Shown here: positions 1 through 64,000 of the stretch, piece by piece
Numbering within the stretch: the first letter of the stretch is position 1
Layout: every line of letters starts with the position of its first letter
Source: Eledone cirrhosa
Lineage: Eukaryota
Direction: 5' to 3'
Assembly: GCA_964016885.1 (NCBI GenBank)
Contig: OZ024743.1
Location: 119,102,001 to 119,166,000 of the forward strand
Length of the DNA stretch: 64,000 nt
Notes under the pieces: model-generated
Databases searched by the model: none
Seen by the model: the letters and a program-made list of their open reading frames with translations, nothing else
Told to the model about the DNA's origin: nothing
Position numbers and translations under genes: made by a program

Positions 1-273
1 CACTACAATAAAGGGAAAGCTATATTACATGTATTACACCTAGATATAACTGCCCGATATAAAGACGGAAAGGTCACGGCTAGAATGCCTTTGACCATAA
101 GTGTACTCTTTAAAGTGTAATCTGTGGATTAAACCTTACGCTTACTACATCACCGCATTACAACCGCCATCACCACTATATTAGTGTCATATTGACAAAC
201 CTCGGTTGCATTTCAATTCTTTGATTTGCTGCTTCAGTTGCTGCTGATGGTGATATCGCTGTCATATTAAGTG

Positions 274-347
<74 letters not shown>

Positions 348-668
348 CTTGTCACTCTGTCCCCCAATCATGGCCTAACCCCACTGCCTTTTCTTGTCTT
401 GTAATGACTGTCAGTCTAACAAATATCAAGATTACTAATTAGAGCGAACTAATTCAATTCCATCATATTACGAAAGCATGCAACCAAATGATCCTCCACA
501 CCGTTCTCATTCTCTAAAACCATTCATTGTTTCTTATTCGGTTTTCTTCAGCTCTTATTTTCTTTCTGGCATTCTTCCTTCCATTTATGATATATTTTTC
601 TTCTTTATATTAAAGTGTTTTCGGGAAGAGAGGATATGCGTCTGTTATTATTATAATAAATATTTATA

Positions 669-855
669 GGTGGATTGGCAGTATCGGTAGAGGGTCGGAC
701 ACCATGCTTTCCAGCATAGTTACGTCCCTTTACGATCTGAGTTCAAATCCCGCCGAGGTTGACTTTGCCTTTCATCCTCACGGGGTCGATAAAATAAAGT
801 ACCAGTAATGCACTAGGTAATTGCTGGCCTTGTGCCTAAAGTAGAAACAATTATT
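669..855 (+). mobile_element. tRNA-headed SINE (family S, short form), first unit of a tandem dimer
   Basis: Consensus GGTGGATTGGCAGTATCGGTAGAG...GAGTTCAAATCCC (A/B-box-like), core GCCTTTCATCCTTACGGGGTCGATAAAATAAAGTACCAG, tail GTAGAAACAATTATT; about 20 copies in the window. Confidence 0.9.
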
Positions 856-862
856 AATACTA

Positions 863-1054
863 AGGCGGTGGATTGGCAGTATCGGCAGAGGGTCGGACGC
901 CATGCTTTGACGCATAGAGTTACGGTCCTTGCCATTCTGAGTTCAAATCCCGCCGAGGTTTACTTTGCCTTTCATCCTTTCGGGCTCGATAAAATAAAGT
1001 ACCAGTAATGCACTGGGTAATTGCTGGCCTTGTGCCAAAAGTAGAAACAATTAT
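863..1054 (+). mobile_element. SINE family S, second unit of the dimer
   Basis: Full-length match to the window consensus starting AGGCGGTGGATTGGC. Confidence 0.9.
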
Positions 1055-1529
1055 AAATATTTGTACACCTAACAAAAACTTTGTTGACTTCTGCCCTTTC
1101 TTTTTCAACACAGGCACAAGTTTTCCAACACAAGTTTTGCGGGCTTGAAGCGCAGTCTATAACATTTTTAACTGATAAAGTTTTTAGCTGATAAATATCT
1201 TATCAACCACTCAAATACAATTATACCTACTTCCATACGAGTTCAATCTAGAAAACAAAGAAAATAAATACATAAGTAAATAAATAGAGAAATATATAAC
1301 TATTCTGAAGGCTTTGGTCGACAAATTATGTCACTTCTTGCTCAAAGTGCCAGGATGTAAGATCTATTATTGTGAAGAGATTTTCTTAAATGCATGGCCA
1401 CGCCTGCGACGATATCAGTAATCCATAATATAATTACTTACTATATGAACTGTCAGCGGTTTTCTACAGAAGTTAATTCACTTCTATTATGCGGCTGGCG
1501 ATGTTTTGAATTATAAATGTATTAAATAT

Positions 1530-1590
<61 letters not shown>

Positions 1591-2301
1591 CAGCAGCAGC
1601 AAAAGCAGCAACACAAGTTTCAGCCAACTCTGCAGGTGCAATCAAGTGCAGTGCACAAATGTAAACAAATGTTCATACAGTCTCCCTCCTGAGCAGAACA
1701 TGAAGGATCAGCTCGACTGGTTTCTTTCCTGTTTGAGACAGCTCTTTCAGGATCGCACAGGCGGCAGTCTTCTGTACTCAGAGATATTGTATATATAATC
1801 ACTATTATTAGGAACTTCTATCTGTGGAAAGTCATTGTATGTACTTAATGTCAGAATATTACCTTTCCACTAAGAAAGTTTATGTTTAAGGTTTGCTTTG
1901 AGAAGGCAACGTAGATACAATATCACTGTATATTGTTCTTCGTTGTCCTCACATAGTATCTTAACAACCTGCGTCTTGATAAGCACACGAGTTTTGTATG
2001 TTTTAAAGAAAATGTAACGCTTAAGAAAAACCTAACCTGCCACCCTGCTTAACACCATAACCGGGTTCCTGGATATTTTTCAGTGAAGTAGAATCTATTG
2101 CAAACACCTGACCAAATTACCGGTTTGAATATAACTTCTACCCTACATTCGAGTCATCGGATTTGGAGTCACGGGTGCTACACTACACCCTCCAAGAAGA
2201 AAAATGATCTCCATATAATCCGATTCTCTCTATTCTATAAATTCCAGATTTTGATTTACAAGCAAGCTCTGGATCGAAAACGGTTGAATGTTCCCCACCC
2301 A

Positions 2302-2339
<38 letters not shown>

Positions 2340-2369
2340 GTATGTTTGTGTATATATATATATAAACAT

Positions 2370-2417
<48 letters not shown>

Positions 2418-2419
2418 AT

Positions 2420-2481
<62 letters not shown>

Positions 2482-2501
2482 ATTTATATATATATATATA
2501 T

Positions 2502-2595
<94 letters not shown>

Positions 2596-2743
2596 TCACG
2601 TATTATATCATATCATACAGATAATATATCATTTGTCTGTTTCGAAATGGACTTTTTCCAATTATTATTATCACAATTAATATTATTATTATTATTTTGT
2701 TATTAAATGAGATATTTTCCATCATTTATTTATTAATCTTTGC

Positions 2744-2816
<73 letters not shown>

Positions 2817-3380
2817 TGTACATATGTATATATATATATATATATGGTATTTTTTTTAGATATATTCTGATTTAATTTTTGCTATTTGTTCCTATTTTCT
2901 ATCAATGTTTCAACTAAATTCGATAAATCGATTTTTATCAATGAATGCCAAGTAAAGGTCTTTTTTTTTTCTTATTATTTATCGGGGACAAAATGATTAA
3001 TATCTCAGTTGTTTTTCCCAATCACCTAGACTGACATTGTTACAATAAAAAGTTCGTTATAAATAGTCCTATAATGAAAAAAGATAGACTCTCTCCTCGA
3101 TAGAGACATTTAAGGAAACAGTTTCGATTCCTGGTTAATATTATGAATCAATATTTCTGACTACAATAAATGTATAATATTGAATTTTCTATCCGAGTCA
3201 AAAACGAAAAAAGAAAAAAAAAAAAAAACACCAACGACAACAAACAAACTTAAAAGCAATTGGTTGCAACTTTAAAGTGGGAAAGGGGTGGTAATTACCT
3301 AAATTCATGCAATATTACACTCTTAGCCCCTTTAAATCTCTCTCTCACTCTGTATATACATATATATATATATACATATA

Positions 3381-3584
3381 GGAACGAGTAGGACCCCGAC
3401 GGCTGAGCTCAAGCCGTTTCGACGGCTAATTCTGGACTAAATTCTGGACAGAAATAGCCGTCGAAACGGCTTGAGCTCAGCCGTCGGGGTCCTACTCGTT
3501 CCCATTACCCACTCTACTACCCTAAGTATTGAGTACTTTGGTGCGTTATGGTCCATCTGGTTCCTTACCACATTTCCTTCGTTA
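3381..3584 (+). mobile_element. Fold-back hammerhead-associated element family A (Penelope-like pLTR remnant) in (TA)n
   Basis: Inverted arms about 3381-3434/3449-3502; GAAA-CGGC-TTGAGCTCA-GCCG-TC (hammerhead 3' half); unique tail to 3584; TA tracts on both sides. Confidence 0.8.
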
Positions 3585-3610
3585 TATATATACTTATATA
3601 TATATATATA

Positions 3611-3655
<45 letters not shown>

Positions 3656-3825
3656 TCACTGACTCTGTATATATATGTATATATATATATATATATGAAT
3701 ATAAGAACGTTTTAATTCCTAAAGACTAAATAAACTATAATGTGAACCCTTATATGACTGGTAATTTTGGTTTAATTTGCCACATAGGTGAATTCATGAT
3801 GCTTATATAAAATGGTTTCCTAACA

Positions 3826-4003
3826 GGGCCAGCAATTCTTTTTTTTTGGGGGGGGGGGGGGGGGGGCGTTATTGGTACTTTATTTTATCGACCCCGTAAG
3901 GATGAAAGGCAAAGCTAACCTTGGCGGGATTTAAACTCTGAACGTAAAGGTCTGTAATTCTATGCGGCGATTCAGGGTGTCCGATGCTCTACCGTTTTGC
4001 CAA
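3826..4003 (-). mobile_element. SINE family S, diverged
   Basis: Reverse complement of the SINE core (TTTTATCGACCCCGTAAGGATGAAAGGCAAAG). Confidence 0.85.
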
Positions 4004-4008
4004 AAGAA

Positions 4009-4041
4009 TAAAATCCAAAGATCACTCGATAAGGCTTGTGC

Positions 4042-4086
<45 letters not shown>

Positions 4087-4137
4087 TGTATGTATAGTAT
4101 ATTTGGCAATGTACCGTATGTTTAATTAAAAACATTT
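4009..4137 (-). mobile_element. (TA)n-associated element family H fragments
   Basis: 4009-4042 is the reverse complement of the tail CCTTATCGAGTGATCTTTGGATTTTA (cf. 22153-22198, 52004-52040); 4082-4137 matches about 22076-22132. Confidence 0.55.
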
Positions 4138-4615
4138 AGCAGACTAAACGCTATCAGTTTTAAAGTAGTGACTATGTCACTTACTTCTTTTCATCGAAAG
4201 AAGGGAGAGAAGCTGACAGTCTGTTTCACGCTGGTTGGCGTTCATGAGAGCCACGTACTCCCCTGCTTTCGCCGAAAATTATAGAAGCTGGATTCTTATA
4301 GAATTCTACCCGTAGAGCAAATATTTATTACTAGTACAGATGAAAATGTTAAGCAATGATTTTCTGCTTTCACCCTCAGCTTGCATTTTCATATGTAGCA
4401 ATGTCATATCTATAAACAGGTTTGCGGTCGAGTTCGTAGCAGTGGAGACCTCTAGGACCACTTCCTAACTCACTACCATCGGCAAGAAGTTAGCCACCCG
4501 CGCATCTCCCTCACCGTCCTCCGTGGAAAAGCCTTCTCTGTTCTGTTCACCGGGGCCGCGGGCGACCAGCGCATGGACCCACATTTGCTTACATTATGAC
4601 TGTATGGCGCTTGAG

Positions 4616-4790
4616 GGCGCTGGATTGGCAGTATCGGTAGAGAGTGGGACACCATGCTTTGCAAATTCTGCCGAGGTTACATCCTTACGGAGTCGATAAA
4701 ATAAAGTACCAGTCACACAATGGGGTCCATTTAATCGACTTTCCCTTTCCCCACAATTGCTGGCCTTGTGCCTATATATGAAACCATTAT
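4616..4790 (+). mobile_element. SINE family S long form with internal deletions
   Basis: Head and core present, plus the long-form segment GGGGTCCATTTAATCGACTTTCCC. Confidence 0.8.
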
Positions 4791-6171
4791 GATATTAACT
4801 CATAACATCCTGTACCACATGAAACCACATTAATTAGCAGAGTGAGGATAGAAAGAGGGAAATTTACCGTTAGGCTGAAAAGGAGAAATAGTAAACAGAA
4901 AAAAAAGAAGATAAGGAATTTAAAAAAAATGAAAGTAAAGGCAGAAAACAAAAATAGATATATATTTCTGGAGAGAAAAAGAACCAGACTTTTCTGAAAG
5001 TTTTGTAACAAAACAAAATACTCTTAAAATGTTGATAAAAACAATATAAAATTCACCGAATAAAAAACAAGAGCAAATAAATCTTTAAAGAAAACAACAA
5101 GAACGACAACAAAACTGACATCAACAAGAACAAAAACAAAGACAACAAAACTAACAAGAACAAAAAAAAACGACAACGCCGGCGACGACAATAAAAGGAG
5201 GCGGTCGGTTGTCGTTGAAAGGCCAGCCCTGTTGTCTAACGTAGCAGACATCATGACAGGTCACACAGTGAGAGAGAACACGTAGTAAAGAGTGGGAGAT
5301 AGAAGAAGTAGGAGGAGAAAAAAAGTGTGAAAGTCTGCTGTTGGTAGCTGAGAGGGTGGGAGAGAAAGAAAGAAAAAAAAAAGACTGAAGGAGGAGAGGG
5401 GTAAAGAGTCGAAGCAGGAGTAGCTAAGTCAAAGAGGGAGTAAAATAAGACAAAGAATGGGGAAATAACTGAGGAAGATAGAGCTTTAGATTTAGTGCAC
5501 GCCCCAATAAGCCCAAGGAAAACACGCAAGTATTCATGTACACACACAGACGTAAACATATTTGCACTCACGCACGCATTGATCACTAAAGTGGCACACG
5601 TACATACACATACACGAGCTAATGAAAATAATTTAGGTGATTGCGCGAAGAACGCCTCAAATCACGCCATACACGTTATAAGAAAGAAGGGGTACATTTC
5701 TTAAGTGGGCCTCTGTGGCCCTGCGAAAAAGACGAGATGTTCAGTGCAGGAACGTCTTTCACTAATGACAATACCGTCAAGGTCAGCCTGAGGCAAAATT
5801 GGTGCAATACACGCACACACACACACACACACACACAAAGCGGAAGAAAAAGTAATCAATAGACAGTACCCCTTATTTATAGTTTTGGTATTGTTTAAAG
5901 TTTTTTCAAGTTACATTGAGTTGTTTATTAATTAAAGATATTATAAGTAAAGATATTATAATTAAAGATATTATACCCAGGAATATGGCATTGTCTTCCC
6001 ATTTTTTCAGGCATAATGTAAGAATTATATCGTCCAACGTGCCCATCGGCTTCAGACATGTCCACTCCAGTTTTCTCGCTCACATGCATGAATCACAAAT
6101 ATGTGTGTTTATACACACACATACACACACACACATATATATATGTGTGTGTGTATATATATATGTATATA

Positions 6172-6252
6172 GTAATAATAATAAATTTGAAGACTAAAAT
6201 CCAACGAAAGCAGCGATTCTTTGCTTAAACTTTAATCTGTTATTTTAATAAA
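6172..6252 (-). mobile_element. Family H element (inverted tail joined to GAAAGCAGCG arm) in (TA)n
   Basis: 6172-6204 matches the reverse complement of 52004-52040; 6206-6252 matches the reverse complement of 50668-50714. Confidence 0.65.
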
Positions 6253-6254
6253 TA

Positions 6255-6319
<65 letters not shown>

Positions 6320-6321
<2 letters not shown>

Positions 6322-6436
6322 TTCTCCCGAATGAAACAGTTCTGTAGAAGCCATTTCTAGATTAAATTATTTATACACAACTATGTATTGAGTACCTTAC
6401 TTACTGTGGTTACCTCCGATTTAACCCGGGATAAAC
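6320..6436 (+). mobile_element. Family B element, 5' truncated, in (TA)n
   Basis: Matches 14913-15035 including the tail GTATTGAGTACCTTACTTACTGTGGTTACC. Confidence 0.8.
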
Positions 6437-6437
6437 A

Positions 6438-6504
<67 letters not shown>

Positions 6505-6505
<1 letters not shown>

Positions 6506-6893
6506 GATATTAATAAATGGAAACTATATTTATAAAACCATATTTATTTCATTATACATATTTCAGGGATACCAAATTAAATTATGGTATGCCTTCATCA
6601 GACAAAATACAATATATAACAGTTTTGGATGGCTTCCAAAAATAATGGTTGCATTTTAAAAGGGTACGTCAAAGCTTATTTGTAAAACTGTTATATATTG
6701 TATTTTGTCTGATGAAGGCATACCATAAATTAATTTGGTATCCCTGAAATATGTATAATGAAATAAATATGGTTTCATAAATATAGTTTCCATTTATTAA
6801 TATCGTATATCTACTCCAAATACTTGTCGAGTGCTTTATATCAGTTATAAAAATATTTACTTGTTGTATCCCAACAATTTTAAATAGAACTTT

Positions 6894-6897
<4 letters not shown>
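6505..6897 (+). mobile_element. Family C fold-back hammerhead element in (TA)n
   Basis: About 122-bp inverted arms 6505-6626/6684-6805; CTGATGA 6709, GAAA 6746, TATGTA-TA; tail contains TACTCC...GAGTGC; homologous to 41640-42089. Confidence 0.85.
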
Positions 6898-6972
<75 letters not shown>

Positions 6973-7122
6973 AATTACATAAACGGAGAAAGCTATTAGC
7001 GATACTCACTCAACAAACATTAGGAAATACCGGAGTATATTCCCAATTAAACGTTTGGGGTGCTAACTATATCGTATTGTGTGGATAATTGGCTGTATTA
7101 TTTTATATGAGATATATTAAAT

Positions 7123-7162
<40 letters not shown>

Positions 7163-7164
<2 letters not shown>

Positions 7165-7312
7165 AAAAAGTATGACCCCGACGGCAGAGCTCAAGCCATT
7201 TCGACGTCCAGAAATACCCGTCGAAACGGCTTGAGCTCTACCGTTGGGGTCATACTTTTTGCTATTTCCCACTCTACTACCCTACGTATTGAGTACCACA
7301 ATTCCTTCGTTA
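7163..7312 (+). mobile_element. Family A fold-back element with internal tail deletion
   Basis: Inverted arms around GTCGAAACGGCTTGAGCTC; tail deleted at a TAC microhomology; flanked by TA. Confidence 0.8.
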
Positions 7313-7412
7313 TATACATATATATATACATGTATATATATAATAAGGACGCTAGTAACGGCATTAGGCGCATTGGCCAGTGCACCGCATGTAACTATAG
7401 TTACACAAATAC

Positions 7413-7453
<41 letters not shown>

Positions 7454-7721
7454 AGAGAGAGAGAGAGAGCGAGCAGGAGAGAATAGATAGATAGATAAAT
7501 AAAGAGAGAGGGGTGGGGTGAGATGTGTAGATAAATAAAGAGATAGATAGATCGAAACACGAGCAAATCAACTTTATGCATATTTTGTTTATACAATGTT
7601 CGAATTCATTTTTTCCGTATTTATTTCACATAAGTCACTACTTTCTAATTAGATATAGATGTCTCTTAGTAAACTAAATTCAGAATTAGAAGTATTAATC
7701 AGCTAAATATGTTTTATTATT

Positions 7722-7856
7722 CAGCATAGAGTTACGGCGCTTTACGGTCTGAGTTCACATCCGGCCGAGGTTAAATTTGCCTTTCCTCCTTAAAATAAAG
7801 TACCAGAAATGCACTGGGATAATTGCTGACCTTGTGCCAAAAGTAGAAATTATTAT
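7722..7856 (+). mobile_element. SINE family S, truncated/diverged
   Basis: B-box and tail match the consensus. Confidence 0.75.
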
Positions 7857-8112
7857 AAAAAATGTTTTTTTAATCGTAAACAAATTATTTCAAATAACAA
7901 CAAAACTACAGATGTTTAAAAAGGGGAAATGAAAGGAGGAGCAAGGCCTCTTGATTCACAGAAGAATAGGAGGGGAAAGAGGGAGGGTGATGGGCTCTTG
8001 GCCTAGGGCGCGGTGGTGGTGGTGGTGCTGCACCCTGCGGACAAGACCGCGAAAGCATTAAGTTGTTTTGTGAAGTTCAGATGTGCCTAGTTACCACTGC
8101 ACGCGCGCGCAT

Positions 8113-8153
<41 letters not shown>

Positions 8154-8155
8154 CA

Positions 8156-8238
<83 letters not shown>

Positions 8239-8550
8239 GCGCACGCGCGCGCAAAACACACTAACTCACATTTGTGTGCATACGTATGTGGATATATTCT
8301 TACTTGAATGTATACCCGTATATATACGTACTTGCTGGCGTTCTAATATATGTGTGTTTACACATTATATATATATATATGGAGGAAGTTATAGTTCACT
8401 TGAAGCATTGTGTAATGAGGTATAAACGTTTGTATTTGCATTTATATTCTATGTCCATACCTGCATTGTTTTGACTTTACAAATACAAACGTATATATAT
8501 ATATATATATATTTCTTTTCTTTTCAATGGCTGACAATAACTTACCGGCG

Positions 8551-8710
8551 CCACATGGACACACTAGAAGAGGAAGACCAAGGTTAACATATGTTGATGC
8601 CCTAAGAACAGACACTGGTCTGTTGGAGATGCAGGATATGGCAGCGATAATGAGGGACAGAGACCGCTGGAGAGAACTCGTCCATGGATCTCGGGAATTT
8701 TACCCGCCTT

Positions 8711-8712
<2 letters not shown>
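8551..8712 (+). mobile_element. RTE-clade LINE 3' terminal fragment ending directly in (TA)n
   Basis: Translates HGHTRRGRPRLTYVDAL...RDRDRWRELV (RTE C-terminal motifs); near-identical to 38847-39005 on minus. Confidence 0.8.
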
Positions 8713-8753
<41 letters not shown>

Positions 8754-8754
<1 letters not shown>

Positions 8755-8947
8755 CAAAATGTTCAAGAACCCGACGGCAGAGCTCAAGCCATTTCGACGG
8801 CTATTTCTAGTCCAGAAATAGCCGTCGAAACGAATTGAGCTCTGCCGTCGGGGTCTTGAACATTTTCCTATTACCCACTCTACTACTCAAAGTATTGAGT
8901 ACTCTGGTGCGTTATGGTCCACCTGGTTCCTTACCACACTTCCTTCG

Positions 8948-8950
<3 letters not shown>
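8754..8950 (+). mobile_element. Family A fold-back element in (TA)n
   Basis: Arms share the copy-specific AAAATGTTCAAG/CTTGAACATTTT; centre GACGGCTATTTCT-agtcc-AGAAATAGCCGTC-GAAA. Confidence 0.8.
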
Positions 8951-9006
<56 letters not shown>

Positions 9007-9013
<7 letters not shown>

Positions 9014-9786
9014 AAGTTAAATAAAAGTCAAATGATTAAAATTTAGCTTCGTTTATTACTGCTATATATATTTCAGTGACAGCCATCTTTGGCTGTGACC
9101 TCTTCAGGCAGTTTGAATTAGTATCGTATAGACAAGTACATATGTTGTTTAGGTGTATAATATTGTCAATACTCTGATATGCCCAGTTCCTTGTTGGGTT
9201 GTTAATTCACCGAGGAACTGGAGTCATATGAATTCAAAAAAACGAATTTCAGTGTCAAAGGTCCTCTTCTCCTCTCATTGGTCAGTTATTAGAACATTCC
9301 TCATTCTAAGTGTTGTTATTGTTGGAGTTAGCTTAAAAATTGATAAAATGGTAGAAGGGACAAGGTGTTAAAGGAACAAAATAACAAAAAAAGTGTCAAA
9401 CTTCCCATTGGTCAGTTCTGAGAGCATTCCTCAGTCAGAAGTCTATAGAATTCTTTCTGGGGTGAGGCTCCCTGTAGTGTTTTTGCCTGGTATTGTTCAG
9501 TACATTTGACCTCTACCATTATTTTGGTAGTGTTGTTGGTGTTGTGGTCAGCTTATATCTTGCTGCTGTTAACAATTTAGAAGTATCCAAAAAAAAAAAC
9601 CAAAAAAAACCCCACAAACTGTATACTTCTGAAGAGGTCACAGCCAAAGATGGCTGTCACTGAAATATATATAGCAGTAATAAACGAAGCTAAATGTTAA
9701 TCATTTGACTTTTATTTAACTATATTTTACACTACTCCGGAGTAACCAAACCAACCTGCGCACTTCGTCGAGTGCTCCAACCTGCA
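9007..9786. mobile_element. Family D element: about 100-bp inverted arms each carrying a hammerhead core, about 520-bp spacer, 3' tail
   Basis: Arms 9007-9107/9629-9729; CTGAAGA-GGTCACAGCCA-aaga-TGGCTGTCACT-GAAA-TATATA-TA-GCAGT. Confidence 0.8.
9057..9112 (-). ncRNA. Type I hammerhead ribozyme motif (complete)
   Basis: Minus strand reads ACTGC CTGAAGA [stem II] GAAA TATATA TA GCAGT; stem I ACTGC/GCAGT closes the core. Confidence 0.75.
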
Positions 9787-9986
9787 TATGTTTGTGTTAA
9801 TGTAGAGGTGTATACAGCAACACACAATGATGGTTATATATATTTCTATAGGCAAAACTATATTCACAACTACATACTCTCAATAGTTAAATGTTTAGCA
9901 TATATAGACACTGATATACAAAATTCACACCTTTCCTCGTACACATATACATACATTTTACATACATTTACATTATGTTGTGTCTT

Positions 9987-10267
<281 letters not shown>

Positions 10268-10278
10268 TATATATATAA

Positions 10279-10520
10279 GCATGGCTTAGTGGTTAGAGCA
10301 TTGGGCTTGCAATCGAAAGGCTGTGAGTTCAATTCTCGGACCGGGTGATGTGTTGTTTCGTTTAGCAAGACACTTTATTTCACGTTGCTCCAGTTTACTC
10401 AGCTGTAGAAATGAATACCGGCCTGTCCGCCCAGCCAGTGGGATGGCGTTATGGCTAAAACGCCACGACGTGCTGTGAGTGGCGGCGCCGATTAGCGCCC
10501 GACAGACTGGTCGGTCAAGG
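10279..10520 (+). mobile_element. Second tRNA-derived SINE family
   Basis: TGGCTTAGTGG (A box), GAGTTCAATTC (B box), then AGCAAGACACTTTATTTCACGTTGCTCCAG core; 3' boundary approximate. Confidence 0.7.
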
Positions 10521-10617
10521 TGATATATATGTTATATTGATATTGTGTAGATGAAATATCGTGTAAGAAGTAAATTTTGTTTTTGAATGTATTGCCTCCG
10601 TGTCCATTTATTTTGCT

Positions 10618-10656
<39 letters not shown>

Positions 10657-11487
10657 TTGTGTGTGTAAATATGCGTGTATATTATTTGATAATTCCACCA
10701 TATTTGGAAATCACACTGAGATATATGCTTCACTGATGAGGTCGGAATAATATTCAAACATATAACTTTATTATATCCCCCCTCCAAATATTTTGTAAAT
10801 GCTGTTTGCCAGTCCTTCTACACTGGGTCAGCAAAAAAGTTGAATTCTTCTTTCTTATTAATTTATTTCTACTACGAAAATGTATTAAAAGTAGCACTAA
10901 CATATTCAATGTGTTTATATATAATAAACATGTCTCGCTATGAGTGTTTTAAGCTTTGATCATGTCACAACTGTCTGTGTAGATGTGTGAGAAAACCAAA
11001 AACTAATGTTACAGAGTTGTTTATCCATCATCAATGAGGCTTACTCACTCAGTACTATGATAAGAGCAAGCTATAGTTTATACAATTTTTGCTGAAGTTC
11101 ATTTGCATATAATGCGAGGTTAATTAGAAGTAGGTCTAGCTGGGGTTAATTAGAAGTAGGTCTAATATAACGGGATTCATTGTAGAGACGTATATGAAGG
11201 CATATACGGTATAAGTCTCGTTGATTTAAGCAGTGATCATGCCACAGATATAGCTGAGTGAGATGGCCAGACTCTAGTGTTTCAGGTTTTCTAGTCATAA
11301 TCAATGAGGTTTACTCACTTGTTTCTAAAATGTGAATAATCTATAGCTTATATACTTTATGAATCATGATTAGTGCTACTACTATTTTTTCAAAATGTGT
11401 AAAGCACGCACTGTATGTAAATGAACTTCTCCAACAGATGTTTTATAGATAAAAACATATAAGCTATAGCTTATTCCTTTCTCAGAG

Positions 11488-11651
11488 CAGGGTCATGGGC
11501 AAACTGTGGCTCTTGAGCCGCATGTAGTCTGGTTGGTTTTCTGGATGGCACGCCTAATTTCAAATTGCCTTGAATTTTTTAGTAGTGCAGCCCGCCTTAT
11601 AATGAATCACATCCTATGCGGCCACTGTTCGAAACGTGTTGCCCATGCCTG
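11488..11651. mobile_element. hAT/Charlie-like MITE
   Basis: Termini CAGGGTCATGGGCAA...TTGCCCATGCCTG with subterminal GCGGCC/GCCGC motifs; TSD not preserved. Confidence 0.6.
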
Positions 11652-12634
11652 CCATAGATAATGGCTTCTACCATTTAATCAATCATTTCTGAATCATCTA
11701 CAACAACATCAAAAAGAATCCACCAAAATAACAAAAACTTCAACAATAATAATCATATTCTCGTTATTACTACCTCCCTATTGTAACAGTCATTACTACT
11801 AAACCACTGCTTTCAGAGTTTTATGCATGAAGAGATACTGCGTGTATATGTACTGCTATTATCTAAATTGCCGGTTACTTATTAATTTTAAATTAATAAA
11901 AGTATACTTCGTGACCTTCAGTTTTAATATTTATTTATTTACTTGGATTAATTAATTCATTACTAATGAAAGTGTCTCAATCTACCTTGAGTTTCTATAT
12001 AGCTATGCAGAGTATATAAAAGGTCCTTTTCCTTGTAAGTGCGTAAAATATGTCTACAGAGATTGGTAAAAGTTTCCCCTATTCAGATAGATTTATGCTT
12101 AGACGTTGACAATTGTAACGTTGGCATGAGAATTTGTAAAACTATGTTGGTTACTTTTGCTTCAGTGGTCCTATTATTGTCGGTATATTTTGTTTGTCGA
12201 TGTTATTGATTGAAAGAAAAAGAAATCGTTCGCTTAAGTTTATAGCTTCTATAATATATAAGTTGAACTTCGTCAATGGTGTTGACGCATGAAGTGTTCC
12301 GATTATTAATATTTTTGATAGCTCGTTCGTCTATTTTGTAGTTAGGATGCGATGGTTATCTGATTTATGCATTTTAGTTTAATATCAATTGCTTCGTTCT
12401 CTTAAGGTGGTGCGTTGGAAGTGGTGGTAAATTAAAGCTGTACTATATTTCGATTCGTTCTGTTTCGATGTGCTTGGAAATCCCACTGGCGTCGATAAGA
12501 ATTTACCATGAATATACTACGATCAAATCGAGGGAGTCACCAACCCTTAGGTTTTGATAAACTAGCAAAAAAATGTTATCTATTCATTCATTAGATGACA
12601 TTCTAAAGCGGGATAAAATAACGATAAATAGGCA

Positions 12635-12825
12635 GAAGGCCAGTAACTTGGGGGTGTAGGAAAGTCGATTAAATCGATCCCAGTACGTTACCGGTGATTT
12701 ATTTTATCGATCCCGTAAGGATGAAAGGCAAAGTTAACATGGGCGGGATTTGAACTCAGACCGTAAAGGACCGTAACTCTATCCTGCAAAGCATGGTGTC
12801 TGACTCTACCGATACTGCCAATCCA
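12635..12825 (-). mobile_element. SINE family S long form
   Basis: Reverse-complement match to the consensus. Confidence 0.85.
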
Positions 12826-13112
12826 GATAAAATGCAAGCGAGATAAAATAATAATATTTAAAAGAAACAAACAAGAAAAGGAAAGAAAAAAAAAAGAGAT
12901 TGAAGCAACGAAGGAAAGGGGGGGGGGGGGAAGGGACAAACTCTACACCCCAGTCTCGGTGGTGATTCGACCAAGCGCCACAAACAGAATGGCAAAGGCA
13001 TTGCCTTGAAAAATTGCCCCTGAAACAGACACTACGCCTCACGGGGCTTCGTTTTGAAAATGTGAGAAATCGGTTTTACCTCACATCGTACAAACATTAT
13101 TTTTGAGCAGCA

Positions 13113-13305
13113 AGGCGGTGAATTGGCAGTATCGGTAGAGGGTCGGACACCATGCTTTGACGCATAGAGTTACGGCCCTTGCCATTCTGAGTTCAAATCC
13201 CGCCGAGGTTAACTTTGCCTTTCATCCTTACGGGGTCGATAAAATAAAGTACCAGTAATGTACTGAGGTAATTGCTGGCCTTGTGCCAATAGTAGAAACA
13301 ATTAT
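13113..13305 (+). mobile_element. SINE family S full length with TSD
   Basis: TSD ATTATTTTT(G/T)AGCAGCAA at 13096-13113 and 13301-13318. Confidence 0.92.
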
Positions 13306-13639
13306 TTTTTAGCAGCAAATCAACTTTTAACATTGCCAAGGTCGACTCAAAATTTTTGATTGAAATTGTGTTGATGGAACCTCAATTGACAACTGTTCGA
13401 AGGATTACATCTGTAATTCAAAGAGCTAGCCTTGTCAAACTCTCACGCTCTGTATTACTACTCAGAATTATTTTTGTAGCAGATGGGCAGTCACCCCTCC
13501 CCCTCTTTTAAATCTTAAACAGAGAATAACCCAACCAAACAATCCACCACCGGATAGCATGGGGTGTTGATACACACACACAGAAACACAAACACACATA
13601 TACATACATACACACACATAATTATATATATATATATTT

Positions 13640-14202
13640 ATAACCAAAAGTTAAACAACGTTCATTGATTAATCAATGAATATAGTTTTACAATAGATTA
13701 GAAGCACTCACAGGGAAGTTTTCTGGAGTTATTAATATTAATTCAAAATATTAATAAATATAGACATTCATGTGATCAAATATATTTTATTATATATATT
13801 TCAGAGGTACTGTGCTATTTCTTCAGTACGTCCTCATCAGACATCAATTTATTTTATCTGATGAGGGCGTACTGAGGACACAGCACAGTACCTCTGAAAT
13901 ATATATAATTGTTTCTACATTTGGCACAAGGCCAGCAATCACCCAGTACATTACTGGTACTTTATTTTATCGACCCCGTAAGGATGAAAGGCAAAGTTAA
14001 CCTCGGCGGTATTTGAACTCAGACTGTAAAGGGACGTCTGAGTTCAAATCCCGCCGAGGTTAACTTTGCCTTTCATCAGATAAAATAAATTGATGTCTGA
14101 TGAGGACGTACTGAAGAAATAGCACAGTACCTCTGAAATATATATAATAAAATATATTTGATCACATGAATGTCTATATTTATTAATATTTTGAATTAAT
14201 AT
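13640..14202 (-). mobile_element. Family E fold-back hammerhead element enclosing a folded SINE
   Basis: 130-bp arms 13735-13864/14073-14202; cores at 13834-13840 (minus), 13858 and 14097 (plus); tail on the left with minus-strand ACTCC...GAGTGC. Confidence 0.8.
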
Positions 14203-14632
14203 ATATATATAAATGTAAGTATGTATGTATACATATATGTATGTACGTATACATACATACTTACATTTAAGTAAGTGCCGTACTAAGAGTGAGAAATAAA
14301 ATTTCGTTTCATTCTATTCCATTTATATATATATATATATTTTCTTCGGGGTTATAAGAGGCTTAGCTCTGTTTCTCGACCGTTATATCGCGTGACTATC
14401 TCCCCCTCCGCCTTTTGGGATTCTTTCTCACGTCGTGTAGACGCGTTCTTGAGACTAGTAAAATGAGGTATCCTCTTGATAAGTCGGCAGACCTCGCAGG
14501 GACTCTATATCTTTATGATATATTGTTTTTGTTTATGCCACGAAACTACGTAGTCGAGGAATTTAGGAGCAGTTTAGGTATGATACATTTTATTACTAAT
14601 TATATCTAAATGTTTCTTCTCTCTTCATAATG

Positions 14633-14669
<37 letters not shown>

Positions 14670-14736
14670 CACTGATGAGGGACTCATTTTATAACATGTT
14701 ATCCATGTGCAACCTGCAGTATTCTTCTCCCCATTT

Positions 14737-14792
<56 letters not shown>

Positions 14793-14900
14793 GTGCGTTT
14801 GTCTGTGTATGTATGTATATGTGTATTTGCATTTTTGTGTTACCCATTGGTAAACAACCTAACATAAGTGATATATATATATATGTATATATATATATAT

Positions 14901-15035
14901 GGGATTCCTGATGATTTCTCCCGAATGAAACAATTCTAGTACTGTAGAAGCCATTTCTATATTAAATATTTATTCTCTGCTATGTATTGAGTACCTTACT
15001 TACTGTGGTTACCCCCGATTGAACCCGGGATAAAC
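14901..15035 (+). mobile_element. Family B element (single arm) in (TA)n
   Basis: GATTC CTGATGA TTTC tccc GAAT GAAA CAA...CTG TA GAA, plus tail. Confidence 0.8.
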
Positions 15036-15234
15036 TTATATATATACATATATATTGTATACAAACTGGCGGCGACTGGAAGCGTATACCGGAAACTACA
15101 TTAAATTCCGTGATTTTGATATTTCCCTAAACCCATATATTTAGAAAAGATAATTTTATAGTAAATCTTTATTTATGGTACACAACGGCTTAGTAATTGA
15201 AATTATTTCTTTGTCACATTCCTTCACTTCTTTC

Positions 15235-15277
<43 letters not shown>

Positions 15278-15309
15278 CTCTCGCTCTCTCTCTCACTCTC
15301 TCTCTCACC

Positions 15310-15343
<34 letters not shown>

Positions 15344-15569
15344 CCCTCTTCTCTCCCTCTCCATCTGTCTCCCACCCTCAATCACTGCCTCTGTGTCAAT
15401 AAGAAAACAGCAGGAGGGTGTCACAAACAACTGGCTGTCTTTAATCTTTTTCCGTCTAACAATACCACAACAACACTGTCAACCACTAACTACCACCACT
15501 TCTCCTATTCCTCCTCTTCTTCCTCCTCCTCCACCTCCTGTTACTACTACTGCTGCTACCACCACCACC

Positions 15570-15633
<64 letters not shown>

Positions 15634-15975
15634 ACTACTACTACTACTACTACAATCATTTCACGACATTTTATCAATTGCCCTATAATCTTTAAGATTG
15701 GAGGTTGGTGTCGAACCCTATTATTGCTCTATAATGTGGTAACAATGAAAACTATTATTATTGATGTCGCATTTGATATTGACGATGATGATCATGGTGG
15801 TGGGATTCGTGTGGTTTTGTGGGGAAGATCGTCAGCGTGGTCGTGATAATGGCTGTAGTATAGGTGCTGCTAGTGATTTTGGTGATAATTTTATTATCTT
15901 TTCAATATAATTGGATACAAGAGTGTTCATGTAAATGTACAAACAAACAAACAAACATCGCATATATTCTTACAC

Positions 15976-16106
<131 letters not shown>

Positions 16107-16417
16107 CTCTAATTACCATGTGTAAAATATCAATGTTTATGTTAAAAGTTTAATCCAATCTTGATGTCGCTAGTGTGAGACAACGGGACAAAGCTGGAAA
16201 GTAGGATATGATTCGGGGAAGAATTAACTTCTATTTGTAACATGTCGAGCGAACACGCTCCTTAGAGCTCCTTAGAGCTTCAGTGAAATTTGGCAGTTCT
16301 GATGATTTGGAAAACTTTAAGGAATATATGTTCCCTCCTATTGTATCAGCTTAACCCTTTAGCATTGAAACCGGCCGTATCCGGCCAGATTCTCTCACCT
16401 CTTTCTCTTCAAACCAT

Positions 16418-16623
16418 CTGTATAAGACACATGGTTATGGAGATGCGAAATGGGACCGAACCGAGAAAACTTCGATTACGAGGAGAAATCCTTAACTATT
16501 CAGCTCTTCAAACCAGCTGTAACCGGCCTCTCATACTGTATAAGACACATGGTCATGGAGATGCAAAATGGAACCGATCCGAGGAAATTTCGATTACGAG
16601 GAGAAATCCTTAACTATTCAGCT
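16418..16623 (+). repeat. 88-bp direct duplication (period 118)
   Basis: CTGTATAAGACACATGG...CTTAACTATTCAGCT at 16418-16505 and 16536-16623. Confidence 0.85.
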
Positions 16624-17122
16624 ATGCTTGACCATCTAAGCTCTTTGACCTTCATACCGCAACACATAGGCAAATACATACATATATCATGAATGATAAA
16701 GGATATAAAAATATACATACACGCACACACACATGTATGTATGTGTGGTTTTGAGTCTAATGAATACCGAAGGATACTCAAATATACATTAAAGCGCTGT
16801 ATTTCCTCACCGTCATTGGTACTACAGAAAGATCAACCATCAACACCACAACCACAACTATATAAAGGATAAAAGATGAAACAAACAAAATAAAAAATAA
16901 AATAGAGGGTTAACCCATTTATCCCTATCGTCATCACCTAGTTCTATTTTAGTAGTTGCTTAGTTCCATCCTCTATAATTATTTTGTATTGTTCATGTAA
17001 ATATTACTAACGTCGAATTAGCTATTCGTTCTCTACTCTCCTTTCTCTAATTCTCTCATATCTATCTGCCTCTCTCTCTCGCACACACTCTTTCTTTCAA
17101 CCGGACAACAAAACAAGATGAA

Positions 17123-17186
17123 TAATAATAATTGTTTCTACATTTGGCACAAGACCAGCAATTATGCCAGTGTATTACTGGTACTT
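17123..17186 (-). mobile_element. 5'-truncated SINE S tail inside an inverted duplication
   Basis: AATTGTTTCTACATTTGGCACAAG...CTGGTACTT; TSD AAGATGAATAATAATAAT at 17115 and 17277. Confidence 0.8.
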
Positions 17187-17472
17187 CATCTTGTTTTGTT
17201 GTCCGGCTGAAAGAAAGAGTGTGGTAGAGAGAGAGACACAGATAGATATGAGGAGAATTAGAGAAAGGAGAGTAGAAAGATGAATAATAATAATAATGTA
17301 GAAGAAGAAGGAGGAGAAGGAGGAGGAGGAGGCGAAGAAGAAGAAGAAGGAGGAGGAGGAGAAGAAAAAGAAGAAGAAGGAGGAGGAGAAGAAGAAGAAG
17401 AAGGAGGAGGAGGAGAATGAGAAGAAGAAGAAGAATCATGAAAACCCTTTCCTCCCATCTTTAACTGCTAAG

Positions 17473-17660
17473 ATAATTGTTTCTACTTTGGTACAAGGCC
17501 AGCAATTACCCAGTGCATTACTGGTACTTTATTTTATCGACCCCATAAGGATGAAAGGCAAAGTTAACCTCGGCGGGATTTGAACTCAGAATTGAAAGGG
17601 CCGTAACTCTATGCGTCAAAGCATGGCGTCCGGCCCTCTACCGATGCTGCCAATCCACTG
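17473..17660 (-). mobile_element. SINE family S full length with TSD
   Basis: TSD ACTGCTAAGATAAT at 17464-17477 and 17657-17670. Confidence 0.92.
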
Positions 17661-17776
17661 CTAAGATAATAATGAGAATCTACTCTTCATCAACATCATA
17701 TATATATATATATATATATGATGTTGATGAAGAGTAGGTTCTCATTATAATATATATATATATATATTATACACAT

Positions 17777-17846
<70 letters not shown>

Positions 17847-17887
17847 ATGTATATATGTATATACCATCGGGGTCCTGATTCTTTTCC

Positions 17888-17955
<68 letters not shown>

Positions 17956-18012
17956 CCACATAGATTAAGCGGTCGACCTTTCAGAAATGCCCTCTGTAGT
18001 ACATAGAACATC

Positions 18013-18952
18013 TCTCACTAGCTATGCTGAGGCTATAAAAGGTAGCACAGGTAATCAAGCACCCAGCTGATGCTACTCTTTTACAACAAGAAATGGATGG
18101 CATATAAAAATGGGCTGAGGAGAACAACATGCAATTTAATGCTGGGAAATTTCAAGCCCTACGATATCAACGTGCACACACAACGACATTACAACAAAGC
18201 TACACCGGACCAGAAGGGATCGAGATCCTCGTGTTGAAATCGATACGAGACCTGGGGATAGACATGAGCTTTGGTGCATCGTTTCATTCACACATCATGA
18301 AAATGGCGACAATGTGCAGACGACTCGCTGGTTGTATCTAAAGGATTTTCGAGACAAGAGACTGCGAAACGATGTTGGTACTATGGAGGACATTTTTCTA
18401 AGCTGAGTAGACAATTGCTAACCACGGAGCTTGAAGCAATCCAACGAAGCTACACCCAAGGGATTGCCACGATGAAGGAGATGAGTTACTGGGAATGAAG
18501 GCGGGAGAGGTACGCAGTGATATACATACGGAAGATCCTGAGAGGACTAGCACCAAACTTTAGCATTGAGAACTGGAAATACCCTCGAACAGGACGTCAC
18601 TGTGTGGTGCCAAAGGTCCCGCCTTTCACATCTAGAGTAAAGAGCAGTTATTCCAATAGCTTGGTGTTCAAAGGACCCAACACTTTAATAAGCTGCCAAG
18701 AAACTTGAGAGGTTTACACAGTATGGACGTGGATGTTTTCAAAAAATATTTTTACACTCTGCTATCCAAGATTCCAGATGAACCCACAGCACGGAATGAA
18801 GGTAACCTAAAGGGAGCAGCAACGACCTCCCTCCTACATCAATGGCCAGCCAACACAGGCTGGGTATAGAATGTGAGTTGAACAGCAAAGGCGGTGCCCA
18901 GCATGGCTTCAGTCGGATGGCTGCAACTGTTAAACGAGTAAAAGAGTAAAAG
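18013..18952 (+). pseudogene. Decayed CR1-group LINE, RT C-terminal region and 3' end
   Basis: WAEENNMQFNAGKF, RDLGI, LEAIQRSYT, MSYWE, RRERY, KGP, KIPDEP motifs across frames with stops and frameshifts; terminal (GAGTAAAA)2. Confidence 0.8.
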
Positions 18953-20608
18953 TGTCTATATGTATGTATGTATGATTATATGTATGTATGCGTGTATGTA
19001 TGTATCAATGTGTGTGTGTATATATATATATATAGTTTATGTGATATGTGACATACAGTTGTTGACGGAAATTATTGTAAATAAACAAAACCTTTGACAA
19101 AGTACGACGAGGAGGGTGATAATAACGATAATAATAGTAATAAACACTATTATTCTTTCTTTATTGGCAATAATAATAATGATTATTATTATTTTTAAAT
19201 ATACGTCGAAACAAACTGACAAATACATTTCTTTCTTTTTTTTTTTCAAAGTAAAGAAATGAAATGAAAGACCTGCAATCGCCTCGAGCGATGGAAGTGC
19301 TTTATATATTGCTATTATTTCGATGTACACGGCTAATGCAAATAAATACATATGTACATGTGTACCCAAATTATATGTGTGCGTGTACATACATTAATAC
19401 ATACACACATACATACATTCATATATACACACATACATTTATCACTCGTACGCGCATTTCCGCCGTTATTTCTTTAACCGGGGAGAAGAGGTTTGGTATT
19501 CAGGTTCATCGCTTGCCAGGTCCAATAATTTCTCCACTCCCACAAGTCATAAGGTCAAATAAACATCTACGTTCCCTCACTTCCATCAGTTATAGAGCAG
19601 AAATACACCGTCCAGTGTCATTCAGACAAACATGCGTACGATCTAACTTTAAGCCGCTCCAAGAAAACTGACAGTATTTTATTTCAGCTGTTATTTCGTT
19701 TATCTTTAACAGTTCAATCAATGTACATCAGTTTTGCTTATGCTATATTACATCTAAGCCTTTCATTATTGACTGATGAATATTTATGTTCTCTTCGATT
19801 CTTATAGAAAATAATATTGTTTTCAATAAAGGGGGATAAGATTTCTAGTATACATATATCAGATTCCATGTAAGGAATTTAAGCATTAAGTATTTTAATT
19901 TATTTGTTGACATTATTCATACTTAAGAAATGTGTGCATTTGTGCATGGCTATGTATGTGTGTTTTCATTGGCTGAATGAATATATGTATAGCATAGTTT
20001 ACATTAGCAATTGAATCACATTGTGTGTAGTCATTAGTTTTTCATAAATGCAGCAGCCTCCACTTGATCATTCCCCCCACCCATAAAGTTTTGAAAACCG
20101 ACATTAATCACTGTAAAAAAAAGTCAGAACTGTTGTTATTTAAACTGGTATTTGCAGAGACTCATTCCAAAAGTGCTTTCTTTGCAATTGTAGCTGATAC
20201 ACTGAGGCACTTTCGTTAAGGAACCTCATTCATAAAGCTAGTTTTCAACGTTTAAATTCCTTGATATAGTTTCCTAATTGATTCAACAAAGAAGCTTTAT
20301 AGATACTTTTAAGAACAGTGTTTCTATCCTTAAACTCAATTAGCAAAATACACTGCCAATTCCAGAAAACAGTTTGTGGTCGACAGCGAGAGCTTGGCCG
20401 TCTAACATATCCTTCAATAAGGCTAATTTTCTCGTAGTCTTTAGTTGTAGTTGGACGGCCATCATGCTAATCACCAAATACTTTTCTTCCCATAAAAAAA
20501 CTGCACATCATGTTTAACACAGTTCTGTGAAAAGTGGAGGAACTGAAATCGCAGACAATGAATAGACTCCTTTAATGCAGCCTAACCAATTTTCAAAAAG
20601 TAGGAATA

Positions 20609-20695
<87 letters not shown>

Positions 20696-21657
20696 ATGGG
20701 AAGAAGAATCACCACTAGTATTTGACTGTAATTTTATTTGGCTCTGCTGGATTGTAATTAAGACTACAGGGTTTTGGAAAAAATGACGCGTATTTTTCAC
20801 CGCACTTTAACGACTAAATCGCCGCCTTGAGATGATTGAGAGAATAAATCATAGAGCATGTAAGACATTTGCGTAGAACTAATTATGAAAAACAAATCAA
20901 AATAAAAAATTACATCAGAGACAAAAAATAATCATCTGATTGTCTTACAATATCAGAATATCAGTCTAAAATGTATCTTAGCATAACAGATAATTTTCAA
21001 ACGACTTCCTTTTTACCGTGTCAGATATATTTATATGAGTTTTCTTTTAAGCAAACAAAAACAAACCACAGTTTATTATTATTATTATTATTTCATTTAC
21101 ATAATATTTATTGCAGTTAGTGTAGCTGAAGTTACTACTTGGCAAAGTTCGCTGAACTTAAGTTAGACATTTCGCGCTGAGCGTGTTACAAAAGAGACAT
21201 CGCTTTAAGGTGAATGAAATTCAACAACTGTTCATTGTAAAGTAACAATTTAGAGATGAAATCGAGTAAAACAGTTTTTTGAAAGCCAAAGCCTATCCTT
21301 CATAGTAAGTGTTGAAATAATAAAGAGTTCAGCTTTTATGGTTAACCGCTGGGTCAAGTATATACTGTAATTAACAAATACGAAGTTTGAATATGTCGTT
21401 AGATTAAATGGCGTTGTGCCTGTAATGGAGAAACATAAAGCGATTAATAAGCCAAACGTTAAACTGTTATCCGAGAACTTAAATAGAGCTAACGTTACAC
21501 TCTATTGAGGAATTTGTGAGGTTCAGCAAATCTGCTTGTCGAGCAGATTGATAAACATATTCCTTCACGCCGAATTTGTTGTCATTATTGTTGTTCATTG
21601 ATATAAAAGTGTTTGTTATTATTACCATTACATCATTATTATCACGATCTTTAGAAC

Positions 21658-21876
21658 GGCGGTGGATTGTCAGTATCGGTAGAGCGTCGGACAGCATGCT
21701 TTATGGCATAGGGTTACGCCCCTTTACGATCTTAGCTCAAATCCTACTGAGGTTAGCTTTACCTTTCATCCTTATGGGGTGAATAAAATAAAGTACCAGT
21801 TATGCACTGGGGTCAATTTAATCAACTTTCCCCTACCCCAAAATTGTTGGCCTTGAGCCTAAATCAGAAACCATTA
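21658..21876 (+). mobile_element. SINE family S long form
   Basis: Consensus match with long-form insert. Confidence 0.85.
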
Positions 21877-21972
21877 GAGTAGTTCATTTGTCATGATATT
21901 TTCTGAGTGATCATTACGTTAGCCAGTTACAATTTTGACTGTTTGTTCGTGCTTCACATCATCTCTCTCGTT

Positions 21973-22023
<51 letters not shown>

Positions 22024-22044
22024 CACATATATATATATACATAT

Positions 22045-22198
22045 GGTATTGGTGCTCGGAAATAACGATGTATACATGAATGTATGTATAGTATATTTGG
22101 CAATATAACTTTTATTTTCAATTAAAAACATTTATTTATATATATATATAATCCTTATCGAGCCCTCTTCTGAATTTAGTCTTCACATTTATTATTAC
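22045..22198 (+). mobile_element. Family H-related element in (TA)n
   Basis: Shares sequence with 4082-4137 and the tail TTTAGTCTTCA..TTTATTATTAC with 52004-52040. Confidence 0.55.
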
Positions 22199-22295
<97 letters not shown>

Positions 22296-22297
<2 letters not shown>

Positions 22298-22750
22298 CGG
22301 TATTCGTGCCAACACTTAGCTATAGTCATAAATCTTGGGTTTATGACCATAGGAATACAATCGTGAATACAAGCGGCTGAAGTGGAGTTTCACCGAAGGG
22401 TATTTAGAGTAACGTTACTCGATAAAGTGCGTAGCTCGGAGATCAGAGAGTCACTCCAGGTAGGCACTGTACTTCTCAGAATTGAGAGATCACAGTTCCG
22501 ATACTATGGGCACGTGGTTAGAATGTCTTAGGAAAGAATCGCTGGACAGATTTTACGAGCAAATCCAATCGGCAGCAGAACCAGGGGTAGAACACAAGCC
22601 AGATGGATGGATAACATCAGTGAGTTTTGCTGGTCGCGCTTTGGGATCCAGCCGGATCAGTTGGAGATGGTTTCCTCTGACAGGACTCCCCGGAAGGAGT
22701 GTTTGAGTGCCCCCGCTCCGACCTTCTCAAGAATAAGTAGGTGAAGATAA
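22296..22750 (+). pseudogene. RTE-clade (Expander/Rex3-like) LINE 3' fragment
   Basis: Frame from about 22370 reads QAAEVEFHRRVFRVTLLDKVRSSEIRESLQVGTVLLRIERSQFRYYGHVVRM, then ...RTRGRTQARWMD; not in the ORF track because of stops. Confidence 0.85.
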
Positions 22751-22754
22751 TAAT

Positions 22755-22820
<66 letters not shown>

Positions 22821-23329
22821 ATTACAAGGAACGAAGCAGGCTGTGTGGTTACTGTAAACAAACTTGTAAGATGGTAATATGGATGAAACAAGAGAAGAGA
22901 CCCTTCATCAGCTGTTAACTGGAGATCATCGATGTTTCGGCTCTTAAAACAGGACAGCGAAATCGATCAGCAGCGCGCCCAGGGCCTTTTATCAATCAAA
23001 AGGCCCTGAGGAGAAGAAAAGATAAGATAGTGAAGAGAGAGGAAGAAAGAGGAAAAAAAGAGGAGGAATGTGGAAAAACGAAGCCAACAAACCGAATGGA
23101 GAGGGGACATAGGACAATGGAACATGCAAGTGAATAACCTTGCAGAAATTAGTAAAAGTTACAAGGAACCCATTGGACTTAAGTCAAACACCACCTTTTT
23201 CCCTTTCCAAAGGTCCTTAACTGGCTTTTATAAGCTATTTTCTACCAACAGTGTGTAATTGCATTTATTTTCTGCGATTGAGCATCGTACATCTATAAAT
23301 CTATTTCCCCAGCGTTTCGTAAGTTTGAG

Positions 23330-23434
<105 letters not shown>

Positions 23435-23752
23435 TATATTGTATCTCGGAATTGTTGAATCGGTTCTATATTAAGTCGGTGTATATTGTATATCAAACTA
23501 GTATCACAAGGTGCTATGATGCATGGGATATGAGTTGTACGAAAATCACAGATAGATTGATAATTTTGTCAACAGGGATTTTACCTGTATTAATAGCATT
23601 AATGTTATTACAGAGATGATTTAGAAATATCAGGGGTAATGACTTATCAAATACGCAATCAATACTGACGCCATCAACATTATCATGTTTAGAATCACAT
23701 CACCTGTAATAGGAGTAATACAGTTCAAACTCACACATACACACACGCATAA

Positions 23753-23754
<2 letters not shown>

Positions 23755-23832
<78 letters not shown>

Positions 23833-23879
23833 ATGTGTATGTATATGTATATATATATATATGTATGTATATGTGTATG

Positions 23880-23928
<49 letters not shown>

Positions 23929-24057
23929 ATGTATATATATATACATATATGTATGTATATATATACATACACACACACACACATATATATATATATATGT
24001 ATGTATGTATATATATATATACATACACACACATATATATATATGTATGTATGTATG

Positions 24058-24116
<59 letters not shown>

Positions 24117-24158
24117 ATTATATATATATGTATGTATGTATCTATATATATATATACT

Positions 24159-24237
<79 letters not shown>

Positions 24238-24255
24238 GTATATTTATATATACAC

Positions 24256-24319
<64 letters not shown>

Positions 24320-24340
24320 TATATTTATATATACACACAT
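23755..24340. repeat. Compound (TA)/(TG)/(CA) microsatellite tract
   Basis: Directly visible; source of the long YI ORFs. Confidence 0.95.
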
Positions 24341-24918
24341 TCCTTTTTTCTTGACCATTATCTTTTGTTTGGCATAAAATTCTCTAAATAGCTATAAAAA
24401 AATTCCAAAATACGGGCGCTAAATTTAATGTACTTGGTCACGTGACAGTCATAATTTCATTTATAACCAATCAAATTACATTTAAAAAGAAGCCTTCGTG
24501 AGCCACTTTTTTTAAAGTAAAAAGAAATTCAAACACAAACTGGCGTGAAAGCTGATGTGCTTATTCACGTGACTGCATCAACCAACCAAACTTCACTCAT
24601 ATATGAAAAAACAACCTGAGCGACCCCCCCCCCCCTTTGTTTGAAGAACTTTGCAACGCGAACTGGCGCGAAATTTATTATACTTATTCACCAACCAATG
24701 AAATTACTTCTCTAAAAACGTGGCATAACCAGCCACTTTTTTTCCATATAAAACAAGTAACATTCAAAGACCAACCAGATGTGAGAGAAACCACAGACCC
24801 TCCATCTCAACTCTACTTTTGAAAAGCAGAAGAACTGCGAAACCGATAAAGGAACCAAATAAATATATATATTTAAAAAAAAATATACTCCAGTTGCATT
24901 TTCGATTTCATCTTTTTT

Positions 24919-24962
<44 letters not shown>

Positions 24963-26513
24963 AAAGAATGAAGAATAACATGGTCGGCTGTACAAAAAGA
25001 GTTTATTTACAGCACACACACACACACACATGTCTATATATATATATATACACACACATGTGTGTGTGTGTGTGTATGTGTATAAGCCAAATGTTTTTCG
25101 ACAAGAGAAAGAAAAAAAAAAGCGAAGAATAACGACAATGGATAGCCACAACATTTCCTTCACTGCTAGCAAGATAATTGAGAATTAAGTCAGTGGCGAA
25201 TTTTTTGAAAAAAAATCCGGATCAATCATGATCAATCATACATGTATTACTTCGAATGCAACGTTTATATTATTTCAAAGACAGCTAGGGCATTGAATTG
25301 GTCGTATCGGTAGAGAGTCAGACAACATGCTTCGCGGCAAAGATCCTTTACGCAACCAGCTGTGATTTTCATAGTTTTTAGAAAGTTTTAGAACGATTAT
25401 TTGTTTCACTTCATTAAAAGATGGCAATGTTCTACTAAATGTTCCCATGTCATATTTTCCTTTTCCATTTGGCTGTAGTTTTATATTGCCTTGCTGTATT
25501 TACTTTCTGCCACTTTGTGACGATCTGGTTTTGTTGAACGATCATGTCTGCCCGTATTAGACTACCCGGGAAAACACTTCACTCATCTCTTTCCAAGTAA
25601 GATTGCAAGTGATGTTGATGAAAAGATCAAATCATTCATAAATTCTGGAATACATGAGAAACGTATTAGAAAAATGGATAACTGTTCATTTTTCAAGCTT
25701 CCATCATTGTTGATAAATTTATGAGTCCACAAGTAAATCTTTGTTGTATGTCTTTACGTATAACGACATTTCCTTCTACATCTTTGTTTACACATCAGCA
25801 GCATATTAGAGGAACAAATCTTGACTCTGGCGAAAGTAGATATAACAAATCCTGAAGTAGTATGCGTAAAAATGATGCACTACACTATTTTTAAGCAGAG
25901 TGATTGTAATTGAAAATATGACAAATAATTATATTTTAAATTGTGAACGAAAATGAATCTTAACGAATAAAAAACGTAATATCATTTGAAGCGTATGGGT
26001 CTCTCTGCCAAATTTATCAACTGTCCAAGAATAATTTGAAGAAGCAAATATTTGATGTGAACAGTTGTTTTTTTTTTGTTCTTTTTTTGTCAAAATTAGT
26101 GGAAAGCGAATCCTGTCTTTACCAGATTATGAATTTACGCACAATTATTGATGTTACTAAATTTTAAAAACCTAATCTTGGGTTGGTGATATTTCAGACA
26201 AAGATGATAATCAGTTAACATGAAAATTTATAAATAAAAACTCTAAGCAGAACAGCAAACAATTGAAAGATTAAAAAAAACAAAAAACACTTTTGTAGTT
26301 ATCTCTATTTCAGCAATAGAGCATCGTTTCTGCTATATATATGAAGAATTCAAGTAAGTAAAAAAGGAGGGCACATATACACACATACATGCATATTTTG
26401 AAATTATTACCTAGACTATCCTGAGAATAGTGTGATGTTCCTGCCACCACCCGTTATATATTCTATCCCTATCTCTCTCCTCATCCCCCTCTCTTATATA
26501 TATATATATACAA

Positions 26514-26545
<32 letters not shown>

Positions 26546-27686
26546 GGGGAGACCCACAACTAGCTGTGTCTCTTTTATTTATTTATTTATTTATTTATTT
26601 CCATTCTTTCATTCATTCCGTATTTTTCATTTAATATCAACTTTTGTCCTTAAACAAATTAATCATTATATGAATGAATGAAAAGAGAAGTTATGATAAA
26701 GAGCGACAGAATCAAATCGCATAATCAAGACGTCATTTATGAAGAGTTACTACTGTATTGCCAATTCATCAAGTTAAACCTTTCGTATTTGCATACAATA
26801 TAACCAATATATCTCTCCAAGAAAGACAATGTCTTCAGGGGGTTTTTGACTTTCAGAAACTGGGGGAAGTTGTCAGAGGTGTTAATGGGTGATAGTGAGG
26901 TGGAATTAAGATAGCTTTTTTTTTTTCGGACGTGGGTGTAGTAGAGGTTTTGGTTGCGATGATGATGGTGGTGGTGTTGTTGGAAGCTTGCCGGCTTGTT
27001 GGCCGTGTTGGGATGATGGCGGTTTTGGTAGGGCTGATGTTGGTGATTGTGGCAGCGATGGCGAATTTTCTTTTTTCTTTTTTGCAGAGGTTATGGTATT
27101 TTTGTTCTGGTGGTCGTTGTTATTAAGGTGAGAATGGTTGTGATTTTGGAGAAAGTGGCCGGAATGGTGGTTGTGGTAAGGGAAGTCTTGGGGGATGCTT
27201 GGATTTGGTGATTCTGGTGGTAGATAGTGGCAGTAGTGGTGGATGCTGGTGTTAGTGAAACTGGCAACAATTTTAATGCCAATAGTTGAGAATTTAGATC
27301 TGATAGTGGGTAGTGGCTGTCGATATTGGTGAGTGGATATGGTAGTGATTACTTTGATGGTAAAAGGGGTGCTGGTGTGGGTGATGGTTGAGATGATAGT
27401 GGGAGATTAGATTGGGTGTAGGCGGTGTTTGCTGTGTTACTAGCAGTGAATATAGCCCTATTTGTGGACATCCTGGTGACGAGACGTGAAAGATAACATT
27501 TACAAAGTTATTTCCTTCGATATTCCAGCACTTTGCACTACCACCATCAAAGCTAAATCCACACTCTCTCGTAGCACTAATACAGCGAGAACACGGCATT
27601 TTGTTTAACAGTGGCTGCCTTCAAATCTTGCTTAACCAATACCATTCTGTTAGCAAACCCCGATAACAACCACTCTTTCATTATTA

Positions 27687-27871
27687 TGGCAGTATCAGTA
27701 GAGCGTTGGACACCATGCTTTGTAGCATAGAGTTATGGCCCTTTACGTTCTGAGTTCAAATCCCGCCGAGGTTAACTTTGCCTATCATCCTTACGGGGTA
27801 GATAAAACAAAGTACTAGTAATGCACTGGAGTAATTGCTGGCCTTGTGACAAAAAGTAGAAACAATTATTA
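27687..27871 (+). mobile_element. SINE family S
   Basis: Consensus match. Confidence 0.88.
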
Positions 27872-28934
27872 TTTCGGCCATCAGCATCTCCATTGCTACA
27901 ATACCCAATCTCAAATACCCCCCACCGTCAGTAAACACTATCTGCAACAAACAAAGCTACAATAACAAATACCTTTACAACTCTATTAACTCTATACCTT
28001 CAATATTCTCACAACTACACAACACTTATTGTCATTTGATAATATTATGTGTCCGACTCAGTGTTGGATTCTCAACGTGATCACTTGATCTTTCGTAAAT
28101 AGCAGTCAAACACCCCCAAAACTATTACTAATATGCCATACATCACACCATACACTAATTAAAAGGGAACCATTGCCTATAGCTGCAACAACAACAATAC
28201 GCGCACTGATACCTCCACCCAGGACATTGCCATCACTGCGATAATCCCCAATACCACTTAACACTGCCATACCATGCAGACCCAAACCAAACCATTTTAT
28301 AAGGATTCTATTTAAATTAAAACCTTCAAATATAATTTGATATAAGAAGCTTTTCTTTAATTACGTAATATTGAGAGGGAAGGTCAAACTCTATTGATAT
28401 ATAAGTAACATGAGCCAATTGAGGATCGAAAGTGGTTTGTAGACTCAGCTTGCTATGTATTTGTATCTACACATTCTAACGAGAATTTGACATGCAATCG
28501 AATTATATGGACATGCAAATTTGTTTCTTTGTACTTTACGAGGATGTTTTCGAATTTGTTGACTAGCATCTTCTCTACTGCCTTATAACTTGGTATGCCC
28601 TTCTAGAATCTCTTGCCTCAATATTACTGGAAATTTAGAATGTTTCCAACCATTTTCAGCTTATGAATTATGGTTGTGAAAGTGAAAATGATAGTATTCG
28701 ATATTAAACTTTCTTGAGAAGAAACCTTGCGTGGCTTATTAGATATCGCTATGGGATATTGCATTAACAATACATATATCGTGATGTATTGATAGAATGT
28801 CAGTCATACTATTATATCGTGTGAGGAGATTATATTCATAAACACTCAGACTGAAGCAAAGCTCAGACGATGAAGTAAAAGAAAAATTCTGCATCATTTT
28901 TGTCGTTTTGGGTATTATTATTATTATTATCATT

Positions 28935-29223
28935 CGATAAAATAAAGTACCAGTAATGCACTGGGTTATTGCTGGCCTTGTGCCTAAAGTAGAAACAATT
29001 ATTATTATTATCATTTTTGATGATTGGCAGTATCGGTAGAGAGTCGGACACCATGCTTTGAAGCATAGAGTTACGTCTCTTTATGATCTAAGTTCAAATC
29101 CCGCCGAGGTTAACTTTGCCTTTCATCCTTACGGGGTCGATAAAATAAAGTACCAGTAATGTACTGGGTAATTGCTGGCGTTGTGCCTAAAATAGAAACA
29201 ATTATTATTATTTTTGGTGGTGG

Positions 29224-29289
<66 letters not shown>

Positions 29290-29845
29290 AGTGTGGTGGA
29301 TTGGCAGTATCGGTAGAGGGTTGGACGCCATGCTTTGACGCATAGAGTTACATCCCTTGCCATTCTGAGTTCAAATCCCGCCGAGGTTAACTTTGCCTTT
29401 CATCCTTACGGGGTCGATAAAATAAAGTACCAGTAATGCACTGGGTAATTGCTGGCCTTGTGCCAAACGTAGAAACAATTATTTCTATCGTTACTTATGA
29501 CTCCGTACGTTCTAGTTCAAATCCCACCGAGGTTAACTTTGTCTTTCATCCTTACGGGGTCGATAAAATAAAGTACCAGTCACGCACTGGGGTCGATTTA
29601 ATCGATTTTCCTCTTCTCCCAAATTACTGGCCTTGTGCCTATAAAAGAAACCATTATTTCTATTGTTACTTATGGCCCTTTTCTTTCTGAGATCAAATCC
29701 CGCCGTCGTTAGCTTTTCCTTTCACCCTTATAGGGGCGATAAAATAAAGCACTAGGAAGTGCTGGGGTCAATTTAATCGACTTTCCCCACCACCAAAACC
29801 GATGACTTTGTACCTCTAGTAGAAATCATTATTTCTATTGTTACA
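28935..29845 (+). mobile_element. Head-to-tail cluster of five SINE S units/fragments
   Basis: Cores at about 28935, 29117, 29395, 29541 and 29716, separated by (TTA)n or ATTTCTATYGTTAC junctions. Confidence 0.88.
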
Positions 29846-31192
29846 CAAAGTTATATATTGAACATTTGTTACCGCTTTATAGATAAATTAACCAGGTTCT
29901 TGGAGAGCTGGTTAGTTTTTCCTCATCTTAGGGGCTAAATTAGAAATTGTGTAGCAAACACGCCTCTCAATTATTATTTAAAAAAAGAAAGATGGTTGGA
30001 GAAGAATGTTCGTTCTCTGAAACGAAGAGCCAGTTTGATATGCTGTTTCATGCTGCTGCAGTACGTAAACAGTGGTGTCTTCTATCCTTTAGTTCTACCA
30101 GTCTCAAACACTCTGCAAAGGACATTGGTTATGCCATAATATAAATGCTCTAAAGGAAAACCCAATCATCAAATTTTTCTGAGTTGTCATACCAATAAAA
30201 AAATATTAGTCTTCATTCATGTTAGAAGACGATTGAAAACTAGCCCACATTAACTTTCCTATTATGTTTTATCTCCAGGTCAACCCTAACCGAGCAGTCT
30301 AAGAAGTTTGTTCACAACATCATGGTTATGGGTTGGAATCTCACTGAACGACGCCATGTTGAAATGTATTCTACCATATTTTTCGGGTCGATCAAACCTT
30401 GTAAGAGAGGCTTGTGACCAATGAGTGCGGTAGTTTCGTTAGCTCACGACAAGCTGAGAACAGGACGTAGTTTCAATTCCATTTTATTTCAGTTACGAAA
30501 CTAATAACTCTAAGGAAAAAAAGTGAATAATCTCTTCTCTTAAAACATCAGCGCCTTTGAGGATCGTCTGAAGGAAAGAAGAAAGAAATCGATATTAATC
30601 ATATAATATTGTTCTGAATATTTCTATATCCGATGAAATCATTATACCAGAAACAACTGAAGGTGCCATCAGCATCTCGTAGAAAGAAACGTGAGGGAAA
30701 TCGCTACGATGCTTTTTTTCTACATTTTCATTTTATGAACCTTCACTTCTCTGACTTATGAACCAATACTAACTAAAAGACCTAACCATGATGTGAACAA
30801 AAAGTAGAAAAAAAAAGGCAAAAAGAAAGAAAAAGAAGAAAGAAAAAAGAATAAGAGAAATACCAGTTGATGTGAAATGGTATAATACGATTATGATAAA
30901 ATCAGAACATCAGAGCTATCAGAAATATATTGCTATAACTTGTTCGTAAAAATACAGTTATATTCCATTAGTATTTATGACTTCCAATTTCTTTTATGGA
31001 AATCCTTATAAAACTAATCGTTCTTTTTCTATTTTTTCTTCTTCTACATTTTTGTTTGTCTCTTGCTAAATGTGTAGGTTGCGAAGGTCAGTTTTATAAA
31101 AGCAATCTAAAATGCGCAGGCTTTTTGTGATTTTTGTCTTAAGGTCACGTATACGGCTTGGTCAGAAAGTCTTTACGTTTGACTACAAGAGT

Positions 31193-31246
<54 letters not shown>

Positions 31247-31927
31247 CGTGCGCGCGCGTGTGTGTGTGCGCATGTGTGTGTCTAGCTACACACACACAGA
31301 CACATACAAACATTTACTCATATAAACACATATATACATAGATATTCAAAGAGTGGGATAAGCAGTTCATATATTATTAATGCAAATAACGCAAATAACT
31401 ATTCTCAGCCTTTTTGGTGTCATGTATTGGTTTGGCTATCTCCCACTATCCCCCTCTCTCTAACTTTACTTCTCTCTATTTAATCTCTTTCTCTATCTTG
31501 TTGGTTTATATGTTGTGGTCAACCAAACGTACATTTAAATATTTCGTGGCCTCTAGAATGAAAGACAAAGAGGGACTGAACGAGAGAAAGAGGAGTAGAA
31601 TGGGAAGAGAGACAGAGAGATATAGAGGAAGGAAAGAGGGAGAGAAAGAGGAATGTGGAACTATAGTGGGTGAGTTGCAAGAGGGGAAGATCAGGAAAAG
31701 GAAGTTACGATGATGCTCTAGTGTAAAAATTAGACGAGAAAGAATACTAAAAGTGATAAAAGGAGGAAAAAACAAAGAAACGAAGATGAAAGATATAGAG
31801 AAAATGAGAGAATAGAAAGAAAGAACAAGGACTCACATCAAATATATATATATATACATATACATACATACATATCTACACACACACACATATATATGTA
31901 TACATATATATTTATATATACATATAT

Positions 31928-32034
<107 letters not shown>

Positions 32035-32552
32035 TATATACATACACATATATATATATAGTGAGAGAGAGAGGGGGGTAGACAAGGGATATATATAGCC
32101 GTATTAATAATAGTGATAGTTTGAAGTTGATGTACGAAGAGAGGGAAAGAAGAGTATGAATGATGGAAGATGGAAGTAAACGTAACGAGGGAGAGAGGGA
32201 CGGGGAGAATAAGAGAAATAAGAGATAGAGAGAAAGGTGGAGAAGAAGAAGATGGCTTCTAGAAGGTTTCTCAGATCTTGGCGCTTTGGAATTCAGTTCA
32301 CACATCTAGGTGGCTTAGGAGAAGCACGGCCGAACCACGTTTGAGCCAAGTGCCATGCCGTTATGCACCGCTGACAACAGCGTGAGCTTTTATCACCCGC
32401 TAACTGGCCACCATTAATGAAGATCCTATTATGATGTGAATGAAGTGTTGTGTCTTATTGGTCAGAGAAAAGATAACAGGAAAAGAAGGGGAGGGGGGGG
32501 GGAGAATACGTAGTGTGGTGTGTATATATATATAAATATATACATATATATA

Positions 32553-32632
<80 letters not shown>

Positions 32633-32702
32633 GTATATATATATATATATATATATAAACATACATACATTTATATATATATATATATATAAACATACAT
32701 AC

Positions 32703-32833
<131 letters not shown>

Positions 32834-32949
32834 ATGAGAGAAAGAGAGAGAAATTGAGAAATGGTAAACAATGGAAGAAGAAAATTATTATGAAACAGTG
32901 AAACGGAAGAAACTACAGGAAGCGGTGTGAGGGTTTGAAACAAAACAAA

Positions 32950-33081
32950 AAAGAAGAAGAAGAAGAAGAAGAAGAAGAAGAAGAAGAAGAAGAAGAAGAA
33001 GAAGAAGAAGAAGAAGAAGAAGAAGAAGAAGAAGAAGAAGAAGAAGAAGAAGAAGAAGAAGAAGAAGAAGAAGAAGAAGAA
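32950..33081 (+). repeat. (GAA)n microsatellite
   Basis: Directly visible. Confidence 0.95.
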
Positions 33082-33953
33082 AGACAAATAATGGGAGAAG
33101 TAAGAGCTGATAGCCATTTGGTCGTTCATGCACGACCGACTCTCTAATGCGGGACAGTAAGCATGACCATTGGCTGTGGAATGTCATCGGAATGAGCAAT
33201 GATATCAATGTTGGTGGTGTCGATGCTGGAGATGTGTTGGTGTTGGTGTTGGTGTTGGTGATGGTGATGATATTAGTGATGTTGGTGGTGATGTTAGTGG
33301 GGCGGGTGGCGATGATGATTGCAGTCGATTATATTTGCTTGTCTCTTTCTCCTCCTATTCCTCCACCTACTCCTTCCAATACTCCCACATCAGAAGCATT
33401 AAAACAATACTGACGTTATATATCCGGTTAGCGGACTGGTAATTATAAAACCTTTCTGTGATATTGGACCTAAACTTTTCGTCCATTTGCTCTTTCCTAC
33501 TTTCGTTCATTTAGTAAAAGAATGCAATAGATTCTTCAAAAACCGTTTCACTACCAAGACCAACCACAAACACACTTTTTCATACACGTCCAAATCTTTC
33601 TTCTCACTCTCGTTTCAGTCACAACCACTATGATAATTTTCTTTTACTTTTCTTTTGTTTCTGCTTTGATTTATTTTGTTTTATTGTTTTTTTTTTTTTC
33701 TTTTCTCATTTTTGTTTCTCTTTTTGTTTTTTCTCTTTCATTTTGTATTATTTCGTTTCTCTTTTTCTGTTTTGTTTTATTTTCTCCACTTTTCGATCCA
33801 TTATCAAGTTTCGCAAAATGTACTTTTCGGTGACTTTGACCAACCATAACAGGACATTTTAGCTGCTGATAAGTTTAGTATTTCTAAAACTAAACAGCAC
33901 GCACCTGACACTCACGGATATCGAAACCTGAAAGGTTTCTGCCCCCTACCCCC

Positions 33954-34069
<116 letters not shown>

Positions 34070-34094
34070 TATATATATATATATATATATATAT

Positions 34095-34153
<59 letters not shown>

Positions 34154-34574
34154 TAAATAGATAGATCGCTATCTATGTTTCTAGCTATATATCACTTTTT
34201 TCAACCGCTTTCTTAACCAAGCCATTTTTTCATAAGTAAATGTAATTTTCATTTCCAATCTGGAAATATTCGTTATTTGCGTACAGCGAAATCACTGGCT
34301 GAATGAAATTTTATTATTGAGTTTGCCTCCACTAATTCACGATTTCAAATCTACTCTCGATATTTCTTTGGGTAAACGTGCCAAATCTTCATGGATAATT
34401 TTTGTAAAAACAATAGATCTAATCAGTCAGAGAAAGTACGGGCTTTGGAGGAACCAATATATTAGGGAAGAAAATGCCTAGTGGTGTTTACGTGTAACCT
34501 TGTACATCTTGAGTTCAAACCTCGCCAAGGTTATTTTACATTTTTTCCGACTTGTCTACCGCACTTAATACTAA

Positions 34575-34746
34575 TAATTGCTTCTACTTTTGGCACAAGG
34601 CCAGCAATTATCCCAGTGTATTACTGGTGCTTTGTTTTATCGATTCCGTAAGGACCTTGGCGGGATTTGAACTCAGAACGCAAAGGGCCATAACTCTATG
34701 CAGCAAGGCATGGAGTCTGACGCTCTACCGATATTGCCAATCCACT
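34575..34746 (-). mobile_element. SINE family S with short TSD
   Basis: ACTAATAAT at 34570 and 34744 flanks the consensus match. Confidence 0.82.
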
Positions 34747-36322
34747 AATAATGCTCATTAGAAATGCAAAACCACCAAACTACCAAGTTTTTTTTACTCC
34801 TCTAAAAATGAGGTTTGAAAAAAAAAAAAATAATAATATGTTGGCGGAAAGAATTATCTTTGTTCCACAGCTTGATGCTTTGAAATTTGTTTTATCTCGC
34901 AGTGTTATGTGTTTGAATAAAACTTGCTGTATTTAGTTAGGTCTAACATCGTTCTGAGTTCAATTCTTGTTGAATAAATTTTGAGAAATCCGTACCAGGA
35001 TTATCTGTCAAGTTTTGAGGTTTGATTTAAACAACTATTCCAATAACTGAAAGGTGTGAGCATGTGACAACATCGCTTTTGTTAATTTGTGTTTGACACT
35101 TTTGTTGTGTTTGTCAGATGGAACCATATGATACCCATGAACTGAGTTTAAACAGCAATAACAGCAAAAAGAGATCGTTAAATGATTAGTTAAAAAATAA
35201 TCAGCAGAGCTGTAGTTGATTTCCCTGGTTTGCATTGCATCGTCTTTTGTGGCGTCTTCGTGTGTTACATGGTCTGTTCATTATGCAACTCAGTGAATTG
35301 ATGATGCGCACGCAGCATATTCTCATTCAAGCTGAGCACGTAGCCTATCTGAGTTTGAATATCGAACAAGGTGGTGAAAAGTCACGTCCTACTCGAGGTA
35401 CCTCTGATATGGTTATCTTAGGATAGTCTTACAGAACAGATCGAATATGGAGGAGTAAGTCTCGATAAAAATGATGATTGTTTCATCGTATGCAGTAGGT
35501 AATGCGACGATCATCAGTTTAATTAGATGACCGACGCCGTGATCAACAGTCGCTTCGCAGATAATCGATTAATTTGAAAATAGATTGGCACAACTGTTCC
35601 AGTCAGCGAAGAAATCTATGATTATGGAGGTGAGGCGAGCCACATATATTCTAGCCATTAGGGAAAGCAAAATGAATGTTTCATGGAGAAAGCAAAATGA
35701 AGTTTCACCTTCGATAGAGGGATGACTCAAGAAGAAGAAGAAGAAGAAGAAGAAGAAGAAGAAGAAGAAGAAGAATGTCCCATCTATTTAATACTTCCAA
35801 TTTAAAGAAGGAAGTAGAAAAACAACAGTGTTGTCAAACGTGTTTATATAAATCTGCTTGATAAAGGGTAACCTGGACCAAAGCACAAGATCAGGAATGG
35901 TAAGTCAATGAAGAGTCGGACGTTCAATTTTATCGCTCTGTATCTTTCGTCGATATACATTGGGGGAAAAAGACACAGAAGAACACGCATACACACATAC
36001 GTGTAAAAATCTACATGCACACATATGCACGCACTAAAGCACATAGTGGGATCACAAGGAATTGTTCAATACGAGGCTGTGATCGAAAAGATTTGCCCAA
36101 GATATCACGCTGTGGAATAGACCGAGAAGCATGGGGCTACGAAGCTAAATCCTTAAAACCACCATGACTACACCGAAGAACATTACTATAGAACATAAAG
36201 TATTTCCAAGCGGAAATCGATACCAAGTCACTGATTCGTTTCAAAGAAGCTGATTTCCTACTCTACGAAACTTACTACCTACCATCAATCAACACTACTC
36301 CCACTCTCTCTCACTCATTCAA

Positions 36323-36431
<109 letters not shown>

Positions 36432-36539
36432 CACACATACACACACGCACGCACACAAACATATGAACAGGCATATTTATGAATAAATGTGCATATGTAT
36501 ATACATATTTGTATAGATACAGTGACAGACATATGTATG

Positions 36540-36577
<38 letters not shown>

Positions 36578-36578
36578 T

Positions 36579-36639
<61 letters not shown>

Positions 36640-36691
36640 TACAGATTTATACGGGTATATATATACATACACATACAGATGTATATGTATG

Positions 36692-36782
<91 letters not shown>

Positions 36783-36824
36783 TCATTCATTATGTACACA
36801 GATTTATATGTATATATATATATA

Positions 36825-36970
36825 TAACGAAGGAAATGTGGTAAGGAACCAGGTGGACCATAACGCACCAAAGTACTCAATACTTGAGGTAGTAGAGTGG
36901 GTAATAGGAACCAGTAAGACCCTAGCCGTCGAAACGGCTTGAGCTCAGCTGTCGGGGTCTTACTGGTTCC

Positions 36971-36972
<2 letters not shown>
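36825..36972 (-). mobile_element. Family A element (tail on minus, inverted hammerhead half) in (TA)n
   Basis: Arms TAGGAACCAGTAAGACCC/GGGTCTTACTGGTTCCTA. Confidence 0.8.
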
Positions 36973-37001
<29 letters not shown>

Positions 37002-37614
37002 GTACACTCATTCATTATGTACACAGATTTATATATGTATGTATATATATATATATATATATATTTTTATGTTCACTCATTCAATATATTTTATATATAT
37101 ATATATGTGTGTGTGTATGTCTGTGTGTGTTTGTGTTTCAGTCGATCGGTGACTGATTAGCTATATCGATGAATTGACTTGTGAGAAATTACTGGCGCCC
37201 CGCACTAGCAGGTCTTTTGTTTAATAACAAGTGTGAATAGTATCATGCCAAACCAAAAGAGGGAGCTGTTATCGGATGAAAACCTGGCGGCAACCCCGCC
37301 TTTTAACTACTGGTTTGTCTGATCCCGATCAAAACACTTTTATTATTTACACTCGGGAACAAAACTATACAAACAGACAGCTGTATGTATATATGTGTGT
37401 ATGTATATATGCATGTGTGTGTTTGTGTATGCATTTATGCATCCATGTATGTATGAATGTATGTATGTATGTATGTGTGTTTGTGTGTGTGTGCACTTAT
37501 ATATGTATGTGTGCATGTATGTATTTATGTATGCATGTATGTATAAATGTATGTATGTATGTATGTATGCATATCTGTATATATTTATGTATATATGTAT
37601 GCATGTGGGTATGA

Positions 37615-37666
<52 letters not shown>

Positions 37667-37875
37667 GCTTATGGGCATCTATCTCCTTACACATTCATAA
37701 ACATTCTAACATATAAATATATATTTGCAAAACATACTGATAATTTCATACGTATATACAATACTCTCATACATTACATTGCGTATATCACCCAAAATAT
37801 ATGGAGATTTGTATATATGTATACGCACAGAAGATAAATACACAATCACTTACTCTTACACACACACACACACAT

Positions 37876-37912
<37 letters not shown>

Positions 37913-37925
37913 CGCATATAAATAA

Positions 37926-37961
<36 letters not shown>

Positions 37962-38052
37962 GTATATATATATATGTGTGTGTATGTATATATGCGTGAC
38001 CATATGCGTATATGGTTGTGGGCATGTTTGTGTGTGTATACATATACATATA

Positions 38053-38150
<98 letters not shown>

Positions 38151-38216
38151 TATATATATATATGTATATACATATACACACACATATAGATCTAGATATA
38201 TGTGTGTGTGTGTATG

Positions 38217-38254
<38 letters not shown>

Positions 38255-38284
38255 TGTATGTATATATGTATATATGTATGTATG

Positions 38285-38316
<32 letters not shown>

Positions 38317-38605
38317 AACATGCCCACAACCATATACACATACATAAATAGACATGCACTGAATAAACTGCAGAGCAATTATAGTTGCCATGATTATTTC
38401 GTGCTTATTTCAAGTTTGCGTCACTACACATACACACCGACACATATACACGCACGCACCCCCACACTCACACAGTCACATACATTCACATTCATACGTT
38501 TACACTATTTTCTACATTGGGGTGAATGTATATGAAAACATACATGTAATTTTGGGTAACTGCAATGAATATATATATGATTTTGTAGTTAACTATGTAC
38601 AACTG

Positions 38606-38699
<94 letters not shown>

Positions 38700-38701
<2 letters not shown>

Positions 38702-38830
38702 AACAAGTAGGACCCCGACGGCTGAGCTCAAGCCGTCGGGGTCCTACTCGTTCCTATTACCCACTCTACTACCCTAAGTATTGAGTACTTTGGTGCGTTA
38801 TGGTCCATCTGGTTCCGTACCACATTTCCT
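38700..38830 (+). mobile_element. Family A element folded back at the stem III loop
   Basis: GACCCCGACGGCT-GAGCTCA-AGCCGTCGGGGTC, plus tail. Confidence 0.8.
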
Positions 38831-38846
38831 ATAAATATATATATCT

Positions 38847-39312
38847 CTAGGGCGGGTAAAATTCCCGAGATCCATGGACGAGTTCTCTCCAGCGGTCTCT
38901 GTCCCTCATTATCGCTGCCATGTCCTGCGTCTCCAACAGACCAGTGTCTGTCCTTAGGGCATCAACATACGTTAACCTTGGTCTTCCACTTCCAGTGTGT
39001 CCATGTAGGGGCTCCCACAGCAGCACTGAGTGCAATGTCAACTCTGGATGTCGGTGAGCATGTCCAGCTAACCTCAGTCTCCTCTGTGTCATTTTTGAGC
39101 TGACTTTTGAGATCGGTGTGGAAGTCAGACCTTCGTAAAGACCTGAAAATCCGCCTCTTCATTGCTGTAGTGGAGTCTGTGGTGTTGTACGGGTCTGAGA
39201 CTTGGACACTGACCAAGAAAGTCACTCAGATGGTGGATAGGTGCTACACGAGAATACTGAGGATGGCTCTGAACATTAATCAGTATACACTGAGGATGAA
39301 AACTCAGAGCAG
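38847..39312. mobile_element. RTE LINE 3' fragment with 5' inversion
   Basis: Minus 39104-38847: VSSKMTQRRLRLAGH...GRPR...DRDRW; plus 39107-39312: KIRLFIAVVESVVLYGSETWTLT...RILRMALNI. Confidence 0.85.
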
Positions 39313-39333
39313 TATAAATATATATATATATAT

Positions 39334-39578
39334 ATAATTGAATATACAAGAGACATAAACACAAATATAAACATACATGTGTTCGAATTGTAAGGGACCA
39401 AGTTCACTAGGGTGTGAACTGGTCCCTAGTGAACTTGGTCCCTTACAATTCGAACACATGTATGTTTATATTTGTGTTTATCTCTCTTGTATATTCAATT
39501 ATATTACACGGCTCAGGAACACTTCTTTCTTTGAGCTATTTAATTGTATGAGACTATTTTGAGTTCCTAACTCCATAA

Positions 39579-39581
<3 letters not shown>
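39334..39581 (+). mobile_element. Family G fold-back element in (TA)n
   Basis: About 79-bp arms 39334-39412/39424-39502 (one mismatch) plus unique tail; no intact CTGANGA. Confidence 0.7.
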
Positions 39582-39610
<29 letters not shown>

Positions 39611-39613
<3 letters not shown>

Positions 39614-39803
39614 TTAATATAGATGAGGTTCTACAGGACTAGAACTGTTTCATTCATTAGAAATCATCAGGATTCCTGATGATTTCTAATGAATGAAACA
39701 GTTCTAGTCCTGTAGAATCTCATCTATATTAAAACTGTTATACTCTGCTATGTATTGAGTACCTTACTTACTGTGGTTACCTCCGATTCAACCCGGAATA
39801 ACG
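39611..39803 (+). mobile_element. Family B fold-back element in (TA)n
   Basis: Arms 39611-39672/39674-39735, tail to 39803. Confidence 0.85.
39671..39719 (+). ncRNA. Type I hammerhead ribozyme motif
   Basis: GATTC CTGATGA T TTC taat GAA T GAAA CAG ttctagtc CTG TA GAATC; predicted GUA cleavage after 39714. Confidence 0.75.
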
Positions 39804-39822
39804 TATATATATATATATAAAT

Positions 39823-39863
<41 letters not shown>

Positions 39864-40424
39864 GATATATAAGAACAAAAGATGGTTAAAGGAGATCCAT
39901 GTATTTTATTATGCGCATTTCAAAAACAAACATCATCATGCAATAATATTTATACTACAATAAAACTCACCTCCTACATTATATATACATGTATATTTAT
40001 ATATACATAAATATAAAGGTGTGTGTGTGTGTGAGTGTATGTGTGCGTCTGTGTGTTTCTGTGCGCGTGACTTTATGTATGTAAAAGGTAAACAGAAATA
40101 ACAAAAACAACAAAACAAACGGCACAGTACATGGAAGGAATATATTAGCTGAACGCTTGAAATAGCAGGAATATAGTTTTCACGTTTCGGACATTAGTCT
40201 TTCATCAGAATACACAGTTAGAAATAGAAGATAAATAGAAAGTAAAGAGTGATAAGAGGAAGGAACGGGGAAAAATAAGAAAATAATTTGTGGAGCAACG
40301 AACCAAATACATATATCCATTTTATATATATGTATATGCGTGTGTCTGTGTTTGTATGTGTTTGTATGTGTATGTGGGCTTCTGTATGTATGCAGCATTT
40401 AAATATGTATGTATGTATGTTTAT

Positions 40425-40600
40425 GTCGGGTCACTCTTGAGTGCTATTGGTAACATGTAACCTAGTACAACCTGTCGCATGGTGAGGTCGTCGGTGACTA
40501 TACTGGCACCCCCACCAAGTTTACTTTGGACACCCTGCAGGACAAAAAACGAAACCTGACAAAAGGCAGAAGAACTCATAAGAGTCAACGGCCATCCAAA
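40425..40600 (+). mobile_element. Old copy of the RTE-like non-coding element, 5' part
   Basis: Aligns to the reverse complement of about 58100-58240 (CTGGCACCCCCACCAAG, TTTGGACACCCTGCAGGAC, AAGAGTCAACGGCCATCCAAAA). Confidence 0.7.
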
Positions 40601-41081
40601 AATGTGTAAATATGTATATACACATGTACATATGTCTGTATATGTATATATGTATATGCATGTGTGCATATACATGTATATGCATATGCATGGGGACATA
40701 GAAATGTATATGCATGTATATGCTCGGGGACATAGAAATAGTCGGTCTGGATACCCGATCAAATTCTTAGTTGACATTTTGGTGTTTCTAAATTAAATAC
40801 CAACCATATGTATGCATGTATGCTTGTATATGTGTATGTATGGGAGTGAAGGACGCCTAGCATTAGTCAGGGCATTCTTCTAGCAGAAGGTAACTCAGGA
40901 AACTGGGTTAACTGCGATATAAAACCTGCGGCTCAGTAGTTACCGATGATGTTGATCTTTTCTTCTTTTCGGGTTATAGCTACTGTCGCTCAGAGAGTGG
41001 GATTGGCTCAGAGCACAGTCTTCCCTCACTTTAAATCATGTATGTATGTGTGTATGTATGTAAGTATGTATGTATGTATGT

Positions 41082-41483
41082 ATGACCCCTTAGCCTTTGT
41101 CAAGGCAGAATTCTAGGAGAAGGAAAACTCTGATATAACACCTGCAACCCTGATGGTATCCAATGATGTTGACTTGTTCTTCTTTTTGGTAAATATCATC
41201 TTGGTTAAGAGAGTGGGACTGGCTTTGTGCAGTGCCTTTGCTCACTATAAAAGCTTCACGGCACAGGCATTGCTTTATATCTGGAGATCTCTCTGCACTT
41301 GTCGTCACATGGTACCATGGGCCCAGCACTATGTGTCAATAATTGTCACAAGTGTAGTGTTGGTACCAGAGTTTTCAAGTCGCTGGCTGGACTAAAAAGT
41401 CACACTCGCTCAGCGCATCGGTAGGGGTTCTCCTACATGGATGTAAAGTAGTGGCCGTACTCGAAAACGAGTTGGCAGCCACC
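41082..41483 (+). mobile_element. Non-coding RTE-like element with (TATG)n tail, 5' truncated
   Basis: Highly similar to the reverse complement of 57686-58088; contains GGAGAAGGAAAACTCTGA; flanked by (TATG)n. Confidence 0.75.
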
Positions 41484-41594
41484 ATGTATGTATGTATGTA
41501 TGTATGTATGTATGTATGTTTGTATGTATGTATGTATGTATGAATATGTATAGTTTAGTCAGGTGGCCAACACATAGTTTGTGCTTTCGGTCGG

Positions 41595-41639
<45 letters not shown>

Positions 41640-41643
<4 letters not shown>

Positions 41644-42086
41644 ATTAAATAAATGGAAACTATATTTATAAAACCATATTTATTTCATTATATATATTTC
41701 AGGGATATCATATTAACAATATGCTATGCCTTCCTCAGACAAAATACAATATAAACAGTTTTATAGATAAATAGATTCGACATACCGTAACAACATCGAC
41801 TTGCATTTGAAAAGGTTGATTCAACCTTTTCAAATGCAAGTCGATGTTGTTACGGTATGTCGAATCTATTTATCTATAAAACTGTTTATATTGTATTTTG
41901 TCTGAGGAAGGCATAGCATATTGTTAATATGATATCCCTGAAATATATATAATGAAATAAATATGGTTTTATAAATATAGTTTCCATTTATTTAATATTG
42001 TAAATATACTCCAAATATTTGTCGAGTGCTTTTATATCAGTTATAAATATTTACTAGTTGTAACCCAACAATTTAAATATAACTTT

Positions 42087-42089
<3 letters not shown>
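41640..42089 (+). mobile_element. Family C element: perfect 180-bp-arm palindrome plus tail, in (TA)n
   Basis: 41640-41819 is the exact reverse complement of 41821-42000; CTGAGGA 41902, GAAA 41940, TATATA-TA, stem I TATTTTGT/ATGAAATA. Confidence 0.9.
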
Positions 42090-42178
<89 letters not shown>

Positions 42179-42258
42179 CTATATGTGTGCGTATGTGTGT
42201 GTGTATGTGTGTGTGCGTGTATGTGTGTTTAAATATATAAAGAGAGAGAGAGAGAGAT

Positions 42259-42457
42259 CCGGTGTTCGGCTTAAAAGTTCATAGGCTAACTAAGATACTC
42301 TCATGGAATGAGCAAATGATGTTTATTTTTCTACATATATTCTAGAAAGAAACAATGCAGTTATTAATAAGAAACATTGAAATTAATGCATTCTAGATTT
42401 CACAGCTCTAGCATTACTCCTTCGATCAGCTTATGAACTTTTCAGCCCACCCTCGTA
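42259..42457. mobile_element. Tc1/mariner-derived MITE
   Basis: Right end TCAGCTTATGAACTTTTCAGCCCACCCTCGTA; degenerate left end GGCTTAAAAGTTCATAGGCTAA. Confidence 0.65.
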
Positions 42458-43436
42458 CTATCTGTTCCAACACTTACGCACGCATATATTAGTCTATGTG
42501 TCCACACGTATGTGTATGTAAATATAATTTCTGTAGTAAACAGGGGTGCATGAGTGTGTATGAATGAGCGCGCGGGCGTCTGTATATGTTTAACCTTTTT
42601 CGAGTAGGAAGTTGAACGCAAGTTAAGAGCTTGTTGGGGTCTTTATGTATCACGCATCACTGACTTCAAGGTAAATTCCGGTCACTATTTTGACCTCTAC
42701 TTTTTTGTCATATAGACACTCAAGGAAACGCTCTCTCTCACATACATATACTCTCTCTATACGTAAAACTTCATATACAATCACATACACAGAGTGAGGC
42801 TGTCAAGTAGCTGCTAAATTGAAAACCAGCATAAACAACAAAATAAGCAATTATTATTCCACAGCAATGTCACTCGGTCTGTCCATGTATTTTAATGCGT
42901 ATTGCTGGTGAAGGCATAGCAGGGCAGTTAAGAAGACAACCTCTGAATCCTATGGTTTCCGTTTCGATTTTCTTCTGCGATTTTCTTCTACGATTTTCTT
43001 CTGCGATTTTCTTCTGAAACCTGGAAAACTGAAAATATGTGGACGAACTGTACGTATTTAAGGCAACATGGCCAAATGGTTAAGAAGTTCTTTTCGCAAT
43101 TTGTTCATCCTTGTTCCACTCCCATTTTGTAGTATCTGTGAAAATGTCGACCCATATCCTGTGCGGCAAATTGGGTAGTCCAAAACTGTTTGAAAGCCTA
43201 TCGGGTGGACTGTACCTGTAATTCAAAAAAGCCAGCTTTGTCATGCTGAAACTCCCTTAGAATTATGTTTAAAATACACATGTCTGTAGAATACTCTTTA
43301 ATTCTATGGGTGGGTTGTTCAGATAATCGAATAATTGGATTAATCTGTGGGATTCCTGGCTTTCGCGTCGTAGACACTACAATGTAGATATATTTATATA
43401 TATATGTGTTGGCTTGTGTGTGTTTGTGTGTGTGTA

Positions 43437-43480
<44 letters not shown>

Positions 43481-44782
43481 CGTCTGTGTGTGTGTGCGTG
43501 TGCGTGCGTGTTTGTGTGTGTGTTGCTGTTGTTGTTTAGACGTAGGCCAGTACTGATCGAGCTTGTCTCTAATAAGAAATCCCGAATCTATCACCGACTG
43601 ATACCTGAGGCTATTCTCAAACTATTAAAGTTCTGTAAACCTTTGAGCATGTAATAGATCAACTACCTCATCTACTCGGTTGTTTCGTTTTCAGGGAGAA
43701 ATGTATAAGTAATGCTCTCTTAGATTAATTGACACAAAGCCATAAATTTGAACACATTGCGTTGAAGTTTCAGATTCAGTACTGCAAAGCATTTAATCTG
43801 GTAGTATCCCGATTTGGATATTTCACTTCATTAAGTAAATTCATCTCCAGCGGTTTCTATTATGAGCGCAACAATTGTTTGATGAACGGAACGACTTACA
43901 CATAAAATTAGCTTATATATGGTTGAGTATTTCAGACATGTGTACTCATATTGTACGAATAAAGACGAATTATCTCTCCTGGTGAATACTAGAACATCCG
44001 ACTGGTTTATAAAATGTTTCCATAAACTCAATTTCTCTCACAATGCTTGCGTCGATCCAAGATTGTGATGAAGGACAGTGCGATTAAACCTGGGGCCTCA
44101 TGATTGCAAAGCGACCTTCTTCGTTATTCGGCCATACTTGTTAAATCATAAGTAAATGATAAGTAAATGAGGAGGACGTGGCGAGAAGCGGTCGTAGCAA
44201 ATACGACCCAGCAACACGTACAAAAATGCAGTATGCGTAATACTTAATTTTTGTCGATCAATTTCACCAACCTTTTGTTTTCTCGTTGGTATAATTAATC
44301 ATTCTTATGAATGTAGATAGTTTCCGTGGGTAAGATAGTAATTTTATCAACGTGCTGCAAAATATCCATAAGTATCAATATTTGTATATTAGTACGTATG
44401 GTGTGGGGCACTATTTAGAGCTATTTTTTTCGTTTGTAAATTTTCTTGATCAAATTAATTTTTGCCTGATAAAATTTCAAGATCATCCCCCAGGAAATAT
44501 TCAATATTCATTAAAATTAGTAGTTATATTAATGAATTAAAAAAAGAAACACGAAAGCAAAAAATTACTTGATAAACAAAAATTCAGTTTTGCCTTTGTT
44601 ACATATCAATATTGACATTTGTGAATAATTCATCGTGAGCTTCTAGGTTATTTTTGTCATGAAAAGCCGTTGAGTAGTCGTTCGAACAGCTAGGGACAAC
44701 AACCTAAACATTTTCAACTGCCATTGCCACTGTCTTAAAATAGGATGATATAGCTCTAGATACACTATGTCTAAAAAAATTA

Positions 44783-44990
44783 ATGATTTCTACTATAGGC
44801 ACAAGGCCAGCAATTTGGGGGAGGGAAAATCGATTAAATCAACCCTCAGTGCATTATTGGTGCTTTATTTTATCGACCTCCTAAGGATGAAAGGCAAAGC
44901 TAACCTCGGCGGAATGTGAACTCAGAACGCAAAGGTCCGTAACTCTATGTCGCAAAGCATGGTATCTGAGACTTTACTGATACTGCTATT
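44783..44990 (-). mobile_element. SINE family S long form
   Basis: Reverse-complement consensus match. Confidence 0.85.
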
Positions 44991-46087
44991 GGACGTTCAG
45001 GGATGGAACACATTTGGTGAAAGGTCTGCTCAATCAGCATTGACCTGTGGCATCACCAACGTTATAAATGATTAGGAAAAACCATCTGTAGAAACCGCAA
45101 TAATAATGAGGACAAATTTTAATAAATATATAATAATAATACCAACCGCCATCTTATGGATTTACAGTCATGCCATTTAGTAACTTAATGTACTAAATTA
45201 GTTGATTCCTAGATTGTCTTCATATGCCATTTTATTATAGAGCAGCACTAAAAGCGGAGAAACAAGTTGGTAGACTAAGAATTCAATTAGATAGCGTGAG
45301 CTAAATTCTATAGATATATTCTGCAGTACAGTATAGCATTGAAACAGACCGCCAGAGATTTATTAATCGAATTCTCTATGCGATTTATATGGGTGCTTAG
45401 AGTAGGATTAGAAGCAGTGATTCTATGGACAGTTAAAGATAGTACTCGGTCACTGATGAAATCGTCTGACAGAACTGAAATTAATGCGGGTGATTACATA
45501 TTTTCTTTCGACGGTGATATACAGTGTTGGATAAAATCCATAGATGTATTCTGTAGTAGGGAATGACGCCTAATAATTCAGGCATGACATTACTTTCAAC
45601 ATATCTTTCGAAATGTAGGTACTGAAAGACGTTTCTTGTCATCTTCATTAAAAACGTTCACGGTCTAATGACAGCATTTCGTCATCAATACATGTTTAAA
45701 TAACATGAATGTAAAAGGAATGCTTCATGCACTAAATACCAGTCATAATCTTCATAAACAACGTATTCAAAAGGCCTCATATGTCATCCCTTTTTGCTAT
45801 AGTTATAACAAACATTAATACAAAGTGATAATAAGAGTGTATAAAACAAAAAAATAAATTAAATAATGATAATTCTTCCTCCGCTTTTACTCATTGGATT
45901 GCATCGTTTAGCTTAATTGTTCTACATTCTCAGGCGTAATCTAACTCATTCATCTGAGTTGACTTCCCTTTTCATCCGTTTGAGATTGATGTCATAAGTT
46001 TCCTCTACAATTTGGACTTCATTCAATCTAGTATACTAGTATCATGTAAATATTTACATAATAATCAGTTTCAAAAATCGATTATCA

Positions 46088-46140
<53 letters not shown>

Positions 46141-46217
46141 GTTCTTTGAGTCTCAGTCATTGATGTTAGTTAACTGGAAAGTTTGTTGAAATGAATATCA
46201 AGCCACTACCTGCAGCC

Positions 46218-46967
46218 TCAGATATTCAGAACGTATCGGAAGATTCTTGCTGTTCCCAGCAAGCATGCCTTTTGAAGTGTTCCAAAAAGCGGGGCTGAAC
46301 TAACTTTCTTTAACCATCCTTGGAAACTCTTTGAGATAGTACCTAGTGCGCCTATGACAATCGGGACCACTTTGACTTCGCAGTTCCAATTCCTTTTTAC
46401 CTCCCACTTTAAGTCCTGGTAGCGGTTAATTTTCTCCCTCTCCTTCTCTTGCACTCTCGTGTCGAATGGGCAGGCCACAACCACAATCAGGCACGATCTT
46501 TTTTCCTTGTCCAAAACCACCAGGTCAGGTCTATTGTGTTCCAGTTTCTTGTCCGTCTGTATCCTAAAATCCCACAGCACCTGATCGTTTTCTATCACCG
46601 ACTCTGGCTTATGCTCATACCACTTCTCAGAATGTGGTAAATTGTTTACTTTGCATAGGTGCCAGTGGATCACCCTGCCCATCACATCATGTCCCCAGCC
46701 TTTATAGTGAGTCTGGGCTAGGTGTTTACACTCGGATACAATGTGAGCCACAGTCTCCTCTCTCTCTCCACAGATCCTACACAGTGGGCTAGCCTCCTCC
46801 TTGTAAATATTGTGTTTCAGCCACTTCGTTTTGAGGGCCTGCTCTTGCGCAGCCATTAGCATTCCTTCTGTAGCCTTTTTAAGGTCTCCTCTTTTCAACC
46901 AGTTCCATGTCTGTGCATGTCTGAATTCAGTTTTCTCAAAGAAGGTATTATGAAGGGATTTTTTCAT
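46218..46967 (-). pseudogene. CCHC zinc knuckle + RLE endonuclease of the LINE
   Basis: CRICGEREETVAHIVSEC; NRPDLVVLDK; EKINRYQDL; VVPIVIGALG; some conserved residues are altered (GHD for RHD, VVACP for DVACP). Confidence 0.88.
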
Positions 46968-48322
46968 GAAAGTTGCTCTTTCTCCTTGTTTTTATTTCCT
47001 CCCTGGACATCCCCTGGTCTATTGTCCTCTCCTTCAGTACAATTCTGAGCATTGGCTCCCTACTATCAGTCACGTATTTGTGTAGGTTGTTTTTCTCCAT
47101 CTGAACACAGTCCTCTATGCTGATAAGACCTCTTCCACCTTCAGATCTTCTTAAGTAGAGTCTATCGACATCACTCCTCTTGTGGAACATATTGTAGATA
47201 GTCAATAGCTTCATAGTTTTCCTATGCATTTCTTTTTGTTCAGCAATATTCCATTTCAGAATTCCCGCACTGTACCTAATAATAGACACAGCTCGGGAAT
47301 TTACTGCACTTATGGCATTCCTACTGTTCAGATGCGATTTTAATACGCTCCTTACTCTCCGAATGTATTCGGATCTTATCAATTCCTTCATTTTTTTGTT
47401 CTTGATGTCATCTGCCTCCAGAACACCTAAATATTTGTATCCTTCTTCAGTGTCAATTTCCTTTATCATCTCACCTGTTGGTATCTGGATTCCGTTGCTT
47501 CTGCTCAATTTACACCTCTTCATCACTAGGACTCCACACTTGTTAATACGAAATTGCATACATATATCATTGCTGAAAATACGGACAGTGTCAACAAGCA
47601 CATCCAACTCCTTCTCACTCTTCCCGAAGAGCTTAAGATCGTCCATGAAGAGGAGGTGATTGATGGTAAGCTCTCCCTTTCCCAACTTGTATCCTGCTCT
47701 CACCTTTCGCAGTATAATGGCCAGGGGAATCAGGGCAAGGACAAACAACAGAGGGGACAAACTATCTCCCTGGAAGATACCTCTCTTGATCTTCACGCTT
47801 CCCAAGGATCCTCCACCCGATGTTAACTCTGTTTTCCAAGACTTCATACTTTTGCTCAACAACTGTCTGATGTTATCTGCCACCTTGAAGATCTCTAGGC
47901 TTTTGGTGATCCAAGAATGAGGCACCATGTCAAATGCCTTTTTGTAGTCTATCCATCCCATGGCAAGACCAGTGTGTTTCCTCTTGCAATTCCTCATTAC
48001 CATCTTATCAATAAGTAATTGGTCCTTTGTACCACGGGACTTCTTTCCACATCCTTTCTGTTCGTCCGGTAACAAGTTGTTTATGTGGAGATGATGGTAG
48101 ATTTCCCCGGACATTAACAGTTAACAGTTTCCACATTACGGACAGACATGTGATAGGTCTATAGTTGGTAACATCATTACCCTTGATTCGGTCTTTCATT
48201 ACCAGAACTGTGGTACCTTTTGTCAACCACTCTGGTACCTCACCTGACATCAAGCAGTCATTGAACATGGTTGTCAGTTTCGGGTGGAGGGATGTTATAT
48301 TTTTAATCCAATACCCCTGCAC
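46948..48322 (-). pseudogene. Reverse transcriptase domain of the R4/Dong-type LINE
   Basis: [64 protein letters not shown]. Confidence 0.92.
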
Positions 48323-49811
48323 ACCCTCTGGTTGGTTAGTTTTTTGGCCTGCCCCTTAAGAGTTTCAACTGTGATACTCAAATCAGTTTGTTGGTGTACC
48401 TGTTCACTAATCTCCTTTTGTACTGTCTCAATCCACGCTGCCTGATCATTATGTTTAACATCCTGCTCCCATATTCCTCTCCAGGATGTCTTAGTCTGTT
48501 CCGCCTTAGGGATCAAGTCGTTGCCTCTTTCTTTCCCTTCAAGCTGTCCAAACAACATCTTCTGGTTGTTGTCAAACATGCGGTTCTGTCTATACTGACT
48601 CTGCCCTCGTATCGCCTAATCTTTGCACTCTTTGCTACAATGCGTTGCTTCAGTTCCTCTATGATAATATTTAGCTTTTTCTTCCTAGTTTTGTACTTTA
48701 TTTCCAGTCTATTTTTAGTGTCTATGTTTTGTAGTGTCCCATTAGGTAGGGACTCAAGCTTTCCAATGTCATTTCTCATTTCCCTGATTTGACCATTCAG
48801 TCATTTCTTCCACTAAGGTTCTTATCTTTCTTGTTTGTTGTTTCCTCTCGCTTTTATGCCAAGTAATTTCCTCACCGCATTTGCTGTTGCTTTGAGGATA
48901 TTGTTGCACTGGTGAAGGTTCCTCGCCTCAAGGTATGGGATGACTTTGTTTACATTAGCTGTTGTTTCTTTTAACTTTTTCCTGTCTACAAATCTTAGGT
49001 TCATAGGTTTCCCACTATCATTGTTCATTTCATCTACCACTAAGTTTAGGATATCAACCAAATCTTGTCCTAGCCCGTCAGCATTCATTTCCTCAATGGC
49101 CGTATCTTTGTTCCAGGTATTATTTATTTCAGCATTCAGATCATTGTCTGCGTTTTGTTCATCTAATTTAAATAGACCAATCTCGTTCCAGATGTTATGC
49201 ATCCGATTATTATTATTATGAGCCTCTTGACTCTTCAAATGAAGCAGAAATTATCTTCATAAAATGAAAATACGACAATGCTCTGTACAAAGTATATAAA
49301 ATTATTTATTTTCTCTACAGAAGTATAACAATATACATTGTTCGAATTTGCGTCCCTAAGTCTACGAAAGAAAGTTTAATAGCCCAGATAAGAAATGTCA
49401 TAAACCCCTTCATGCCTTTTTACTAATTTACTTCAGATCATAATATACGTTGAGATTGAAATAGGACTGACCTCGTCAGTAAGGTCATAGACTCACCTGT
49501 CTAACTGAGTAAACTTTTCAACCGATAAGTGATTTCATGTAATGATAATATGACGTCGAACATTTTCAATGCACAATTAAAATAGAGAAGGTAAAGATGT
49601 GGATTAGAGTTTATATTTTAACAATAGAGATGCCAGAATTCTTTTTTTATTTTTTAGTTGGCAGGAACCTTTTTTTCTAAACATAGCTTAGATATAACCA
49701 TACGGTATGTAATCAGTCGATTAATATATATACACCACAACAAATAATTCATTTCTTAGAAGTTATATTTAATGCGCGCTCAAACACACACTCATTTACA
49801 TATATATATAA

Positions 49812-49871
<60 letters not shown>

Positions 49872-50347
49872 TTATACTATACACACGCTAACACTCACAC
49901 ATAAGCACAAACACGTACACACACATATACATACACATACACACACAAACACAAACACACATATATATTGTTATATTTTGGTCCAGGTACTTCTCTCAGA
50001 AATTCGTTACAGTGTTTGCGTTAGTAGAGTAGGATGACACACACATACAAACACACATACGCACACACATACACGTACACGCACACACATACACGCATGA
50101 TGATCGAACCTTGGTCAATTATTCAGTATTCACTTTTGGATTAGATAACCATCTGCTCAAATCATTCCCCGCTCATAAATTTATATTTAAGGCACATGAG
50201 ATAGCTTTCTAATGGACTAGATTCTAATCGATCATAGGCCCGCATCTATCGCTAGCCCCCCGGGTTATGTGGGATATATGAGTGTTTATGTAAAACCCAC
50301 ATTTACAGAACTCCCGTAAAAAGATACATAAATAGACACAAAAAAGC

Positions 50348-50391
<44 letters not shown>

Positions 50392-50624
50392 TATATAAGA
50401 GCGGGTGGGGGGCAGAGAAAGCGGGCACACACACAAAATAAACAAAATGGCTAAATGAGAGGTTGTATCTCCCTGTACACACAAAGGAGAGAAACTTTAG
50501 TCTAACCACTTTGTTTACTTTTCACAGCGAGGTTAAATTGTATGTTTATAAAGAAATTATACCTTACATTTCAAATTACACTATTACTCTCATAAAAGTA
50601 CGTAATGCACTTATTAATTACTTA

Positions 50625-50667
<43 letters not shown>

Positions 50668-50672
<5 letters not shown>

Positions 50673-50745
50673 TAAAATAAGAGATTAAAGTTTAAGCAAA
50701 GAATCGCTGCTTTCACCCATAACGGGATCTTCTGAAACTCATTAC
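50668..50745 (-). mobile_element. Family H arm with degenerate hammerhead core, in (TA)n
   Basis: Minus: CAGAAGA-TCCC-gttat-GGGT-GAAA-GCAGCGATTC...ATTTTAATAAA. Confidence 0.55.
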
Positions 50746-50784
50746 TATATATATATATATATATATATAAGCATATATATATAT

Positions 50785-50862
<78 letters not shown>

Positions 50863-51019
50863 TAAATTATCAGTGTATTTGATTTCAAATGGTTTGAATG
50901 TAATTAACTGCACGAAGAAAAATGTAAATCTTGAATATGTATATTTCTAGATAAAAATATTTTTCAGAAACCAACTACTGCTGCCAAGAAACGCGATATA
51001 AACTCAAGAAGTTAAGATG

Positions 51020-51126
<107 letters not shown>

Positions 51127-51276
51127 TAAATATATTGAATTAGACTAATATATATTAAATTAACGTTAATATAAGACCACATGAGAGTCATTACAACTTA
51201 AATAAAGTAAAAATAAAATGTATTATTACACTTATTAGTTGAGTTTGTGGAGGAAAAGTCTGTAGATGAGGTATGA

Positions 51277-51933
51277 TATACATAATTAATTTACGCTACA
51301 AAAACTCATAACTAATAGGACGCACATTTCAATGACTGGTTTTAGTCATCTCGTCGGCTTTTAATTATGAAGAAATTGAACATCCTAAAGTAATCAGGAC
51401 CATACATGAACGAGCTATGACATATTTAGCCTCTAGTAAGAAATGCCTAAATACCCTCCTCAAATTCTTCAGTCGCTGTCCACGTGAATCTAAAACTCAT
51501 TCTAAGAAAAAAAACTGGTCTAGACAAGATTGAAATTATCAATTGATTACCCGAAAAAACACTCATTTGATGTTCAGCTTTCAAAAAAGATCTCCTTCTT
51601 TAAACCTTCTGTTAACTTTAACTTGCCACCCTTTCGCAATTATAATAACATATTAATTTACCACCCCGATTCTTATTTTCTGCTATATTTGATATAACAG
51701 ACAAACATAATCTTTATATACTAAATTAGTTGATAATAATTTACTACCTTTACATATTTAACTCTAAAGTTCTCCCCCCGCCCCTAAACTAGAACTATTT
51801 TGTTAACACTGGAAAGAATTCATTTCCATTTTGATTAAAAGCCGATAAGATGAGTAAATTCAGTCACTAAAAGATGTGTCCTATTAATTATGAGCTTTTT
51901 GTATGTTTTGTAGTGCAAATTGGTTATGTATAT
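51277..51933. mobile_element. Old MITE/DNA-transposon derivative with about 90-bp imperfect terminal inverted repeats
   Basis: TACAAAAACTCATAACTAATAGGAC...CATCTCGTCGGCTTTTAAT (51297-51365) versus ATTAAAAGCCGATAAGATG...GTCCTATTAATTATGAGCTTTTTGTA (51834-51903). Confidence 0.7.
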
Positions 51934-51990
51934 GTGTATATATATATATACACTGTTGCAACTAATGATTTATATATATATATATATATA

Positions 51991-52037
51991 TTTATTAAAA
52001 TAAATCTTTGGATTTTAGTCTTCAATTTTATTATTAT

Positions 52038-52040
<3 letters not shown>
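51991..52040 (+). mobile_element. Family H minimal copy (short inverted arm + tail) in (TA)n
   Basis: TTTATTAAAATAA followed by ATCTTTGGATTTTAGTCTTCAATTTTATTATTATTAC. Confidence 0.6.
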
Positions 52041-52073
<33 letters not shown>

Positions 52074-52589
52074 AAAAAGGAAAAGAAAATGCTGACAAAT
52101 GTGATACATATAAATGAAAAATAGAGCGAGAAACGGGACTGTCCATCATCAGTGATCTTCTGACTATCATCGATATTTCTTCGCATTAAAGATCAGATAC
52201 CTCAGAGTCAGTGCGAGCAGTAACCAAAATAAGTTATTGGGACAAAAAGATTGGGTGGAGAAAGAGAGACATGTAAACAAACAAATTGGTGATGCAACGT
52301 AAAGAGAGGAAATGAGAAACAATTGAATGATACATGTGAACTAAAGTTCTAGCAAATCAATAACGAGAAGAAGAAGGACGCTTCCGAACCCTGCGAAAGG
52401 TGAGCGAGAAAAGGATTTCACACAGGTCAGACGGGAGGAAGTGAGAGAGGGGGAGTAGCAGAGAGTGAGTGAGTGAAAGTGTGAGGAAGAGGCCCGCCGA
52501 GAGAGTGTGACCAGCAGAGGGGGTGAATGAAAGTAAGAGGTACAAGGAGAGAGAATGGGGAGAGAGAAAGAGGATAGCAGTAAGGTGAC

Positions 52590-52638
<49 letters not shown>

Positions 52639-52640
<2 letters not shown>

Positions 52641-52826
52641 TGAGATTCTACAGGACTAGAACTGTTTCATTCATTAGAAATCATCAGGAATCTGATTCCT
52701 GATGATTTCTAATGAATGAAACAGTTCTAGTCCTGTAGAATCTCATCTATATTAAAATTTTTATACTCTGCTATGTATTGAGTACCTTACTTACTGTGGT
52801 TACCTCCGACTCAACCCGGAATAACG
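52639..52826 (+). mobile_element. Family B fold-back element with complete hammerhead motifs on both strands
   Basis: Plus: GATTC(52694) CTGATGA ... GAAA(52718) CAG..CTG TA GAATC; exact inverse at 52644-52692. Confidence 0.88.
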
Positions 52827-53602
52827 TATATATATATATATATATTCACACGCTTGACAATTGAATACATATATATGTAAAAGGGCGAATATATATAATT
52901 ATCCAGAAATGATTTTCTACACTTAGATAAACACAAAATACAATCCCTTCTACAAAACATATGTTTAATAATCATGGAAGGATGAACACTAAATACATTT
53001 CGACACAGTAAAACAAGAGAAAAATAGTAGAATTGAGGAAATGCACACTTGAATGAAAAGAATGAGAGATAGAAATAAATAGATCGATCGATAGATAGAT
53101 AGATAGAGGGAGAAAGGCATAGGGAGAGAGAGAAATAGAGAAGAGAGAGAGACCATCATCAATATTTTGAATAATAGTTATTTAGCGAGTGGGTAATTTT
53201 CTAAAACAGGATGTCTTTAACTCCGATGGCAAAACAAAGGAAAATAAATAGTGGTGACAATAAAATATAAAAAAAAAAGTTTACATAAACAAAAAAATTA
53301 ACAAAAAAAAAAGAATATAGCGAAATGCGGGTAGGAGGGCCTACAATAAGCAAAAAAAAATGAAAATATAAAAAAAAAACAAGTAGAGGAAAGAAAGAAG
53401 TGAATGAGGAATGACACAATAGAAGATGTCAAGATTCGCTTATCAATACACCTTCACGGAAACAACTTTTCAAGCAATAACAAATCTCTTTGAATTAAGT
53501 GTAAGAAAAAAGCAAGCAGTAGACAGCTGTGGCAGTAGTAATAGCTGTTTGGCTATGGCAGTAGAGGAACAGTAGAAGCAGTAGCCATAGCAGTAGTAGA
53601 TA

Positions 53603-53762
53603 TAATTGTTTCTATTTTTGGCACAAGGCCAGCAAATACCCAGTGCATTACTGGTACTTTATTTTATCAACCCCGTACGGATGAAAGGCAAAGTTAACCT
53701 CGGCGGGATTTGAACTCAGAATGGTAAGGGCCATAACTCTATGCGTCAAAGCATGGCGTCCG
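53603..53762 (-). mobile_element. SINE family S, 5' truncated
   Basis: Consensus match; imperfect TSD GTAG(A/G)TATAAT. Confidence 0.88.
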
Positions 53763-54920
53763 TTGTAGGTATAATAGCAGTAAAATCAAAAGAAACACCA
53801 ACAAGAGTGTCTCTATGTGTTGGACCGATCTACGAGAGATAATAGACAAATCTTCTTCAAGTGATATCGTACTGTCTTAAACCTGGAAGAAAACATAAGA
53901 TTATGTAGTCCAAGTAATATTTAATAAAAGACAAAATAGACACGACTGGTTTGGAATAATCTTTATCACAGCTTAACATAATCAAGGTCAGCTTGGGTTA
54001 AAAGAAACACAATAATCACAATTAAAAAAATAACCACAATAATACAACTAGCTTAAAATTATGACTAAATATATGATTAATGAACTACGGGCAATTAACG
54101 ATATGACCATCTCACAATATGATGCATGTATGTAACCTTAACGTAGTTTTAAGGGTGATTCAGCATGGCACAATGACAAAATATATGAATAACTAGCATC
54201 ATGGCTAACATACTAATAATATGATCATTGATATATATATATTCTTCTTTTTCCCCGTTCCGTACTGTGCATCGTTCCGTTTCAGTAGCAGTTTTTCTCT
54301 GAGAAGAAGCTGTTAAGCATTCGCTCAACACTTCTCTCAAGAAAGGAACTTTATGAATCGTTCTCTCCATGACACTACTTGCAGTGCCAGACTAGATAGA
54401 GAGGGTGAAGAATCGTCACAATGCTTGACTGATACTTTTTTTTATCGACACCAGAATGATAAAAAGCAAATTTGGCCGCACTAGAATTTGAGCTCAGAGT
54501 GCAGAGAATCGGAACAAATACCGACAAAATAATTCAACCACTTATCAGATATATGAATAAATAACAATATAAACAATATGACATAGTTAACGATTAGTAT
54601 GCCAACTTTCTTACTAATCAATAATGTGATTATCTTTTACCTAAACAATATGGCCAACTAACATTGAAGCAAACTGTATAAACAACAAACAGAATATCAC
54701 CAACTAAATATTGTAAACTTAAGTGACATGCACAACACTATCACCAAATACATAACCAAGTTTCAAATAAAGAGCTGTGACCTCTACGTAGTCCCCAAAA
54801 GTCGCAAAAAATAGCAACTATATCACCCTCTATTTCAAATCAAACACCAACATTTATAAAACGAATGAGACGAAAGCGAATGAAATGTACAGAAAAAGAT
54901 AGGTTGTTCTGAAGATCATT

Positions 54921-55087
54921 TAGAGGGTTGGACGCCATGCTTTCCAGCATAGTTACGTCCCTTTACGATCTGAGTTCAAATCCCGCCGAGGTTGACTTTG
55001 CCTTTCATCCTTACGGGGTCGATAAAATAAAGTACCAGTGATGCACTGGTGAATTGCTGGCCTTGTGCCTAAAGTAGAAACAATTAT
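54921..55087 (+). mobile_element. SINE family S
   Basis: Consensus match. Confidence 0.88.
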
Positions 55088-55531
55088 CATCGGCATCATA
55101 ATCGCAATCACCACTACACCCACCATCACAACTAACTCCATCATCACCACCACTACAATCTCCACCATCACTACCGTCATCGTCATTACCGCTACTCCCG
55201 TCACCACCATCATCATAATCATAGCTACCATCATCACCATCATCACCATCACCTTCATCACCAACATCATCATCATCATCATCATCAGAGCTGCAATCAC
55301 CATCATTAACACCATCATCATTATCCCCTCTACCCGGTGAATAACATCATCATCTCCGATAGACCCTTCACCACGACAGCCATCATCATTGTTACAACTA
55401 CCTTCACCACCACCATCATTAACACCACCACCACAACCACCATTATCATCATAAACGCCATAATCGTGCTAAGCAGCAGTAGTAAAACTAATGAGTAAAA
55501 TCTCTCCATACACAACAAACATTTAAACTTT

Positions 55532-55632
55532 AGAAGAAGAAGAAGAAGAAGAAGAAGAAGAAGAAGAAGAAGAAGAAGAAGAAGAAGAAGAAGAAGAAGA
55601 AGAAGAAGAAGAAGAAGAAGAAGAAGAAGAAG
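55532..55632 (+). repeat. (GAA)n microsatellite
   Basis: Directly visible. Confidence 0.95.
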
Positions 55633-56185
55633 GAGGAGGTAGTAACACTGGTTTCGATAATGATAATAATAACAATACCAGTTACAATAGCAACAACAAT
55701 AGTTATGGCAATAATAATAGTGAACTGATATATTTTCACACACACACACACATTATGCACGCACACGCACTCACACACATAGACACGCACATAGACACAC
55801 TCAGGGTGTATTTTTTTCTTCTGCTTTGTCTGGTTCTTAAGGAAATCGGACATGAGGGGGCGTTATTTAAGATGTGTGACGATGGACAAAGGGTCAAGAA
55901 AGGAAGTGTGGCCTCCGTACTGGAGTAATTTCCTTCGACTGGTCATTGAAGCATTGCGACCTTTGCTTACATCCGAACCTTAAAATGAATGGTGTTTTTA
56001 CGAAAGCCGAGCGTATAGAGACGTCAGAAATACACGTTAACTTGCTTGATACATTTTCTTGGTTGCACTCTGTTATTGTATATATAAGTCTGTCACTCTC
56101 TCTCCCTTACATTTTATGATCTTTCTACCTTTCTTAACCGCTCACGTTATTTGCCAGTATGTGTGTGCCTGTGTGTGTGTGTGTA

Positions 56186-56260
<75 letters not shown>

Positions 56261-56579
56261 TGGGGGAGACAAATAAAGAGAATGGGAGAGAGAAAGAGAC
56301 AGAGGGAGAGGGGTATGTGTATGTATCAACTTATCAACTTATGTAAATTTAGTAAATCTATAAATCCTTCGCTTTCCCCTAACTCAATGTATGTATGCAT
56401 ATATGTATATATGTATGAATCTATGTATGTATGTATGTACGTATCTAATTGTAAATGTACACATGCATACATTTTTGTACACATACGTGTGTGACATTTT
56501 GAGTACGTATCCTTCAGTTTGCCCAATGTCTTTTTGAGAGAAATTTGGTAGACAGTAACAGGCCGGAAACCAATCGTAT

Positions 56580-56707
<128 letters not shown>

Positions 56708-56859
56708 GTATATATATATGTATATATATATATACGCATCTAGTTTTACTTACAACAACCAGTATTGTTTGTTTATGTTCTGTAACTTACCAGTTCAAAA
56801 ATTATCATCACACGCACCAGTTGAACTTCAATTCACTTTATTATTAGTTCATGAAATAA

Positions 56860-57290
56860 TGCTTGGTGAGGAGGAGGATTTTGGACACCCAACGGGATGA
56901 AAAACAAAACCTGTTAATGGCGAAGGAACTCACGAGAGTAAACGGTCATCCAATAAAGTTTTTTTTTTTATGGAGCGAGATACTCTTACTCTTCATTAAG
57001 ACATATCTCTAGAAGATTACTCTGATATAAAACCTGCAACTTCGTTTGCATCCAATGATGTAGACTAATTCTTCTTTCTAAGCAAATGCATTCGATGTTC
57101 AACGAGTGGGACTGGCCCCATGCAAAGCCTTCCTCACTTAAAAAAGTTTCAAGCACTGACATCGGTTGATGTATGACATTTTTTGCGATGCATAGTATAG
57201 CTGGGCATAGGGAAGTTCTTAGCAGGACTAAAAAAACCACGTCCGTTAGGTATCAAGTGATGGCATTACTCGAAATCGAGTTGCAGCCAA
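56860..57290 (+). mobile_element. Old diverged copy of the RTE-like non-coding element
   Basis: CTTGGTGAGGAGGAGGATTTTGGACACCC, ACTCTGATATAAAACCTGCAAC, GAGTGGGACTGGC, ACTCGAAATCGAGTTG match 57686-58264 (minus). Confidence 0.7.
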
Positions 57291-57685
57291 CATATACGTA
57301 TATATCGTTGCCTGAATGGGGCTGTACTCGGAGTTACCCAAAGCAAACTGTCACACTCTCCAATGACTGACGTATAGACACGCACACAAGATGCCACACC
57401 CATATATGTGTACATAAATGTATGCATGCATACATTTATACTTAAATATGTACATGCATACATGTTTCTGCAATCTTGGATAATCCTCTAACGAGTGAAA
57501 TCTTAATTTTTTTTGTTTTTTTAAGCATCAAAATTATGATTAAATTTGAGTTCGTAAATATCAAAAACCAACTTGTATATTTCGTAATATATTTCTAAGA
57601 GGAATAAACTGCACACACACATACATACATACATACATACATACATACATACATACATACATACATACATACATACATACATACA

Positions 57686-58264
57686 TGGTGGCTGCCAACT
57701 CGTTTTCGAGTACGGCCACTACATTATATCCATGTAGGAGAACCCCTACCGATGCGCTGAACGAATGTGACTTTTTAATCCAGCCAGCGACTTGAAAACT
57801 CTGGTACAAACACTACACTTGTGACAATTATTGACGCATAGTGCTGGGCCCATGGTACCATGTGACGACAAGTGCAGAGAGATCTCCAGATATAAAGAAA
57901 TGCCTGTGCCGTGAAGCTTTTATAGTGAGCAAAGGCCCTGCACAAAGCCAGTCCCACTCTCTTAACCAAGATGATATTTCCCAAAAAGAAGAACAAGTCA
58001 ACATCATTGGATACCATCAGGGTTGCTGGTGTTATATCAGAGTTTTCCTTCTCCTATAATTCTGCCTTGACAAAGGCTAAGGGGTCATCTCTCCCGGTGA
58101 TTTTGGATGACCATTGACTCTTAAGAGCTCCTTTGCCCTTTGTTTTTAGTCCTGCAGGATGTCCAAAGTCACCCTCCTCACCAAGAAACCTTGGTGGGGT
58201 TGCCAGTTTAGTCGCCAACGACCCGACCATGAGAGAGGTCAGGTCGTTGGCGACTAAACTTCCC
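57686..58264 (-). mobile_element. Non-coding RTE-like element, near full length, between (CATA)n tracts
   Basis: Inverse of 41082-41483 plus about 175 bp more of the 5' region; terminal hairpin 58205-58260. Confidence 0.75.
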
Positions 58265-58551
58265 ATACATACATACATACATACATACATACATACATAC
58301 ATACATACATACATACATACATACATACATACACACATACATACACACATACATGATGCATGCAAGCATACATACATGCATACATACATGCCTGCACACA
58401 TACATGCGTGCACATATATACATACATACAGGTAGTTATACTGACAGGCAGACAGCAGATAAATAACTAGAAGGATAGATAAATAGATACATGGATAGAT
58501 ATAGTGATAGATATAGATACATAGACAGACAGATAGAAAGATAGATAGATA

Positions 58552-58631
<80 letters not shown>

Positions 58632-58669
58632 ATATATATATGTATATATAGATGTATATGTATATGTAT

Positions 58670-58704
<35 letters not shown>

Positions 58705-58711
58705 TATATAC

Positions 58712-58783
<72 letters not shown>

Positions 58784-58918
58784 GTATATATGTATATATA
58801 TATGTATATGTATATGTATATATATATATGCATATGCATATGTATATGTATATATATATGTATATATATATAAGTATATGCATATGTATATGTATATATA
58901 TATATATGTATGTATGTA

Positions 58919-58997
<79 letters not shown>

Positions 58998-59620
58998 GGG
59001 GGGGAGAGATACATACATACATACATACAATGTTACAAATATTACGGGGAAAATAAAAGAGAAATATATAAAAAAAGAATGGCAGTCGTTGACAATAAAA
59101 AGATTTACATGTTTACACAAGCAAACCAATCGCAAAGCAAATAATCAAAGTAACCTAAGTCTACAATACACACAAAGTGGGCAAGAACGTTTGTTGGATA
59201 CTCTATTTACTGTAAAATCTTAACAAGCAAAGAAAGTAAACAGATTACAAACAAACCACTTGACCGGCTTAACCTTTTCATGTTTACTCTCACCACAGAG
59301 GTCGCTCGTTTTTGTTCATCTAAGTTACGTAAAAAAATATTGTATAGAATAAAATACAAAATGGCCGTCCTGTCAGTAGCGATAATTTAATGAAGATTTA
59401 AAAGGGACGACAGAGGTTTTTATTGAAATGTTTAGTGTAGTATATAAAATGTCATGAAGGTGTGAGTTTCATAAGTGAGTGAGCATGTGCGTGTGTGCTT
59501 GCTTTCTGTTGACTCTGTCTCGCACACACATTTTTCCCTGTTCTCCCATCTCTCTCTTTCACTATATATATGTACACACACTAACACACTCACACAAACA
59601 TATATATATATATATAACTA

Positions 59621-59663
59621 TCGAAACGGCCGGAGCTCAGCCGTCGGGGTCCTGACTCTTTTC

Positions 59664-59666
<3 letters not shown>
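59621..59666 (+). mobile_element. Family A arm-only fragment
   Basis: TCGAAACGGCCGGAGCTCAGCCGTCGGGGTCCTGACTCTTTTCCTA then (TA)n. Confidence 0.75.
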
Positions 59667-59695
<29 letters not shown>

Positions 59696-59725
59696 AAATA
59701 AAATAAAATAAAATATATATATATA

Positions 59726-59921
59726 GATGAGATTCTACAGGACTAGAACTGTTTCATTCTTTAGAAATCATCAGGAAGCCTGATAATTCCTGATGATTTC
59801 TAAAGAATCAAACAGTTCTAGTCCTGTAGAATCTCATCTATATTAACACTTTTATACTCTGCAATGTATTGAGTACCTTACTTACTGTGGTTACCTCCGA
59901 TTCAACCCGGAATAACGTAAC

Positions 59922-59922
<1 letters not shown>
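59726..59922 (+). mobile_element. Family B fold-back element in (TA)n
   Basis: Both arms share the TAAA stem II loop variant; the plus arm has GAAA>CAAA. Confidence 0.85.
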
Positions 59923-59995
<73 letters not shown>

Positions 59996-60714
59996 TTATC
60001 CATGACCGGATATTTCCAAAAAGCGAATGAAACCTCATGGGGTAGAAACATAATTTCGGTATGTTTATGTACATTTTTTCTTCTAACTTTGATTTTGTAC
60101 ATAATTATGTATGGTTGGCTATATGTCTGATCAATTTCTACGGGCTATTAGAAATACTGGGTAAATCTTCTGTGGCTGTTGATCGCGGATAAAATAGCTA
60201 TCATTTATTTATCTATTTTAAACTTATAGCCTCGTTTAATTGATTTTTTTGTGTGGTTAATTATGCTGATTGAGAGGAGAAATACTGTATGTATTTTATC
60301 AAATGATTCTATGGACTTACTTTCTTATATATATATATATACATGTATATACATATGTAGATATATATATACATGTATATACATATGTAGATATATATAT
60401 ATATATGTAAAGCGAGAAAGAGAGTGGATATATATATTTATGTATAATTATGGCATCAAACCTTAATTCTGTTTTTATAATTATATATTTAACATTAATT
60501 AAGAATGCAGTGCTATTTCCTCTACGATGCTTGACCAGAATTGACCCTTACTATAATAATTTATACTCACCACGTGAGCAACGATAATTGATTAAAACTT
60601 ATCCGCACATTATATTAATTATGTTAAGAATGGTTTCCACGCAAATGTATATATGTATATATACATTCAACACACACACGCACGCACACACACACACATG
60701 TATAAATATATATG

Positions 60715-60762
<48 letters not shown>

Positions 60763-61044
60763 CATGCATACATGCATATAAATAAAACTATTGTGAGTGG
60801 GTCAGCTTGAGTGATGTGTTAAAGCATGGATTATCCACTGTCACTGCAAGCGATTGCATATACCGAAATGGATAAATATTTTTAAGTAATGCTTCATTTA
60901 CTTGTTTTTTCTTTACTTTTCAATCTTGCTGAATTTTAGACTGGATGTCAAAGAGTTTATTGAACACATTGAATACGGAATATATATGTGTTCGCATGTG
61001 TATTTCTATATGCATGTTAGTTTGTATATATACATATATATATA

Positions 61045-61178
61045 AAGAGTCAGGACCCCGAAGGCTGAGTTCCGGCCGTTTCGACAGCTATATGAAAACG
61101 TTTTACTCTACTACCCTGAGTATTGAGTATTCTGGTGCGTAATGGTCCACCTGGTATCTTACCACATCCTCTTTGTTA
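61045..61178 (+). mobile_element. Family A element, diverged
   Basis: Inverted hammerhead half, then tail ACTCTACTACCCTGAGTATTGAGTATTCTGGTGCG...GTTA, in TA. Confidence 0.75.
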
Positions 61179-61629
61179 TATATATATATATATATATACA
61201 CATATATGTTTGCGTGTCTGCATAAACGGATACGTGCGCATACATATACGTGCACATATTGTGGTTAAGCCCTTCCATTCACAGAAGGACGATTGGAAAG
61301 ATTCAATATTAAATTGGTTAACAAAATTAACTTGCATACGCACACAATCCTAAACAGATATACAGTCATACAAAGCTTTGTTTATTAAGCACAAATTCTT
61401 CTCCAGATCAGTCAACACAGAAAAGGAATATATCAATAGTAAGATATGACAAACTTATTAAGATGTGTATGGTTTTTTTCTCCATACAGTGCTCGGATAG
61501 TGCACACTCGCTTAAAGAAAAACACATTCAAATATCTATATAAATCAATCCAACAATCGTTCTTTTTATTCCACTGATCCTCTCACTGCATTACCTTCTA
61601 TATAATATATATATATAGATATAGGTATA

Positions 61630-61821
61630 TAATTATTTCTACTTTTGGCACAAGGCCAGCAATTACCCAGTTTATTACTGGTACTTTATTTTATCGACCC
61701 CGTAAGGATGAAAGGCAAAGTTAACCTCGGCGAGATTTGAACTCAGATCACAAAGGGACGTAACTCTATGCTTCAAAGCATGGTGTCCCTCTCTCAAACC
61801 GATACTGCCAATCCACCGCCC
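61630..61821 (-). mobile_element. SINE family S full length with 20-bp TSD
   Basis: TSD TATAGATATAGGTATATAAT at 61614-61633 and 61824-61843. Confidence 0.92.
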
Positions 61822-62683
61822 GTTATAGATATAGGTATATAATGTACACAAATACACTCATGCACGCGTTTAATGTCTGTTGTATATATACAAAGATAAA
61901 TATTTTACAAGTTGTAAAAAATATGTTTTACAAGTGTTATAGATTAGAAACCTACTGACTTTTGTAAATTATTTTGATGTTATAATAAATTACAGACATA
62001 AAGGAAATATTGATTTCTTTGACAATTCAATCGATCTATAAAAGTATAGGCAGCAGTATCCTGAAGTGAGATTTTAAACACAAAAACACACACATGCACA
62101 CTCACAGGCACACATACATACATATACATACATAATACATACATATACATACATATATACATACACACGCGCAAAAACGTACACGCACATACATCCACGC
62201 ATATCCATACACTCACACACACATATATACAATATATACACACACATATATACATACATACATACATACCTAGCCGTAGACATGAAGAGTAACAAAAAAG
62301 AGCAGAAATGATATTGTTGATGAGAGGTTAGCAAGAAGGGTTGGGCGACACCCTTAAAAAGGGGCTATAGCTAACTGAGTTAAATAGATGTAGTCGCCAA
62401 TTGACGGAGACGAATAGACGCCATGTGGCGCTGATGACAGTACCTAAAAGAATATCCGGGTGTTGTTATCCCTTCTCTTAACTGTCACCTATCACAACCC
62501 CTATCACAAGTTTTAGAACGTGTATGTACGTGAGGAGAGGTATGGTTCGTGGTTCTTTACTGCGGCTTATCCTACTTACTACGGTTTCTACTTCCATTTT
62601 ATATTTATGTGTTACGTATTTGTGATTATGTTTATGTGTTTATTTTTAAACACACACGCACACACATACATACGCACATGCAA

Positions 62684-62744
<61 letters not shown>

Positions 62745-62774
<30 letters not shown>

Positions 62775-62812
62775 CAGACAGACAGAGAGAAATGTTTGCA
62801 TATGTGTGTATG

Positions 62813-62869
<57 letters not shown>

Positions 62870-62910
62870 TGACAGACAGACAGAGAGAAATGTTTGCATA
62901 TGTGTGTATG

Positions 62911-62965
<55 letters not shown>

Positions 62966-63030
62966 TGACAGACAGACAGAGAGAAATGTTTGCATATGTG
63001 TGTATGTATGTATATATATATATATATACA
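62745..63030 (+). repeat. Higher-order repeat of compound microsatellites (about 97-bp unit x3)
   Basis: (GA)n-GTGACAGACAGACAGAGAGAAATGTTTGCATATGTGTGTATGTATG-(TA)n at 62771, 62869, 62965. Confidence 0.9.
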
Positions 63031-63031
63031 T

Positions 63032-63136
<105 letters not shown>

Positions 63137-63179
63137 AGTATATATATACAATATAAATATAGTCAGTTATAACAGTGGC

Positions 63180-63258
<79 letters not shown>

Positions 63259-64000
63259 TAGAGAGTGATAGACAGACAGACAGACAGACAGAGCGAGAGA
63301 GAAAAATGTGCGTGGTTGTGTACGAGAGAGAGAGCAAGGTAAATAGATATGTATGTATGTATGTGAGAGTGTTGCGTTTGAATGAAGTGTTAATAGGTGT
63401 GGGTGTACATAAAGCTGTGTTAACACGCACACAAAGAAACATTGCACACACATGCACACAAACATACACACACACTAACACTCTCTCACACATAAACACA
63501 CATGTCACATGCGTATATAAATAAAATATATATATAATATATATGCAGGTACATATAAATGTGTGAGTGTTCGTATGCATGTATTTATGTGTGTATATGT
63601 CTAGAAATTAAACGCCCTTCTCTGACCAATGTATTCTTCCATTTGTAATTTGTTTCCAGTTCAGAAAGAAAGCGTAATAGATATTAAGGGAGATATACTA
63701 AGGGAGAGAAAGAGAAAGAGTGAGAGGCCGGGGAGGAAGACGGACTGACAGTCGGAAAAAGAGAAAGATGAAAAATGAAAAACCTTCACGAGTCAAAACT
63801 GCCCGCATTTACAGGGCCCAAGTTAACCTTTCTGCTCATTTAACCACCTCGTTGATCGCTGTACGGGCGATTGGAGTTGGAATAAAGAAAATCACTGACG
63901 AAAGTATAAAAATCAAATAAATAAATAAAAATAATAATAAAGTTTGAATGAAAGGAAGGAAGTAGGAAATAATGGAAAAGAGGGTAATAGAAACATTTCT

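Follow-up and report, generated by a model that had tools for sequence, protein, structure and literature searches.

The window, a stretch of 64,000 nt from the TA-repeat-rich, 3.0 Gb genome of Eledone cirrhosa, carries at 52639..52826 a short inverted repeat with a hammerhead motif on either strand. This raises the question of whether the locus is a discrete mini-element with a fixed 5' boundary, as the first-pass annotation had proposed, or a piece of something larger, and how its two halves came to lie head-to-head. The locus consists of two head-to-head copies (55 + 133 nt) of the start of a Penelope-type element, inside a TA repeat. It is real, and an ordinary product of insertion by a new member (called family B here) of a known class of elements.

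Layout of the locus and its hammerhead motif

Positions are numbered from the G of GATTC at window position 52694 (+1); the preceding base of the parent element, an A, is -1, and the C before it is -2. The forward arm (52694..52826, + strand) spans +1 to +133, comprises the 5' leader/pLTR end and the tail of a Hydra-type Penelope-like element (PLE), and has neither promoter nor ORF. The inverted arm (52639..52693, - strand) is tail-less and extends from -1, the putative RNA start, to +54. (TA)n target tracts adjoin the locus on the left (52591..52638), where the tract overlaps the TATAT end (+55..+59) of the inverted arm, and on the right (52827..52845). The one-sided tail (about +68 to +133; 52761..52826, + strand) is missing from the inverted arm and continues in frame into the ORF in full-length copies. 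The centre of the palindrome is a single nucleotide (52693), a T that is the complement of -1. The locus had been described as a unit of about 135 nt duplicated back-to-back; only the part from -1 to +54, up to the TA tract, is mirrored, and the 3' ~65 nt are present on a single arm.

The motif GATTC CTGATGA T TTC taat GAA T GAAA CAG ttctagtc CTG TA GAATC lies on both strands, as first annotated: at 52694-52742 (+), with a predicted cut after the GUA at 52737, and at 52692-52644 (-), with a predicted cut after 52649. It has a type I topology with the core CUGANGA, GAAA and NUH and three helices, and its self-cleavage is putative. Helix I, of 5-6 bp, begins at the putative RNA start, and stem III carries a palindromic CTAG loop. 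Among 17 distinct family B copies, partly picked by their core, the core was invariant and 92.8% of the cells were paired. Two pairs of helix I change on both sides (A-U to C-G and A-U to G-C). In the same copies stem II was invariant and stem III showed no compensatory change, so neither adds support.

The first pair of stem II is U-U in 249 of 250 family B matches (loci including duplicates), as had been noted for the window copy, and takes the place of the G10.1-C11.1 pair by which type I hammerheads are recognised. The U10.1-U11.1 pair is a described hammerhead variant that is compatible with cleavage (PMC3088659). With duplicates counted, it was found in four repeat families of this genome (family B, 249/250; family X, 14/15; a 310-nt array, 21/21; another family, 28/29), G-C being the usual pair. 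Family B resembles the minimal type I hammerheads of PLEs (Cervera and de la Peña 2014, PMC4209133) in its palindromic loop III, which suits dimers, in closely spaced motifs on opposite strands and in the predominance of solo copies. It differs from the hammerheads described there by the U10.1-U11.1 pair in place of a conserved G-C, a stem III of 3-4 bp and a weak predicted monomer fold.

Rfam gave no gathering-level match for the locus, and its hammerhead match was at chance level (E = 1). Matches to miRNA families in the same database were rejected, as they reflect the hairpin only, and a sequence search of the PDB returned nothing meaningful. Folding predictions yielded z = -21 for the palindrome and z = +0.7 for the monomer hammerhead. 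That a ribozyme is encoded on both strands is true of the letters alone: the short copies have no promoter, and a read-through RNA across the palindrome is predicted to form a 53-bp hairpin (-90.7 kcal/mol), with which the ribozyme fold is incompatible. Within 52694-52780, before the first ATG of the ORF, there are three very short upstream reading frames, two of which precede the predicted cut.

The hammerhead core pattern occurs 27 times in the window, compared with 2.7 ± 1.6 times in shuffles. All other copies listed in the first-pass annotation were recovered, namely a second head-to-head family B insertion (39612..39807, fold at 39673), a third one with a 9-nt spacer (59708..59919) and a tailed single-arm copy of an older subfamily (14903..15033, + strand). 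The motif of the third insertion is intact on the - arm only, the core on the + arm being changed from GAAA to CAAA. A fifth copy, additional to those listed, is single-armed, tailed and truncated within the hammerhead (6320..6434, + strand). Core matches of other families are located at 6561-6749, 9071-9665, 13799-14138, 35481-35517, 40178-40208, 41628-42012 and 45453-45480; several are inverted pairs, and the one at 41628-42012 is a palindrome with 187-bp arms. The window also features a broken ORF at 46218-49250 (- strand), labelled by inspection as a LINE-type RT with a C-terminal restriction-like endonuclease motif, and a 464-nt repeat pair in opposite orientation (41082-41545 and 57625-58088, 97% identity).

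The parent Penelope-like element

Rather than a stand-alone mini-element, family B represents the 5' leader and the terminal repeat of an autonomous PLE with Hydra-clade motifs. The proposed discrete unit dissolves in longer copies, in which a promoter-like region with CCAAT and TATA motifs adjoins the sequence on the upstream side, and on the downstream side a single open frame leads on into an RT-endonuclease ORF. Work on the anole element (PMC11167929) had pointed to an ORF behind the tail. Tail ends without a following TA were found at 75 places genome-wide, and many of the 30 that were fetched run in one frame into the RT ORF. The whole unit of about 3.5 kb is composed of B, an ORF of about 710 codons, a 3' UTR with a TG/TA tract, the promoter region, B and TA (L229, L234, L244, L246). 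Direct terminal repeats (pLTRs) are present in L234 (B at 863 and 4363 of the oriented locus) and L246; L229 and L244 show the upstream tail and the downstream B. All full-length copies that were read carry breaks.

Some family B copies extend upstream through about 400 nt of shared sequence, followed by the TG/TA tract. Above -1 they feature C-rich boxes, a CCAAT motif, present in 35 of 43 long-class arms, and, about 30 nt upstream, a TATA-like box that is visible in most long arms. An origin of the TAAT loop variant from a short-only master was rejected, since 15 of 16 long-class arms with this loop have the CCAAT motif and two enter the ORF. PLE ORFs upstream of long B copies (L111, L114/L139, L117) were also considered as parents and discarded; they either belong to other families, which have ends of their own, or are found on the opposite strand in the TA/TG tract. 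At L139:3792-8544, an inverted pair formed by a degenerate RT-GIY-YIG element that belongs to another PLE type (family X) is located in the TG/TA tract of a long family B insertion. PLE families are in this way nested within one another's repeats.

By inspection, the family B ORF contains the motifs YRDD and IVY...YIG, together with RWR, SDKT, the linker CNCLNKEAC (CxCX5C), CDLC (CxxC) and CMH (CxH). The RT precedes a C-terminal GIY-YIG-type core, and a CCHH motif is absent. Pfam matches to the ORF were weak (GIY-YIG, E = 0.099; no RT match). Homologues of the ORF number 280, are mostly about 700 aa long and carry PF00078/PF26215. Among the 120 of these that were listed, YRDD is present in 120, DKT in 101, CxCX5C in 101 and RW[K/R] in 109; at the latter position 79 have RWK, 30 have RWR, as does family B, and 11 have neither. 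DKT, the CxCX5C linker, the lack of CCHH, the CxxC/CxH motifs and the (TA)n target agree with the definition of the Hydra clade and RWR instead of RWK departs from it, so that the motifs would place the element in this clade.

Family B shares with the Hydra-clade EN+ PLEs described by Craig et al. (2021, PMC8557442) a single ORF of about 710 codons with RT and C-terminal GIY-YIG-type domain, DKT, the CxCX5C linker, the absence of CCHH, and CxxC and CxH near the end. The hammerhead in the terminal repeat, the (TA)n target, the inverted 5'-truncated copy and the one-sided tail are also common to both. Compared to the elements described there, family B has RWR instead of RWK and a tail of about 65 nt rather than 30-40 nt. 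It further differs in its unit of about 3.5 kb, the long TG/TA tract in the 3' UTR and its approximately 1e5 insertions, most of which are leader-only. Family B may already be contained in the supplementary files of that study.

Arm ends and junctions across the genome

An unselected sample of 113 ten-kb stretches was taken at arbitrary round coordinates, excluding the window along with the four stretches next to it and one stretch that had been targeted. It contained 57 family B arms in about 40 insertions (38-40, as two pairs were not joined by the script). This density of about 35 insertions per Mb corresponds to an estimated 100,000 insertions in the genome, all subfamilies included. The insertions are dispersed, either single or head-to-head, with only occasional short tandems (L163, L241).

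The 3' ends of the 57 arms fall into two classes, with 27 tailed arms, 29 tail-less arms and one other, and each of the 17 head-to-head pairs detected in the sample combines a tailed with a tail-less arm, the tail pattern known from PLEs (PMC8557442, PMC11167929). The 5' ends are located at -9..+12 in 34 arms, at +13..+40 in 12, beyond +50 in 3 and at or above -10 in 8, one of which (L081) probably reflects an alignment that ran too far; in diverged copies the ends are accurate only to within a few bases. No 5' end among the 57 arms falls at +41..+50, around the cleavage site (+44/+45). The 5' ends cluster about 30 nt below the TATA-like box. The fixed 5' boundary of the first-pass annotation is real as a non-random cluster, which the putative capped RNA start explains better, and fails as a limit, as 6,873 arms genome-wide read into the upstream template. 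The motif of this long class shows a strand excess (4,784 forward, 2,089 reverse), and in loci L302 and L303 the B start is embedded in a different repeat; an array may account for both.

Junctions between the arms were of 28 kinds among 50 pairs, and 19 were distinct among the 25 pairs that had not been found via the junction of this locus, many of which came from a search for the G class. One junction recurs in 12 of the 50 pairs, 11 of them from a search biased towards it. As junctions differ from copy to copy, the hairpin is remade at each insertion. The arms of a pair agree in their loop II variant, no mixed TAAT/TAAA pair being present among 48 pairs.

From the two classes of 3' end and the lack of ends at the cleavage site we infer initiation at two internal sites on an uncleaved template. 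The fixed end of the tail-less arms favours two starts over a single folded-back cDNA; the agreement between arms does not decide between them.

The extra G and the origin of the head-to-head copies

Exact genome-wide counts for the young subfamily gave 1,868 arms with a G at -2 and 416 with A or T, while 6,873 continue with the template CC. About half of the 30 G-class loci that were read can derive the G from the partner arm, and the raw ratio of 1,868 to 416 therefore overstates the extra G. The test was made on single arms preceded by six A/T bases, the template base at -2 being C. A hand count of the first 100 of the 294 arms listed yielded G in 49, T in 21, the template C in 19 and A in 11; after ATATAT, G was found in 21 of 35 arms of this set. 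At an internal control position, before +7, G was found in 1 of the first 100 of 291 arms listed (Fisher p = 4e-17 against 49/100). The extra G is position-specific, and the window copy at 52639..52826 has none. An extra 5' G in full-length L1 insertions has been read as a copy of the cap (PMC11702581).

The promoter motifs together with the extra G point to an RNA start site and a cap. We assign a probability of roughly 0.7 to the reading that the element's own enzyme makes cDNA from capped, uncleaved RNA, beginning at two internal starts and running off at the cap, and thereby leaves head-to-head leader copies in a TA repeat. Pol II would start at the A just before GATTC, which would place the hammerhead at the first base of the RNA. 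The RT-endonuclease would then cut (TA)n, and the two target ends would prime cDNA within the leader, at about +55..+68 and about +133. Both cDNAs would reach or approach the cap, which would often be copied as an extra base, and the cDNA ends would be joined head-to-head with a few bases lost or gained. The product lacks a promoter and would probably give rise to no further copies. The RNA may come from full-length elements or from partial copies with a promoter, of which there are thousands.

The lizard element PAc (Poseidon of Anolis carolinensis; Frangieh et al. 2024, PMC11167929) initiates internally at two sites and on both target strands in vitro, where it uses uncleaved RNA. Two internal RT starts that bracket the tail, an AT-rich target and an uncleaved RNA template would be shared by PAc and family B. 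The PAc ORF starts within its hammerhead, whereas the first in-frame ATG of family B is located about 180 nt downstream of the putative RNA start; a long stem III is a further listed difference between the two. The accessible text on PAc reports no cap-derived base in genomic copies. The non-templated G at the RNA start is shared with full-length L1 (PMC11702581). L1 copies its whole RNA from the 3' end, in contrast to family B, in which apparently only the first 55-133 nt are copied from internal starts.

An unlikely explanation, although it accepts the same PLE origin, takes the short copies as 5'-truncated cDNAs from the 3' terminal repeat of full-length RNA, with the RT stalling or folding back just after helix I and the G stemming from fold-back onto the copied 3' strand of this helix. 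Helix I and the boundary begin at the same base, and fold-back predicts a G and then T and A upstream, as in ATATATG-AGATTCC; locus L249 is joined through exactly this microhomology. The literature also takes such arms as 5'-truncated copies (PMC8557442). As fold-back onto the copied helix I would give a G in young family B as well, two other families were tested. Family A shares the arrangement of palindrome and tail, possesses a TATA-like box and contains no helix partner sequence by which fold-back could explain a G. It nevertheless carries the same G: among the first 100 of 565 arms listed, G was found in 45, C in 32 and A in 23 (the template base T was outside the query), and after ATATAT in 21 of 29 (p = 3e-5 against one third). 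Some of the many C in family A may be a template variant. Family A is a very common PLE-like repeat (window 3392-3415, 7170-7197, 59625-59660 and others) with GAAAC and GTC; as CTGANGA is missing from its sequence, its ribozyme would be non-canonical or absent.

Family X bears on fold-back in both directions. The fold is located about 30 nt downstream of the TATA box and about 45 nt before the hammerhead of this family, a position that links it to the start site instead of the ribozyme. On the other side, family X has no clear G: at the first position tried it was found in 1 of 100 arms, and two bases further up G and C were counted 6 and 2 times after ATATAT and 1 and 7 times after TATATA. 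A stall after helix I is further opposed by the thousands of family B arms that read through the boundary site.

Very unlikely is a reading along the lines of the first-pass annotation, by which a self-propagating, non-autonomous mini-element or retrozyme would be transcribed as the 135-nt unit or the palindrome, cleaved by its ribozyme, perhaps circularised, and reinserted. The very high copy number and the one recurring junction (12/50 pairs, 11 from the biased search) would suit it, and non-autonomous PLE derivatives and monomeric retrozymes have been described (PMC8557442; bioRxiv 10.64898/2026.07.22.740005). Junctions are mostly unique, though, with 0 of 57 arms having a 5' end at the cleavage site, and copies are dispersed rather than tandem. 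Both loop variants occur as promoter-bearing and ORF-linked copies, and the 53-bp hairpin of a read-through RNA also argues against such a life cycle. Like the non-LTR retrozymes (Li et al. 2026, bioRxiv 10.64898/2026.07.22.740005), family B copies are short, protein-less, hammerhead-bearing and related to PLE terminal repeats. They differ from the retrozymes described there in being dispersed and head-to-head, without the tandem units that define that group. Separately, tandem 310-nt units at L239:5900-7000 and L208:4030-7100 each contain a minimal hammerhead with a palindromic ACGCGT stem III, the same U-U pair as family B and nearly the same stem II. Judged by its sequence, this array is a candidate for a true non-LTR retrozyme.

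A splice acceptor at the boundary (T-rich tract, CAG/ATTCC), with spliced RNA or a splicing intermediate as template, is a long shot. Upstream of the boundary the sequence is rich in T and has CAG as its last bases, and the intron of the Penelope element of D. virilis ends at the 5' end of helix I (PMC4209133). However, no upstream exon is common to the junctions, the AG itself is often kept in the arms together with the extra G, and a TATA-like box is present about 30 nt upstream in families B, A and X. Foldback or MITE-like elements at the DNA level, and likewise artefacts of assembly at TA repeats, would fit perfect palindromes that adjoin simple repeats and are negligible in view of the unequal arms, the linked RT ORF, the varied junctions and contigs from public runs (possibly from the assembly's own sample; none spans the whole locus) that show strand-switching joints and the upstream continuation. 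Among the public sequencing runs listed for the sequence there was no RNA run, which speaks neither for nor against any of these readings.

Several parts of the preferred reading, run-off of internally primed cDNAs at the cap, have precedents. The inverted copy, the one-sided tail and the (TA)n bias of PLEs have been described (PMC8557442; PMC3846280), as have hammerheads on opposite strands of PLE remnants (PMC4209133), a start site within the pLTR (PMC2377424) and retrozymes as PLE derivatives (bioRxiv 10.64898/2026.07.22.740005). No report of a cap-derived base or of cap run-off products in PLEs was found among the titles and first parts of abstracts of mainly open-access papers. The present analysis adds a genomic readout on how PLEs make inverted ends and tails, and on what the PLE ribozyme does.

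Should the extra G be the cap, the capped, uncleaved 5' leader would have served as template and both arms would be cDNAs that extend to the RNA start. The 'solo' PLE ends would then be a distinct by-product rather than the result of random truncation. The in vitro result for the lizard element would be extended to tens of thousands of natural insertions, and PLE start sites could be mapped from genome sequence alone.

On balance, we lean towards the view that most short PLE stumps in this genome are 'strong-stop'-like products, with a start inside the leader, priming by both cut strands, copying of the cap and head-to-head joining, and not truncated long cDNAs. If this is true, PLE start sites are recorded in tens of thousands of junctions, which also give an in vivo sign that template preparation does not involve the ribozyme located at the RNA's first base. 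With helix I starting at the putative first base, a ribozyme cut would take away the cap together with two tiny reading frames, which may point to control of translation or RNA fate, rather than template processing, as the role of the ribozyme.
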